From positions 82,000 to 145,999 of the forward strand of contig JACPEV010000003.1 of NCBI GenBank assembly GCA_016183325.1: DNA of 64,000 nt, read 5' to 3'. Within the stretch, counting starts at the first letter, position 1. The number at the start of each line of letters is the position of its first letter. The stretch comes from Candidatus Curtissbacteria bacterium (GTDB lineage: Bacteria; Patescibacteriota; Microgenomatia; Curtissbacterales; GWA2-41-24). A program made the translations under genes and the position numbers. The notes under the pieces were generated by a model, which ran no database searches, had not been told where the DNA came from, and worked only from the letters and a program-made list of their open reading frames with translations. Below, one piece after another: positions 1 to 64,000 of the stretch.

Positions 1-279
1 AATCTATTACTTTTATATGTTTTCCAATTGGCTATTTCCCCAGCACCATTCGGTGCGGGGCTGGCGTCGGATGGATATGGGAGCGGTAATGTTACAGGTT
101 CTTTTACCTTTCTGATTAAAAAGCTGTTGAAAAGTAAAGTTGCTGCAACGACAAGACAAATAATCGTAAGGCCGATTAGAACAGGTGGGGTTAGATAGCC
201 CCTACTCGCCGTGAAGCGGCGAAGCGGGCCGGTTTTAGTATTCGGGGGAATCTGATAAGAAAACCAGGCGCGCCGCATA
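1..279 (-). CDS. 5' part of a membrane-anchored hypothetical protein (paralog 1 of the MRRxxYLTPPVLIGL family); the gene runs off the window start
   Basis: Positions 181-290 are essentially identical to 1455-1565, so the N-terminus MRRAWFSYQIPPNTKTGPLRRFTASRGYLTPPVLIGLAIICLVVAG with its signal anchor is recreated; sequence below ~170 diverges. Confidence 0.45.
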
Positions 280-408
280 GTTTTATCATCTCACTTTTTG
301 CTTTTTAAAACAAACGGTTATCGTATTAAAAGACTGCATACCAAAATCACGCAATTGCGCGAAATTGGTATGCAGAGGAAGTTTAGGGAATGTATACAAA
401 TATCTGAC

Positions 409-476
409 GATCGTCAAGAAATTGTATAGATTGAATTTATGAAAGAAAAAGTTTTTATTGCGTGTGTTTTTTGATC
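409..476. repeat. 68-bp repeat unit (copy 1 of 3) carrying a fossil of the doc 3' end (…atcaaaaaacacacgcaataa = IKKHTQ*)
   Basis: Identical to 1681-1748 and 1749-1816. Confidence 0.8.
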
Positions 477-639
477 AGTTCTTCCCACGTCTTTGAGTAT
501 TTTTTGATAAGTTTTTTAGTTAACTTAGCAATTTTAGGATCAATTGTATTTGGACGTTTTGGTGCTTCTTGATCTACAGAATTTTTCCTCATTAATGATT
601 TGTGCATATGTTTCTTTTCTACTTACTTTGCGCTGACTT

Positions 640-765
640 GTCAACACACATCCTGTTGTCATTGCGAGGAGGTCTGCAGAATGCAGACCGACGAAGCAAT
701 CTATTTTAAGTGAGATTGCTTCGCTTCGTCGAGCCAGACTCGACTTCGCTCGCAATGACAAAGTA
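640..765. repeat. GC-rich structured palindromic element: outer inverted repeat GTCATTGCGAG…CTCGCAATGAC enclosing three internal hairpins
   Basis: Internal hairpins gtctgcaGAAtgcagac, gaagcaatc…gattgcttc and gtcgag-ccaga-ctcgac; shares the CGACTTCGCTC word with the wider repeat family. Confidence 0.6.
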
Positions 766-805
766 GTTATCTACTCTATAAATTTGAAAGGTGGAGAGGA
801 TTTGG

Positions 806-1552
806 TCAGTTTTGAAACTTGATTGTGTTGACCATTTGCATAAAGATTTGATCCCATTTCTCTTGTTCTTCTTTTGAACCTCCTCGGGACACAAATCCCA
901 AAATTTTACCATTAAAGGTTACATCGACCTTGTGATAATAAAAAATATCATGACCCCCTTCGGGATCTGTACCATCAACCACATATTCGATGGCAGGATT
1001 GCCATCTATCGTTAGATTTCTGATTTTGTAAAGAGGCGCTTTTGCAGCATGAAATTCCTCAATTTTTTCTCCTGGCTCTAAATTTAGTATTTTATAATAT
1101 TCATCGTAATTTTCTGTTACGCTAAAGCCGATTACTCCCCCAACCTTAGAATTATCGTTGGGCATAAATTGTAAAAACGCACCGCCGGTAGTTAAGGACT
1201 GTGGATGTTTAAAGCAGAATTTATCTTGAGAGTCTTTATAAGTAATCCAGTTTGCTGTGCCAGGAGTATTCCTTGGCTCGCATTCAAAATCTTCAATTTT
1301 ACTTTGGTGGTCTGTTTTGTCGGTTTGACGACTTGACGTTGGCTGTACAGAAGGTGATGGGTCAATAGTTTCATCTCTTGCGTTTCTAATGAGGAAGCTG
1401 TTGAAGAAGAGAGTGCCGGCGACAACAAGACAAATTATTGCAAGGCCGATTAGAACAGGTGGGGTTAGATAGCCCCTACTCGCCGTGAAGCGGCGAAGCG
1501 GGCCGGTTTTAGTATTCGGGGGAATCTGATAAGAAAACCAGGCGCGCCGCAT
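806..1552 (-). CDS. membrane-anchored/secreted hypothetical protein, paralog 2 of the MRRxxYLTPPVLIGL family
   Basis: ORF track frame; the likely start is the internal Met (MRRAWF…) because the 5' region including the N-terminus is duplicated at 1-290; single N-terminal TM helix. Confidence 0.5.
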   Translation of the reverse strand: MRRAWFSYQIPPNTKTGPLRRFTASRGYLTPPVLIGLAIICLVVAGTLFFNSFLIRNARDETIDPSPSVQPTSSRQTDKTDHQSKIEDFECEPRNTPGTANWITYKDSQDKFCFKHPQSLTTGGAFLQFMPNDNSKVGGVIGFSVTENYDEYYKILNLEPGEKIEEFHAAKAPLYKIRNLTIDGNPAIEYVVDGTDPEGGHDIFYYHKVDVTFNGKILGFVSRGGSKEEQEKWDQIFMQMVNTIKFQN

Positions 1553-1680
1553 AGTTTTATCATTCCACTTTTTGCTTTTTAAAACAAACTCTCGGTGGGT
1601 AATGGGTGGCATACCAAAATCACGCAATTGCGCGAAATTGGTATGCAGAGGAAGTTTAGGGAATGTATACAAATATCTGA

Positions 1681-1816
1681 CGATCGTCAAGAAATTGTAT
1701 AGATTGAATTTATGAAAGAAAAAGTTTTTATTGCGTGTGTTTTTTGATCGATCGTCAAGAAATTGTATAGATTGAATTTATGAAAGAAAAAGTTTTTATT
1801 GCGTGTGTTTTTTGAT
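1681..1816. repeat. tandem duplication (2 x 68 bp) of the unit at 409-476; the distal copy overlaps the doc stop codon
   Basis: Direct reading: cgatcgtcaagaaattgtatagattgaatttatgaaagaaaaagtttttattgcgtgtgttttttgat appears twice. Confidence 0.85.
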
Positions 1817-2176
1817 CCAATCGGCGATTTGGTCTAGCGACGGCTTTTCGTTTTCTGCCCATAAGGCAAAATCCACTTTTTCTCTTTGTGTTGCCACAAG
1901 TTCGTAGCCATTTAAATACAAAAAATATTCTAAAGTTCCCAGTGCGGTTCTTTTGTTTCCATCGATAAATGGATGATTTGATGAAAGTGATTGAATAAGG
2001 GCTGCAGCTTTTAGAAAAATGTCGGGATAGAGATCTTCTCCACCAAAAGTAGCTTGAGGCCGACCTAGCGCTGACGATAAGAGATCCCAATCTCGAACAC
2101 CTTGAGAACCACCAGTTTTTTCTGTAACACGAAGATGGATGGCGACGACTTCGTCTAGGGTGGGATATTTGATCAC
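1796..2176 (-). CDS. doc: Doc (death-on-curing) toxin, Fic/Doc family
   Basis: Fic/Doc motif HPFIDGNKRTA; 126 aa; overlaps the upstream antitoxin by 4 bp. Confidence 0.85.
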   Translation of the reverse strand: MIKYPTLDEVVAIHLRVTEKTGGSQGVRDWDLLSSALGRPQATFGGEDLYPDIFLKAAALIQSLSSNHPFIDGNKRTALGTLEYFLYLNGYELVATQREKVDFALWAENEKPSLDQIADWIKKHTQ

Positions 2177-2397
2177 TTATTGGCCAGCTCTTCTAAAGCT
2201 GGGCGATTTTTCTCGATGTACTTATCGACCCATTCTAAAAAAGCAGGAGTCAAAGTGGTTTTTCGAGCTTTTTTGACAGGCTGAATATCAACTTCAGCAG
2301 ATTGACCAACCTTCAGATTCTTTTCTTGAAGAACCTTTTTGGGAATAATGACGGCTACAGAATTACCGACACGAATTATCTTTTGAATCACGTTCAC
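2173..2397 (-). CDS. phd: AbrB/MazE-fold antitoxin partner of Doc (Phd-like)
   Basis: N-terminus IIRVGNSVAVIIPKKV is a typical SpoVT/AbrB swapped-hairpin; position and 4-bp overlap with doc. Confidence 0.7.
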   Translation of the reverse strand: MNVIQKIIRVGNSVAVIIPKKVLQEKNLKVGQSAEVDIQPVKKARKTTLTPAFLEWVDKYIEKNRPALEELANK

Positions 2398-2449
2398 CCT
2401 GAGTTTGTCGAAGGGTTAGTACAATGTTATAACAAAATTTGGGGTTTTG

Positions 2450-2812
2450 TCAATCACTTGATGATTTGGTTGTTTCTAAACATTTTGTGAGCTCTTCCGT
2501 TGGTGTCCAGCCGCACTTACCATCGGGCTGTAGTTCGCATCTGGCATTTTTATAACAAGCAAATTCTGCTCGCCACTCGCAAGTAGTGATTACATCTTGA
2601 TCGGAGCAAACTTGGCTGCTACAACCGGTTATTTTGCAACCATCGGTTGACGTGGCTTTAGATTTCGGACTTGATTGAGCAAAAGGTGTTGGGATTGGTT
2701 GGGTTTTGACATTTTTGACGAGGAGGCTGTGGAGAAAAAAAGTTCCTGCGACGAAAAAGCAAACGAGCGCAAGGCCGATTAGGACAGGAGGGGTGAGATA
2801 ACCGCGGCGCAT
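2450..2812 (-). CDS. membrane-anchored Cys-rich hypothetical protein, paralog 3 of the MRRxxYLTPPVLIGL family
   Basis: N-terminus MRRGYLTPPVLIGLALVCFFVAGTFF matches paralogs 1 and 2; the upstream catagtttaatcat is also conserved; C-terminus has 8 Cys. Confidence 0.55.
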   Translation of the reverse strand: MRRGYLTPPVLIGLALVCFFVAGTFFLHSLLVKNVKTQPIPTPFAQSSPKSKATSTDGCKITGCSSQVCSDQDVITTCEWRAEFACYKNARCELQPDGKCGWTPTEELTKCLETTKSSSD

Positions 2813-2851
2813 AGTTTAATCATGGCAGATTTTGGAAAATTGGACAAACTA

Positions 2852-3331
2852 TTAGGTCTGTAGTGTTTGAAGGATTTGAGAAATTTTTCCGTAGGCTTCG
2901 TCTGAATTTTTGTAGCTACCTTCTTGGTCCCTAGCCTCAACTATTCCATCTCTGAAATCAATAGTATTGTTTGTGGGATCTTTTATATATCCTGTGCGTA
3001 AATGAAGCCATCCAACTTCCTTATCGTCTGAATCTTTTTTCAGAATATATAAATCTGAACTAATTACATTACCACCAGGATCACTGGCTTGTGCTTCATA
3101 GCGAATTGTATATTTCAAACGACCCCTTTGAAATATAATATCTGGCCTTTTCCCTCCGTAGGTTGATATCTCAAAAAAGGCTGCGCCCGCAGCCGAGTTA
3201 TATTCCTGAGTCCCAAATAATGTTGCAGTGATAGTCGAGAGGGTTTCATAGTTTCGCCTACTGATTCCAATATCACCTTCTCCTGTTTCCGGTCCCTTGA
3301 TAGGTTCTTCTTTTCTTATATCTGTTGTCAT
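2852..3331 (-). CDS. hypothetical protein
   Basis: ORF only; immediately upstream of and co-directional with paralog 3. Confidence 0.45.
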   Translation of the reverse strand: MTTDIRKEEPIKGPETGEGDIGISRRNYETLSTITATLFGTQEYNSAAGAAFFEISTYGGKRPDIIFQRGRLKYTIRYEAQASDPGGNVISSDLYILKKDSDDKEVGWLHLRTGYIKDPTNNTIDFRDGIVEARDQEGSYKNSDEAYGKISQILQTLQT

Positions 3332-3441
3332 GTTTAGGGAATTATAACATCTATTCGCTCGAAAAGACTTATCTAGGTCCTTTCGTGGTCGTTGCCACTC
3401 CAGGATGACGAAAGAAAGAAATAGAATATATAATTGTTAAC

Positions 3442-4884
3442 ATGAAACGAATTTACATAACCACTGCTATCCCTTACGTTAATGCGGCGCCGCATATTGG
3501 TTTTGCCCTTGAGGCAGTGCAGGCGGATTGCCTGGCGAGATTTTATAGACTTTTGGGATATGACGTCTATTTTGCTTCGGGGACGGATGAAAATTCCCTG
3601 AAAAATGTGCAGGCGGCGGAGGCTGAAGGTTTGCCGACACAAGAATTGGTGGACAAATACGCCAAGCAATTTGAAAACTTAAAAGACGCGCTTAATTTAA
3701 CGTGGAATACTTTCAATAGGACCAGTGCCAAACACCATTTTGATGGCGCACAAAAATTGTGGAATCTTTGTAATAAAGAAGATATCTATAAAAAAAATTA
3801 TCGGGGACTTTATTGTGTTGGGTGTGAAGTCTTTTATGCCCAAGATGAAATTTCTGACGGAAAATGTCCAGACGGGCATACAAACATCGATGAGGTTGAG
3901 GAGGAAAATTACTTTTTTGCTCTCTCCAAATATCAAAGATACTTGGAGACGCTGATTAACACGGATCCTTCGACTTCACTCAGGACAGGTAAATTGCGGA
4001 TTGTACCGAATACGAAAAAAAATGAAGTTTTATCTTTTATTAAACAAGGACTTGAGGATTTTAGTATTTCGAGATCCCGAGAGAGAGCTCGGGGTTGGGG
4101 CGTGCCGGTGCCCGGCGACGAATCTCAGGTAATGTATGTATGGTTCGATGCTCTGACAACTTACTTGACGGCTTTGGGATTTTCGTCAAACGATGAACTT
4201 TATAAACAATATTGGACTAACAATTCCAATCGACTGCATGTTATTGGTAAGGGGATTATCAGGTTTCATGCAGTTTACTGGCCGGCGATGCTGGCATCGG
4301 CAGGGCTTCCCCTTCCCGCGATCGAATTTGTACATGGATATGTGACAGTTGATGGTCAAAAGATTTCTAAATCGCTTGGGAATGTGATCAACCCGTTTGA
4401 TTTAGTTTCTAAATTCGGCGTCGATCCGGTTCGATATTATTTACTTCGGGAAATTCCGGCGTATGGGGACGGGGATTTTTCGATTGCAAGATTTAAGGAT
4501 TTATACAATGGGGAGTTGGCAAATGGGCTTGGGAACTTGGTGGCGCGGGTGGCGCGACTGGCTTCTGATACAAGTCTGAGTTTGCCTGAAAAAAAGAATT
4601 TTAAGTTTAAAAAAACAGTTTCTGATAATTTGAGGATATTTAAATTTGATCAAGCTTTGCTTTCGATATGGGATGATATTTCGCGACTTGATAAAAAGAT
4701 CAATGAGGAAAAACCTTGGGAGCTCGCGGGTAAAAACCTTAAGAAATCGATAACTCCAATTGCCCAAGAGATTCGCGAAATTGCTTTTAACCTTGCGCCG
4801 TTTTTACCGGACACATCGAGGAAAATTCTTGATCAGTTTACGGGGAAAGTTTCGTCCGAAAAGCCTTTATTCCCCCGCATATGA
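3442..4884 (+). CDS. metG: methionyl-tRNA synthetase
   Basis: Class I aaRS motifs PHIGF (HIGH) and KISKS (KMSKS); the N-terminus aligns with MetRS. Confidence 0.9.
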   Translation: MKRIYITTAIPYVNAAPHIGFALEAVQADCLARFYRLLGYDVYFASGTDENSLKNVQAAEAEGLPTQELVDKYAKQFENLKDALNLTWNTFNRTSAKHHFDGAQKLWNLCNKEDIYKKNYRGLYCVGCEVFYAQDEISDGKCPDGHTNIDEVEEENYFFALSKYQRYLETLINTDPSTSLRTGKLRIVPNTKKNEVLSFIKQGLEDFSISRSRERARGWGVPVPGDESQVMYVWFDALTTYLTALGFSSNDELYKQYWTNNSNRLHVIGKGIIRFHAVYWPAMLASAGLPLPAIEFVHGYVTVDGQKISKSLGNVINPFDLVSKFGVDPVRYYLLREIPAYGDGDFSIARFKDLYNGELANGLGNLVARVARLASDTSLSLPEKKNFKFKKTVSDNLRIFKFDQALLSIWDDISRLDKKINEEKPWELAGKNLKKSITPIAQEIREIAFNLAPFLPDTSRKILDQFTGKVSSEKPLFPRI

Positions 4885-5549
4885 AAAAGCAATTTAAGGT
4901 TTTTGCTTGGGATTTCCACGGAACCTTGGAACAAGGGGTTGAAGTAGGATTTTGGCATATTTTGAAGGCTATAGCGAAAAAGCGCGGAATAGCCGAGAAT
5001 TTTAAGTTGTCTGAAGTTAGAAAGCTCTATGGAGTCACGGTTGCCAATTATCTACGGCATTTTTTCCCAGAAAGCAACGAGGCAGAGATTCGTGAAGTGA
5101 TGAAAGACGTGGCAACTATTCAAAATCAATCACATTTAAAAAAATATGTTCGTGCGGCACCTGGAGCAATCGAAGTTTTGGGCAGGATTCGCGCGGCAGG
5201 CCACAAGAATATTGTTCTTTCTAATTCACATCCAGATCACATTAAGCCGCTTATTAAAATTGTTGGCATGGCCGAGTTAATCGATGAGGTTTATGCCATT
5301 GACAGGCACTACACGCACAAGAAATTCGATCCTGTTGTTGAAAAGACAAAAGTTTTAAAGCGAATTAAAAAACAAGACCAGCTCGGTCGCAGTCAGTTAA
5401 TTGCCATCGGTGATCGTGCCAGCGACATAAATGCAGGGATAGCGGCAGGAACGGTGACTTATCAGTTCCTTCGGCGTGGTTTTCCGATTGACGAGACAGA
5501 TGCCGACTATAAAATATATCATTTGAGTGAGATTTTGAGAGAAATTTAA
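4881..5549 (+). CDS. HAD-superfamily hydrolase-like protein
   Basis: AWDFHGTL (degenerate motif I) and IAIGDRASDINAG (motif IV); 4-bp overlap with metG. Confidence 0.55.
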   Translation: MKKQFKVFAWDFHGTLEQGVEVGFWHILKAIAKKRGIAENFKLSEVRKLYGVTVANYLRHFFPESNEAEIREVMKDVATIQNQSHLKKYVRAAPGAIEVLGRIRAAGHKNIVLSNSHPDHIKPLIKIVGMAELIDEVYAIDRHYTHKKFDPVVEKTKVLKRIKKQDQLGRSQLIAIGDRASDINAGIAAGTVTYQFLRRGFPIDETDADYKIYHLSEILREI

Positions 5550-6571
5550 TGTTTGTCGATACCCATGCGCATTTGGATTTCTGTGATGACATTGATGATT
5601 GGATTGAAAGAGCAAAAGAGGCGGGGGTTAGGAAGATTATTAATGTTGGGACTTCTATTGAGGCAAGCAAGAAAAGTGTTGAGATTGCAGAGAAGTATTC
5701 TGAAAATGGATCCCGAATCAAGTTCGGAATGACAAAAGAGGATGACTTTCAGATCTTCGCCTCAGTCGGAATTCATCCTCAAGACGGAAAAGGTGATGTT
5801 AAAAAGTTTGGCTCTTTGCTGCACTGTTTCGAAACGCTGAAGCAAATTGCAGAGTCGTCTAAGAAAGTGGTGGCGGTTGGAGAGACCGGACTCGACTATT
5901 ACTTAAAAACAACTGATCCTTCGACCCATTCGATGAACTCAGGGCAAGCAAACTCAGGACAAACAGCAAGGCAACTGACAACTGACAAGGAAAGGGAATT
6001 TCAAAGAAAACTTTTTACTGAACAAATAAAATTAGCGCGGGAACTAAACTTGCCGATTCTCGTCCACTGCCGTAATGCTTGGGATGAGATTTTCGAGATA
6101 ATTTCAAACGAGCATGATAGTCATCCTGAATTTATTTCAGGAACTAAAAAAAAGATTCCGAAACAAAACCAGATCCCGAAACCCATTCGGGTCGATAAAA
6201 TCAGACAAGTTCGGGATGACATGGTTCGGAATGACAGAGGTGGAGTTCGAGGTTTGTTCCATTCATGGACCGGGGATTGGGAAGCGGCGAAAAAGGCTTT
6301 GGATCTGGGATTTTATATTTCCTTTTCCGGAATTGTGACGTTTAAAAATGCGCCAAAGGTCGCAGAAGTGGCGAAAAAAGTGCCGCTTGATAGAATGTTA
6401 GTTGAGACGGACTCCCCTTTTCTTTCACCGGAACCTTATCGCGGAATGGAAAATGAGCCTAAAAATGTTATAATAACGGCTCAGTTTTTGGCCAAGCTTC
6501 GAGACATTCCCCTTGATACAATAGAGGATGCGACATCGCGGAATACACAAAGGTTGTTTAACATACAATAA
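5549..6571 (+). CDS. tatD: TatD-family metal-dependent DNase/hydrolase with an in-frame low-complexity insertion
   Basis: MFVDTHAHLDF start, HCRNAW, ETDSPFLSPEPYRG; the insertion around 5918-5960 carries the GC-rich repeat words. Confidence 0.8.
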   Translation: MFVDTHAHLDFCDDIDDWIERAKEAGVRKIINVGTSIEASKKSVEIAEKYSENGSRIKFGMTKEDDFQIFASVGIHPQDGKGDVKKFGSLLHCFETLKQIAESSKKVVAVGETGLDYYLKTTDPSTHSMNSGQANSGQTARQLTTDKEREFQRKLFTEQIKLARELNLPILVHCRNAWDEIFEIISNEHDSHPEFISGTKKKIPKQNQIPKPIRVDKIRQVRDDMVRNDRGGVRGLFHSWTGDWEAAKKALDLGFYISFSGIVTFKNAPKVAEVAKKVPLDRMLVETDSPFLSPEPYRGMENEPKNVIITAQFLAKLRDIPLDTIEDATSRNTQRLFNIQ

Positions 6572-6834
6572 ATCCGAAATACGCAGCACGAAATTAGTGC
6601 ATAAAGAAATTAGTTACTGGAAATTAGAAAATTGTAATGGAAAGTAGAAAATAGAAAATGGAGAATAAATTATAACTATTTTCCAATCTCAATTTTCCAT
6701 TTCCAATTTTGCGAAGCAAAACTTCGCTTTCCAGTTTCTAGAAACTATTTTCTAGAATACAGAATTGTTTCGTATTTCGGCCGGGGACTTTTTCCTGGAG
6801 TTTAATACTTTTTCCCGTCTGGGGATCGTTTTGG

Positions 6835-8211
6835 GTGCCACATTATGTTGCTTATTACATTATTCTTTTTGATATTTTGTGGTTTTATAAATCCGGATCT
6901 TTGGCGCTAACTTCCGTGATTTCTCATCTAAAGATGAACGCGGCAAAAAATTATGACTGGCTTGCGGATGCAAAACGCTTGCCAAACTTTAAAAAAATTC
7001 ACCACTTGATTGTGATTCCAACTTTTAAAGAACCTCTGCACACACTCGAGCGAGGTTTGGATTCTTGCGCAAGTCAGGATTTTCCCAAGAAACAGATTTC
7101 GGTTTGTTTGGCTTTTGAAGAACGGGAGGGAAATGATGCACATGAGAAGGCCAGAAAGCTTGCGGCTAAATACAAAAATAAATTCGCCAATCTCATTACT
7201 ACTTTTCATCCGGAGATCCCAAGTGAGGTTAAAGGTAAATCTTCGAATGAAGCATGGGCCGGGAAATATACCAAGAAGATTTTGGTTGATGTGCAAAAGA
7301 GAGATATAAATTACATCACGGTCACGTCAAAAGACGCGGATGGAGTTTTATCCGAGAAATTTCTTTCGGCTTTAACTTATCAATTTTTAACTTCCGAAAA
7401 TCGTCATTTACTTTTTTGGCAACCGGTTGTTCTTTATTACACGAATATTTGGAAGGTACCGGCGCCAATTAGGGTGATGAGCACTCTTGGCTCTGTTTGG
7501 CAAACTGCAATGAACACCAGGACAGACAAGCTGGTTAACTTTTCGATTTATTCAACATCCTTGAAACTTTTGGACGATGTTGGTTATTGGGATGTTGATG
7601 TGATTCCTGAGGATTTTAGAATTTTTTTCAAAAGCTATTTTGCAAAAAACGGGAAAGTGGAAGTCGATCCGATATTTTTGCCGGTTTATGCAGATGCGGC
7701 AGAATCGACAAGCTACATGAAATCGCTTGTTAATTTTTACGAACAGGAAAAAAGGTGGGCTTGGGGAGTTTCCGATGACGCTTATTTTCTTAAGAAGTGG
7801 ATAACTCATACTCATATTCCGTTTTGGCATAGAACTATTCGAGTTTTTAGAGTAATTGCGGACCATTTTTTGTGGCCGGTTAATTGGTTTGCGATAACAG
7901 TTGGTGCCAATATTCCGGTACTTTTAAATCCGCTTTTTGCACAAACTGTAATGGGGCAAAATCTGCCGAGAGTTTCGTTTGGAATTTTGACAATTTGCTG
8001 GCTATTTTTGGCGGTGATTCTGATTGTTGACATGAGACAGAGACCAAAACGCACTGAGAAGGTTTCAATTTTCCGTAAAATTTTAGCACCGGTGGAGTTT
8101 GTGCTTTTGCCAATTGTGACTTTAATTTTTTCGGCGCTACCGGGCATTGATGCCCACACCAGACTGATGCTGGGGAAGTACTTGGAGTATAGAGTAACAG
8201 AGAAAGTCTAG
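6835..8211 (+). CDS. GT2-like membrane glycosyltransferase (N-terminal GT-A domain plus C-terminal TM region)
   Basis: VIPTFKEP…, KDADGV (DxD-like), multiple C-terminal TM helices; the start may be the internal Met at ~6934. Confidence 0.5.
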   Translation: MPHYVAYYIILFDILWFYKSGSLALTSVISHLKMNAAKNYDWLADAKRLPNFKKIHHLIVIPTFKEPLHTLERGLDSCASQDFPKKQISVCLAFEEREGNDAHEKARKLAAKYKNKFANLITTFHPEIPSEVKGKSSNEAWAGKYTKKILVDVQKRDINYITVTSKDADGVLSEKFLSALTYQFLTSENRHLLFWQPVVLYYTNIWKVPAPIRVMSTLGSVWQTAMNTRTDKLVNFSIYSTSLKLLDDVGYWDVDVIPEDFRIFFKSYFAKNGKVEVDPIFLPVYADAAESTSYMKSLVNFYEQEKRWAWGVSDDAYFLKKWITHTHIPFWHRTIRVFRVIADHFLWPVNWFAITVGANIPVLLNPLFAQTVMGQNLPRVSFGILTICWLFLAVILIVDMRQRPKRTEKVSIFRKILAPVEFVLLPIVTLIFSALPGIDAHTRLMLGKYLEYRVTEKV

Positions 8212-8404
8212 GGGCGCTTCTGGCAACAGACGGTTTGGGGGCTAATGAATCGATTTATTAGCGATAAAAATGTCGAAGTGAATCAATTTTTTAAATTTTG
8301 AGGCTGAAAACATCACAAATTATGACATGTCAAAAAATGTGATGGTTATGTTTTAACCAAAGAAGATTCTACGAATATTGGCTATAAGGAATTTTGCCTA
8401 TGGG

Positions 8405-8821
8405 TTATTTGTCAATGCCGAGGCGCTTGTAGCCGTTTTTGGCAAAAGTTTCGTCAAAGCCAAATATTTCGTTTGTCTCGAACTCATCGGCAAAGGCCAT
8501 GACTAGACAATCTGTAAAACTGACAGACTTTGGTTGTCTTTGGAATTTCTCTAATGTCTTTTTGCGAATTTGCAATGTTGCCTCCATAATGGATAGCTCT
8601 TTTGATTCTAAAAACTTCCAGCCAGTTTCGACTGATAATTCATGGTTAACTTTTTTCCCTAAGACATTTAGAGTTTCTGCAAATATTTCGCCAGGAATAA
8701 TTAATGCACGGTTTGTTTTTTTAATGTGGATGCTTAAACTAACTGCAAGATTATGGTCGTGGTCGACAGTTGATGCTTGTGCCACAAGCGCACTCGAGTC
8801 TGCAATTACTGGAGTTTTCAT
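8405..8821 (-). CDS. vapC: PIN-domain toxin VapC
   Basis: PIN signature with the acidic C-terminal GFDETF; paired with a small upstream ORF. Confidence 0.8.
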   Translation of the reverse strand: MKTPVIADSSALVAQASTVDHDHNLAVSLSIHIKKTNRALIIPGEIFAETLNVLGKKVNHELSVETGWKFLESKELSIMEATLQIRKKTLEKFQRQPKSVSFTDCLVMAFADEFETNEIFGFDETFAKNGYKRLGIDK

Positions 8822-9078
8822 TCCTCGTAGAGGTACTTATCGATATTTCTGGAAAGATCCTTTGGAGCTTTGGTTTTATATTTTTCCCCTAACTTTGCAA
8901 TCTCTAGTAAAACGTCGCCTGCATTTTTGGGTGTTTTCTTGTCGAGACTGTCTTCCAGCGCCTCACGGATTACTGCCGCTTTGGTCTTTTTCTCTCTTTT
9001 GGAGATTAAGTCTATATGCTGATAGAGACCTTTAGGTAAGTAAATTTGAGTGCGGATCATATGTCTGATGTATAACAT
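8818..9078 (-). CDS. vapB: ribbon-helix-helix antitoxin (VapB-like)
   Basis: IYLPKGLYQHIDL… is an RHH-like N-terminus; 4-bp overlap with vapC. Confidence 0.6.
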   Translation of the reverse strand: MLYIRHMIRTQIYLPKGLYQHIDLISKREKKTKAAVIREALEDSLDKKTPKNAGDVLLEIAKLGEKYKTKAPKDLSRNIDKYLYEE

Positions 9079-9130
9079 ATATTTTGTTGGTTTGTCAATG
9101 TAATGACTTTCTTAATATACTGATTAGGAA

Positions 9131-10687
9131 ATGTTTCCCCTAACAGAGAATTATTTGACGCGTGGTTTTTGGGGTGATGAGGCGTGGACTTCGCTGATTT
9201 CGCAACTTCCGTATTTGCAAATGCTAAAAACCACGGCAGCGGATTTTCATCCCCCCGGATATTACACGGTGGTTGAGCTTTGGTATAAGGTTTTCCCGCC
9301 AACGGAAGTTTCGACAAGAATCGTTTCCATTGTTTTTTACTTTTTGACGATTTTTTTGGTTTATAAGCTTGCATCTCTTCTTATTAATTCCACCTCCGAG
9401 GAGCCCCCTTCGACTGCTTCGACTACGCTCAGTACGGGTTTGCTCAGGGCAAGCGAGCTCACCTCGGAGGTGAATAGGGATAAAGTTGAAGGGTCCAAGC
9501 TCGCACCTTGGGAGGTGATTAGTAAAAAAAGATTCTGGGGACTCTTGAGCGCAATAGTTGTCGCTGTTAATCCAATCTTTTTTACTTATGCGTTTGAAGC
9601 AAGGAACTATACGATGTTTGCATTTGCGTCTGTCGGATCTATTTATTTTTTGATTGGAATTTTGAACAAATCCACCTCCGAGGTGAAAAGTACTCCCACC
9701 TCGCAGGTGACTGGAGGTAAAGTTGAGGAGTCAAAGCTCGCACCTTGGGAGGTAAGTAGGGGTGGTGTTACTAATGTGATCTTTTTTATTCTTTTTTCAA
9801 CCTTAGGCATTTATACCCATTACTACATGTTTTTGACGCTTTTTGCACAGGGATTTTATATTGTACTTTTTCATCGAAAAATTCTTTTGAAAATGATCGG
9901 TATTTATGCAATCATCGGACTTTTATATTTGCCTTGGATGCCTTTTTTGTTGGGACAGCTAAAATCCGTCGGAAGCGGCTATTGGATCGGCCCAATAGAT
10001 GGGAAAACGCACTGGGAGGCAATTTTGCGCATACTTTCTGGAGAATTTGAAAATGGTTTTCGACCATTTTTATTGACACTTTCAATCGGGTTGATACTCA
10101 CAGGATTTTTTCAACATTTAAAAAAGAGGATATTGGCAAAAGCCTACATTTTGATTTGGTTTTGGGCGGTAGTGCCATTTATTCTGGCAACGTTACCAGG
10201 ACTTTCCATTAACGGTTTTAAATTACCCTTTCGACCAATTTTTTTCTGGAGATATTTGATCCCGGCTTCGGTACCCTTGTCGCTGATTATCTTGCAACCA
10301 CTGAGAACACTGAAATTGCAACCACTGAAAATACTGACATTAATCACTGTGATAGCACTGAGTTTGACTATAGATTATCTGACATTGACCCGCTATCCTT
10401 ACACTTTTCGCCAAGTTTATGAACAAAAAGTTTTGCCTGAAATTGCCTCTCGCGATAAAATAGTAACCGTTCTGCCTTCTTTCGCCGAAGTCCTTTACTA
10501 TCGAAATCGTTTTAGACTTGATAATGAACTAATAATTTTGCCAGAGGGAATAGTGCAATTTTCAGGGAAAAGTTTACTAGACGCATATGTGCAAAATGGA
10601 GTTGTAAAAATCGATGACAATCCGGCCGGAAGATATTTTGAGTTGAGACCAGGGCCGAGTATCGAAATGATAGAAAATAGTTTATAG
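9131..10687 (+). CDS. GT-C glycosyltransferase (GT39/ArnT/PMT-like) with two in-frame repeat-element insertions
   Basis: GDEAW DE-motif near the N-terminus and a polytopic membrane body; insertions at 9391-9472 and 9673-9709. Confidence 0.65.
   Translation: MFPLTENYLTRGFWGDEAWTSLISQLPYLQMLKTTAADFHPPGYYTVVELWYKVFPPTEVSTRIVSIVFYFLTIFLVYKLASLLINSTSEEPPSTASTTLSTGLLRASELTSEVNRDKVEGSKLAPWEVISKKRFWGLLSAIVVAVNPIFFTYAFEARNYTMFAFASVGSIYFLIGILNKSTSEVKSTPTSQVTGGKVEESKLAPWEVSRGGVTNVIFFILFSTLGIYTHYYMFLTLFAQGFYIVLFHRKILLKMIGIYAIIGLLYLPWMPFLLGQLKSVGSGYWIGPIDGKTHWEAILRILSGEFENGFRPFLLTLSIGLILTGFFQHLKKRILAKAYILIWFWAVVPFILATLPGLSINGFKLPFRPIFFWRYLIPASVPLSLIILQPLRTLKLQPLKILTLITVIALSLTIDYLTLTRYPYTFRQVYEQKVLPEIASRDKIVTVLPSFAEVLYYRNRFRLDNELIILPEGIVQFSGKSLLDAYVQNGVVKIDDNPAGRYFELRPGPSIEMIENSL
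9391..9472. repeat. 82-bp palindrome-terminated GC-rich element (CACCTCCGAGG…CCTCGGAGGTG), in-frame inside the GT-C gene
   Basis: Exact reverse complement of 37933-38014. Confidence 0.9.
9673..9709. repeat. 37-bp short derivative of the same element (cacctccgaggtgaaaagtactcccacctcgcaggtg)
   Basis: Near-identical to 37587-37623. Confidence 0.85.
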
Positions 10688-10800
10688 AAAGTGGAAAGAA
10701 GTAATGGACATTAGATAATAGAAATTGGACAATTTTCCAGTTTCCATTTTCCATAACCAATCTCTAGTTTCTAAAAACTAATTTCTTTTATGATTTACGG

Positions 10801-12270
10801 TTGTCTGATATGAAGAAGCATTTTTTGGTATTTGCCTTAATTCTATTTCTAATTTTCATCTTCCGTCTTCCATCACTCTTCGAACCTTTCTGGTACGGGG
10901 ATGAGGGCATTTTTGCGGCGGTTGCCAATAATTTGAATCAGGGAGGAGTGCTCTATCGTGACTCTTGGGATAACAAGCCGCCAATGATTTATTTGACTTA
11001 TGCTGCCATTTTTAAGTTTTTCGGAGTTTCTATGTTCTGGTTGAGACTTGCGGCGGCGATCGTCGTTCTGACAACAGCAGCAGTCATCTATGAAATTGGC
11101 CAAAAGATGCTTAGTAAAAAGAGGGCACTTTTGGCAACTTTCACTTTTGGATTTTTGACCTCGCTAAGGCTTATAGAAGGAAACTTGGCTTTAACAGAAA
11201 TCTTGATGATTCTGCCTATAACACTGGCGATCTTGATGGCAATTCTTCGTAAATTCGATTATGTTTCGCTTTTTTTCGCAGGCTTTCTTTTTGCGGTTGC
11301 TTCCCTCTATAAACAAGTGGGCGCTCTGGAAACAGGTGCACTGGGAATATATATCTTTTTGATCAGTAAAAATTTTGGCCAGTTTTTCACCAAAGGACTT
11401 GTTTTAACTGCTGGATTCGCAGTTCCATTTTTAGCATTTATTGCCTACTTTGCACCAAAAAATTTAGTCGGGGAATATATTTTCGCAGCTTATACTTACT
11501 ATCGAATTTATTTTGGTGAGAGTCCCAAATATACTTTTTTGATTAACCTATTAAAGTTTTTACCAATTATGGCAGCTGTGGCATGGGGCGCCTATCAAAA
11601 GGCTAGAAAAAAAGTTCAGCTTTTAAATTTATTATTACTTTGGGCCGCTTTTTCGGCTTTAGGCAGTTTTTTTTCGGGAAGAACTTACGGTCATTATCTG
11701 ATTCAAACGATCCCAGCAATTTCACTGATTTTGGCTTCGATTAATCTAAAATTCAAATTCAAGAAAAATGTTTTGATTTTTGGTCTTTTCTTTTTAGCAC
11801 CTCTTTTGATTTTGACCAAAGTTCTCTTTTTCGATTTTTTGACTTCGGGACCGTTAAATCAGTTCGGATACTGGGGTAACTTTTTGGCGTACAGTTTGGG
11901 CAAAAAAGGTCTTGATAACTATAATGACTATTTTGACAAAAATGTAAACTCAATTATGGCACTTGCCGACTTCTTTGCCACAAGGGGTGATGTGCAACCA
12001 ACTGCCTATATATGGGGAGACTACCCATGGCTTTATGCAATTTCTGATTTAAAAAATCCCGTCCGATATGTTACATCGTTTCACGTTTTCGGAGTTGGTG
12101 GCGGGCGCAGTGAAGTGGCAAAAGCTCTCACCTTGCGTCCTCCAAAATATATTATTAAACCTGCCAGTTCTATTGGGTATTTTAATGAGCTTGAAAGACT
12201 TTTAGTCGTAAAATATAGATTGTTTGCCAAGATAGAGTCAGCTGACGTCTATATAAAAGAACCTGAATAG
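10801..12270 (+). CDS. GT39/ArnT-family glycosyltransferase (dolichyl/undecaprenyl-phosphate-sugar dependent)
   Basis: FWYGDEGIFAA DE-motif after TM1, polytopic membrane protein, 489 aa. Confidence 0.7.
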   Translation: MSDMKKHFLVFALILFLIFIFRLPSLFEPFWYGDEGIFAAVANNLNQGGVLYRDSWDNKPPMIYLTYAAIFKFFGVSMFWLRLAAAIVVLTTAAVIYEIGQKMLSKKRALLATFTFGFLTSLRLIEGNLALTEILMILPITLAILMAILRKFDYVSLFFAGFLFAVASLYKQVGALETGALGIYIFLISKNFGQFFTKGLVLTAGFAVPFLAFIAYFAPKNLVGEYIFAAYTYYRIYFGESPKYTFLINLLKFLPIMAAVAWGAYQKARKKVQLLNLLLLWAAFSALGSFFSGRTYGHYLIQTIPAISLILASINLKFKFKKNVLIFGLFFLAPLLILTKVLFFDFLTSGPLNQFGYWGNFLAYSLGKKGLDNYNDYFDKNVNSIMALADFFATRGDVQPTAYIWGDYPWLYAISDLKNPVRYVTSFHVFGVGGGRSEVAKALTLRPPKYIIKPASSIGYFNELERLLVVKYRLFAKIESADVYIKEPE

Positions 12271-12272
12271 AG

Positions 12273-12674
12273 ATGGCTAAGAACAACAACAATACTTCCG
12301 CACGCCACTTAGATTCGTATGCGACAATTGCCCAAAGAAACTTTCAAAAGGATAAATTTGTACTTCTCGTTTTTTTGGCGGCCGTAATTTCAATCTTTTT
12401 GCAGGCTGCCATAATCGTGGGATCCTGGAGTAAATTGCCTCCAGAAATTCCGCTTTATTACTCAAGGCCATGGGGAGAAAATGTTCTTTCCCCGCCTGTT
12501 GGCTTGTGGCTTTTACCTGGCATTGGTCTCGTTTGCCTAATAATTAACTTCTTAATTGAAACTTTTCTAATTTCTGAAAACAAATTTCTTTCGAGAATTC
12601 TGGCTATTTTCTGTTTTTTGGTAGCTTTGACGACTTTATACGGTACTTTTAAAATAGTCAGTCTTTTAATATGA
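12273..12674 (+). CDS. small integral membrane protein
   Basis: Three predicted TM helices; sits in an operon with the glycosyltransferases. Confidence 0.45.
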   Translation: MAKNNNNTSARHLDSYATIAQRNFQKDKFVLLVFLAAVISIFLQAAIIVGSWSKLPPEIPLYYSRPWGENVLSPPVGLWLLPGIGLVCLIINFLIETFLISENKFLSRILAIFCFLVALTTLYGTFKIVSLLI

Positions 12675-13765
12675 ATTTAATTATTCCTTTTGGCGTATCG
12701 TTGATCTTAAGTTTGATCTTGACACCTTTGACTATTTTATTTGCTAAAAAATACGGGCTAGTTGATGATCCAAGAGTCCATAAACACCCCGCAATTTTGC
12801 ATAAGAGGGCGGTACCAAGGGCAGGTGGAATTCCAATTTTTTTAGCTTTTGTGGCAACCATAGTTTTGACACTTGGCTTATCAAAACAAATTATTGGAGT
12901 TTTTTTGGGAGGTTTGTTGCTTGTGGTAGTTGGGATTATGGATGATAAATATGATTTAAAAAATTCGTATAAACTTTTCTTTCAAATTTTGGCAGCACTA
13001 CTTGTGATTGCCAGCGGAGTAGGTATTACTTTTATAACTAATCCGTTTACGCTATTTGACTCTTCTGGCTTTGGCTTGGGACCTGTAATTCATCTAGATT
13101 TCTGGCGTCTTAGTTTTAATTTTTTTGGAGAACATTCGATTTTAGTTTTGGCAGATATTTTCGCACTATTTTGGATTGTATGGGTCATTAACATGGTTAA
13201 CTTTTCGACAGGAGTGGATGGACAAATGCCTGGAATAGTTTTTGCTTCGCTGATGGTAATATTTATAGCCACTTTGAGATTTTTCCCGAAAGATCCGAAT
13301 GAGCTTATTGTTACTAAAATGGCACTAGTCGGAGCAGGTGCAACTTTGGGATTTTTGTTTTTTAACTTTTATCCGGCAAAAATTTTCCCTGGAGATTCCG
13401 GGTCTTATTTTTTGGGATTTTTAGTAGCGGTTTTGGCAATACTAGCTGGAGCAAGAGTAGGAACTGCAATTTTAGTAATGGCAGTACCGCTAATTGATGG
13501 GGTTTTTACAATCATCAGGAGAATTATAAACAGGCAATCACCTTTTGTCGGAGACCGGAAACATCTGCAACACAGGCTGATGGAACTAGGCTGGGGACAG
13601 AGACGAGTAGCCTTGTTTTATTGGCTTTTGTGTGCTATTTTGGGGCTTATTGCGCTGACTCTTTCGCCGACTGAAAAACTTTTCGCAGGAATTGTTAGCG
13701 CTATTATTGTCTTAGGAGGATTGCTTTGGCTCAATATGAGTTTACAACAAAAGGCCCAAGATTAA
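12671..13765 (+). CDS. polyprenyl-phosphate sugar-1-phosphate transferase (MraY/WecA family)
   Basis: DDxxD motif IMDDKYDL and NMVNFSTGVDG; ~10 TM helices. Confidence 0.8.
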   Translation: MNLIIPFGVSLILSLILTPLTILFAKKYGLVDDPRVHKHPAILHKRAVPRAGGIPIFLAFVATIVLTLGLSKQIIGVFLGGLLLVVVGIMDDKYDLKNSYKLFFQILAALLVIASGVGITFITNPFTLFDSSGFGLGPVIHLDFWRLSFNFFGEHSILVLADIFALFWIVWVINMVNFSTGVDGQMPGIVFASLMVIFIATLRFFPKDPNELIVTKMALVGAGATLGFLFFNFYPAKIFPGDSGSYFLGFLVAVLAILAGARVGTAILVMAVPLIDGVFTIIRRIINRQSPFVGDRKHLQHRLMELGWGQRRVALFYWLLCAILGLIALTLSPTEKLFAGIVSAIIVLGGLLWLNMSLQQKAQD

Positions 13766-14736
13766 TCTGGTTACCATTTTGGTTGTTAATCTCTGCACGG
13801 CCAAGACAATGGCTTAAGAACTTAGCTCTTTTTGCTCCATTAGTTTTCGAAGGTGAATTTTTTAATCCTAACAAATTTTTTATTACAATTTTTGGTTTTT
13901 TCATTTTTTCGATGATAACTTCGGGAATTTATATTATTAATGACGTAATTGATCTCAAATCTGATCTTGTCCATCCTTATAAAAGAAAAAGGCCAATTGC
14001 AGCAGGAAAGATTAATCCAATTGTGGCACTGATTTGCGCAGTTTTAATTTTGATTGTGGCGCTATTTCTGGCCAGTAAACTTTCGTCATTCTTTGCATAT
14101 GCGGCTATTGCTTACACAATTTTGCAGATTGTTTATTCTCTGTTTTTAAGATCGGTGATTTTGGTGGATGTGATGGCGATCGCTTCGGGATTTTTACTAA
14201 GAGTTTACGCGGGAGCCTCGCTAATTGACGCTCACGTAACGGTTTGGTTTATTTTAACGGTTGTGTCTCTGGCCTTGTTTTTGGCAATTGGAAAAAGGCG
14301 CTCTGAGCGTACATTGCTTATGGCGAGTGAAGAAAAGACTCTTGGGACGAGAAGGATTTTGCATCATTATCCGGAGACACTTCTTGATTCCTTAACAATT
14401 ATGTTTGCGACTGCATCCTGGCTTTCTTATACGATGTTTACGTTTTTGCAACCCCCACCTTCTGCAGGACCGCAAGTTTTAGTTTTGTTTGGCGACTATT
14501 TGCCAAGAACTTTTTTGGCATCTAAATGGCTGATGATTACTGTACCTTTTGTGATTTATGGCGTAATGAGGTATTTGTATGTGATTTATGAGAAAAAAGA
14601 GGGCGAATCGCCGGAGAGAATTTTACTCTCTGATATCCCGCTTCTGACTTCAGTAATATTGTGGATGGTCTTGGTTTTTGTGATTATTTACGGCAGCGAC
14701 TTTTTGCCGGCCAGAATAATTCGCTATTTGCAGTAG
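13726..14736 (+). CDS. UbiA-family prenyltransferase, decaprenyl-phosphate phosphoribosyltransferase (DPPR synthase)-like
   Basis: RPRQWLKN N-terminus and NDVIDLKSDLVHPYKRKRPIAAGKI (NDxxDxxxD). Confidence 0.7.
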   Translation: MAQYEFTTKGPRLIWLPFWLLISARPRQWLKNLALFAPLVFEGEFFNPNKFFITIFGFFIFSMITSGIYIINDVIDLKSDLVHPYKRKRPIAAGKINPIVALICAVLILIVALFLASKLSSFFAYAAIAYTILQIVYSLFLRSVILVDVMAIASGFLLRVYAGASLIDAHVTVWFILTVVSLALFLAIGKRRSERTLLMASEEKTLGTRRILHHYPETLLDSLTIMFATASWLSYTMFTFLQPPPSAGPQVLVLFGDYLPRTFLASKWLMITVPFVIYGVMRYLYVIYEKKEGESPERILLSDIPLLTSVILWMVLVFVIIYGSDFLPARIIRYLQ

Positions 14737-14808
14737 GTCTATCACGATCCCGTTTCGTGATTGTTTCGTGATTATACCAACAATGGTTGGAGAAGGCGAA
14801 AGGGCATT

Positions 14809-14845
14809 GACTTGTTACTATTATACTAGTATATTAGTTTTTGAA
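14809..14845 (+). promoter_or_regulatory. sigma70-like promoter (TTGACT-17-TATATT) overlapping the 12-bp palindrome TATACTAGTATA
   Basis: Read directly; a second copy of attatactagtatatt-r-gtttt lies at 15283-15310. Confidence 0.5.
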
Positions 14846-14847
14846 AC

Positions 14848-15279
14848 GTGACGCGGGTTTCAAGAATAAAATTGCACCCAAAAAAGATTGCAGAAATACG
14901 AGAATACTTCTCTTTCCTGATTGCTTCCCTTAACAATTCGGGTGAGATAGAAAATTTTCTTGATGGTTTTTTAACAGATGAAGAGAAAGTTATGCTTTCA
15001 AAAAGACTGGTTCTTTTGATGATGTTGAAACGGGGATACTTATCAGGCGAGATTGCGTCGGTTCTTTCGATGAGCTACGAGAGTATAAGAACATATAAAA
15101 ACCTGCTGGTTACCAGAAATAACCAGTTTCATAAGACGATCAAGATACTTGTTAAGAGAGATGGAGCTAAGGAATTCTGGCAAAAGGTGGACAAAATATT
15201 GAAACCTCTGGACTTGGCTTTACGTTCTGGAACTGATATGAAGGCCCGAGCGAAGCTCTACTCTGGTGACTGGAACTAG
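14848..15279 (+). CDS. TrpR/YerC/YecD-family small DNA-binding protein
   Basis: Resembles the Trp-repressor-like YerC family (SxxEIAxxLxxS HTH). Confidence 0.6.
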   Translation: MTRVSRIKLHPKKIAEIREYFSFLIASLNNSGEIENFLDGFLTDEEKVMLSKRLVLLMMLKRGYLSGEIASVLSMSYESIRTYKNLLVTRNNQFHKTIKILVKRDGAKEFWQKVDKILKPLDLALRSGTDMKARAKLYSGDWN

Positions 15280-15313
15280 TACCATTATACTAGTATATTG
15301 GTTTTAAAGACAT

Positions 15314-15766
15314 TTAGTTTGCTCGAATAGTAAATTCAATTGTTTGACCTTCGGCAGTAGCTTCTTCACCTGAGAAGAGGCTAATGGGAACTGAGGTTTT
15401 TTGGGGAACTGCGATTTTGGTGATTTGATTATCGAGATCTTCGCTGAAAAAGGGCTTGGCTTGGCCGGATGTGACGTCCAGTGAATAAGTTTGAGTTTGA
15501 TTGGTGGGATTATTGAGAATGAGGACTGAAAGAAAGGCTTGGGATGGGCCAAGTTTATCAAAGGAAATTTTATAGCGATCTTCTTGTTGTGATAAAGTCA
15601 TATCTGGGAATTTGTCGATTTGGGAAACTATTAGATATTTTGACTGGTTTTTGACTCCGGCCACTTTTGTAAAACTTGCGGCAAATAAAAGAGGTAGGGC
15701 AAGAATAGCAATTAAAATTAGGGTGGCGAAAAAGTTGGCAGTGATTTTGAGAAAATGATTATTCAT
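15314..15766 (-). CDS. secreted hypothetical protein
   Basis: N-terminal signal peptide/TM; no motifs. Confidence 0.45.
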   Translation of the reverse strand: MNNHFLKITANFFATLILIAILALPLLFAASFTKVAGVKNQSKYLIVSQIDKFPDMTLSQQEDRYKISFDKLGPSQAFLSVLILNNPTNQTQTYSLDVTSGQAKPFFSEDLDNQITKIAVPQKTSVPISLFSGEEATAEGQTIEFTIRAN

Positions 15767-15873
15767 TTTAAATTTCTAATTACTCTAATTTCTAATTTCT
15801 AAATAATATCCCAATTAATAAATTTCTAATTTTTAGGTCAATTAGAATAATTAGGTTAATTAGGTCAATTCTA

Positions 15874-16407
15874 CTAGTTCCTACTAAGCTCTATTTCCCT
15901 TTCGATATCAATGGCAAAAACCCAGGAAAAGTTGGCGGCAACAATAAAAGCGATGAAGGCAAGATAAGGATAAGTAATGCCCAGAACTGTGGAGATAATC
16001 AGAAAGCCGACTGTCAGCCACAAAAAGATAAGCCAGATGGCAGCTTGATGATAGAGATGGTAGCTTGGAGCCACAAGATTTTCTAAATTTAATGCGACTA
16101 GTTTGGCATGAAGAGTGGGGTGGATATGACTTTCGTGGAAGTAGTGGGCTTGGATGATCACCAAAAGAGTGCCGAGACTGGCGGCTATAAACATACCCAT
16201 GTTGGAGTAGCTTTCGGCCAGAATGTAATCTTTGAGATTGGCAAATTCAACAGCAGGTAAGATTTTAAGGAAATGGCCGGCTTGGACCGTAAAAGGTAAT
16301 TGGAAATAGAGACTGGCCAAAAGAAGGCCAAGCATTTTACCAATGATCAAAGCAGCTGCGGGCATGATAGCCTCGTCGATGAGTTTGAGAAGAGATTTAA
16401 CAATCAT
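15874..16407 (-). CDS. integral membrane hypothetical protein
   Basis: Four to five TM helices. Confidence 0.45.
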   Translation of the reverse strand: MIVKSLLKLIDEAIMPAAALIIGKMLGLLLASLYFQLPFTVQAGHFLKILPAVEFANLKDYILAESYSNMGMFIAASLGTLLVIIQAHYFHESHIHPTLHAKLVALNLENLVAPSYHLYHQAAIWLIFLWLTVGFLIISTVLGITYPYLAFIAFIVAANFSWVFAIDIEREIELSRN

Positions 16408-16599
16408 AAGCTAAGTTTACCAAATTTAGGGGATTGCATAATTACGAACGTAAAACCATCATCAATTTTGCCATGGCGAATTGTGTGATGGCAATTTCAA
16501 TTTGTAAACATTGATGGAGATATGAACTTATGTTAGTTTCTTCCAGTAAATTTATAGCCAATGAGCTTGTAGGCCAGTTTGGCAGCTGGAAAATCTTGG

Positions 16600-17484
16600 C
16601 TATTGGGGAGCTTCGGCCGTTGCTAGAATTACTATCATCCCTTCTTCTTTTTCAAGACTGCCTTCGGTCCCTGGAATATATTTTCGGACTCTAACCGATT
16701 CGAAACCAGCTTTTTTTAATGCTTTTCTCAGCGAATTTTGGTCAATCGTCAGATTCGTGTGGTACTTTTGGGTAACAATTGGATCTTCACCAAAAGTTTC
16801 AATATTCTCTTCAGTGAATTCTTGAAAATCAATTATTATTAAACGACCTTGTGGATTTAAATGGTTTCTAATCTGTTTAAAAAGTGGAAGCTCTGTAAGT
16901 TCGTGCACCCCTTGAGGTGCAAATATGGCAAAAGTCATCATGATATTGTCAAATTTTCTATCACCTAGGCTTCTATCCAGATCGTAATAATCGCCAACGA
17001 TTAGATCCGCCTTTCCATCTGGTGTTAGACTTTTTGCTACTAGAGCCCGGGTGATCCCTTCAGGAGTTCGACCTTGACCATATCGTTTATACCTGGCGAT
17101 TGCTTCTATTAATGTTTTTAAATTTTCTACATCCCTGCCTTCGGCGTATTGGAAAGTTGCTGCTTCACCCTTTAAGGCCTGGTAGAACTCTCTTAATGCT
17201 TGAATGTTTTTGGCAGAAAGATCAAAAGCCGTTATACAGGTAACTTTATCTTCAACTGCTGGCATGTAGTACCAGTGGGTACTTCCAGCTCCTAAGTTTA
17301 GAAGGGACCCCTCTCGTACAGATCCCCTGAGAAACGTCAAAAAAGCTTGCAGATCAGGATCGTCAATTATTGCCCTTCCTTTTTCCCTGTAGATATTTTC
17401 TCTATCGAAGTCGCGTCGGACGGGACCGATAGGATTGTAACCTTCTTGATTATGTTCGCCTTCAGTGAATTCAACCATAAACAA
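16600..17484 (-). CDS. class I SAM-dependent methyltransferase
   Basis: Motif I LLNLGAGST; Rossmann MTase pattern. Confidence 0.6.
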   Translation of the reverse strand: MFMVEFTEGEHNQEGYNPIGPVRRDFDRENIYREKGRAIIDDPDLQAFLTFLRGSVREGSLLNLGAGSTHWYYMPAVEDKVTCITAFDLSAKNIQALREFYQALKGEAATFQYAEGRDVENLKTLIEAIARYKRYGQGRTPEGITRALVAKSLTPDGKADLIVGDYYDLDRSLGDRKFDNIMMTFAIFAPQGVHELTELPLFKQIRNHLNPQGRLIIIDFQEFTEENIETFGEDPIVTQKYHTNLTIDQNSLRKALKKAGFESVRVRKYIPGTEGSLEKEEGMIVILATAEAPQ

Positions 17485-17499
17485 AATTATAGCATATCT

Positions 17500-18384
17500 T
17501 CATAAGAATCTGTATCCTATAAGTTTGTAGGCCAGTTTGGCGGCAAGAAAATCGGGGGCTTGCTGTCCGGGGATGGGGTCAAGCTCGACGATATCGCAGC
17601 CAACAATGTTGTGTTTTTGGGCAACTTTTTTAAGGAGTGCAAGGGTTTCATACCAACCAATTCCACCGGGTTCGGGTGTACCAACAGCTGGCATGATAGA
17701 TGTATCAAAAGCATCAAGATCAAATGTTAGATAGACATTTTTCTTGAGAGTGGCAAGAATTTTACTGACTGGAAGTTCAGGAGCATAAAAAATATTATTT
17801 AATTTGGATTTTTTGAAAAATTCGGCCTCTTCTTTGCTGTGACTGCGAATACCAACATGAGTAACGGGAATTTTTAGATCTTCAACGACTCTGCGCATAG
17901 TTGTGGCATGCGAGTAAAGAGTGTCTTCAAATTCAAACCGAGAGTCAGTGTGGGCATCAAGTTGAAGCACAGAAAGATTGCGGTATTTTTGGGCGCAGGC
18001 AGCGGCACCGGCAAGGGCCAGGGAGTGCTCGCCGCCGAGCATTAAAGGAAATTTGTTGTCTTTGAGTATGCCTGCGATGATATCTGTCACTCGATCGATA
18101 GTTTCTTTGGGAGAATTTTTGGAGACTTGAACCTCGCCAAGGGTAAAGACACCAACCTCTGACGAGTCTTTTTTGAGCTCTTCATCCCAAAGTTCCAGGT
18201 GTCTTGAGGCCTCGATTATTGCTCGAGGCCCATCTTTGGTGCCGGATTTCCAGTAAGTGGTGGAATTATACGGGACTGGCAAAACGACAACTTTTGATGA
18301 GTCGTAATCTTGAATGTCTAGACCCAAGAAATTAAAGGGTTCTGTTTGGGGGTAGTTAAAATTAGGTCCCCGTAAATCCGCCAT
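17500..18384 (-). CDS. speB: agmatinase/arginase-family ureohydrolase
   Basis: GGEHS, DAHTD and DLDAFD metal-binding motifs. Confidence 0.8.
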   Translation of the reverse strand: MADLRGPNFNYPQTEPFNFLGLDIQDYDSSKVVVLPVPYNSTTYWKSGTKDGPRAIIEASRHLELWDEELKKDSSEVGVFTLGEVQVSKNSPKETIDRVTDIIAGILKDNKFPLMLGGEHSLALAGAAACAQKYRNLSVLQLDAHTDSRFEFEDTLYSHATTMRRVVEDLKIPVTHVGIRSHSKEEAEFFKKSKLNNIFYAPELPVSKILATLKKNVYLTFDLDAFDTSIMPAVGTPEPGGIGWYETLALLKKVAQKHNIVGCDIVELDPIPGQQAPDFLAAKLAYKLIGYRFL

Positions 18385-19533
18385 CTATGTGCGTGAATCG
18401 AGTCCTTTAAAGAACCAGGAGAAATCGGTTCCTTTTCTTTTACCTTTAACTCGCTCGACCAAGGCATGGGTAACAATGGGAATACCGATTGTGGCATCGC
18501 AATAACACTGGACGTTATTACCCTCCGGCTCTTCTTTACCCCAGCTAGTGGCTTCCTCAAAGGTACAGCCGGAGAGGCCGCCCCATTGAGGACTGTCGGT
18601 TGTAATTTGAATAGCATATTTGTGAGGATAGTAGGATTCGACAAGTTCTTCCTTTTCACCACGTTTTGCCCTGAAAACTTTGGCAGTTCGACCGGGAACT
18701 CTTCTTGATTCATACATGAGGTCGGGAGTTACCGCAAATAGTTGAATAAAATCCTTAGGTACTCCTCCGCCAATATAGATGACACCGGTTTCTTTGACTT
18801 TTTCAGCTAGCTTCATGAATTCTATGTAATCCTTCATATTATCGATGACTAAGTTAAAGTTCTGACTTTTGGCTACCAGGCCGCCATCACCATAAGGGCT
18901 GTCTACAATGGCAGGACAAAAGACAGGGACATTGTAATGGGCGGCTGTTGCCACAATACTTTTGATGCCTTTTTTCCAAAGCCACTTGCCAAAAAGGTGG
19001 AGAATTTCTCTTGAGGAATACGGATGATCCGGCTTGAGGTTTTTGACGTAGAATTCACCAATCATTTCTGTCATTACCATATAATCTGTCTCAAGGCCAT
19101 AAACGTCATAGTATCTGTTGATGTCGGTTGCAAGAAGCACAGCGTCGTCGACCATGTGCGTGCCTTTCCAGTAGGAAAAGCCCATGGCATCGACAATATC
19201 TTCGGAAAGATTAGCGCCGGTGCCGACTAAAATGTCGATGTAGCGGTTTTCGATGAGCCAGTTGATCATTTTCCACTGGCCGGTGGTGGAAAGAGATCCG
19301 GCGTAACCCATGAGAATGGTTGCGCTTTTGTCCTTAATCATTTTTTCCCAAGTTGCGGCAACTTCGGCAAGTTTTCGTCCTTGAAAGCCGGTATCGGCCA
19401 TTTCTTCCAAAAGTTTTGAGATGGATTTTTTCTTGACTTCAATCGCGGTGACTTTTCTGATGAGGTATGGTTTTGTGAGTTTTTTTGCTTTTTCGGCTTG
19501 TGCTTTTTCGGCTTTTGTACTAATTGTTGGCAT
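18385..19533 (-). CDS. deoxyhypusine synthase-like protein
   Basis: DHS-family length and motifs (GYAGSLSTTG…, GGGVPKDF); adjacent to agmatinase. Confidence 0.7.
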   Translation of the reverse strand: MPTISTKAEKAQAEKAKKLTKPYLIRKVTAIEVKKKSISKLLEEMADTGFQGRKLAEVAATWEKMIKDKSATILMGYAGSLSTTGQWKMINWLIENRYIDILVGTGANLSEDIVDAMGFSYWKGTHMVDDAVLLATDINRYYDVYGLETDYMVMTEMIGEFYVKNLKPDHPYSSREILHLFGKWLWKKGIKSIVATAAHYNVPVFCPAIVDSPYGDGGLVAKSQNFNLVIDNMKDYIEFMKLAEKVKETGVIYIGGGVPKDFIQLFAVTPDLMYESRRVPGRTAKVFRAKRGEKEELVESYYPHKYAIQITTDSPQWGGLSGCTFEEATSWGKEEPEGNNVQCYCDATIGIPIVTHALVERVKGKRKGTDFSWFFKGLDSRT

Positions 19534-19735
19534 TTTAGTTAAAGCTATTTACGTTCGATAATAGCTGAGAAATATTTTTTTGTAAAGCAGAGAAAAAATT
19601 CATATTAAATTTTGGGGGCAGATAAATGTTGCGGTCCTTCGACTCCGTTCTGCAAATGCAGAACTTCGCTCAGGATTGTGAACAGAAGACAAATTTATTA
19701 TTGGAATCTTTTCACAGTTTGTCAATGGGGAAATT

Positions 19736-19770
19736 AGAGCTTTTTGGTGTAGATGGCTTGGAGCAAGCCT
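19736..19770. repeat. ~35-bp direct repeat flanking the VapBC cassette (second copy at 20507-20541)
   Basis: gagctttttggtgtagatggcttggag(c/t)aagcct found on both sides. Confidence 0.8.
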
Positions 19771-20203
19771 AATTATCGTAATCTTTTAAACTTTTTACTA
19801 ATTTACTTTTTGACTTTTTGATTAAATTATCATCTGCGGTATATAGAGGAGATTTTAGATATTCAGCTAAAGCTACATAGGCTGCGTCATAAGAAGAAAT
19901 ATCAAGATCAATGGCTTTTTCAAGAGAAGTTTTAAATAAATCAACTGAAGAGTGCACAAGAAAGTTTAAATCAAGAAATCCCTGGTAGGCTTTGATCGCT
20001 ATATGTTTATTAATTCTTAAGCGTTTAATTGCTGTTTTTAGCAAATTGCTAACTTCATAAAAAATTAAGGTCGGTACTGATACGATCACTTTTCGATTGA
20101 CAAAATCTTCTTTTATTTTTAAAGCGTAACTTTTAAACGTTTCATCCGGGAGGAACCATTTAGCTATAACTGAAGAATCAAGAACTACATTTTTGACAAT
20201 CAC
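19769..20203 (-). CDS. vapC: PIN-domain toxin VapC
   Basis: LDSSVIAKWF…YDAAYVALA PIN pattern. Confidence 0.75.
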   Translation of the reverse strand: MIVKNVVLDSSVIAKWFLPDETFKSYALKIKEDFVNRKVIVSVPTLIFYEVSNLLKTAIKRLRINKHIAIKAYQGFLDLNFLVHSSVDLFKTSLEKAIDLDISSYDAAYVALAEYLKSPLYTADDNLIKKSKSKLVKSLKDYDN

Positions 20204-20481
20204 TTTTGGTCTTTTTTGCTTTCAGAAAGTAATGCTTGAGGATTAATTTTTTGATCTTTAAGGCTTTCCCTAAACTCGTCAATTTTAGCCATTGCTTGTT
20301 TTTGGCTATCCAAATTTGAGATTCTGCTTAAACCTAGAGCTATTACGTCATTGATTGTCCTTTGAAGTGACGTCCCTTGATTAAAAGCGAGTAATCTTGA
20401 TTTGTCAAACAAGTCCTTTCTAATTCTAATGGTGGTTCTGACTGCGTTTTGCATTGTGTTTTGAAAGTAACATATAGGCAT
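20200..20481 (-). CDS. putative antitoxin for the adjacent VapC
   Basis: Position, size and 4-bp overlap only. Confidence 0.45.
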   Translation of the reverse strand: MPICYFQNTMQNAVRTTIRIRKDLFDKSRLLAFNQGTSLQRTINDVIALGLSRISNLDSQKQAMAKIDEFRESLKDQKINPQALLSESKKDQK

Positions 20482-20506
20482 ATAGATGTCAAGATGTCTT
20501 ATTTCT

Positions 20507-20541
20507 AGAGCTTTTTGGTGTAGATGGCTTGGAGTAAGCCT
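20507..20541. repeat. second copy of the direct repeat flanking the VapBC cassette
   Basis: See 19736-19770. Confidence 0.8.
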
Positions 20542-20746
20542 TGTTTAATTTTCTTCAAAGAGTTTGGATAATTTTGTATCAAAAGTTTTGGGAAGATTTA
20601 GATTATGGATAGATTTGGGTGACTGGATGTCATAGAGCCGAATTGCCATAGGGTTTACTCCAGCTTCTTGAGACAAAGGTGGCAATTTGAGAAGTTTATT
20701 GGCCGATGAGTTTGAAACATCACGCCAAGAGATCCTAAAACCAACA

Positions 20747-20775
20747 TTGACATATAGGTACTTTATGAGTATTAT
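20747..20775 (+). promoter_or_regulatory. sigma70-like promoter TTGACA-17-TATTAT upstream of fic
   Basis: Read directly. Confidence 0.45.
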
Positions 20776-20798
20776 ATAGGCAGTAATTATAATCTACG

Positions 20799-21845
20799 AT
20801 GTACACACCCAGGTTCACAATTACGCCTAAAATAACCCAAGATATAGAAAAAATAGGGGTAGTTTTTGGGTATTTTAGGGCAGTTCAACTTCCCGAAAAT
20901 TATAGAAGAGAGCTAGTATCGAAAGTGGCTGTAGAGACTGTCCACGCATCAACTGCAATTGAAGGGAATACCCTGACACAAAAACAAGTAGGTGAGGTCT
21001 TAAGTGGAATACCGGTAACCGCACAAGAAAAGGAAATAAAAGAGGTAGAAAACTACAATAAAGCCTTGGTAAGTATTGAAAAATTCGGTAGGCAAAAAGG
21101 CTTTAAGGTTGGTGAGCAAACTGTAAAGGGAATACACGCAACACTTCTAAAAGATATAGATAACGAGATTGCTGGTAAATATCGGACAAGGCAAGTATAT
21201 GTCGGGGATTATATGCCTCCAGAGCATTACAAAGTTCCAACTTTGGTGCAAGAATTGGTTTCTTGGATAAACAACCCAAATCCAGAAAACTTATCCCCAA
21301 TTTTACTTGCTGGTATTGCCCACTACCAATCCGTCGCCATCCATCCTTTTGAAGACGGCAATGGCAGGATAACAAGACTTTTAACGACCTTAATACTTAT
21401 CCAAAACGACTACGACATGGTTAGTTTTTTTGCCCCTGAAAGTTTTTACAACAGAAACAGAAAGGCATATTATGAGGCATTAAGTTCGGCTGATAAATAC
21501 GGAGTTCGTGGGCAACCAGACTTAACCAGATGGCTTGAGTATTTTGTGTCGGGCATGCTAATTGAGGCTGAAAGGGCAAAATCCAGGATAGAAGAAATGT
21601 TGCAAAAAAAAAGTACATTTGGCAGGCAGGACTATATAAGCGATAATCAAAGAAAAATACTCAAACTGGCTACCCAAAAAGGTACGATTAAAACGGCAGA
21701 TGTATTACAACTCACCGGTTTAAGCAGAAAAGGTGCCTACAACGCGGTTGAAAAACTGGTACACATTAGATTATTGGAAAGTGTTGGAGTAGGGAAAGGA
21801 ACATATTATAAAATTACAGATAAAGGATTGGAATATGTCAGATAG
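20799..21845 (+). CDS. fic: Fic-family protein (AMPylase-type) with a C-terminal winged-helix
   Basis: Canonical Fic motif HPFEDGNGRITR. Confidence 0.85.
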   Translation: MYTPRFTITPKITQDIEKIGVVFGYFRAVQLPENYRRELVSKVAVETVHASTAIEGNTLTQKQVGEVLSGIPVTAQEKEIKEVENYNKALVSIEKFGRQKGFKVGEQTVKGIHATLLKDIDNEIAGKYRTRQVYVGDYMPPEHYKVPTLVQELVSWINNPNPENLSPILLAGIAHYQSVAIHPFEDGNGRITRLLTTLILIQNDYDMVSFFAPESFYNRNRKAYYEALSSADKYGVRGQPDLTRWLEYFVSGMLIEAERAKSRIEEMLQKKSTFGRQDYISDNQRKILKLATQKGTIKTADVLQLTGLSRKGAYNAVEKLVHIRLLESVGVGKGTYYKITDKGLEYVR

Positions 21846-21950
21846 GGAGTACGTAGATTATCTTGTTAAAATCTGGGGTACTGTCTTAAATGTGTCTGAT
21901 CTTTTTCAAATGAATTTTTAGGGGGATCCAGCCATTGGCCGGCGCTTACT

Positions 21951-22400
21951 TTAATAAATGCTTCTTAAATATTGCAATAGCTCACCAGGAAGTATTACTC
22001 TAAGCCCGAAATCTTGTTGAATCTTTTCTATTTTATAATCCTTGGTATTGAAGGTAACTAAAAATTTTGCTTGAGCTGCTTTTGCTCCTGCTACGATATA
22101 AGCATCTTTAATGTCATTGGTGTAGCTGGCAAATCTATCCAAAATTTTCTCTTTGTCTAACTTTATTTTGATAATTTTTAATCTGGTTTTTAATATTCTT
22201 TCTAGCTTATTTTTATCAATTCCTAATTTATCAACAGTTCTATTCAGCTCTTCATGAGAAAAATTCGAGATAAAAGATCTTAAATCGGCATTATTCACAA
22301 TAAGATTGGAGGCACCGGTTTGTGAAAGCAGTGAAGAAATTACAACATCCGAATCGATAAAGACTTTTATTTGCAAGAAGGCCTTGCTTATTTTCGCCAC
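21951..22400 (-). CDS. PIN-domain toxin
   Basis: IDSDVVIS…DAYIVAGA…TFNTKDY. Confidence 0.7.
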   Translation of the reverse strand: MAKISKAFLQIKVFIDSDVVISSLLSQTGASNLIVNNADLRSFISNFSHEELNRTVDKLGIDKNKLERILKTRLKIIKIKLDKEKILDRFASYTNDIKDAYIVAGAKAAQAKFLVTFNTKDYKIEKIQQDFGLRVILPGELLQYLRSIY

Positions 22401-22663
22401 ATTTTTGCTCTTACCTTGGAAAGCTCTTTTTCTATTTTGGCAAAGTTTTGCAAATCTTCTTGTTGTGCTCTATAGATATCCTCATCTAAACCTGTAAATA
22501 CAAAGGTCAGGGAGCTAGCCGGAATTCTGTAAACTTTACCGATTCTTTTGGCCACAATATCTCCCCGATTAATCAACTGATAAACCGTATTTTTACTAAG
22601 CTGAAGCATACTCGCTACCTGCTCCGGAGTGTAAACTTTTGGCAAAACTTGATTACTAATCAT
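22388..22663 (-). CDS. HTH (excisionase/MerR-like) antitoxin
   Basis: QVASMLQLSKNTVYQLINRGDI HTH; overlaps the PIN gene. Confidence 0.6.
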   Translation of the reverse strand: MISNQVLPKVYTPEQVASMLQLSKNTVYQLINRGDIVAKRIGKVYRIPASSLTFVFTGLDEDIYRAQQEDLQNFAKIEKELSKVRAKMWRK

Positions 22664-22707
22664 AACTATATTGTATTAAACATGACAAAACATGTCAATA
22701 GACAAAG

Positions 22708-23562
22708 CTAAAGTTTTTTGGTGAATTGGGTTTGGATCCAGCCTTGTTTGCCAGCCTCGCCAGCTCGGCTAGGCGGGCCGTCGAATTTGATTTTGATCCA
22801 ATCGCCGGTTTCCTGGATGATTTCCAGTTGATCGCCAGTTCGGACTCTGCCGACTTCGGTGGAAGTTGTTTGAGGTTCCTGGCGAACCCTTAAAAACCCT
22901 TGTGGTGCTTTTACGACCTCAATTTTTAAGATCTGAGGTGCGCTGACTTGCGGTTTATTAATGCCTTTGGCAATTTCAGAAGCCAGGCTAACGTCGGCAA
23001 CAAGCTGATAACGGCTGGCGGTTTTAATGGCAAATTCCCTCTGCACATAGCCTGTTTGAGAAAGAAGAACTTTGTGCTCACCGTCCTCGATATCGGTAAT
23101 CAGAAGAGGGGTTTTACCAATGTACTTGCCATCAATGGTAACGTCTGTCTCTGTAGGCTGAGAGGAAATAAAAAGACCTTTTTCCTGAGGTCTCAGCCAT
23201 AAGTTCTCTCCTGATTGGGCAAGAAAGTTGTTGGCAAGTTCGCGATTGACGACGGTAAGGGTACCGGAAGTTAAGGTTATTTTGTCCACAAAGCTTGCCT
23301 CAGACGCAGTGATTTTTAAAAGGTACTCACCGGCCTTGAGCTGTTCTGAAAAATAGGGAGTTTTTCCTAAGTGTTTACCGTCTAAAAACACTGAGGCTTC
23401 CGGGGTCGAAGTGACTTGGAGTGCAGCTGGTTTTTGGGTGCCGATGAGAGTGCAGCCGGAAAGAAGCAGAACAATTGACAATTGACAAGTGACAAAAAGT
23501 AAGCTTTTAAGAAACAATTTTCCATTTTCCCTGCGGGCCAGAGGCCCCGGGCCGGAGGCCAT
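22708..23562 (-). CDS. lipoprotein with PEGA-domain repeats and a C-terminal SH3b-like domain
   Basis: Lipobox LLSGC after RR/K; repeats V(F/T)(L/I)DGK(H/Y)(L/I)GKTP. Confidence 0.6.
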   Translation of the reverse strand: MASGPGPLARRENGKLFLKSLLFVTCQLSIVLLLSGCTLIGTQKPAALQVTSTPEASVFLDGKHLGKTPYFSEQLKAGEYLLKITASEASFVDKITLTSGTLTVVNRELANNFLAQSGENLWLRPQEKGLFISSQPTETDVTIDGKYIGKTPLLITDIEDGEHKVLLSQTGYVQREFAIKTASRYQLVADVSLASEIAKGINKPQVSAPQILKIEVVKAPQGFLRVRQEPQTTSTEVGRVRTGDQLEIIQETGDWIKIKFDGPPSRAGEAGKQGWIQTQFTKKL

Positions 23563-23806
23563 TTTCCATTTTCCATTTAGGGTGGGCATTGGGATAAAGT
23601 TAACACTTCGACTTCGCTCAGTGCAAGCTATGGTGATGGCAAAACGATAATCTAGGATTATTATGGGATTTGACTTTTAGGGTGAAATCTGCTAGAATTT
23701 GCCTTCGTAAAATTCCCACTATGGGTCGGCTTAGACGACCCATGATTCTCAGAAAGTTCTATTGTGGGATTTTACGTGGGCAAGTCAAACTTGCCTTTGA
23801 AAAAAC

Positions 23807-24565
23807 ATGAATAAATACATTAGACGAATCAAGGCTATCTCGTCACATGCCGTAGCTTGCGCCAGCTCGAAGTTGGGTAAAACTGGTAGTATGAACGTCT
23901 CCCCTATCTTGATTGCACTTGCGGGCATGAGTCTACTTGCGCTCCTTTTTGTTCTTACTCAGCTTAAGATCAGGCCAAGGTTAAAACTAGCCATGAAGCT
24001 GATTCTTGTGCTTTCAGTCATTTTCCAGCTCACAAGCGTGGCTGTTTCCGCGATTAAACCTCATGAAGCCAAAATTGAGATCAATGGCCACAGAATTATC
24101 GTGGCCCAGGAGCCTGACGAGCAAAATGAGCCTAGCGTGGAAATTAGCCAGGAGATAGCCTCCAAGCTGTCACCATTTGAATTCAGAAGCCCTATTGAGG
24201 GTAGACTCTCGCAGGGCTACCACGGCTACCATAGGGCAAACGACATCGCAGGCCCCTTGGGTACTCCTATTCACCCCGTGGGTGCCGGTACTGTTGAGTT
24301 CGCCGGCAGAGTTAATGATGGTAAGGGGAATATCGTTGTAATTGACCACGGTGACGGCCTTAAATCTCTATACGCTCATGTGGGCAGAATTGAAGTTGGA
24401 GTTGGCAACACAGTTGACACAAAAGCTGTAATTGGCACAGTGGGGCTAACGGGACGAACTACTGGTCCTCACGTTCACTTGGAGATTTACGATCATGACG
24501 TGGCAGTTAACCCCGCAAGTGTGTTACCGGATACTTTGGGACAGTCTGACTTCTCAGGCACTTAA
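23807..24565 (+). CDS. M23-family metallopeptidase (LytM-like)
   Basis: HxxxD…HVHLE motifs (YHRANDIAGP…, GPHVHLEIY). Confidence 0.85.
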   Translation: MNKYIRRIKAISSHAVACASSKLGKTGSMNVSPILIALAGMSLLALLFVLTQLKIRPRLKLAMKLILVLSVIFQLTSVAVSAIKPHEAKIEINGHRIIVAQEPDEQNEPSVEISQEIASKLSPFEFRSPIEGRLSQGYHGYHRANDIAGPLGTPIHPVGAGTVEFAGRVNDGKGNIVVIDHGDGLKSLYAHVGRIEVGVGNTVDTKAVIGTVGLTGRTTGPHVHLEIYDHDVAVNPASVLPDTLGQSDFSGT

Positions 24566-25039
24566 AGCCCTGAGGCTAAACTGATCATCTTCGTCCTCGA
24601 GTTTGGATGTCAATTCTTCTACTAAAATCTTGAAAGCCACAGGGTCGCCGATGTGCTCAATAACTATTTCTCTTTGATCGAAGCCGGCAGTAATGATGAC
24701 TAAATGCCCGGTGTTGTAGAGGTAACGCTGGGCTATAGATTGCTCGACTGTAATATGGGTGATTCTTTCAAGGGGCGCAGTAACGATTTTCCTAGTGAAG
24801 ATACCTCTTATAATTAAGAATCTCTTATTAGTGAGAGCATAGACATAGGATTGCCTCATTCTTAAAAGTTGACCAAGTTTTGGAAGACCGATAAACAAGA
24901 AGGCAAAGGGCAAGAGAAACAATAACCTGATTAGAAAGTATCTGGAACCAATTGAGGTTACCAAGATGACTTTCTCCCCTTTGGCCAGTAACTTTGAAAG
25001 CTTTTCTTTTTGTCTTTGTGTTGGGGGTTTGAAAGCCAT
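24554..25039 (-). CDS. membrane protein with a bacterial PH (YdbS/YdbT-like) domain
   Basis: Two TM helices followed by a PH-like module. Confidence 0.5.
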   Translation of the reverse strand: MAFKPPTQRQKEKLSKLLAKGEKVILVTSIGSRYFLIRLLFLLPFAFLFIGLPKLGQLLRMRQSYVYALTNKRFLIIRGIFTRKIVTAPLERITHITVEQSIAQRYLYNTGHLVIITAGFDQREIVIEHIGDPVAFKILVEELTSKLEDEDDQFSLRALSA

Positions 25040-25162
25040 GATTTTAACATTTGACCACTAACAATTGACAACTGACAGCAATCTTTGAAACTTAATTTAA
25101 ATATAGCATTTATATAAACTTACGACTAACGACCAGTGCTAATTTGATAAGATGGATTAAGG

Positions 25163-25828
25163 ATGGATGAATCCTTTATTAGTAGAATTTTATCGAAAAT
25201 GGCCCTGGCAATTATAGTAGTGGCTGTGGCGGATCTTTTGTTTTTAAATTATTTAGTCATAAAAGGCCAGAGGCAAGCCTTGCCGGCAAACGATTCAGCC
25301 GGAAGCGAGACCAGAGAGGCGGAAAGAAAGCTCGAGGTAATAACCCCTTCTCCTAGCGACTTGGGTTCTCCGTCACCTCCTGTCGAACCTAGGACTGAGA
25401 TTAAGACCGTGGAGACGAAAACGATAGTGGAGAAGGAGGCTCAAACCATTGTGCAAACGGCTCAGAAAGAGATCTTTATACCGATGGGCTCAGGAGCAAC
25501 TAAAAGTCGTGAATTTGCAGATTTAACTAGTACAGATGTAAAGATTGATACTTCTAAGTACTCCAATGTCGAATCAGTGGTTTTTGAGGCTTCGATTTGG
25601 GTTGAGGGTGGTAACGGAGCTGCTTATGCTCAATTGTATAACGTTGAGGATAAAACTGGGTACTTCGAAAGCCAGATTAGCAATAACACTGGATCCGCAG
25701 CTTACAAGACTTCTGGGAAGCTGCAGCTTCCCAATGGACAGAAGACTTACAGAGTGAGGGCTAAAACTGATATTGTGGAGTTTGCGGCGCATGTGGAGAA
25801 TGCTAGAATTAAGATTACTTTGAAGTGA
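25163..25828 (+). CDS. membrane-anchored hypothetical protein
   Basis: N-terminal TM only. Confidence 0.45.
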   Translation: MDESFISRILSKMALAIIVVAVADLLFLNYLVIKGQRQALPANDSAGSETREAERKLEVITPSPSDLGSPSPPVEPRTEIKTVETKTIVEKEAQTIVQTAQKEIFIPMGSGATKSREFADLTSTDVKIDTSKYSNVESVVFEASIWVEGGNGAAYAQLYNVEDKTGYFESQISNNTGSAAYKTSGKLQLPNGQKTYRVRAKTDIVEFAAHVENARIKITLK

Positions 25829-25962
25829 TACAGATTAAAAATAGAGATTAGTTAGTGGAAATTGGTAATGGAAATTAGAGATTAGAAATAAGAAAACTAT
25901 TTTCTAATTTCCATTTTCCATAACTATTTTCTACTTTCTAGTAACTAATTTCTATTATCAAT

Positions 25963-27930
<1,968 letters not shown>

Positions 27931-27949
27931 TGATGACCCGAGTACCTCG

Positions 27950-28234
27950 TCACTTTGTAACGACTGCCATTAAGTCTTCGAACTTGGTGAGCAGGAGTTC
28001 TTTACCTTCGACTTTGATTTCGTTACCGCCCCATTTTTTGTAAACGACTTTATCGCCTACTTTAACGGGGCATTTGATTGTTTTGCCTTCTTCAACAAGA
28101 TCGTCACCGCAAGCTAAAACTTTGCCCTCTTGAGGTTTTTCGTCGGCAGTGTCAGGTAAAACAATTCCGGAGGCAGTTTTAGTTTCTTTTGCGGCAGGTT
28201 CTATTAGTACGTAACCGGCTAAAGGTTTCAACAT
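27950..28234 (-). CDS. groS: co-chaperonin GroES
   Basis: 94 aa, typical GroES sequence. Confidence 0.9.
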   Translation of the reverse strand: MLKPLAGYVLIEPAAKETKTASGIVLPDTADEKPQEGKVLACGDDLVEEGKTIKCPVKVGDKVVYKKWGGNEIKVEGKELLLTKFEDLMAVVTK

Positions 28235-28321
28235 AGTTAATGGTTAATAGTTAATAGTTTATGGACAGAAAGGCAAATTCAGGGCAAAAGTCGCGAGCAG
28301 TTGATGCTTGCGACTGCTAAT

Positions 28322-28349
28322 ATTATAGCTATGGTTGTCAAGTTGTCAA
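28322..28349 (-). promoter_or_regulatory. sigma70 promoter TTGACA-16-TATAAT for groESL
   Basis: Read on the minus strand; the leader carries a weak half CIRCE-like TTAGCAGTC. Confidence 0.5.
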
Positions 28350-28353
28350 GTCC

Positions 28354-28902
28354 TCAGTTTTTTGACCGTAATTTTGAAAGTTTTTTTAAAATAAGCTTTA
28401 GCTTTTTATCAACAGTATAATTCTGAGCAGTTATCCAGAATTCGTCTAATTTTTTAGATTCGATTTGATCTTCGTATTCAAGTGCTTGCATGGCCATTTC
28501 CAATTTATCGAGTTGTTTGAGGACTTGGAATTCTTTACTATCCCCTGCTTGAGCCTCTTGCCAAAGACTGACATATTCTTGACCATTATCGATATTTGAG
28601 AAAATTTCTTTGATTGCTTTTTCTTCAAGTTGAAATTTTTTGCCTTTATCCCCTATTGTTTTATTCCCCCTTTTAATAACCAGATCCCCCACGACGCTTT
28701 CTGCTAAATCGTCGATTAAGGCCATTCGGACAATCTTTTCGGTGTTTAGTTTGAGCTGATCGCCAAGAATCATGCAAAGAACGGCGAGTCGATATGAATG
28801 CTCGGCAACAGATTCCGGGTTTTTGATGCCGGCATTGACCCAGCCGGTTCTTTTGGTTGTTTTGAGCTTGCCGACAATTTGAGCGAACTTAATGAGATTC
28901 AC
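28354..28902 (-). CDS. HD-domain phosphohydrolase (YfbR-like)
   Basis: H…HD…D pattern (AEHSYRLAVL, IDDLAE). Confidence 0.7.
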   Translation of the reverse strand: MNLIKFAQIVGKLKTTKRTGWVNAGIKNPESVAEHSYRLAVLCMILGDQLKLNTEKIVRMALIDDLAESVVGDLVIKRGNKTIGDKGKKFQLEEKAIKEIFSNIDNGQEYVSLWQEAQAGDSKEFQVLKQLDKLEMAMQALEYEDQIESKKLDEFWITAQNYTVDKKLKLILKKLSKLRSKN

Positions 28903-28929
28903 GGGGCGAAATTATATCAAGAGATGAAA

Positions 28930-29256
28930 TTACTTGTTTTTAAATTTATTGCTTACTTTTGCTATTCCTTTATAGATTGCAATTGATCCGGAAATTAATG
29001 TTGCCGCTATGGGTTCAATGGGATATACAATTTTATCTGGAGCACAACCCTCTTGTTGATAGCCAACTACATTTCCGTCATAAATTATGGGGATTTTTAA
29101 TCCACTTGAGGGAGAGACAAGTCTTCCTCCATATTGCCAGAAAAATTCAAAGCTTGGCGGGGAGCCAGTTGAACATCCCTTTTGAAAACTTGCAAGTCCA
29201 ACTATAGTGCCAGTTAGAAAAAACAAAACGACAGTGATTATGATCCATTTGGCCAT
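28930..29256 (-). CDS. small membrane-anchored hypothetical protein
   Basis: ORF plus TM. Confidence 0.4.
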   Translation of the reverse strand: MAKWIIITVVLFFLTGTIVGLASFQKGCSTGSPPSFEFFWQYGGRLVSPSSGLKIPIIYDGNVVGYQQEGCAPDKIVYPIEPIAATLISGSIAIYKGIAKVSNKFKNK

Positions 29257-29343
29257 TAAATTAATTGTAACAGAATTAGTTATTGATTAAATATTTCTGC
29301 TAACTGCTTTCATGAGGACTAAATCTAGCTTTGGAGAGCTGAA

Positions 29344-29718
29344 TTAAATAATTTTTAGATCATTAATCTTCTCAAAATCTTTTAGATTCAAAGTTGATAA
29401 AAGTAAAGAATGTTTGATCGCTGTGGCCGCAATGATAGCATCAATTAGTGAAACTCCTTGATTATGAACTTTAATGTATCCCGCTTTTTTAGATATGTCC
29501 GGTGACAATGAAATTATTTGCAAACCGGAAAGTGTTCGCTCTACAGTTTTTTTGACTTCAATTTTCTCCCAGATACTTTTTCCTGCATAAAGTTCTGTGT
29601 GGGTAATTATAGAAATAAAAAGCTCTTCATCCGTTAGTTTATAAAATAGACTGTTTTCTTTATCCGGTCGACGAAGGAAATCTATGACAACGGAAGTATC
29701 CAGAAGAAGTCTCTTCAC
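29344..29718 (-). CDS. vapC: PIN-domain toxin VapC
   Basis: LLDTSVVIDFL… PIN. Confidence 0.8.
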   Translation of the reverse strand: MKRLLLDTSVVIDFLRRPDKENSLFYKLTDEELFISIITHTELYAGKSIWEKIEVKKTVERTLSGLQIISLSPDISKKAGYIKVHNQGVSLIDAIIAATAIKHSLLLSTLNLKDFEKINDLKII

Positions 29719-29990
29719 GGATTTTGTCTTTTGAGTCTATCTTCAATTTCTTCTCTATTTCTTTTGATTTCTTCCAAATCTATGTCTACAGGTTTCATTT
29801 TAAGTAAACTTTTCTTCCATTCTTGTTTATCTCTAATCTTTTCTTCCTCTATTGGTTCGGCAATAATCTTTCCGTTGTCTGTCGAGACTTTAAGCCAAAA
29901 ATCGCTGGAGAGGCCGATAGATTCTCTAATCTTTTTGGGAATAGTTATTTGCCCCTTGCTGAATGATTTGACGAATCTGACTACGTCCAT
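29715..29990 (-). CDS. AbrB/MazE-family antitoxin
   Basis: KGQITIPKKIRESIGL; start probably at the internal Met. Confidence 0.7.
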   Translation of the reverse strand: MDVVRFVKSFSKGQITIPKKIRESIGLSSDFWLKVSTDNGKIIAEPIEEEKIRDKQEWKKSLLKMKPVDIDLEEIKRNREEIEDRLKRQNP

Positions 29991-30097
29991 ACTGAATTTC
30001 AGTATATATTGAAATTGTTCAAATTGCAAGGTTTTTGTAAATTTTGAGGAAAATTGACAACGTCCTACAATAAGCTATACGCTTAAAATAGCTGCCA

Positions 30098-31093
30098 ATG
30101 AAAAAAGGGTTCGCCCAATTTGTCCCTTTAGTTGCTATTGCCTTTGCCATTTTAATTGGCCTATCCATCATCAGTGCCGACAAAACCACCAACAATCAAG
30201 ACAACATCTTAAGCAGCTCCGATAAAGACAATGGTTCCTCGGGCTCCGGCTCATCTGGCTCGGGTTCGTCTGACTCAGGCTCCTCGGGATCTAGCGACTC
30301 GGATTCATCAGATAACCCATCCACTTCTACCTCCAGTGGTCCTGGCTCAGCCGACACCACCCGAATCGAATCCAATACAGGCGACACCAGAACCAGAATC
30401 GAAACCAGGCCCGGCGAAACCAGAATTGAAACTAGAAACGAACAGGGCCGTTTCGAAACAAGGTTAAAAGACGATAAAGAAGAAACCAAAATCAGAACCG
30501 GTAATTTGAGAATTGAATTGAAAAGAGAAGGCGACAAAATTGTCACCACGGTTAAAAATGAAAACGACGAAGAAGTTGAGCTGGAAGATGAAGAAACAGA
30601 CGAACTTTTAGAGGATGCCTCCGCCAAGCTGGAAGTCGATGGCGTCAAATTTGCCACCGATTCTGGACGTCTGGACATTATTCAAAATGGCCGGCGCGTC
30701 AGAATTAATTTCCCGCTTTCTGTCAATCCGACAACCGGCGAACTTTTTGTCACAACCCCTGCAGGCGAAAAAGTAGTCGCCATCTTGCCGGATACTGCTA
30801 TCCAAAATATGCTCTCGGCCGGTATTTTGACTAGAGTCGAGCCGGAGCCAGAACCCTTACCCTCCCCATCACCGGGTGCCACCGAGTCAGCCACTGTCGT
30901 AGAAACCGGCATTGAGCTCACCCAACTTAACAATCAGCCGGTCTATATCATTAGCGGAATCAAGAATAAAAGCTTCCTAGGACTCGTGCCTGTAGATCTT
31001 AAACTAAAAGTTGTGGTCTCAGCCCAAAACGGCCAAGTTTTACAAACCCGTCAGGGCCTCTTGACAAGACTTCTCGATTTCTTCTCGATTTGA
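30098..31093 (+). CDS. secreted Ser/Gly-rich repeat protein
   Basis: Signal peptide, SSGSGSSGSGSS tract, TRIETR-type repeats. Confidence 0.5.
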   Translation: MKKGFAQFVPLVAIAFAILIGLSIISADKTTNNQDNILSSSDKDNGSSGSGSSGSGSSDSGSSGSSDSDSSDNPSTSTSSGPGSADTTRIESNTGDTRTRIETRPGETRIETRNEQGRFETRLKDDKEETKIRTGNLRIELKREGDKIVTTVKNENDEEVELEDEETDELLEDASAKLEVDGVKFATDSGRLDIIQNGRRVRINFPLSVNPTTGELFVTTPAGEKVVAILPDTAIQNMLSAGILTRVEPEPEPLPSPSPGATESATVVETGIELTQLNNQPVYIISGIKNKSFLGLVPVDLKLKVVVSAQNGQVLQTRQGLLTRLLDFFSI

Positions 31094-31301
31094 CCTTATA
31101 ATTACCAAAATGGCTAAAAATAAAAGCTGCAGGCAATAGCTCCCTAACAATTAAACTTGGGAAGTGGTTCGCCTGAGCTTGCCGTCGATGACTTGACGAA
31201 GGTTTGGGATAAGAGTGAGATTTTGGGCGAATATTGACCTATTTAACACAAGTTTATTCCAAGGGCTTGTGCAATTTATATAGATAAAACTCTTATCGAG
31301 G

Positions 31302-32150
31302 CTAATATTTTGGAGGCCAGAAGACACCTAGAACTAGGAAAGTTGGATTCGGAAATTGTGTTCCCACAATTAAGTAAGAATCCCGCTTTTCGCTCCACAT
31401 TTCATCTAACCACTTTTGTTTTATCTTTTTTAAAACAATATCCATCGAAAATGGTTTTTCTTCCATTAACCTTAAATAAAGCATAAAAATCTCCCAATCA
31501 AATATGGACAACTGATGGCCTTTGCACCTCGAATCATTACAAATAAACTCATATATGAACTTATAAGGAATCTTTTTAAGCGTTTTGGGCTGTTGTCCAA
31601 ATAATACCAATTGGCTTTGAACCCTCTGATGTTTACTGCTCCATTGCGCTGAGTCAGCTTTTATTTTTAAGTCAATAATCTTCTTAGGTTTAAAAATACC
31701 GAGTGAAACTCCGAACTTTTTATAATCATTCGCAATCTCTTCTAAAGAATTGTAATGGATTGTTGGGATGACAATCTCTTTTCTTTGGAGCCAGCTTTTG
31801 TCTTTTTTAGTGTCAAGTGGTTGGCCCTCAGGTTTTATGGATTCCACATCTGGACGATAACTGTCGACTCTAAAATCCTTGAGATTTTTCTCTATTTTTA
31901 CCTTTACCCACTGGTATTTTTTATACCATTTTGGATATTGCATATAGCGGTAGTTGACAGGATATAGTCTGATCCATCTCTCATTTCTGGTGATACCCGC
32001 GGTGCAAACGATTTCCTTATAGGAAGTGGAAGGGCGGGGGTAAGTTTTTACAACTATTAATATTTCTTCTTCGTGGGATTTTAAATCGGGATAACCCGCA
32101 GGTTGTTGTTCAGTTTTAGCAGTTCGCTTGCTATTATCGATCTGTGACAT
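31302..32150 (-). CDS. hypothetical protein (282 aa)
   Basis: ORF; 70-nt out-of-frame overlap with the upstream DUF488 gene. Confidence 0.45.
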   Translation of the reverse strand: MSQIDNSKRTAKTEQQPAGYPDLKSHEEEILIVVKTYPRPSTSYKEIVCTAGITRNERWIRLYPVNYRYMQYPKWYKKYQWVKVKIEKNLKDFRVDSYRPDVESIKPEGQPLDTKKDKSWLQRKEIVIPTIHYNSLEEIANDYKKFGVSLGIFKPKKIIDLKIKADSAQWSSKHQRVQSQLVLFGQQPKTLKKIPYKFIYEFICNDSRCKGHQLSIFDWEIFMLYLRLMEEKPFSMDIVLKKIKQKWLDEMWSEKRDSYLIVGTQFPNPTFLVLGVFWPPKY

Positions 32151-32518
32151 AATTCACAAAATTTTTCGTAACACATAATAGCAGGATGTTTCCATTTTTC
32201 TATTGAGTCTAAAACACTCTGAATTTCATGTGCGTTTTCATTAGCATATTTTCTATACTCAGAAAAGAATTTAACATAATCTCCGTTCTTGTATAATTCT
32301 TTTCTTATTACACTAGGACTGCCGAGTTTTGGATAGTGAAGATAAGAGACTCCATTTGACTCAAGCAATTTTTGTAAGTGTTGTTTAGAAAAACCATTCT
32401 TTCGGCTCAATGGAATTTCCCGAACATCAACAATTAAATCAATTTTCGCTTTAATTATCTTTGAAAGAAATTCTTCAATTGTTTCTTTTTCATAACCCGT
32501 GAGAAATAGTATGGGCAT
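32081..32518 (-). CDS. DUF488-family protein
   Basis: Matches the DUF488 pattern (LFTIGYE…VDVR…SRK.GFSK). Confidence 0.65.
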   Translation of the reverse strand: MPILFLTGYEKETIEEFLSKIIKAKIDLIVDVREIPLSRKNGFSKQHLQKLLESNGVSYLHYPKLGSPSVIRKELYKNGDYVKFFSEYRKYANENAHEIQSVLDSIEKWKHPAIMCYEKFCELCHRSIIASELLKLNNNLRVIPI

Positions 32519-32618
32519 ATGTGTATCATAACACTAAATCGTCCCAGAAAATTTTGACTTCTAAATTCCGAGCATTTATTTTTATCCTCATATTCTTGCT
32601 TGTGATAGACTTTCATTT

Positions 32619-32897
32619 ATGAAAATATTTCAAGAACCTGACAAAAGACTTCATCTGGTAAGTTCAACGGTAAAGAATTTTGATGAAGCTAAAAAAATAA
32701 CCCAAGAGCTCGTTGAGGTGACAAGAGGTTTGGATAGACCTTATAAACTCTGGATTGGGATGGCTGCTGTCCAAATTGGGTACAAAAAGAGAATAATTTT
32801 GTACAAGAAGGGTATCCTCAGGCTACGCCTTCGGCGAGTACGTAATTATTCAATTCACCCACGGGTAAAAACCCGTGGTACTCTTGAACAATTATAG
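32619..32897 (+). pseudogene. def: peptide deformylase N-terminal fragment (truncated def)
   Basis: First ~65 aa align to the PDF N-terminus including G(M/L)AAVQ(I/V)G motif 1; the EGCLS and HExxH motifs are absent. Confidence 0.55.
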
Positions 32898-33006
32898 ACC
32901 ATATTGATGGAATACTAATATCAGATATAGGGAAAAAGGTTTTTTAGAGTTCGAAAATCGGCCCCAAATTGATTTTTCCCATTAATCTTTCTGCTAGAAT
33001 GGCTTC

Positions 33007-33291
33007 GTGGATAAAAGGCAATTGGAAAACTTGGTAAGAAAGGAGATTACTGAAGCTGATCCTATTGGACTAATTTCGATGGGAGCGCCAAAGGATGAGT
33101 ATGACACAGAGGTGAAGGAAATTATCGCGAGGATAGACACCTGTAAGAGTACGACAGATCTGCAGGAATTAATCTACGGTATTTTTGTCAAAATGTTCGA
33201 TGAAAAGATCGCAGGACGGAGAGAAACATATCAAAACTTGGCCGGCAGAATATTTAGTAGTCTAAAAACTAATTCGACTTGGACCCATTGA
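33007..33291 (+). CDS. hypothetical protein
   Basis: ORF only. Confidence 0.4.
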   Translation: MDKRQLENLVRKEITEADPIGLISMGAPKDEYDTEVKEIIARIDTCKSTTDLQELIYGIFVKMFDEKIAGRRETYQNLAGRIFSSLKTNSTWTH

Positions 33292-33321
33292 TTTTTGTGT
33301 TACAATGTACTACAATTTATA

Positions 33322-33648
33322 ATGTCAAAATCAAGTGTCGCAAAAATTGATATTAATGTTGACACTTTGATTGTTGAAGAAGACAGGCTAGGGCATATTG
33401 CAAAGCATGGGGTGACTTTAAAGGAAATTTTAGAAATTATTTCGCAAGATTACATTTATATCGAAGGTAAACACGGACGTTGGTTATTGATAGGCAAGAC
33501 GAAAATGGGGCGTTTCCTAACAGTTGTTGTTGGCTCACGTCCAGAGAAAAACACACGTGGTTTAGTAACTGCGAGACCATCAAGCAGAGAAGAGAGAAGC
33601 TTTTATAAGGAGTTTACTTTACAATATGAGTATGACAAAATCAATTAA
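33322..33648 (+). CDS. brnT: BrnT-family (DUF497) toxin
   Basis: AKHGVTLKEI… and a C-terminus matching the BrnT pattern. Confidence 0.65.
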   Translation: MSKSSVAKIDINVDTLIVEEDRLGHIAKHGVTLKEILEIISQDYIYIEGKHGRWLLIGKTKMGRFLTVVVGSRPEKNTRGLVTARPSSREERSFYKEFTLQYEYDKIN

Positions 33649-33928
33649 AGTTAAAAATATTAAAAATGGTGGAATCAAACCAATTTCACCATTTAAAACT
33701 TTGGAGGAGGAAGCTAATTTTTGGGACACCCATTCGGCGGTTGATCAGATTAACAAGGGTACTTTAGTCGGTTTCCATCAAGCTAATAAGACTAAAACTT
33801 TAACTATTCGTGTCCAACCCGAGGATTTGCAATCTTTACGCGAATTGGCTTTCAAGCAAGGTATTGGTCCAACTACGCTCGCTCGTATGTGGTTACTTGA
33901 AAAACTCCACGAATCCAAAACGAAATAA
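33626..33928 (+). CDS. brnA: BrnA antitoxin
   Basis: EEEANFWDTHSAVD hallmark plus a C-terminal RHH. Confidence 0.75.
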   Translation: MSMTKSIKVKNIKNGGIKPISPFKTLEEEANFWDTHSAVDQINKGTLVGFHQANKTKTLTIRVQPEDLQSLRELAFKQGIGPTTLARMWLLEKLHESKTK

Positions 33929-33970
33929 GTTGGAAAATCGTCCCGAGTTTTTCTGATATAATTTCCTCTT

Positions 33971-34081
33971 ATGATTAAAAGGAAATCTACATGTGGTTTA
34001 TGTAAACCTCACAAAAAGTGGAAGAGAAATGATACTAAAGAAAAACAACGTATTGCCTTGGAGATCAAAGGAGAAATTTAG
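33971..34081 (+). CDS. 36-aa basic CxxC mini-protein (possibly leaderless)
   Basis: ATG 33971 is preceded at -11 by ctgaTATAAT; below the ORF-track length cutoff. Confidence 0.25.
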   Translation: MIKRKSTCGLCKPHKKWKRNDTKEKQRIALEIKGEI

Positions 34082-34125
34082 TTTGACGATTATTGTATAA
34101 TCTTGTAACCTAAAAGAAGGTTTAA

Positions 34126-34317
34126 ATGTCTAAAGTTGATCTGAGAAAGATTCTAAAAAAACATAAATCAGGATGGTTGGCATTAACTGCGGACAACAAG
34201 AAAGAAGTGGCTTCCGCAAAGACTCTGCGAGAGGTGCTTTCTCGCGCAAGGGCGAAAGGTGTTGAGAGGCCAAGCGTTTTAAAGGTGCCTAAATTGGATT
34301 CTTACTATGTCGGTTAA
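34126..34317 (+). CDS. small DUF5678-like protein
   Basis: Good SD (aagaagg); 63 aa; stop overlaps the next start (TAATG). Confidence 0.45.
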   Translation: MSKVDLRKILKKHKSGWLALTADNKKEVASAKTLREVLSRARAKGVERPSVLKVPKLDSYYVG

Positions 34318-34772
34318 TGGATTTTGATTATGCATTAGTTACCGACTGGCCCAGACATAAACCCCGCCAGCGTTATCTTCCCTGGATAAATATAGGTATT
34401 AGAAAGATTGGGAAAGAAAAAACTATTTGGCCATTAGGACTAGTTGATTCCGGGGCCGATCTAACTATAGTTGATAGAGAAATTGGTGACGAGCTGGGTT
34501 TCGATTTCAAAAAGGCTAGAAAAAATTTTATTACCGGTTTTGGTGGAGCTAAAGTAGAAGTTTTATTGACAGAGGCAGAATATGTTATTGATGACAATAA
34601 AGGCAAACGTCCAATAATTTATCGTGATCTCATTGGATTTACAAAAGGTCAATTTCCTCTCTCACATCCGCAACAAACTGCTATATTTGGAACTATTGGT
34701 TTATTTAGGAATGTTCACGTAGAGTTTGATTTCCCAAGAAATATCCATATAGAAAAATTCAGAATTAGATAA
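34317..34772 (+). CDS. retropepsin-like aspartic protease
   Basis: Active-site LVDSGADLTIV (D-S/T-G-A). Confidence 0.7.
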   Translation: MDFDYALVTDWPRHKPRQRYLPWINIGIRKIGKEKTIWPLGLVDSGADLTIVDREIGDELGFDFKKARKNFITGFGGAKVEVLLTEAEYVIDDNKGKRPIIYRDLIGFTKGQFPLSHPQQTAIFGTIGLFRNVHVEFDFPRNIHIEKFRIR

Positions 34773-34801
34773 AAATTAGTTCGAAAATCGTCCCGACTGA
34801 T

Positions 34802-35278
34802 TTATTGTTGAAATGTAATTAAAATGCTGTCTTCATCCTCAATTTTTTTATCCAACAGATCAGGTTCTTCCCGGCCATTTAAATAAAACTTTAGAGAGCT
34901 GCTGGAACCATTGCAAAAAGTTTCTCCGTCACCGGTTGTAAGACAATCTTTGGTTAACTTCATCGGAAGAGTTTTAAAAAAATCGTCCCAGGTGATTCCA
35001 TCTTTTTTGACATGAACTATTGTTGGACTATCAGCCGAAAGATAAACATCGGGTGATCTTTGGTGATATTTGGGACTTTTAAAATTTCTGATTATTCCAT
35101 TTGTGTTGATTTGAAACGAGGCCTCAATATTGACCTCTTGAATTTCGGGCGATGAAGAAGGCGAAAATGCAAGAATTGGAGATGATGATGGTGCTAACGG
35201 ATTGGGAGTTGTTCTTAAGAAAAGTATTGAGCCGACAGAAAGAAGTATTATTGCAATTGTAAAAAAAATAGCTCGCAC
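34802..35278 (-). CDS. secreted hypothetical protein
   Basis: Signal peptide. Confidence 0.45.
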   Translation of the reverse strand: MRAIFFTIAIILLSVGSILFLRTTPNPLAPSSSPILAFSPSSSPEIQEVNIEASFQINTNGIIRNFKSPKYHQRSPDVYLSADSPTIVHVKKDGITWDDFFKTLPMKLTKDCLTTGDGETFCNGSSSSLKFYLNGREEPDLLDKKIEDEDSILITFQQ

Positions 35279-35348
35279 TTTTTAATTCTACAGTAGTAAA
35301 GGGAGATAGCAATAGACTCTAATATTGTCTTTGATGTAAAATACACAT

Positions 35349-36083
35349 ATGGCTCAAAGTTTCAAATTTCAAAAGGGCACCGCGTGGCTCTGGCCACTTG
35401 TCGTTTTGATAATTACATTCGGCGCTTTTTACTTTAAACCCTGGCAGACAAAACCGACAGAAACCATCTCTGTTTCCGCAACTGGCAAAGCCCAAGTTAC
35501 TCCAAATGTTGCCACAATTACCGCAACCATTGAATCTAAAAATCCAAATCTAGAACAAGCCAGAAAAGAAAACGAGCTAAAGGTCAGCATGCTAATCTCC
35601 GCTCTCAAAAATCTCGGCGTTGAGGAAAAAGACATCAAAACTCAGCATATTTCAGGCGGCCCCGGCTATGAAATTATGATCTATCCCCCAAGAAAACCAA
35701 CCACCAACCAATTCACCACAAGTCTTGAAGTCAAAATCAGAAACTTTGAAAATACCGATGAGATTATTGCAGCAATGACCCAAAATGGAGCCACCAATCT
35801 TTATGGTCCCAATTTAACTGTTGATGAAGCACTTCAGGAAGAAGGCAAATCCAAGGCTCGCGAAAACGCTGTCAATGAAGCTCGCAAAAAGGGTGAACAA
35901 CTGGCCAAACTTTCCGGCAGGAAACTTGGTAAAGCGGTCAAAATCTCAGAGCAAGGTGATTATGGTTTCCCTATCCCCATCTACGCCCAATCTGAAGCTG
36001 ATCTTCGCCAAAAAGCCAACCAAATCCAACCCGGTCAAAACGATGTCACCATTACCCTCCAAGTCGACTTCGAACTCAAGTAG
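35349..36083 (+). CDS. SIMPL-domain (DUF541/YggE-like) protein
   Basis: Length and sequence pattern. Confidence 0.7.
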   Translation: MAQSFKFQKGTAWLWPLVVLIITFGAFYFKPWQTKPTETISVSATGKAQVTPNVATITATIESKNPNLEQARKENELKVSMLISALKNLGVEEKDIKTQHISGGPGYEIMIYPPRKPTTNQFTTSLEVKIRNFENTDEIIAAMTQNGATNLYGPNLTVDEALQEEGKSKARENAVNEARKKGEQLAKLSGRKLGKAVKISEQGDYGFPIPIYAQSEADLRQKANQIQPGQNDVTITLQVDFELK

Positions 36084-36169
36084 CACTAATTTTCAATTTT
36101 TAATTTAAAATTTTTATTGAATTTTTATTTTTTTTAAAATTTTAAATATTTTAAATTTGATTTCAAATT

Positions 36170-38794
36170 TCAAATTGTAAATTTCAAATTCCTGCCAAAT
36201 ATCACCAGACCTATGAATCCCAAACTTATTAAGCTTATCAACAACCCTGCTTTAAAAGTATCCGGATCATAATAAAACCTCACCTCATGCTCTCCGCGAG
36301 TTAGAGGTACCGCCCGAAACGTATAATTTGCCCGCAAAATCTCAGTCTCTTCTCCATCAACTTCCGCCTTCCAGCCAAGGTAATAATTATCTGAAATAAA
36401 AAGCAACTTTGGCTGTAAAGATCTAGTTTTAACAATCACCTCTTGTGATTTATAACTAACAACTTCGACCTCACCTTCTCCAAATTGCGGCGAAATCGGC
36501 GAAGGCTTTTCCAAAATCAAAGAATTGCGAAAATCAAAATCGCTGGATAATAATTTTTGAAAGATCAACTTCCTCCTTCGCCTGTCAATCTCACGAGTCG
36601 TCAAATTAGTCACATCAGCTAAGTTAGGAGGTCCCTCATAACTAGAGGCTAAAAAAATCCTCGCCAGCACCTGGGGATTTTCAAAAACTCCATAGTCTTT
36701 GTGTTCAAATGCTTTCTTAAAATTATTTGCCTCCATCACTTCAAAATCACCGCTTTTGGCAACAACATATTTGATCCCGAGCATATTAAGGAGTCTTCTC
36801 CTGTTTTGATTCTCAATCAGAAATTTCGCATCTCCTACTGCCCCAAGTCCCGCGTCCGATCTCAGATAAAAATCTTCTATGTTGTTACCCTGCATCGCGT
36901 AGGTAAACTCTCCGTAAGAACGGTTATTCAAAGAATCATAACCTTCTGGCCAGAAAAGAGAATATTGGCTAGCAAAATTATTGCCCAAAGCCGCCTCACC
37001 CACCCCCCAGGACCTAGAATACCCCTGGTTATTTTTAAGAAAATCTAAAATCGGAGTTGGCGGAAAAACATACTTTGCTTCCGAAAACGAGAAATATTTC
37101 TGAGAAAAATAAAAAATATGCAAAAAGGCTATCCCCATGATCAAAACTGCAGCTATTTCCCTTCTTAACCAGTGACCAACAGTGCTTGCAATAATCATCA
37201 AAACAGTGGTTGCAAAAACCGCAACCGGCACGACCAAATTCCTAAGCGAAATCACAGCCGTCTCCTTGGGACTAAATTTCAGAAACTCAATATAGGGGAA
37301 ATTGAAAAATCTAACCAAAAGCAGATAAAAAGCTATCAATAAATACGAAAGGCCGAAGGCCAAAATTATTTTAAAAATTTTTCTGTCTCTCCGCAGCAAC
37401 CACTGATCAAACCCAATCGCTCCTAAAACAGCAATACAAAAGGCTGGAATAAACAATATCCTGTTGGCAATAGAAGTTGATAAAAACGGAACCGGCAGTG
37501 AAAGAAAAAGTTTTGACGTTGGCAAGTCTAAGGTAGTTGAAAGTGCAACCATCCCAAAAATCGCCAAAAATATTACAAGTTTATTATCACCTCCGAGGTG
37601 AAAAGTTCTCACACCTCGGAGGTGTAAACCTGTATAGAAAACAGCAAACGTCGCAAAGATCACTGCAGCAACGCCGACAAACATAATCCCTTCGTAATAT
37701 TGCGCTGCCCCACCTCTGAAAAAATTATGAGTAGCCGGATGACCAAAAATGTCTGGCGCCAAAAAGGTCACTATTGATTGAATTGGCAGCAAAAAGCTAA
37801 ATAAAGTCTCGGAAAGAGCAATCGTCGATCTCCCCGAATTAAAATAAAGCTCGGCAGAAGGCAAAAGCTGCACCGCCGCAATTCCCGCTCCTATCAATAT
37901 CCCAAGCCCGGCTTGGAATAGCTTTTGTATCACACCTCCGAGGTGAGCTCGCTTGCCCTGAGCAAACCCGTACTGAGCGTAGTCGAAGCAGTCGAAGGGG
38001 GCTCCTCGGAGGTGGACTATCTGCCAAATTCTAAAAATTAAATAAGCGGCACTGAAAATCAATAGATAGATTGTAGTCTGCATATAGCCCCCTAAGAGCG
38101 AAGCACCGACCCCAAGAGAGATTAAAGCTAAATACTGCCTCCTGTCTGTAGCTAAAAACTTATCAATCGCCCACAAAATTAACGGTAACCAGACAACCGA
38201 ATGAGGCGACATCACTACTTCCTCTCCCCACGTCAAAATAAAAGGGCTAAATCCAAAAGTTATAGCTCCAAAAATGCTTGCCAGCATCGATAGTTTCCCG
38301 TCACTTTTCTTCTTAATCGTCATTCTGGCTTGTCCAGAATCTTTCTTCATTGCGGATTCTGGAGTCGTTTCACTCCCCAGAATGACGTTATTCGATAGGT
38401 TTCTAAGAAACAAATACATAAAAAACGCCCCCAGAATTGTCGGCGTAATTCGCAGTAGATGCCAAAACTCAACCTGCGACATAAAAAATCCCAAAATATT
38501 CAAAGGATAAAAAACTGCAGTCTGAAAATCGGCCATATGAGGGTGTCCCGAAAAGGCAAAGGGATTCCAAAATGGAACGCTACCTGATCGAAAAGCATCA
38601 AGGGTTACCTTGTAAAATGGCAAGTAAATCCGAAGTTGATCCCAACCGGTATTTTTGTAGGGCAGATTCTCTCCATATGGGGCATAAAAACTCACCAACA
38701 AATGTCCATTCAAATTAACCTTCGAAAGAAATATCGGCCAAAAAAGAATCAGAGAAAGAAATGTCAATAAAAGGAGGATTTTGAGCTTCACCAC
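36170..38794 (-). CDS. YfhO-family membrane glycosyltransferase with two in-frame repeat-element insertions
   Basis: N-terminal YfhO region (…FWNPFAFSGHPHMADFQTAVFYP…); insertions at 37587-37623 and 37933-38014. Confidence 0.75.
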   Translation of the reverse strand: MVKLKILLLLTFLSLILFWPIFLSKVNLNGHLLVSFYAPYGENLPYKNTGWDQLRIYLPFYKVTLDAFRSGSVPFWNPFAFSGHPHMADFQTAVFYPLNILGFFMSQVEFWHLLRITPTILGAFFMYLFLRNLSNNVILGSETTPESAMKKDSGQARMTIKKKSDGKLSMLASIFGAITFGFSPFILTWGEEVVMSPHSVVWLPLILWAIDKFLATDRRQYLALISLGVGASLLGGYMQTTIYLLIFSAAYLIFRIWQIVHLRGAPFDCFDYAQYGFAQGKRAHLGGVIQKLFQAGLGILIGAGIAAVQLLPSAELYFNSGRSTIALSETLFSFLLPIQSIVTFLAPDIFGHPATHNFFRGGAAQYYEGIMFVGVAAVIFATFAVFYTGLHLRGVRTFHLGGDNKLVIFLAIFGMVALSTTLDLPTSKLFLSLPVPFLSTSIANRILFIPAFCIAVLGAIGFDQWLLRRDRKIFKIILAFGLSYLLIAFYLLLVRFFNFPYIEFLKFSPKETAVISLRNLVVPVAVFATTVLMIIASTVGHWLRREIAAVLIMGIAFLHIFYFSQKYFSFSEAKYVFPPTPILDFLKNNQGYSRSWGVGEAALGNNFASQYSLFWPEGYDSLNNRSYGEFTYAMQGNNIEDFYLRSDAGLGAVGDAKFLIENQNRRRLLNMLGIKYVVAKSGDFEVMEANNFKKAFEHKDYGVFENPQVLARIFLASSYEGPPNLADVTNLTTREIDRRRRKLIFQKLLSSDFDFRNSLILEKPSPISPQFGEGEVEVVSYKSQEVIVKTRSLQPKLLFISDNYYLGWKAEVDGEETEILRANYTFRAVPLTRGEHEVRFYYDPDTFKAGLLISLISLGFIGLVIFGRNLKFTI
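37587..37623. repeat. 37-bp short palindromic element (copy of 9673-9709)
   Basis: cacctccgaggtgaaaagttctcacacctcggaggtg. Confidence 0.85.
37933..38014. repeat. 82-bp element, exact reverse complement of 9391-9472
   Basis: Direct comparison. Confidence 0.9.
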
Positions 38795-38891
38795 GCCAAA
38801 TTATCCAATTTCCTATACTAAATTTCAATCAAGGCCAATTATCAAAATCTTCATGCCTTAAGTGCAACAAAACAGCTAATATGTTTTATGC

Positions 38892-39116
38892 TTATTTCAA
38901 CTCTTCAAGCTCTTCATCAGTCAACTTGGCTTGATTAATTATCTTCCTTAAAGTCCCAACAGGAATAGGCCCAGGGTGAACTGCTACCTGAGTCCATCTA
39001 CCATCAAGATGAGTAAGTCTGACATGACTCCCTCTACCTTTAGTCTCTACAAATCCAATTTTTGTAAGAAATCTTATTAATTGTTTTGCTTTTACATTGC
39101 GCCGCAGCTTACTCAT
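38892..39116 (-). CDS. hicA: HicA mRNA-interferase toxin
   Basis: YcfA/HicA pattern (KxxIRFL…GSHVRLTH). Confidence 0.8.
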   Translation of the reverse strand: MSKLRRNVKAKQLIRFLTKIGFVETKGRGSHVRLTHLDGRWTQVAVHPGPIPVGTLRKIINQAKLTDEELEELK

Positions 39117-39394
39117 GCAAAAGTAAGCCTGGCACCAGCTGGAGCTTTAACTTGTGCAGTAGTCACTATACCCTTTTTGAGATTATCGACTGGGACTTCT
39201 TTACCTTCTTCCACTAAAGACTCGACTGCCAACTCAATACCGTCTTTTATGCTTTTTAAAACTTCCTCGACAGAGTTTCCCCAGTCGGCAACACCCAAAG
39301 TCGGGCAATAGGCATTGTAGACCGTCCTTTTGCCCTGCTTTTCCGGCTCAATAATAATGCGATAATTTAAAACTTGCGTTTGCATGGCAAACAT
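39113..39394 (-). CDS. hicB: HicB antitoxin
   Basis: HicB/UPF0150 N-terminus; 4-bp overlap with hicA. Confidence 0.75.
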   Translation of the reverse strand: MFAMQTQVLNYRIIIEPEKQGKRTVYNAYCPTLGVADWGNSVEEVLKSIKDGIELAVESLVEEGKEVPVDNLKKGIVTTAQVKAPAGARLTFA

Positions 39395-39695
39395 ATTTTA
39401 GCACATGCTGCCTAAAAGAGCGTATAAATAAACGGAGCAACGCCGCTAGCTTGGGCAAAAATTAAAAGCAGGCCAAACACTAAAAGCACCACCACAAATG
39501 GGATCAAAAACCACAGCTTCGCTTTCCACAAAAATTCCAAGAGCTCTCCAGCTTCTCCGCTTCTTGAAAAAAATGATTTAAGAAATCTCATTTTTAAATT
39601 GATCTAATTAACCTAATTGCTCTAATTGGTCTAAATAATTTAGAAATTTGAAAATTTTGAAATTAATTAGAAATTAGAAATTAAAAATTAGAAAT

Positions 39696-41483
39696 TTATT
39701 TTATATCTTCTTTCAAAATAATATATCTCTCCAGCGCCAAAATATCCAGTCCGCTCTTACTAAAAGTGTTAAAAGCATCTTCTGGCGAATTAACAATCGG
39801 CTCTCCTTTCAAGTTAAAAGAAGTATTTAAAAGAACATAAACTCCCGTTTTATCTCCAAATTTCTTCACCAGATTGTAATATCGGGCATTCTGTGTCTCA
39901 GCTATTATCTGCAGTCTCCCCGACCCATCCACGTGAGTCACCGCCGGAATCACTTTGCGCATCCCGCGTCTAACTGGAAAAACTCCCAACATAAAATTAG
40001 TCAGATACTGGTGATCAAGCTCATCAAGCTCAAAGTAATCTTTGGCTCTTTGGGCCAAAACCACCGGAGCAAAAGGTCGATAAGGCTCTCTGAATTTAAT
40101 CTTCGTATTGACCACCTCTTTCATCTCTTCCCGGCGCGGATCAGCAAGTATCGACCTTGCTCCAAGTGCCCTCGGGCCCCACTCTGCCCGCGAGTGGAAA
40201 AAACCAATAACTTTTCCATCAGCTATCTCACCAGACAAATAATCGACCAACTTCCCTTCAGATACTATTTTTTGATATTTAATCTTTTTACTCTTTAAGA
40301 ATTTCTCGATCTCGTGCTCACTAAATTCCGCGCCAAAATAACAATTATCCTGAACAAATTGTCTTTTCTTTCTAAGAACCGCATGATAGACGTAAAGAGC
40401 TGCTCCCATCGCCCCGCCATCATCTCCTGCTGCTGGCTGTACAAAAATTCTCTTGAACGGTCCTTTTTGCGCCAATAGTCCATTCGCTACACTGTTTAAA
40501 CCGACTCCACCGGCAATACATAAATTTTCTTCGCCTGTTTTTAGGTGGGCATAGTTTGCCAAATCCAAAATAACCTCCTCGGTAAGTTTCTGGATTGAAG
40601 CGGCAATATCTGCATATTTTTGATTAAGAGCGCACAGATCTTCGTAATTCTTTGGCTTTTCCCCAAAATAAGACGGATATCCTGAAGATCTTGTAAAAAA
40701 ATGCAGATCTCGCGGTCTTGGCTCTCCAAAAAGTTCCACAAATTTCGAACCAAATGCCCTGTCCGACGACTTGTGATATGTAAAATATTCCATCCTCAGC
40801 GCATAAGAACCGTCACCATATCTCTTAACCAGCTTTCTTGCACGATCCAAGTATTTCGGAAGTCCATAGGGAGCCATACCCATCACTTTATATTCACCAT
40901 CATTGACTTCAAAACCTAAAAAGGCCGTAAACACTGAATACAAAAGCCCCAAGCTATGTGGAAACTTAATCTCCGATAATATTTCCAAATCTAAACCCTT
41001 GCCCAACCCAATTGTCGTTGTCGTCCACTCTCCCACACCGTCAAATGTCAAAACGCAAGCACTACCAAAACCGGATGCATAAAAAGCTGATGCTGCGTGC
41101 GAAACATGATGGGCAGCAAAGAGGATTTTGTCACGTTCGACGGCAAGTTTATCGGAAATTATAGAACGGACCCAGAGTTTGTCGGAAAGCCAAGTAACCA
41201 TTGATTTTGCAAAAAACCGATGTGCTTGCGGCCAACTTGCTAAAGAAGATATTAAAATTCTGGTAAATTTCCAAAAAGGTTTCTCATAAAAAACTACAAA
41301 ATCAAGATCAGTTGCAGTTATTCCTGCCCGAAGAAGACAAAAGTCAATCGCCATTTTGGGGAATTCGCTGTCATGTTTTTTGCGACTAAATCTTTCCTCG
41401 GCCGACGCCGCCACCACCCTGCCATCTTTTATTAAACATGCCGCCGATTCGTGGTAGAAACAAGAGATACCTAGAATATACAT
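39696..41483 (-). CDS. NodU/CmcH-family carbamoyltransferase
   Basis: MYILGIS…HESAA start, C-terminal LLNTSFNLKGEPIV. Confidence 0.85.
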   Translation of the reverse strand: MYILGISCFYHESAACLIKDGRVVAASAEERFSRKKHDSEFPKMAIDFCLLRAGITATDLDFVVFYEKPFWKFTRILISSLASWPQAHRFFAKSMVTWLSDKLWVRSIISDKLAVERDKILFAAHHVSHAASAFYASGFGSACVLTFDGVGEWTTTTIGLGKGLDLEILSEIKFPHSLGLLYSVFTAFLGFEVNDGEYKVMGMAPYGLPKYLDRARKLVKRYGDGSYALRMEYFTYHKSSDRAFGSKFVELFGEPRPRDLHFFTRSSGYPSYFGEKPKNYEDLCALNQKYADIAASIQKLTEEVILDLANYAHLKTGEENLCIAGGVGLNSVANGLLAQKGPFKRIFVQPAAGDDGGAMGAALYVYHAVLRKKRQFVQDNCYFGAEFSEHEIEKFLKSKKIKYQKIVSEGKLVDYLSGEIADGKVIGFFHSRAEWGPRALGARSILADPRREEMKEVVNTKIKFREPYRPFAPVVLAQRAKDYFELDELDHQYLTNFMLGVFPVRRGMRKVIPAVTHVDGSGRLQIIAETQNARYYNLVKKFGDKTGVYVLLNTSFNLKGEPIVNSPEDAFNTFSKSGLDILALERYIILKEDIK

Positions 41484-41489
41484 CAGGAA

Positions 41490-41524
41490 AATTGAAAATT
41501 GAAAATTGAAAATTGAAAATTCAT
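41490..41524. repeat. (GAAAATT)x5 tandem repeat
   Basis: Read directly. Confidence 0.9.
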
Positions 41525-41754
41525 TAATATTGTTTCCTCGCTCCCTCCAATGTTTCTTTCGGATGTTCCCATTTCTGGAAGTTGGTTCTTCTAATCTTTT
41601 TCATCCTCAAGGGATCTACAAAAAATCTTAAGACGAGTCCTAGCGGCAAAAATAAAATAAAATAAAATATAGATAAGATTACCTGAGCCTGAAAATTACC
41701 AATAGCATGCGCAATCACCAGCCATTTGCGCCACAGCTGCTTTAAAAAAACCAT
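41524..41754 (-). CDS. small membrane protein, SxtJ-like
   Basis: Resembles small membrane proteins found next to carbamoyltransferases (WRKWLVIAHAIGNFQAQVIL…). Confidence 0.4.
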   Translation of the reverse strand: MVFLKQLWRKWLVIAHAIGNFQAQVILSIFYFILFLPLGLVLRFFVDPLRMKKIRRTNFQKWEHPKETLEGARKQY

Positions 41755-41777
41755 GGGGACATTAAACCATGAGTCAG

Positions 41778-42068
41778 TTACTTGAGGGAAGCTCGCAGTT
41801 TTAGTGATCCAGAGAATAAAAGCAGAAATCCCAAAATATACAAAAGTCCCGAAAGGGTCGTACTAAAATTGCCTAACTGGGCGGTAAGTTTAACCAGAAT
41901 TGCCGATTGTGGCAACACCAAAGAAAACATCAAGCAAACAGTCCCTAGCGCGGTTAAAACCTGACTCCAAGCAAGTCTTCCACCCCTCAAAACATAAGCA
42001 TTGTAAGTTGCCGAAATCGAAACCAAAAGGGCAATTAATGCTGCAACGTTGGAAATCGTTAGTTCCAT
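41778..42068 (-). CDS. small membrane hypothetical protein
   Basis: ORF plus three TM helices. Confidence 0.4.
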   Translation of the reverse strand: MELTISNVAALIALLVSISATYNAYVLRGGRLAWSQVLTALGTVCLMFSLVLPQSAILVKLTAQLGNFSTTLSGLLYILGFLLLFSGSLKLRASLK

Positions 42069-42144
42069 AATAAATAAGCCCTTTTATTTTAGTGTGTCAC
42101 CAAAATCCGACTTTTGCAAGTTCTCGACCGTCTAGAAAATTAGT

Positions 42145-43308
42145 TCACGCAGTTCCTAAATAATCACGAAGTTTTTTGGCCCGAGTTGGGTGGCGCAGTT
42201 TTCTAATTGCCTTAGCCTCAATCTGTCTTATTCTCTCCCGAGTTACTCCAAATTCGCGACCTACTTCCTCAAGTGTCCTCTGTTTTCCATCCTCGAGCCC
42301 GAATCGATATTCCAAAACCTTAGCTTCCCTCGGTGAAAGTGTTGACAGAACTTCACGAATATGATCCTTCAAAAGTGCCTGTGTCGCCTGGTCAGTTGGG
42401 CTAGCTGAAACATCCTGAATAAAATCTCCCAGCCTGCTGTCCTCTTCCTCTCCAACAGGTGCTTCGAGTGATGCCGGCTCCTGTGATACTTTAATTATCT
42501 CCCTAACTTTGTCTTCTCCAACCCCCATCTCCATCGCCACTTCCTCGGGTATCGGCTCACGGCCCAACTCCTGCATCAGTTTCCTAGATATACGGTTAAA
42601 CTTGTTAATCGTCTCGACCATGTGTACGGGAATCCTAATCGTCCGTGCCTGATCGGCAATCGCCCGAGTTATCGCCTGCCTTATCCACCAAGTGGCATAA
42701 GTGGAGAATTTATAGCCTCGGCGCCAATCGTATTTAACAACTGCGCGCATGAGACCGATATTCCCTTCCTCGATTAAGTCTAAAAGGGTTAAGCCTCGAT
42801 TAACATATTTTTTAGCAATGGAAACTACCAAACGAAGATTAGCATTAATAAGTCTTTCTCTGGCCTTCTTATCACTCTTTTCCACTCTCTTGGCCAAAGC
42901 CACTTCCTCCTCATATGTCAAAAGTGACACTCTTCCGATCTCTCTCAAATACATCCTTACCGGATCAGAAAGATATCCTTCTTCCAAAGTGGCTAAATCT
43001 TCTAGTTCTTTCTCAAGTTCTGTTATAGATTTTGAGGCTTCGGCAACGTCAATTTCAGTCGTGTCAAAAACGTCTATACCTTCATCGAGAAATTTGTGAT
43101 AAAGTTCATCGACTTCAGAAATTGCAATCTCAGGCTTGGGGAAAATTGCCAGTATATCTTCCTGCGTTACAAATCCTTGTTCGCGTCCTCGCTTGAGTAG
43201 CTTCCTAATTTCAGCCTTAACATCAATATTTTTCTCATCTTTCTGAACTGGAGTTGACGAACCTTTTTTAAGACTTACTTTAGTGGCTCTTGGTCGCTTT
43301 TTATTCAT
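42145..43308 (-). CDS. rpoD: RNA polymerase sigma-70 (RpoD)
   Basis: Regions 2-4 ([37 protein letters not shown]). Confidence 0.9.
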
Positions 43309-45188
43309 TAAATTAATTCTTTAAGATTTTTTGATATAACATCAAATTGCTTTGACAAAACCGACAATTGAGCCTCATCTTTTTTGCTCTGCGCTAATTT
43401 AATTTTCTTTGAAATTGCAGAAAGTCTTCTCTTACAAGACTCTTGCTTGATCCTTCTTGCTGTTTTTACCAGTTCTTGGGCACAAAGCTCTTTATCGGCA
43501 AAAGCGGGACTTATATTGACCAAATAAAGATTATCCACAAATCCGCTCAAGTTCTTTGGCAGTCCGATAAGTAACCTTTTTAAGCTTTTAGATTTAAGCT
43601 TAGAGTCTTTAATTATATCACGAACCCATTTCCAGAAATCGGCGGCTTCTTCACTGCCAAAGTCAGAAGGCTCAACTAATTTCAAAAAACTAAAGGTAGC
43701 TTCGTCCTGAAAAACAAAAAGGGCTAAAAAATATTCCTCTAGATTTAAAATATTTGTCTTATTTGAACTATCACTTTTTGACTCGGGACTTAGCATAGAA
43801 TAAAGATTACTTTGTTTTTTCTCCACAGCCGCTGCCACTAGAGATGTCTCAAGATCAAGTACCTTCGCTAGCTGGGAAATATAATGGGCTTTCACTAAAT
43901 CATCGGATATCTTTGAAATTATGGGCAGGATTTCCTGCCCAATTTTCTTTTTCCCTAAAGAAGTTCGCCCGTCATATCTTGCACTTGCCGACTCAATAAA
44001 ATAATCATACACATTAGCAGAGCTTCCAACTGCCTCCTTGAAACCGGCTGGGTCACTTTGAGCAAACTCATCTGGGTCCTTGTAGTTCCCAAGCCTTACC
44101 ACCTTTATACCCACCCCACTAATATCCAAAAGTTCGATACCGCGTCTTGCCGCCGCATCACCAGCCAAATCAGTGTCAAAACAAACAACCACACTCTCCG
44201 CAACCCTTGAAAGAATCACCGCTTGTTTTTGGGTCAAAGCTGTCCCTTTTGAAGCCACCACGTTTTCTAAACCAGCCTTGTAAGCGGAAAGAACGTCAAA
44301 TTCACCTTCAACTAAAATTGCCTCATTCTTATCCCTAATCGCTTTTCTGGTTACGTCCAAACCGAAAAGCAGGGAACCCTTATTAAAAATCGGCGTTTCA
44401 GGAGAATTGATATACTTTGGTTCCCGGACTTGTCCTGAGTCCTGAGCGGAGTCGAAGGGCCGAAGGGTTCTTCCTGAAAATCCTAAAACTGAGCCTCGAC
44501 TGTCCTTGAGAGGAAAAATCAACCTTTCCCTAAATCTATCGTAAAAACCACCACCTGGCCAGGTACGTGCCCCTGATGTCGATCGGGCAATAACCAGTCC
44601 CGCTGTTGCAAGGTCAGCTAAGTTAAACCCTCTTTTGGCGAAAAAATTTAATGTGTTGTCCCAGCCGGAAGGCGCATATCCAAGACCGAATTTCTCCCAC
44701 AAAGTCTGGGGTATTCCTCTTTTTGCAAGATACTTACGAGCCACTTCTCCAGCCGGATGTTTATTTAAGAGATGACTATAAAACTTTTCTGCCAAACTAT
44801 TGACAGCAAACAGTTTATCGCGGTCGCGATCACGATCTGTCGGTCGAAAAGCGGCCAGTTTCACTCCTGCTTTTTTTGCCAGTTCTTGTAAAGTCTCTCT
44901 GAATTCCCAACCCTCAATTTTTTCCAAAAATGTAAAAACGTCCCCATTCTCTCCGCATCCAAAACATTTCCAAACCTGCCTGTCTGGCGAAACCATAAAA
45001 GATGGCGTTTTTTCAGTGTGGAACGGACAAAGCCCAGCGTAATTTCTCCCGGCTTTCTTAAGAGGAAGATACGCAGAAATAACCTCCACTAAATCAACCT
45101 TGCTCTTGACCTCATCAACTTGCCTGCCCGCTGACCTGTCCGCCATAGCTTTAGCGACGGAGGAAACTTTAGTGAAAGAGGGGTCCAT
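43308..45188 (-). CDS. dnaG: DNA primase DnaG
   Basis: Zn-ribbon [23 protein letters not shown]; sits upstream of rpoD. Confidence 0.9.
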
Positions 45189-45220
45189 CGCCTATATTCT
45201 AACCCCAATGTAAACCATTG

Positions 45221-45292
45221 CGCCCTTGGCGGGACTCGAACCCACACAACAGGATCCGGAATCCTGTGGTCTTTCCATTAGCCTACAAGGGC
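45221..45292 (-). tRNA. tRNA-Arg (anticodon CCG)
   Basis: Manual cloverleaf: acceptor GCCCTTG/CAAGGGC, anticodon loop TTCCGGA, T-loop TTCGAGT; 72 nt, no encoded CCA. Confidence 0.7.
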
Positions 45293-45301
45293 ATTTTAGG
45301 G

Positions 45302-45388
45302 CGGAGAGGGAGGGATTCGAACCCTCGATAACCTTGCGGCTATACCCGCTTTCCAAGCGAGCGCACTAGGCCACTATGCGACCTCTCC
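45302..45388 (-). tRNA. tRNA-Ser (anticodon GGA), type II
   Basis: Acceptor GGAGAGG/CCTCTCC, anticodon loop TTGGAAA, long variable arm, T-loop TTCGAAT. Confidence 0.65.
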
Positions 45389-45523
45389 AATGGCACATAA
45401 TTATATCTCACACAACATTTGATGATGGACGATTGAAGCTAGATACTAGATTTAAGAAACTAGAGGATAGAAGTTGGAAAATCCATCCTCAAACTTCTAA
45501 CTTCAAGGTCCATCTTCTAGTTT

Positions 45524-46057
45524 CTATTGTCTATCCTCAAATAACAGTTCTATCTTTGCCCTCGCTTTTCTCCACATCTCCTTCGTATCCTTGAAAGTCA
45601 GTCTGTCCTCAACTTCATCAATCGGCAGCCATGCATGATCGGAAACCTCAAACGCCGTCGTCGCATCTCCATCGCTTTTGTATCTCATTAAATAAAAAAC
45701 TACGGTCTTCAAAACCTTTTGTTTACCCGACGAAGCCCTGAGCGACTTGCCCTGAGTTCTATCGAAGGAAGTCGAAGGGGCGAAGTCAGGGCCCTCTTCC
45801 CAATAAAAATACTTCGTTTCTCCAGCCCTCTCAATTATCTCTCCTTTGACTCCTGTCTCCTCCTCAACCTCGCGCAAAGCCGTCTGTTCCTCACTCTCGT
45901 AAATCTCCCGATGCCCCTTTGGGAAATCCCAACCCTTATGCTTCGAATGCTGCGTCACCAAAACCTCAATCCCTCTTGTACCTTCCGTACCTTTTGTACT
46001 TCTCGTACTTTTTCTTATAACGATGCCCCCAGCACTGAAGATCCTTTTAATCGCCAC
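45524..46057 (-). CDS. NUDIX hydrolase with an in-frame repeat insertion
   Basis: Nudix box REVEEETG; insertion at 45731-45794. Confidence 0.8.
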   Translation of the reverse strand: MAIKRIFSAGGIVIRKSTRSTKGTEGTRGIEVLVTQHSKHKGWDFPKGHREIYESEEQTALREVEEETGVKGEIIERAGETKYFYWEEGPDFAPSTSFDRTQGKSLRASSGKQKVLKTVVFYLMRYKSDGDATTAFEVSDHAWLPIDEVEDRLTFKDTKEMWRKARAKIELLFEDRQ

Positions 46058-46120
46058 AGCGAAATTTTACATCAGGCAATTGATTTTCTCAATAAGTAAT
46101 ACTATAATTTAGGTAATACT

Positions 46121-46411
46121 ATGCAAATACAACCAACTACCATCACTCAAAAAGGCCAAGTAACTATTCCAGCACCAGTCAGAAAGGCGTTGGGATTAAA
46201 AAGCGGTGATCAAGTAAAATTCATTCTCACTAAAAAGAAGGAGGCTAAAATCAAACCGGCCAAACGCTTTTCAATCATGTCTCTCTATGGTTCCTTAAAG
46301 GTTAAGGTGAAATACAAAGCGACTGATGACATTTACAAAATAATCAAACAAGAAGAACAAGCTTGGCCAGAAGCTGCCGTAGAGAGGGACCAAAAAAGCA
46401 AAATTCGATGA
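46121..46411 (+). CDS. AbrB/MazE-family antitoxin
   Basis: TQKGQVTIPAPVRKALGL. Confidence 0.7.
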   Translation: MQIQPTTITQKGQVTIPAPVRKALGLKSGDQVKFILTKKKEAKIKPAKRFSIMSLYGSLKVKVKYKATDDIYKIIKQEEQAWPEAAVERDQKSKIR

Positions 46412-46812
46412 TTTTTCTGGACACGAATATTATCCTTCGCTTTGTCCTTCAAGATCACCCCATTTACTCTAAAAAAGCGGCCAACATTTTTGCACAAATC
46501 GATCGGGGAAAAATCAGAATTTATCTTTCTTGGTTAGTAATTTTTGAAGCTGTGTTTGTACTACAAAATTCCCATAAACTTTCCAAGACAGAAATAACCG
46601 AAAAATTATTCCCAATGCTTCTTCTCAAAAATATCCTTTTCGAGAATAAAGATTTATTAAAAACCACTTTCGAATATTATGTTGATCGCAACATCAGCTT
46701 TGCCGATGCATATCACGCAGCTTTAATGGCCAAAAAAAAGATAAAGGAAATCTACTCTTTCGACCGCGATTTCGATAAATTTCCTCAAATCAGACGTTTA
46801 GAGAACCCCTAA
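46408..46812 (+). CDS. vapC: PIN-domain toxin VapC
   Basis: MIFLDTNIILRF…; start taken at the internal Met overlapping the antitoxin stop. Confidence 0.75.
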   Translation: MIFLDTNIILRFVLQDHPIYSKKAANIFAQIDRGKIRIYLSWLVIFEAVFVLQNSHKLSKTEITEKLFPMLLLKNILFENKDLLKTTFEYYVDRNISFADAYHAALMAKKKIKEIYSFDRDFDKFPQIRRLENP

Positions 46813-46902
46813 ATTTAGGTATTCGACAGTGCCTAGTTGCCTGCCCGCCTCTGGAGGGACTATGTTGGAACTTATTTTAAGCACCAATTACTTACAACAG
46901 TC

Positions 46903-47694
46903 TCAAGTATAAACCTCTTGCCTAACATCTCTGTATAAGTCAATACCAAATATTCTTAAAAACCAATACTTTAATATCTCATACCAAAAGCGAAGGTTAT
47001 GTGGCTTAAACCACTTATACAATTCATAGCCAAACTTCAACTTGTGCTCGTGAAGAACTACTGCTTTGGGATTATAAACAATGTCGTAACCAGCGGTGTG
47101 CAAGAACCAAGCATACTCTGCATCCTCGCCTTCTGAGAGTTTTTCATTAAAAGGTCTTTTTACCCAAATAGATTTTCTGATAGCACAGCATCCGCCTGCA
47201 AAATTGAATATTTCGGTTCTTGCTTTTCCTATTTCAACTATGCCTGTAAACATTTTTCGTTTAGTTGAATATCTGACCAATTCTTTCGGAAACCTAGAAG
47301 CAGGCCAGTATGAAGGGTAACCGTAACCTTTCTTACCAGAAATCGTGTATTTGCCGTAAGCCCCCCCGACTTTATTATCCTTAAAAGACCCAATCAACTC
47401 TCGTATAAAATCACTTCTAAGAGGAATACAGTCGCCAGAAAGTCTTATTAAATATTCACCTTTTGCTTGTGAAGCACCTTTATTAAAAGCAAAAGCATAG
47501 TTAAACTTTTCTAGTCTAATTTGAACTAATTTAACAGGTAAGGATTTTATATATTCAACCGCACCATCAGTTGAGCCAGAATCTACAACAATAATCTCGT
47601 AACTTCCTTTTAACTTTTGATTAAGAATAATTGGTAAAGACTTTTTGAATAAATCTTTTTGGTTTTTAGTAATAACCACAACCGATGCAATCAT
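46903..47694 (-). CDS. GT2-family glycosyltransferase
   Basis: SVVVITKN…IIVVDSGSTDG. Confidence 0.8.
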   Translation of the reverse strand: MIASVVVITKNQKDLFKKSLPIILNQKLKGSYEIIVVDSGSTDGAVEYIKSLPVKLVQIRLEKFNYAFAFNKGASQAKGEYLIRLSGDCIPLRSDFIRELIGSFKDNKVGGAYGKYTISGKKGYGYPSYWPASRFPKELVRYSTKRKMFTGIVEIGKARTEIFNFAGGCCAIRKSIWVKRPFNEKLSEGEDAEYAWFLHTAGYDIVYNPKAVVLHEHKLKFGYELYKWFKPHNLRFWYEILKYWFLRIFGIDLYRDVRQEVYT

Positions 47695-47836
47695 TTCAAC
47701 AGAAGTATATCAGCAAATTTTATGCTTAATAAAATTGAGTAGAAGTTCTAACAGTCTCGTGCTTGCGGAGGCGAGAGGATGTTTGCTTCGCAAAGCATAG
47801 TGCATTTCATTTGCACTATGTGCGAACCTCTAACCT

Positions 47837-47913
47837 GCGGAAAGTAGTAGACGATGTTAGAACTTTTTACAAAGAGTCTTTAGCTTCTCCAGACTACATT
47901 ATACCCAGTTTTG
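47837..47913 (-). promoter_or_regulatory. repeated promoter/leader element copy A (TATAAT box plus conserved GTAAAAAGTTCTAAC leader), minus-strand oriented
   Basis: ~77-bp element shared with 48481-48560 and 52563-52640. Confidence 0.55.
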
Positions 47914-48469
47914 TTAAATCGTTTTTCAGTTGATCGGTATTAATAAACAGAACAGACTCAGTGCCAAGATTTTTTGCTACGCTAATGTTTTGAGGATTGT
48001 CATCGATAAAAAGAGCCTCCTCTTCTTTGCTTTGGAGTTTGTCAAGGATTATCCTAAATATTTTAGGGTCTGGTTTGCTTACCTTATGATCACTTGAGAC
48101 AACTATCTCATCAAATAAGTCTGTTAGATTGTTCTGTTTAAGGATTGAACGAAAAAAGTTACTCGGACTATTTGTACAAACTCCTATTTTATAATTTGGC
48201 TTAAGTTTTTTTATCAGTTCAACAGCCGAATCATTAATTTTAATAAAACTCTTAAACTCTTTTTCAACTTTTTCTGGCTGACTATTAACTAAGGAAGCGA
48301 GTTTACCGAAGAGCTCCAGCTCTAACACCTCCCCTCGATCAACAGGTTTAAAGTAAGCTTCTTTAAGCTGTTTAGCTTTCTCCTCTGAAAAATATCTACC
48401 GAACCAAAAAGGAGCAATTTCAGAGCATATTACTCCATAGAAGTCAAAGATAATAGCTTTAATTTCCAT
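47894..48469 (-). CDS. HAD-superfamily hydrolase
   Basis: IIFDFYGV (motif I variant), FIDDNPQN (motif IV); start at the internal Met. Confidence 0.6.
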   Translation of the reverse strand: MEIKAIIFDFYGVICSEIAPFWFGRYFSEEKAKQLKEAYFKPVDRGEVLELELFGKLASLVNSQPEKVEKEFKSFIKINDSAVELIKKLKPNYKIGVCTNSPSNFFRSILKQNNLTDLFDEIVVSSDHKVSKPDPKIFRIILDKLQSKEEEALFIDDNPQNISVAKNLGTESVLFINTDQLKNDLTKLGIM

Positions 48470-48480
48470 TGTAAAAATGA

Positions 48481-48560
48481 GCGGAAAGCCGTGGACGATG
48501 TTAGAACTTTTTACATGCAATCTCTAGCTTCCCAGCAATATATTATACCAACTTTTCCAG
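48481..48560 (-). promoter_or_regulatory. repeated promoter/leader element copy B (TGGTATAAT extended -10 plus conserved leader)
   Basis: See 47837-47913. Confidence 0.55.
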
Positions 48561-48617
48561 CCTTTACTTCTGCCTAAAAGGTAATTATTTTATGCTACAC
48601 TAAATATAATTCTTAGT

Positions 48618-50237
48618 ATGGTAAAACAACGAAAATCTTCATCAAATAAAATAGCCTTTATTATTATTCCTATAATTTCTCTTTTCCTTGCATTTTCAGT
48701 AATGAGAAAGGCGGTTTATTATTCTTCTGAACCTACCGAAGATAAAAATTGTCACCTGTTGTACCCATTTTCCTTTACTGATCCTTCAAAGGCCACAACT
48801 ATTGTTATGCAAAATCCACCAGCAACAATTCCGTTTTTGCAAAAAGGTGGAATTATCGATGATATTAGTTGTCTAAACAAAACTTCTGTTTATGGAATTG
48901 TGAAAGTAAATGGAGTTGAAGATATTCAGAACACTATATTATTTGCAAAAGAAAATAATATAAAAACTTCAATCGCTGGTATTAGACATAGTATGGGAGG
49001 ACAGTCTTTTTTTAGAAATGCCGCTGTGCTTGATATGACTGGCTTTAATCAAATGTCCATTGATGAAGAAAATAAAATCTTAACCGTTCAAAGCGGTGCT
49101 ACCTGGCATGATATTCAAAAGTTCTTACATCCAAAGGGACTAGCAGTAAAAGCTATGCAATCAAGTGATATCTTCACAGTTGGAGGTTCAATATCAGTAA
49201 ATGCTCATGGAATGGATCATCACGTTGGTTCTTTGGGAACAACTATTAAATCCATGCGAATAATGTTGAGCGATGGCACAATTAAGACTGTAAGTAAAAC
49301 ACAAAGTCCAGAACTTTATAGATTAGTTATTGGTGGTTATGGATTATTCGGGGTAATTTTAGATGCTGATATTGAGGTTACTAACAATGAAATGTATGAG
49401 CGTGAGACATATGTGATTGATTACAAAGAGTTCCCAAGAGTTTTTGAAGAAATAATGGCAAGTGGCGACAAATCTGGACTAATGTATGGACATTTATCAA
49501 CTGGGCCAAACGCTTTCTTAAAAGAAGTAATTATCTACAATTTTAGAAGAACGGATAATTTTAATGGCCAAATACCTCCCCTCCAGGAAAAATCTAATGT
49601 GGGGCTTAAGAGATTATTTTTGAACCTTGGAAAAACAGGTACTATTGGCAGGCAAATTCGCTATTGGGCAGAGAAATATCTACAGCCTCGTTTTGAATCT
49701 TGTGCCGTCTCCCGCAATGATGCAATGGGAGAACCCGAAGCATGTTTTATATCGAGAAATCAAGAGATGTATGAATCTGGTAAATTCCTGAGAAATAATC
49801 TCAAAAATGATACCGACATTCTCCAAGAATACTTCATCCCAAGAGATAAGTTTATTGAGTTTGTTGATGGCATGAGAGAAATTCTCCAAAAGAATAAAGC
49901 AGTTGTTCTTAATTCTGGAATAAGAGTTGTGAATAAAGAAGATAATTTTTTAAATTATGCTCCAGAAGATGCCTTCGCTATGGTACTTTACCTAAATCAA
50001 AAGATGACATCTGAGGAAAATGAGAGGATGGAAAAATTAACTCGAAAGATGGTTGATTTAACAATCAGTCTAGGAGGTAAACCCTATTTACCTTATCAAC
50101 TATATTTTACCGATGAGCAGCTACAAAAAGCATACCCAAATATAAATCAGTTTTTTGCTCTTAAAACGCAGTATGACCCTAATCTTTTATTTATGAGTAG
50201 TCTTTATGAGAAATACTCCAAGGTTCGAACTTTTTAA
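48618..50237 (+). CDS. FAD-binding PCMH-type oxidase, DprE1/alditol-oxidase-like, with an N-terminal TM anchor
   Basis: TVGGSISVNAHGMDHH…GGYGLFGVI follows the DprE1-type FAD-binding pattern. Confidence 0.7.
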   Translation: MVKQRKSSSNKIAFIIIPIISLFLAFSVMRKAVYYSSEPTEDKNCHLLYPFSFTDPSKATTIVMQNPPATIPFLQKGGIIDDISCLNKTSVYGIVKVNGVEDIQNTILFAKENNIKTSIAGIRHSMGGQSFFRNAAVLDMTGFNQMSIDEENKILTVQSGATWHDIQKFLHPKGLAVKAMQSSDIFTVGGSISVNAHGMDHHVGSLGTTIKSMRIMLSDGTIKTVSKTQSPELYRLVIGGYGLFGVILDADIEVTNNEMYERETYVIDYKEFPRVFEEIMASGDKSGLMYGHLSTGPNAFLKEVIIYNFRRTDNFNGQIPPLQEKSNVGLKRLFLNLGKTGTIGRQIRYWAEKYLQPRFESCAVSRNDAMGEPEACFISRNQEMYESGKFLRNNLKNDTDILQEYFIPRDKFIEFVDGMREILQKNKAVVLNSGIRVVNKEDNFLNYAPEDAFAMVLYLNQKMTSEENERMEKLTRKMVDLTISLGGKPYLPYQLYFTDEQLQKAYPNINQFFALKTQYDPNLLFMSSLYEKYSKVRTF

Positions 50238-50393
50238 TTAAAGAAAAAATTCATACTTTCAGCTTCAGAAACTCTGCAAAGTTAGAGGAAAGACTAAAAC
50301 TGAATCTGACAGAATTTATCCGAGTTAGAACTAGATGAAAATGCTGTCTTAACGCCCCGATTGGATCATGCTTTTGACCAAAATCTCACTCTG

Positions 50394-50480
50394 CGGAGGC
50401 GGCAGGATTCGAACCTGCGACCGAGTTTCCCCGGTAGTCGTTTTCGAAACGACCGCACTAGTCCACTATGCGACGCCTCC
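50394..50480 (-). tRNA. tRNA-Ser (anticodon CGA), type II
   Basis: Acceptor GGAGGCG/CGCCTCC, anticodon loop TTCGAAA, T-loop TTCGAAT. Confidence 0.65.
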
Positions 50481-50507
50481 CAAGTTTACCCTGAGTTTAT
50501 CGAAGGG

Positions 50508-50580
50508 TGCGCCCGACAGGACTCGAACCTGTAACCGTTAGCTCCGCAAGCTAATGTTCTATCCAGTTGAACTACGGGCG
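50508..50580 (-). tRNA. tRNA-Arg (anticodon GCG as read)
   Basis: Acceptor GCGCCCG/CGGGCGC, anticodon stem TTAGC/GCTAA, loop TTGCGGA, T-loop TTCGAGT. Confidence 0.55.
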
Positions 50581-50749
50581 CAAATCGCGGCGCTGTAATT
50601 ATAGCTCAGTTGATAAATCTCCTCCATCCCCGCGCACTCGGAGGAATTTTTAAATAACAATATTAACAAAATATGCAACGATCATTGAATAAAATGTAAT
50701 TTTGGTCTACTTGGAAATTAGAAATTTGGAATTGAAAACTCCTCGAGTT

Positions 50750-51367
50750 CTACTCGAGGTTAATCCTCTTCTGAAGCGCCGCGGCCCACCTGTCAAAAAG
50801 AGTATACACCGGAGCATGATAATAGTGGAGATGCTTCTCTAAATTATCCAAAATCGTCTTCTCATCTACTGTTGAAAGCAGAAGTATAAGTCGTGACGGA
50901 TAATGCAGGTACGTTTGTACAACCAATAATCTATCATCTCCCCGCTTATCAAACCAGAAAGAATCCAACTCGTCCCATAAAAATGCTCTTCTGCCGGTAA
51001 CTATCCCCATATTTGTAATTTTGTGCTCGATCACCTCAGGCTCGACTGTTGCAAAAACCCAAATTACAAAAACCAAAGCAAAAATTACTCCCACTGCAAA
51101 AAATTCGCTAAAGGCAACCGCCAAAAGAATTAATATCAATGCAAAAAGAGCAGTTTTGGTAAAATATTTTTTTGTCCTCGCCTTAAAAATTCTAACCGGA
51201 GATTTCCAGGAAACAATAGGTTTTGCCTCCAAAGCCGCTTGATGTTTAGCATCAAGTTCCTCCTTGGTAGGCGGTCTTTCAGGCCTATCCAGTTTCTCAG
51301 CTGATTCCTTTTCTGGCTTTGGCTCTTTTGCAGAATCAGCAGAGTTCTTTTTCTCAGGTTTAGCCAC
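50750..51367 (-). CDS. membrane hypothetical protein
   Basis: Lys/Glu-rich N-terminus followed by two TM helices. Confidence 0.45.
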   Translation of the reverse strand: MAKPEKKNSADSAKEPKPEKESAEKLDRPERPPTKEELDAKHQAALEAKPIVSWKSPVRIFKARTKKYFTKTALFALILILLAVAFSEFFAVGVIFALVFVIWVFATVEPEVIEHKITNMGIVTGRRAFLWDELDSFWFDKRGDDRLLVVQTYLHYPSRLILLLSTVDEKTILDNLEKHLHYYHAPVYTLFDRWAAALQKRINLE

Positions 51368-51493
51368 TTCAATAATCTTTCTAATATTAAGTTTATCACA
51401 TTCCCAAAAATGTCAAGAAGTGCAGGGGGTATCACCTTCATCATTCACCATCGGGTATAATTATACTGTGCTGCGGGGTCTGTAGAAGAGAAA

Positions 51494-51874
51494 TCAATAC
51501 GGAGATTCTACTGAGAGTGAGGGTATAAAATCAAAATCCTTTTGATTTTTAGTTAAAAGTCTTGCTTTATATTCAAGTGCTGTTGAAGCAATTAGGCTAT
51601 CTGCTAAAGCTAAAGAATAATTAAGATGAAATTTTTTAATCAACTCAAAAGAGCGCTTACTAATTTTGTCAGTAATCTCCATTACCGAAAATTTCGAAAT
51701 TAAATCTTCTGCAATTTTTTGTGCTCTTTTATCCCTAGCCCCCTTCACAAACTCTATTGCTGTTACAACAGAAATAGAATATTTATGCACCTTATAGGTA
51801 GAATTCAGAAATTGTTGAGCTTTAGTAAAACCGCGTGCATAGTCGACAATTACATCAGTATCAATAAGCATCAT
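51494..51874 (-). CDS. vapC: PIN-domain toxin VapC
   Basis: MMLIDTDVIVDY…. Confidence 0.8.
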   Translation of the reverse strand: MMLIDTDVIVDYARGFTKAQQFLNSTYKVHKYSISVVTAIEFVKGARDKRAQKIAEDLISKFSVMEITDKISKRSFELIKKFHLNYSLALADSLIASTALEYKARLLTKNQKDFDFIPSLSVESPY

Positions 51875-52137
51875 TGAAACAAAAGGGGTCGTTTATTCCT
51901 CGGTAGCTTAGCGAGCACATCTAGTGCCTGGCCAATTTCGTCTTGATACCTCTCCCAACTCTGCCTAATTTTTTTAAAATCAGTTTTAAATTGTCCCATT
52001 GTAATTGGCTTTAGAAGTAATCCTTGTTCTGTCTGTTCGACCTCAAGCAATGAGTTCTCCTCTAGGTTAAGATTTTTTCTCATTTTATTAGGAATAGTGA
52101 TTTGTCCTCTAGGCAAAATTCTCACAACTGTCTGCAT
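51871..52137 (-). CDS. AbrB/MazE-family antitoxin
   Basis: RGQITIPNKMRKNLNL. Confidence 0.7.
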   Translation of the reverse strand: MQTVVRILPRGQITIPNKMRKNLNLEENSLLEVEQTEQGLLLKPITMGQFKTDFKKIRQSWERYQDEIGQALDVLAKLPRNKRPLLFQ

Positions 52138-52276
52138 TCTACAGATATGATAATCGGAAAATCAGATTTTTTCAATAACTAAAATAGTGGAAACGCTGCG
52201 GTGCCTAGTTGATTGAAAATGGTGAGTTTATCGAACCACTATGTTGGAACCTTCTTTAAGAATTATTTTTCAGATG

Positions 52277-52513
52277 CTATTTTTTGGGTTTAGCAAAATA
52301 AATTACCCAACTACCAAATGTTAACGCAAGGAATACAACAAGGAATACTAGTAAGGTATTAATTCCTCCAGGTATGATGCCTTCTAATACTTCGCTCCTC
52401 GAGATACCTCCTTGTGTTGGATCAGCAACAGTTTTTGAATATTGAAAAACGACGACAAGAAGTACAGCATAGAAAATAGTCAATATAGTAATTAACAATG
52501 CTATATTCTTCAT
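52277..52513 (-). CDS. small two-TM membrane protein
   Basis: ORF plus TM. Confidence 0.4.
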   Translation of the reverse strand: MKNIALLITILTIFYAVLLVVVFQYSKTVADPTQGGISRSEVLEGIIPGGINTLLVFLVVFLALTFGSWVIYFAKPKK

Positions 52514-52562
52514 ATTTCAAATTGGACCCTATTAAGATTAAAGTCCTAATGTTATTAACTGT

Positions 52563-52640
52563 GCGGAAAGCAGTAGATGACGTTAGAACTTTTTACGCAC
52601 AATCCCTTGCTTTCCCACAGTACATTATACCAAGTTTTCC
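52563..52640 (-). promoter_or_regulatory. repeated promoter/leader element copy C (TGGTATAAT plus conserved leader with GGAAAGCA…TGCTTTCC closing stem)
   Basis: See 47837-47913. Confidence 0.55.
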
Positions 52641-52696
52641 AGGTGATATCAGCCAGTGATATTGACATATGATATAATAGTTACTAGAATACATTT

Positions 52697-52978
52697 ATGT
52701 TCAATACAAATATTATCCCAGCCAGAAACCTTCAAAAATCTTATAAGTCTATTATTGAAAGAGTTAAAACTAAAAAGAATGCAATAGTCTTAACCACTAA
52801 TAAAAAGCCTCAGGCTGCTATTGTTAGTCTTGAGGACTTAGACAGAATCCAGCAAGCTAAAGCCATGCAGTCTTCTCTAGACATTCTTAAGTTGGCAACT
52901 GAAAGCAAAGAAGAACTAAAAAACCTACCAGCCGATTTGCGCAAAAGGGCAAACAAAATTTTATACAGCATAAAGTAA
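52697..52978 (+). CDS. Phd/YefM-family antitoxin
   Basis: YefM-like N-terminus. Confidence 0.65.
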   Translation: MFNTNIIPARNLQKSYKSIIERVKTKKNAIVLTTNKKPQAAIVSLEDLDRIQQAKAMQSSLDILKLATESKEELKNLPADLRKRANKILYSIK

Positions 52979-52980
52979 AT

Positions 52981-53403
52981 ATGGCAAAGAGCGTTGTGGT
53001 TGATTCAGACGCAATCTTTGCTATTTACAATCCCAACGACCCACTAAACACTCAAGCAACTCAGACTTTCCAGCAGTTGATCGCCCGTGAATTTCAGCTT
53101 ATTTATCCTGTAACGGTTCTTTTTGAAGTAATCTCACTATTCCAACGTGTTTTACCAACACCAGCAGTAACTAAAAAACTTATAGATATGATTAAAAATG
53201 ATCAGTTTCTAGTTCAAGCCATTGATAGCGATATATTAAAAAAATCAGCAGAATTGTTTGACCCTACCGGAAGTAAGAAAAATACTTTAATTGATTGTTC
53301 AGTAGTTATTGTTGCTAAAAAGATAAAAGCTAGTGGCGTTTTTGCCTATGATAGTTTCTACACCAAGCAAAGTCTAAAATTAGCTGAAGATTTAATTGGT
53401 TAG
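52981..53403 (+). CDS. vapC: PIN-domain toxin
   Basis: VVVDSDAIFAIY… PIN. Confidence 0.75.
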   Translation: MAKSVVVDSDAIFAIYNPNDPLNTQATQTFQQLIAREFQLIYPVTVLFEVISLFQRVLPTPAVTKKLIDMIKNDQFLVQAIDSDILKKSAELFDPTGSKKNTLIDCSVVIVAKKIKASGVFAYDSFYTKQSLKLAEDLIG

Positions 53404-53571
53404 AACTTTTTGCAAGAAAGTAAAATAAAGCATATTTAGGTTCCAAAACCATTTATAGTTATAGAAAAAGCAAAATCTGAAGCTGATAAAATTTTGTCCG
53501 AGTTAGAACTCGATGAATATGCGCACTTGACGGCCCAATTGGCCTCTATTTTCTCCCAAAATCTCACTCTG

Positions 53572-53656
53572 CGGAGAGGGTGGGATTCGAACCCACGGTA
53601 GCTTGCGCTACATTCGTTTTCAGGACGAACGCACTAGCCCACTATGCGACCTCTCC
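53572..53656 (-). tRNA. tRNA-Ser (anticodon TGA), type II
   Basis: Acceptor GGAGAGG/CCTCTCC, anticodon loop CCTGAAA (C33 is unusual), T-loop TTCGAAT. Confidence 0.6.
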
Positions 53657-53661
53657 AAGTG

Positions 53662-53745
53662 CGGAGGGTGTGGGAGTCGAACCCACTCTGGACTTTCGCC
53701 CAGCAAGTTTAGCAAACTTGTGCCTTACCGTCCGGCCCACCCTCC
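53662..53745 (-). tRNA. tRNA-Ser (anticodon GCT), type II
   Basis: Acceptor GGAGGGT/ACCCTCC, anticodon loop TTGCTAA, T-loop TTCGACT. Confidence 0.65.
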
Positions 53746-54731
53746 CAAAATGTATGATTTTTTAAAAAGAAACTCTTTTTAAAATTCCCTGTTCCAATTT
53801 CTTTAAGATAGCTCTTAACTTCGCTTTTATTATATAACCATACTTTATATCTACCATCATTCTTGGGCTTGTAACCTAGGCCCCTTAATCCTTCATGAAC
53901 AAAATCCAGAAGCGGCAAAGATCGATTCGTAAAAACAATCTTTGGATATGAATATAGCTTCCCATTTACTTTATAGCGATGCATCGCAAAACAACCGTCT
54001 GTATCAACTAAACCGCGAATGCATGCTTTAATATATTCAGGCTTCAACAAAATCCATTCTGGAACTCCAACTTGTAAAAGTACTTTATTACCTCTTCTGA
54101 GACCTTTTTGCTCTAGGTATTTTATCAGATTAATACTTGAAACCATAACTCTTACGACTTTCTGAGTTTTATGTCTAAATAGACTTGGTTTTAAACCAAA
54201 AAGTTTCTCTATTAAATCGCGCACATAAAAAACATACTCCTCATCAACTTCACTGTTCAGGTAGATAACACATTGAAAATTACTTAATCCTCCATCACCA
54301 AGTAAAATTCCAATAAATTCTGCTAAATTCTCGTTTTCCTCGGGAATATTTATGTTTTTCGCCAAATTTCCGAGAACTCTTCTTTTTTTAATTCCATTTA
54401 AACCGCCCCTTCTACGTCCTTCAGGAGTGCCCAAATCCCCATGCAATTTAAAACGAACCATAGCACCTTTGCGACATATCTCTAGTTTTCTAGCAAACCA
54501 GCGGTCAATTAAGATTTTCTCCTGTTCTGGAAAGAGAACTTCATATTTTTTTGCAAGCAACTTCACAGCTTCAGAAGGTGGGCACAACTTTTCCCTCCTC
54601 CAATCAAAAAGGGTTCTTCGATGCACACCCACTTCGTCTGCAAGCTGTTTCGGAGAAAAACCACTATTCCTAACTACTCGCTCAAAAAAGTCTCTCTGCT
54701 CTCCAGTTCTAAATAAAACTCTCTGTTTCAC
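53709..54731 (-). mobile_element. free-standing double-motif LAGLIDADG homing endonuclease with an N-terminal HTH; its 3' end runs into tRNA-Ser(GCT)
   Basis: Two LAGLIDADG motifs (LAEFIGILLGDGGL and IRGLVDTDGCF); the last ~12 codons are encoded by the 5' half of the tRNA gene. Confidence 0.75.
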
Positions 54732-54837
54732 AAATATATTTCTAAGCTACTTCTCCATTTTACCAGAATATATCCCCTTAACCAAGCGCAATCGCCAATC
54801 CCCAAACAGGCTGTACCTATTTTGGTAATATAATCTT

Positions 54838-56358
54838 GTGACAAAATTTTTCGAAAAATCCCTAATCATTCTAATTTTGCCACTAATTGTCCTTGCAGTT
54901 GAAACATTTACCCTCTTTCTCAAAAATCCACCCGTATGGCCGGATGAAGCAATCTACGCTAATATTGCCAGTAATTGGCTCACTGAAAAAAGATTAGGTC
55001 CGGATATTTGGCTTGACGCTTATCCCGGAGCAACTGACCATTTTTATTCATATCCTCCTTTATTTTTCTTAATAATTGGAGCTTATTTTAAACTCTTCGG
55101 CGCTTCTATCGAATCTCAAAGACTGATCAGTCAAACAGCAGCAATTGTCTTCTTAATTGTCTTTTTCTTTTTAGTTAAATCTATCTTTCCAAACAAAAAA
55201 GTTCATGTCTTATTTATCTTACCTCTAATCGCCCTCATTCTAGATCCGTTCTTCTCGCGGGCTTCCAGAATCGCCAGACCGGAGATGACAGTTACCCTAA
55301 TTGGTTCTCTTGGCTTTCTTGCTTTTATCAAATCCAGAAATTCACACAACCCAGCCATAAGTCACCTTCTTACAATAATTTGTGGGATTCTAACTAGTTT
55401 TGCGCTTTTGACTCACTTTTTGGGCGGAATGATTTTTACAATCAGTATCCTGTTAAATTTCCTCTTCCAGGATAAATTTAGGCTTATCAAATCTAAAAAT
55501 TTTTATTTGTTTATTCTTTCATTCCTAACTGCACCCTTCTTATACTTCCTCTCAATCCTTCCCAATTGGACCATATTTCAATACCAATTACTTACATACT
55601 CTAAAGCCGTTTCCGAATATTCTTATTTCGTCTTAAGCCTTATCTATAGCACTAACACCGTGCACCAAATACTTATAATCACCTACATCGCAGCAACTGT
55701 ATCATTTATCATCAAAACAGCAATAAACAAATCCCAAGAATTAATCCCTTTTGCCATAATTCTTTGCGTATCTTGGATAGCCGTTGTTTATTATAAAGAA
55801 GTTTGGTATTTTTTTTATGTTATCCCTTGGATTTATTTATCCGCATCATTTATTTTTATAGAATTTTTTACTAAATATTTTAAAAACTTTATAAAACTGC
55901 AGAAGAGAAATTTTTTTCATCTGGTGGCAATTGAAGCCCCAATTATCCTCACAAGTCTCATGTTTATGGTGGGTCTATTTTACACACTTAAATTAATTTA
56001 TACCTATTTGCCCAATAAATACTCATACCATCTTTTCGAAAAACGTATACTTGATGTCATTCCCCAAAATAAAACAGTTTTTCTTTCTTCCATCCCGGAT
56101 CCTTATTTTGCTCTTAAATTAAGGGGTACAAATACCCTTTATGAATTTCCTGTTGTGACAATAGAAAAAGAAAAATTTCTAGAGCTTCTCGACAATTCCG
56201 ACTACATTATATTTACCAATGTTTACAGCAAAACAAGCAGTCTACTCCCTGCATATATCAGCAAAAATGCCCAAAAAACTATTACCATTGGATCAAAAGA
56301 TCAATACCAAACACATGTTTTCGAACTCAAACCTAAAGACCAAAGACAAAAACCTTGA
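54838..56358 (+). CDS. GT-C membrane glycosyltransferase (GT39/ArnT-like)
   Basis: VWPDEAIYA DE-motif after TM1; polytopic. Confidence 0.65.
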   Translation: MTKFFEKSLIILILPLIVLAVETFTLFLKNPPVWPDEAIYANIASNWLTEKRLGPDIWLDAYPGATDHFYSYPPLFFLIIGAYFKLFGASIESQRLISQTAAIVFLIVFFFLVKSIFPNKKVHVLFILPLIALILDPFFSRASRIARPEMTVTLIGSLGFLAFIKSRNSHNPAISHLLTIICGILTSFALLTHFLGGMIFTISILLNFLFQDKFRLIKSKNFYLFILSFLTAPFLYFLSILPNWTIFQYQLLTYSKAVSEYSYFVLSLIYSTNTVHQILIITYIAATVSFIIKTAINKSQELIPFAIILCVSWIAVVYYKEVWYFFYVIPWIYLSASFIFIEFFTKYFKNFIKLQKRNFFHLVAIEAPIILTSLMFMVGLFYTLKLIYTYLPNKYSYHLFEKRILDVIPQNKTVFLSSIPDPYFALKLRGTNTLYEFPVVTIEKEKFLELLDNSDYIIFTNVYSKTSSLLPAYISKNAQKTITIGSKDQYQTHVFELKPKDQRQKP

Positions 56359-56371
56359 GTAAAAAATACCA

Positions 56372-57103
56372 TCATCCAAGCGCGACTGCCAATCCCCAAA
56401 CATCTTTTGCCCCGACTCGTTTTAGAACTTTACAGCATTCACTCATAGTAGCCCCGCTTGTATAGACATCATCCACTAACAAAATATTCTTGTCTCTAAT
56501 ATCAAAATTTAGCGGTTTACCATGAACCTGCTCGCCCTGAGCTTGTCGAATGGGCCGAAGCGAAAAAGCGCTTCTAACATTTTCTTTTCTTTTATCAGAC
56601 TTAAGTTCAACTTGAGGTCTTGTATACCTGTTTCTAACAAGCAAATCACTGTAGGGGTGCTTAAATCTTCTTGCCAGATCCTGACCAATCAGTTCTGCTT
56701 GGTTAAAACCTCGCCATCTTTTTCTCTTAATGTGAAGTGGTACCGGGACCAAAGTTGCATCGGGGGGAAAATCAAATTTCCATAAATTGCCAGCTACGAC
56801 ACTAACCAAAATCTTGCCAATATCATAAACCCATTTATATTTAATTTTCTGCACTGCTTTGGCTATTGCACCTCGATACCGACAGACTACAATCAATCCA
56901 TCCAATTGATACCGGCCACCACACCCTGGGTGCGTCCTCCCACCGATTGCTTGCCTCTGGCAAATAGGGCAAAGTGGCTTCTTTATAAATTCGATCTCAG
57001 AAAAACATTTTTTACAAATATACGCACCGAGGTTTCCGCAGGAAACACAGCGCTTGGGGAAAAGAAAATCAAGCAAAAAGTTCATAGTTGATTCCACTAC
57101 CAA
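56372..57103 (-). CDS. comFC: ComF-family phosphoribosyltransferase-domain protein
   Basis: Two CxxC pairs at the N-terminus and a PRTase motif LLVDDVYTSGAT. Confidence 0.75.
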   Translation of the reverse strand: MVVESTMNFLLDFLFPKRCVSCGNLGAYICKKCFSEIEFIKKPLCPICQRQAIGGRTHPGCGGRYQLDGLIVVCRYRGAIAKAVQKIKYKWVYDIGKILVSVVAGNLWKFDFPPDATLVPVPLHIKRKRWRGFNQAELIGQDLARRFKHPYSDLLVRNRYTRPQVELKSDKRKENVRSAFSLRPIRQAQGEQVHGKPLNFDIRDKNILLVDDVYTSGATMSECCKVLKRVGAKDVWGLAVALG

Positions 57104-57135
57104 CTAAAAAGGTCTCCTTCGGGAGACCTTTTTCT
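57104..57135. terminator. bidirectional rho-independent terminator (AAAAAGGTCTCC-TTCG-GGAGACCTTTTT)
   Basis: 7-bp GC stem, UUCG tetraloop, A-run and T-run on either side. Confidence 0.8.
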
Positions 57136-57972
57136 GTGGAGATGGCCGGGTATGGCCCGGCGTCCAAGATAAACTTATCAAAAACTTCTACAAGCTTAGT
57201 TAATCTTTAAAATCTCGCCTCACCTCTTTGTCGATTAACAAACGGAAACAAGGCAAAGATCTAAATTTCAGGCTAAGGTTAGATCAAAACCAAAGTCCTA
57301 CTCTCGGCTAAGTTTGTGCCCCAAATAACCTCACCGAGAAAAGGTTAAAGAGACAAGCTCAAAGCTTAAGCTTATGCAAAAGCTAGAGCTGGACTTGGGC
57401 TAAAGGTTTCCCTCAAAGCCGCAAGACCTCGTGCAAATAAGTTTCTTGCACTTAAATTTGATTCAAAGCTTGACGCACTTTAGAATCGTATTCGGCTTGC
57501 AGTTTTTAATGTGCTATCCTGTCGAAACAATACATCCCCGTACTTTAAGGAGACAACTTGCGGTTTTCTCCCTACGGGTCGATCTTTTAGATCAGACCTT
57601 AATATTACTCTTTCCCTTTAAAGGATAAATTTAGACTGGCGGAGCCAGATTTAAATTTATCTTGAAGAACAAAAACAAATTATAGCAGTGTTTGGCCTCA
57701 AAAGCAAATTTTTGGAGTGTCGTAACTCTTACAAAGTCGGTGGTTGGTGATATGGATGCATTTGGTCTGTTTGGTTTTAACAGACTGAGGCGATCTGATC
57801 AAACCTGTGCATGCCTGTATACTGAGTCAGAAAGAAGAAGTTTAAGACCGCTTCTTGTGATTTAAATCCCTTTGTTGTTTTGTACCTGATCTTACTTCTG
57901 CCAATTGCTCTTTCCGTGGCATTGTTGGTTGTGGGCAAATCATCTCTTGGATGTTTAAGGTATGCTGTATAG

Positions 57973-58431
57973 TTGTGCCACTGCCATTTAGCAAATACAA
58001 AATTCTCAAAAGTGAAACCTAAGAGACATGCTCTGTTTGATCGAAGGAACGAGGAATTAACTTTTTTGCTTGGTAAAGCTCTAATTACGACCAGTTTTAG
58101 CCGTTTAGTTTCTAGATCATATTTACAAAACCAAACAGCTGGAACAAGGGAAAGTTTCTTAAGATGGATTGTTGATTATGGTAATACAGACGGGTTAGGG
58201 ATATTCGATCAAAATCGAGTAGAATGGTTTGAAAGAAAAGCATATAGAGATGTTTTGTTAGACTATTTAGGTTTTGAGAGACTATATGAAAATATATCAG
58301 GTGAAGAGGAGTATAAAGAACATAGAGATTACTTATCGAGAAAGGGTTTCTCTGATCCAGCTAAAGAAAAAGAGGAGCTTCTCAAAGAGTGGCGTAAAGA
58401 ATTTATTGAAAGGTATGCAGATGAGCCCTAA
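57973..58431 (+). CDS. hypothetical ORF (may be a remnant)
   Basis: ORF only; adjacent to an ~800-bp ORF-free region. Confidence 0.3.
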   Translation: MCHCHLANTKFSKVKPKRHALFDRRNEELTFLLGKALITTSFSRLVSRSYLQNQTAGTRESFLRWIVDYGNTDGLGIFDQNRVEWFERKAYRDVLLDYLGFERLYENISGEEEYKEHRDYLSRKGFSDPAKEKEELLKEWRKEFIERYADEP

Positions 58432-58469
58432 GATCAGATTCTTTGACTAATAGCTTCCATGAAGACAAT

Positions 58470-58730
58470 TCACTCGCTAACGGAACGGTGAAGGATTGAG
58501 GAAACTAGGGTTTGATACGGAATTCCTTCTCGGACTGCTCTGGCTTTTATTTTATGTAAGTCACGCTCCGTAAGCCTAATATTAATATTCCTTGTTTTAT
58601 TAAGAGTGTTTCTGGCATAAGCTTGGTAAAGCTTCTTCGCCTTGGTGAAGTTTTTAATACTTTTCCATTCTCCTGCCTCGAATTCTCTTAAAAGTTCCTC
58701 TTCTTCTTTATCTAACTCAAAGTATTTCAT
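58470..58730 (-). CDS. brnA: BrnA-like RHH antitoxin
   Basis: C-terminal INIRLTERDLHKIKARAVREGIPYQTLVSSILH. Confidence 0.65.
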   Translation of the reverse strand: MKYFELDKEEEELLREFEAGEWKSIKNFTKAKKLYQAYARNTLNKTRNINIRLTERDLHKIKARAVREGIPYQTLVSSILHRSVSE

Positions 58731-59014
58731 TTATTCTCCTTTCTTTGAAACAAATATTTTTTAGTTGCCTTCCTTGAAGGAAAAATAGTTTTTAAGAAAA
58801 TCTTCTCTTCATCCTCAACAAATGGAACCAAATAGGCATAATTACCAATCTCAACAACGAACATTTTCTGATTAGGATATTTCTTCTTATTGGGATGACC
58901 TGTTGTGTCTAATAACTTTCCTTCTTCAATGGCCACTTGTACGTCATCAAATCCTATACCTCGCTCAATTTTAAGCTTTAAATTCTTTCTTTCATCCCAA
59001 TCAAAGTATTTCAC
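58727..59014 (-). CDS. brnT: BrnT-like (DUF497) toxin
   Basis: FDWDERKN… N-terminus; 4-bp overlap with brnA. Confidence 0.6.
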   Translation of the reverse strand: MKYFDWDERKNLKLKIERGIGFDDVQVAIEEGKLLDTTGHPNKKKYPNQKMFVVEIGNYAYLVPFVEDEEKIFLKTIFPSRKATKKYLFQRKENK

Positions 59015-59363
59015 TTATAAATATTATGACAAAAGATATGATTTGTCAATTATCGAAGACATACGTAACTACTCACCATTCTGATGTTGTAATTATTGTT
59101 CGAGGCTAAAAGCCGAGAACTACAAACAGATTAGACTTCTCGCTTACGCTCGAAGAATACAATCGTATCAGTTATTGTGAACTCTTACAGACATACATGT
59201 TCACTTATCAACAAAATTATTCACTGAGCGAGCGTCAGCAAGTCGAAGTATTCCCCCAGTTATGCCTTCCCTTCGACTCCGCTCAGGGTAAACTAGCTCA
59301 GGTAATAATTATTTTGCAGAATGGTGGATACTTACATAATTAAGTATTAACTTAATTAAGTAA

Positions 59364-60206
59364 TTGTTTTATAATATAGTTATGGATGTTTTTAGTGCGC
59401 TCGGAGAACCTACAAGACGTAACATTATAGAAATGCTTGCTGCACGTGGTCAACTAACTGCAACCGATATTTCCGACCAATTTAAAGTCTCTCCTCCTGC
59501 CATCTCACAGCATTTAAAAGTTTTGCGAGAAGCAAAACTTGTGGAGATGGAGAAGAAAGCTCAGAAACATATTTACCGGATTAACCCAGGAAGTATTAAC
59601 GAGCTGGAACAGTGGGCAAAAAAGATCAAACACCTGTGGAACGAAAGATTTGACAAACTAGATAAGCTATTAGCAGAAGAGAAACGAAAGGCGGTGAAAT
59701 TAATGTCTAAAAATGAACTTGTTATAGAACGTATTTTTGATGCACCGGTTGAGACTGTATGGAAGTACTGGACAGAACCTGAATTATTAAAGAAGTGGTG
59801 GGGACCAAAAGTTTTTACTTGCCCATATGTTGAGATTGATTTTAGAGTTGGCGGTAAGTATCTGAGTTGTATGCGGGGAGCTCCTCAAGAAGGTGCACCA
59901 GTTCAGGATTTCTGGTCAACCGGAACCTACAAAGAGATTATCCCAATGAAAAAAATTGTCGCGACCGATTCATTTGCAGATGAAAAAGGAAACATAGTCC
60001 CATCAACTCACTATGGAATGGAAGGATTCCCGCTTGAAATGTTTGTTACTTTCGAATTTGAGGAAATTGATGGCAAAACAAAGATGACTCTTACACATTC
60101 GGGCATTAAGAACCTCGACGAAGCAACTCGTAAAGGCATGCATCAGGGCTGGAACGAGAGCTTCGATAAAATTGTTGGGGTATTGGCCGCCAAAGGCAGT
60201 GAGTAA
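59364..60206 (+). CDS. ArsR-family HTH regulator fused to an SRPBCC (AHSA1/START-like) domain
   Basis: LGEPTRRNIIEML…PPAISQHLKVL wHTH; the C-terminal domain is AHSA1-like. Confidence 0.75.
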   Translation: MFYNIVMDVFSALGEPTRRNIIEMLAARGQLTATDISDQFKVSPPAISQHLKVLREAKLVEMEKKAQKHIYRINPGSINELEQWAKKIKHLWNERFDKLDKLLAEEKRKAVKLMSKNELVIERIFDAPVETVWKYWTEPELLKKWWGPKVFTCPYVEIDFRVGGKYLSCMRGAPQEGAPVQDFWSTGTYKEIIPMKKIVATDSFADEKGNIVPSTHYGMEGFPLEMFVTFEFEEIDGKTKMTLTHSGIKNLDEATRKGMHQGWNESFDKIVGVLAAKGSE

Positions 60207-60221
60207 ATAATAGTCAATATC

Positions 60222-61193
60222 ATGCAAAAAATCACACCACATTTGTGGTTCGACAAAGAAGCCAAGGAAGCGGCCGAGTTTTATACCTCCGTTTTCCCGA
60301 ACTCAAAGATAACGAACATAACCACGCTCCACGATACGCCGTCGGGCTCGGTGGAGATTGTTTCGTTTGTGCTTTCGAGACAGGCCTTCATGGCAATTTC
60401 TGCTGGCCCGCTTTTTAAATTCAATCCATCCATCTCATCCCATGTTAAATGCAAAACGAAAGATGAAGTCGATGCATTATGGAAAAAGCTCTCAAAAGGC
60501 GGCATCATCCTCATGGAGCTTGGAAAATATCCGTGGAGCGAAAAGTATGGCTGGCTACAGGACAAGTACGGCCTTTCGTGGCAGATAATTTTTGTGGGTG
60601 AGGGTGAGATAAAGCAAAAAATTACTCCAGTACTCATGTTTGTCGGCGATGTGTGCGGAAAGGCAGAAGAAGCGGTCAATTTTTACACATCAGTGTTCAA
60701 AAATGCCCCCTTCGACTCTGCTCAGGCCTTCGGCTCTGAGGTCTTCGACCGTGAGGCTCAGACCGAATCGGCTCAGGCTCGAAGAGGCGTATCGAAAGTT
60801 GGCAATATCATCCGCTACGGCAAAGGTGAGGAACCAGACAGGCAAGGTTCATTAAAATACGCCGCTTTCACACTTGAAGGCCAGGAGTTTGGGGCTATGG
60901 ACAGCGCTCATAAACACAACTTTACCTTCAACGAAGCTATTTCCTTTATGGTGTACTGTGAAACTCAAAAAGGAGTGGACTACTTTTGGGAAAAGCTCTC
61001 CGCGGTTCCCGAAGCAGAGCAATGCGGCTGGCTCAAGGACAAATACGGTTTGTCTTGGCAGATCGTCCCCACTGCTCTGGGCAAGATGATGACAGACGGC
61101 AGCAAAGAGCAAATTGATCGCGTAACGCAGGCGTTCTTGCCGATGAAAAAGTTTGATATTGCAAAATTAAAGAAAGCCTACGAAGGGAGGTGA
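60222..61193 (+). CDS. tandem-domain VOC/PhnB-like protein with an in-frame repeat insertion
   Basis: Two copies of the PHLWFD…KYGLSWQI module; insertion at 60706-60786. Confidence 0.7.
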   Translation: MQKITPHLWFDKEAKEAAEFYTSVFPNSKITNITTLHDTPSGSVEIVSFVLSRQAFMAISAGPLFKFNPSISSHVKCKTKDEVDALWKKLSKGGIILMELGKYPWSEKYGWLQDKYGLSWQIIFVGEGEIKQKITPVLMFVGDVCGKAEEAVNFYTSVFKNAPFDSAQAFGSEVFDREAQTESAQARRGVSKVGNIIRYGKGEEPDRQGSLKYAAFTLEGQEFGAMDSAHKHNFTFNEAISFMVYCETQKGVDYFWEKLSAVPEAEQCGWLKDKYGLSWQIVPTALGKMMTDGSKEQIDRVTQAFLPMKKFDIAKLKKAYEGR

Positions 61194-61199
61194 AACATT

Positions 61200-61490
61200 A
61201 TGACAAAACTAAACACATATCTCAATTTTGCAGGCAACACGGAAGAAGCATTCAACTTCTATAAATCTGTTTTTGGTGGAGAATTAACACCAATTGTCCG
61301 ATTCAAGGATATGCCGATGGAAGGGGTAAAAATTCCTAAAGAGGATGAAAACAAAGTCATGCATGTCGGCTTGCCAATTGGCAACGACCAGATGTTAATG
61401 GCAACAGATACGCTTGAATCGCTCGGACAAAAGCTGGTACAGGGCAATAATGTCTATATTTCAGTCCATCCCAACATTTTCAAGGTTTAA
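61200..61490 (+). CDS. VOC/glyoxalase-family protein, short (possibly truncated)
   Basis: YLNFAGNTEEAFNFYKSVFGG N-terminus typical of PhnB/VOC; only 96 aa. Confidence 0.5.
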   Translation: MTKLNTYLNFAGNTEEAFNFYKSVFGGELTPIVRFKDMPMEGVKIPKEDENKVMHVGLPIGNDQMLMATDTLESLGQKLVQGNNVYISVHPNIFKV

Positions 61491-61654
61491 CCTGCCTTAA
61501 TGAACCATCAATATCTTCTCAAACATCTCGAACTTTTTCAATATGTAATTGGCATTACTCACTCACAGTTTGTTAGTCTTTTACCTTAGTTTATGGTCAC
61601 ACTTAACAAAGAATAGGTTGTAATAATATTACAAAAGTAATATAATTGTAAATA

Positions 61655-61948
61655 ATGGGTAGAGTAGTCTTGCAAATTCCATTGAATGCTGAACTTAGAA
61701 AAGCGGCTGAAGTCGAAGCAAAAGCTCAGGGGTTTTCCTCGTTACAAGAAGCTGTAAGAGTATTTTTAAAGAAGCTTTCTGACAGAACAATTGGGTTGAG
61801 ATTTGAGGCGCCAACCATTCAACTTTCTCAAAAAGCGATTAAAAGATACAATCGGATTGATGAGGATATCAAGATGGGTAAAAACGTCTACGAAGCTCGC
61901 GATGTCAAGGATTTGATGAAACAACTCCGTGAGAATCCTATTTCATAA
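61655..61948 (+). CDS. putative antitoxin (RelB/ParD-like)
   Basis: Position upstream of and overlapping the RelE-like gene. Confidence 0.5.
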   Translation: MGRVVLQIPLNAELRKAAEVEAKAQGFSSLQEAVRVFLKKLSDRTIGLRFEAPTIQLSQKAIKRYNRIDEDIKMGKNVYEARDVKDLMKQLRENPIS

Positions 61949-62192
61949 AAATTATCTAAAGCATTATAGGAAAAGAATTCTGCCAAATAAAAAACTTGAT
62001 AAGCGTTTAGAAAATAGGCTCGAACTTTTTATGAAAGACCCTAGTAATCCTTTGCTGGAAGACCATCGCTTAACTGGAGATAAGAAAGAATACCGAGCTT
62101 TTTCGATTACTGGAGATTATAGAGTTGTCTATAAAAAGTTCGACGACACTGTCGTCCTTTACGATGTTGGTACCCATAACCAAGTCTATTGA
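61929..62192 (+). CDS. RelE/ParE-family toxin
   Basis: C-terminal …YRAFSITGDYRVVYK…VLYDVGTHNQVY. Confidence 0.7.
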   Translation: MRILFHKNYLKHYRKRILPNKKLDKRLENRLELFMKDPSNPLLEDHRLTGDKKEYRAFSITGDYRVVYKKFDDTVVLYDVGTHNQVY

Positions 62193-63810
62193 GCTTTGGC
62201 CACTGCTTCCATGAAAGCCAGGTATAGAGGGTGGGGATGCATGGGGCGGGATTTGAGCTCTGGATGGAATTGGACACCGATGAAGAAGGGGTGATCTTTT
62301 AATTCCAAAGATTCGACAAGCTTACCATCTTTTGTAGTTGCAGCGATGATCATGCCTTTTTTCTCAAAAACTTTTCGATACTGGTTGTTAAATTCGTAGC
62401 GGTGGCGATGGCGCTCAGAGCCTTCAAGTTTCCCGTAGGTTTTAGCGAATTTGGTGCCTGCCGTTGCTTTAAAATCCCAAGAGCCTAAGCGCATGGTGCC
62501 GCCGAGATCTTTTTTTTCAACTTTTTCTTTTTGCGATTCCATGACGTGGATGATAGGGTGTTTGGTTTTAGGATTAATCTCGGTGGTATGGGCGTCTTTG
62601 AAGCCTGCGACGTTTCTGGCAAACTCGACGGCGGCCAGCTGCATACCAAAACAGAGGCCAAAGTAGGGAATTTTGTTTTGGCGCGCATATTTTATTGACT
62701 GGATGATGCCTTCAACAGCCCGGCCGCCAAAGCCGCCAGGGACGACAATACCGTCGTAACCAGCAAGAATATCTGGACCTTCTTTTTCAATTTGAGTGCT
62801 ATCGATCCAAGTCATTTTGGCTTTGATGTCGTTCTTTGCCGCAGCGTGTTTAACTGATTCGATGACGGAAAGATAGGCATCGGAGAGAGTAAAATCACCG
62901 GTTGAAAAATATTTGCCAACCATGGCAATTTTGGCGGTTTTTGGGGCCACAAGAGCACGATTGACCATGATTTTCCAATCGGAGAGGTCTTTTTTTCTGG
63001 GTTTGATGTGCATTTTTTGCAGGATTTTGTCGGAAAGGTCTTGATTTTCAAAGTTGAGAGGTACTTGATAGATGTTTTCGACATCGGGGGCGGAGATAAT
63101 ACCCGCAGGATCAAGACCACAGGCGATGGCAATTTTTTCTTTTCTCTTTTCATCAATAGCTACTTGAGATCTGGCCAGGACAAAATCAGCGTGGATGCCA
63201 GATGCAAAAAGTTGTTGAATTGACATTTGAGCCGGTTTTGACTTCATTTCCCCTATCGAGGAGGGAATGGGTAAATAAGTTACATGGACATGGAGAACAT
63301 CACGAGGATATCTGAGCTTAAGAAGACGATTAGCTTCTAAGAAAAGGAGGTTTTGGTACTCTCCTACTGTGCCGCCAACTTCAAAGACAATGATTTCGGC
63401 GTGGTTAGTTTTGACACATTTTTGGATACGACTGATGATTTCGCGGGGAGGATCCTGGAAGAATTCGACGGTTTTGCCTTCGTATCCAAGAGCTCTTTCT
63501 TTGTCGATGATGGCTTTCATGACCTGGCCGGTAGTCAGATAGTTGGTTTCGTTGAGACTTTGATCTAAGAAGCGTTCGTAGTTGCCCAAATCCTGATCAC
63601 ATTCCATGCCATCATCAAGAACAAATACTTCTCCGTGCTCGATGGGATTGAGGGTACCGGCATCGATATTGAGGTAGGGATCGGCTTTCATGGCGGTGAC
63701 TGAAAATCCGCGTGATTTAAGAAGTAGAGAAATCGAGGAGACGGCGATGCCTTTACCAATTCCGGAGATGACGCCACCTGAAACAAAGATGAATTTTGGT
63801 CTTAACAGAT
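62186..63810 (-). CDS. pyrG: CTP synthase
   Basis: GATase GLCFGMQ and the synthase domain. The reading frame continues upstream of the listed ORF through KFIFVSGGVISGIGKG (P-loop) to ~63810 with no in-frame ATG, so the start is non-canonical or CTG. Confidence 0.85.
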
Positions 63811-64000
63811 AAAAGCCCTCCTATGCTATTGCTATGGAGGGCCCGCCCTGCACCGTCTGGTGCGGGGCCCGCCTTTATTGTCTCAAAGCCAGATTGGAAT
63901 TGTCAAGATTACCTTCTCTCCTCAAAGTCTCGTTCCACATCCCTCTCGATCGCCCTTTTCCTCAAAATCGCTCGTTTATCAAATTTTGCCCAATTTTTGG

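Follow-up and report, generated by a model that had tools for sequence, protein, structure and literature searches.

A free-standing LAGLIDADG endonuclease gene family, probably mobile and specifically tied to bacterial tRNA-Ser genes

The immediate 5' flank of tRNA-Ser genes is the sole observed niche of a large family of LAGLIDADG endonuclease genes. The member described here lies in the window, a 64,000-nucleotide stretch of DNA from a metagenome-assembled genome (MAG) of Candidatus Curtissbacteria (CPR/Microgenomates). It is very probably a mobile endonuclease gene with a specific tie to tRNA-Ser genes. The best reading of the sequence comparisons, to which a probability of roughly 0.78 is assigned, is intronless homing: a free-standing endonuclease would recognize the D-arm DNA of tRNA-Ser and carry along a functional, resistant tRNA allele. 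A first-pass annotation of this DNA had proposed either a tRNA-targeted mobile insertion or a decayed intron. The former fits the tRNA-Ser-only linkage, the empty sites, the decayed copies and the linked tRNA allele. The premise behind that proposal, that homing endonucleases normally reside in introns or inteins, was too strong, as free-standing genes and intronless homing by their products are established (PMC3984707, PMC2330249).

The encoded protein, deposited as hypothetical protein HYU92_01420, has the 340 residues, the N-terminal helix-turn-helix (HTH) and the two LAGLIDADG motifs first read from the sequence; all are present in the open reading frame (ORF) list, the Pfam matches and an AlphaFold2 (AF2) model (table 1). 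Pfam LAGLIDADG_3 (PF14528) matches with 34.1 bits against a cut-off of 22.5, which answers the doubt whether the motifs would score with such profiles; LAGLIDADG_1 and LAGLIDADG_2 are sub-threshold on this ORF, and HTH_3 barely passes (23.7 bits against 23, residues 23–65). The AF2 model (pLDDT 92) comprises an HTH domain (residues 1–125) that is helical throughout to about residue 125, a two-domain LAGLIDADG core (130–320) and a disordered tail (321–340), and it shows the pseudo-dimeric alpha-beta-beta-alpha-beta-beta-alpha fold. Among 85 homologues the acidic residues of both motifs, LGD146GG and DTD245G, are invariant. The invariant columns are A137, G141, L144, G145, D146 and G147 in the first motif and C237, G240, L241, D243, T244, D245 and G246 in the second; all 27 family-invariant residues are kept in the window's protein, both catalytic Asp included. 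The nearest solved structures (Foldseek, PDB) are I-Tsp061I, the TliVMA intein endonuclease, I-AniI and I-DmoI, and the best matches are all LAGLIDADG enzymes (core residues 130–320; E-values 2e-11 to 8e-7; sequence identity 13–25%). The core fold and the two LAGLIDADG helices, each with an acidic residue, are common to all of these. Unlike them, which are intron- or intein-encoded and have no such N-terminus, the window's protein carries an HTH domain of about 125 residues. Its 572 homologous protein clusters, the best below 1e-150, mark the ORF as a real gene and not a chance reading frame. The gene stands alone, with its own start codon, without a surrounding host protein and outside any intron or intein. 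Model and conservation together point to an intact, active-looking gene for a complete two-domain LAGLIDADG enzyme, with predicted nuclease activity.

Table 1. Features at the endonuclease locus and at the related empty site, in window coordinates.
Feature	Position	Strand	Details
tRNA-Ser(GGA), without endonuclease gene	45299..45389	minus	empty site corresponding to the filled site of L073; shared NUDIX - tRNA - DnaG order
tRNA-Ser(UGA)	53571..53656	minus	4 nt downstream of tRNA-Ser(GCU); in conserved Ser/Arg tRNA array; ARAGORN; Rfam 55.5 bits
tRNA-Ser(GCU)	53661..53745	minus	intact; endonuclease-linked; D-arm of GGGCCGGACGGTAAGGC type; ARAGORN; Rfam tRNA 48.7 bits
HTH-LAGLIDADG homing endonuclease gene, free-standing	53709..54731	minus	340 aa; GTG start at 54731; TAA stop at 53709-53711; ORF list, Pfam, homologues, AF2
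C-terminal tail, non-conserved, disordered	53709..53771	minus	residues 321-340 and stop; AF2 pLDDT 63 falling to 49
Second LAGLIDADG motif IKACIRGLVDTDGC (also given as IKACIRGLVDTDG)	53991..54032	minus	residues 234-247; catalytic D245
First LAGLIDADG motif LAEFIGILLGDGG	54288..54326	minus	residues 136-148; catalytic D146
N-terminal helix-turn-helix region	54546..54701	minus	residues ~11-62; Pfam HTH_3 and AF2 helices H11-23, 27-34, 38-45, 53-62
Orphan tRNA-Ser 5'-end-like piece GGAGAAGTAGCTTAG	54742..54756	minus	10 nt upstream of GTG start; directly after TGGTAAAAT
Extended -10-like box TGGTAAAAT, predicted promoter	54757..54765	minus	found by eye in sequence

Relatives of the protein are encoded in at least 576 species genomes (GTDB), and 80 loci from these genomes, together with the window, form the sample examined here (n = 81). 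A same-strand tRNA-Ser gene starts between -106 and +64 nt from the endonuclease stop codon at 74 of the 81 loci; the isoacceptors are gct (38), gga (15), cga (11), tga (7) and 'act' (3). The remainder comprises two loci with a tRNA-Ser missed by the parser, three or four that run off the contig end, two that are rearranged with tRNA-Ser still adjacent, and one (L078) with none in the 113 nt before its contig ends. No tRNA of another amino acid lies directly 3' of the gene at any of the 81 loci, despite the tRNA-Arg genes interleaved in the arrays. Hosts include many CPR/Patescibacteria classes, Omnitrophota and Nitrospirota, several MAG taxon labels being unreliable (for example, TPA MAGs labelled 'Gammaproteobacteria' and 'Planctomycetia'). 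In a rough neighbour-joining tree the protein clades sort by downstream Ser isoacceptor, not by host taxonomy. Both gct-type and gga-type copies occur in Curtissbacteria (the window and L073, respectively), and both occur in Daviesbacteria. A scan of IMG/VR gave four weak or partial matches with a single clear relative, L143, which is followed by tRNA-Ser(gga); a phage family was rejected on this result.

At the window's locus the gene runs into the tRNA. The last 37 nt of the ORF (53709–53745) are the first 37 nt of tRNA-Ser(GCU), encoding 12 codons that read ...WEGGPDGKAQVC before TAA, and the stop codon falls within the anticodon loop. ARAGORN, Rfam and the sequence itself thus bear out the overlap that had been claimed for the final 12 or so codons, with tRNA-Ser(UGA) next on the same strand. 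The description of the ORF as 'fused' to the tRNA gene was overstated: the tail has no ordered structure in the model, its sequence is set by that of the tRNA, and the stop lies inside tRNA-Ser in only 37 of 74 relatives (overlap 4–106 nt). Homologue tails vary with the tRNA sequence; many close homologues end in EGGPDGKAQVC, others in GGVA or GGVR, and others stop earlier. These varied endings are no more than tRNA 5' ends in translation. Read-through of the last 12 codons is an incidental by-product, arising because the endonuclease gene lies so close to the tRNA.

Occupancy of the site is patchy. The tandem gct-then-tga tRNA-Ser pair is found in other genomes both with and without the endonuclease gene, so that the gene-free pair sought among relatives does exist, and the ORF, which might have proved fixed at this position, is absent in many of them. 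A metagenome scan with the D-arm and anticodon pattern of the window's tRNA retrieved 62 contigs, and in four of them the gene or a remnant precedes the tRNA; some 40 CPR-like gene-free sites have a clean TATAAT box 7–12 nt upstream of the tRNA. Of comparable sites, roughly 10% are occupied. Filled and empty alleles coexist at some sampling sites, for example in the Hainich groundwater from which L117 and L149 come. Among Curtissbacteria, the window and L073 have the common order ComF - Ser(gct) - Ser(tga) - Arg(gcg) - Ser(cga) - NUDIX - Ser(gga) - DnaG. The gene precedes the gct tRNA in the window and the gga tRNA in L073, so each genome is empty at the other's filled site. In the window's own lineage no gene-free allele with near-identical flanks was found, and L119 and L147 both hold remnants; the nearest empty site is that of L073, whose tRNA is quite different.

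Clear boundaries come from L133, where a copy precedes tRNA-Ser(tga). That site is empty in L108, L110 and L129, with flanks 81–88% identical, and six further contigs matching the L133 flanks are likewise without the gene. L133 ceases to resemble the empty alleles precisely where tRNA-Ser(gct) ends and matches them again a few nucleotides (at most about 40) past tRNA-Ser(tga). The tRNA-Ser(tga) of L133 is Parcubacteria-like and sits in the exact place of a different resident sequence, and the L133 protein is also of the Parcubacteria type. The transferred unit therefore includes the tRNA-Ser gene. Stages of invasion, degeneration and loss are represented by scars and pseudogenes: L119 retains a scar of about 150 nt adjoining a tRNA identical to the window's, L147 a truncated copy with about 50 residues of the HTH region gone, and the L133 copy has one stop and one frameshift. 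L153 is frameshifted, and L154 is down to 75 codons.

As the linkage to tRNA-Ser holds across very different flanks, the recognition site should lie inside the tRNA. Allelic evidence comes from nine marine Nitrospira-like genomes, five with the gene or a remnant and four gene-free, in which the order is serS - [gene] - tRNA-Ser(UGA) and the flanks are 92–94% identical. Nitrospira sp. DJ carries the gene at L020 3995–5002 and its tRNA-Ser(UGA) at 5013–5100; Ca. N. allomarina is gene-free, its tRNA lying at L150 4053–4140. One haplotype is common to all five gene or remnant alleles and another to all four gene-free alleles. In the former, serS ends in HGLDRIALK[QSR], the gene begins 10 nt after serS, and the tRNA D-arm reads T-AGGA-AAGCGGTTTAA-TCCT. 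In the latter, serS has a different ending, 2–4 residues longer, a spacer of about 270–710 nt (268 nt in L150) precedes the tRNA, and the D-arm reads T-GCTA-GAGTGGTCGAA-TAGA, that is, GGAGGGGTGCTAGAGTGGTCGAATAGACC. The alleles of the 88-nt tRNA differ at 12 positions. Ten of these fall at positions 9–27 with stem pairing kept, the D-stem being CTA/TAG in gene-free alleles and GGA/TCC in the others; the remaining two compensate for each other as a single pair in the variable arm. There are no differences in the acceptor, anticodon and T arms, which leaves the D-arm as the one region of the tRNA where the alleles diverge substantially. The clustering in the D-arm is significant (hypergeometric p = 1e-6; 7.6e-5 corrected for window choice). 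The linked haplotype extends from the serS 3' end to tRNA position 57.

A similar trend appears beyond Nitrospira. Among tRNA-Ser pairs with the remainder of the molecule at least 88% identical, metagenome tRNAs fetched by D-arm pattern being left out, D-arm identity is lower in pairs with a linked tRNA (0.73–0.78) than in unlinked pairs (0.85; Mann-Whitney p = 7e-4, the pairs being non-independent). The window's tRNA has its acceptor and T arms in common with the tRNAs of L003 and L005, which belong to another protein lineage, and differs from them in the D-arm. The D-arm types of tRNA-Ser(GCU) are GGGCCGGACGGTAAGGC in the window, GTCGCATAGTTGGTCCATTGCG in L073 and GACTCAGCCGGTTACGAG in L003. 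These comparisons somewhat favour the D-arm as the putative recognition site of the endonuclease. The argument leans mainly on one clade, Nitrospira, and on a trend from non-independent pairs. The Nitrospira difference could also be a mere mark of the foreign donor segment and not the determinant of resistance. About 40 gene-free sites bear the D-arm of the window's tRNA, which fits resistance and an absence of targeting equally well.

The association could in principle arise without any recognition of tRNA-Ser. The gene, mobile now or in the past, would then be a passenger, placed where it is because tRNA genes in general are hot spots for landing and recombination, or because it was inherited vertically and lost many times, and the D-arm differences would be hitch-hiking donor sequence. 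Other mobile DNA is indeed drawn to tRNA loci here, as integrase and recombinase genes adjoin the Nitrospira tRNA-Ser, the tRNA-like piece found upstream of the gene is not derived from the adjacent tRNA, and the window's D-arm is common to many gene-free sites. However, the linkage is exclusive to tRNA-Ser though tRNA-Arg genes stand in the same arrays, and in three or more phyla the gene nearly always shares the strand of its tRNA and lies no more than about 100 nt from tRNA position +1. Protein clades track the isoacceptor, and in Nitrospira the allelic differences within the tRNA are concentrated in the D-arm with pairing kept. Passive placement of this kind is considered unlikely.

WhiA, a domesticated transcription factor, combines a LAGLIDADG fold with an HTH; it is generally described as having lost the catalytic residues, carrying its HTH at the C-terminus and being conserved throughout its clade. 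The protein studied here resembles WhiA in the same combination (WhiA is among the structural matches, at rank 30), and it differs from WhiA in retaining the catalytic residues and in its patchy distribution. A domesticated host factor of this sort, regulating a tRNA-Ser operon or aiding tRNA-Ser processing and kept for host benefit, would suit the HTH domain and the operon-like place upstream of tRNAs. It is nevertheless very improbable, given that both catalytic Asp are invariant in the 85 homologues, that only a tenth or so of comparable sites are occupied, that pseudogenes and scars are frequent, that close relatives lack the gene and that the HTH is N-terminal. The invariant Asp, the patchy distribution and the pseudogenes do not fit a WhiA-like regulator.

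The proposed intronless homing has parallels among several known systems. Integrative elements that insert into tRNA genes use tyrosine integrases, duplicate the tRNA 3' end and restore the tRNA. As with these elements, the landing site is an essential tRNA gene whose function survives insertion; unlike them, the tRNA-Ser family has no integrase, lies at the 5' end and would move by break repair. The free-standing GIY-YIG homing endonuclease SegB of phage T4 is encoded in the T4 tRNA gene cluster and recognizes a tRNA TpsiC motif, and its homing spreads neighbouring tRNA genes together with the endonuclease gene (PMC2330249). Here too a free-standing endonuclease gene lies among tRNA genes, the putative recognition site includes conserved tRNA sequence, and a tRNA appears to be carried along. 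In contrast to SegB, the tRNA-Ser family is of the LAGLIDADG type, resides in bacterial chromosomes, is specific to tRNA-Ser, is always placed directly 5' of the tRNA and appears to recognize the D-arm rather than the TpsiC motif. Recent surveys also describe LAGLIDADG genes within insertions in CPR rRNA genes (PMC11270868) and within group I introns that interrupt tRNA genes of bacteria, Patescibacteria among them (PMC13011429). The host group and superfamily are the same and highly conserved RNA genes are again the targets, but those copies lie within their target, which must be spliced or processed, whereas the tRNA-Ser family gene lies outside an intact tRNA. No mention of tRNA-Ser or of free-standing LAGLIDADG copies beside tRNAs was found in these two papers (PMC11270868, PMC13011429), and full-text literature searching turned up no account of a bacterial LAGLIDADG gene associated with tRNA-Ser. 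Given that no published description was found, a LAGLIDADG family that is chromosomal and specific to tRNA-Ser, has an N-terminal HTH and is linked to a variant tRNA allele is apparently new; its proposed mode, intronless homing, is known.

The proposed mechanism has three steps. (i) The enzyme would recognize and cut the D-arm-encoding DNA of a tRNA-Ser gene in an element-free genome. (ii) Break repair would copy the endonuclease gene and its adjacent tRNA-Ser from a carrier genome (co-conversion). (iii) The linked tRNA, with a different and still base-pairing D-arm, would presumably escape cutting. The essential tRNA stays intact, so neither intron nor intein is needed. At loci where the stop codon lies inside the tRNA, the window's included, it can be speculated that RNase P cleavage would leave an mRNA without a stop codon. 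A wider reading, offered tentatively and at somewhat less than even odds, joins these elements into an arms race between endonuclease and tRNA-Ser D-arm. Each lineage would cut one D-arm variant and spread within and between phyla as a cassette of gene and resistant tRNA-Ser. Essential tRNAs would be replaced horizontally, which might be a source of the unusual D-arm diversity in CPR, Omnitrophota and Nitrospira. RNase P processing of a joint transcript would remove the stop codon, and tmRNA rescue could keep the endonuclease low. If the model is true, pairing with a functional replacement allele of an essential tRNA could let a selfish nuclease last, with neither intron nor intein, in the streamlined genomes of ultra-small bacteria. 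It would also provide a mechanism for horizontal tRNA replacement and for fast, pairing-preserving evolution of one tRNA arm, with a bearing on tRNA-based phylogeny and on tRNA gene annotation in metagenomes. Hundreds of diverged natural members, with likely targets readable from neighbouring sequence, would be material for meganuclease engineering.

Traces of tRNA sequence also lie on the other side of the gene. In most clades a -10 box is followed by 15–26 nt resembling tRNA-Ser positions 1 to about 20–26, located immediately before the start codon or running into it; in genes of the Parcubacteria type, tRNA positions 7–9 form the ATG. Clear tRNA-derived pieces of 19–26 nt are present in L072, L062, L014 and L023, and at 26 of the 81 loci the strict motif GGWRNNNTNGCNNAR is found in the 80 nt that precede the gene start, 127-fold over background. 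A mere Shine-Dalgarno role for the GGAG... piece was rejected, as start-codon spacings of 1 nt or 15 nt misfit. In sequence the upstream piece matches the tRNA that follows its gene no better than it matches other tRNA-Ser (permutation p = 0.36–0.45). A recent local copy of the adjacent tRNA was rejected on this result, and the piece should be old or carried with the element. Their ending in the D-loop would be in keeping with an ancestral break at that point. Past the linked tRNA, orphan 3' tRNA halves turn up no more often than by chance (4 of 67 loci), which led to rejection of a simple split-tRNA model. The idea that a group I intron formerly split tRNA-Ser and decayed to leave this ORF is highly improbable and was dropped: it would suit upstream pieces that end in the D-loop and the LAGLIDADG genes known in cyanobacterial tRNA-Arg(CCU) introns and CPR rRNA introns (PMC13011429, PMC11270868), but Rfam detected no group I or II intron over the whole window at gathering thresholds or over 53300–55100 at E up to 5, with hits limited to the two tRNAs and chance matches, the tRNA is uninterrupted, a complete tRNA lies downstream in every informative locus, orphan 3' halves occur at chance level only, and both a -10 box and a start codon belong to the gene itself.

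The window's -10 box was found by eye, so its promoter role is a prediction; a consensus promoter scan of the region returned no more sites than shuffled sequence and did not report the TGGTAAAAT box. Boxes comparable to TGGTAAAAT precede the endonuclease gene in relatives. A -10 box adjoins the tRNA at 27% of filled sites versus 54% of empty ones, a rarity that is only suggestive of co-transcription of gene and tRNA, and in Nitrospira the gene takes the place of the tRNA's whole upstream spacer. From these two observations together, the gene and its tRNA(s) are probably co-transcribed. In many lineages, and apparently in the window too, the gene lies between promoter and tRNA; joint transcription would make it hard for the host to silence. 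Some clades without the upstream tRNA-like piece have a TTGACA-TAnnAT promoter of their own instead.

The window encodes all four tRNA-Ser isoacceptors together with two tRNA-Arg genes, in the order Ser(gct), Ser(tga), Arg(gcg), Ser(cga), Ser(gga), Arg(ccg). Such Ser/Arg tRNA arrays, in compact or expanded form, recur in many CPR loci, among them L048, L050, L114, the Curtissbacteria locus L073 and L133, which carries a decayed copy of the endonuclease gene. In the tRNA-Ser(GCU) gene adjoining the element (window 53661–53745), position 8, judged by eye, appears to be G instead of the near-universal U, and a short D-arm can be read as GGAGGGT-GG-GCC-GGACGGTAA-GGC. The same type of tRNA-Ser(GCU) is present in about 60 metagenome contigs and is therefore a natural variant.

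Gene content around the element differs between related loci. A Phd/PIN pair comparable to that of the window lies at the equivalent position of L147, a locus with a truncated copy of the endonuclease gene. The PMT_2 membrane protein gene is missing at the corresponding position of L073, where only 37 nt separate ComF from the tRNA, and in L147 a small Phd antitoxin gene occupies its place. This gene is an insertion or deletion separate from the adjoining element. The window order of tmRNA, ComF and, further along, tRNA-Ser is shared by the scar locus L119; in L147, SmpB is found upstream of ComF.

Features of the window and of comparison loci
Feature	Location	Remarks
tRNA-Ser/tRNA-Arg array	window 45220–45389, 50393–50582, 53571–53745	all on one strand
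MazE/PIN toxin–antitoxin pair	window 51494–52137	in gap separating tRNA pairs
Phd/PIN toxin–antitoxin pair	window 52697–53403	in gap separating tRNA pairs
506-aa membrane protein, PMT_2 glycosyltransferase family	window 54838–56358	strand opposite to endonuclease gene; between ComF and endonuclease gene
tmRNA gene	window 57134–57539	2.4 kb upstream of element; Rfam 106.5 bits
Endonuclease gene, two copies	L029 1–420 and 4001–4984	opposite strands; Paceibacterota contig
Endonuclease relative	L143 285–1146	predicted viral contig, IMG/VR IMGVR_UViG_3300025715_000112
Class II tRNA, anticodon ACU ('tRNA-Ser act')	L026 4825–4909	ARAGORN
Class II tRNA, anticodon ACU ('tRNA-Ser act')	L036 4991–5079	ARAGORN
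Class II tRNA, anticodon ACU ('tRNA-Ser act')	L068 2735–2817	ARAGORN
Recombinase/integrase/transposase genes or fragments	L151 4384–6284; L152 1–671; L153 4516–5199; L154 3520–3790	Nitrospira serS–tRNA-Ser locus

Copies of the endonuclease gene elsewhere also accompany tRNA-Ser genes. On a single Paceibacterota contig (L029), two copies less than 4 kb apart enclose a tRNA-Ser(tga). Among predicted viral contigs, L143 alone carries a clear relative, and there too a tRNA-Ser gene, tRNA-Ser(gga), comes next; the contig may be either a CPR fragment that was mis-binned or a possible transfer vector. One homologous protein, P0092, carries an N-terminal extension of 70 residues (...GGIRTHGEQEAHIGFQDQRTRPLCDPS...) that resembles a tRNA gene translated in antisense. 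The extension is probably an artefact of a gene call that runs too far, across a divergent tRNA preceding the endonuclease gene.

Class II tRNAs with the anticodon ACU were also predicted by ARAGORN in L007, L011, L022 and L047. Like those of L026, L036 and L068, they belong to one Microgenomates group; each of these tRNAs adjoins the endonuclease gene and has a normal tRNA-Ser(GCU) after it. The ACU tRNAs may represent surplus copies that were delivered by the element and whose anticodon was altered afterwards.

The Nitrospira serS–tRNA-Ser locus (L151–L154) is a general mobile-DNA hot spot, flanked by genes or gene fragments for serine recombinases, tyrosine integrases and DDE transposases. 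In L154, where the endonuclease is reduced to a 75-aa remnant, an integrase fragment has replaced most of the gene.
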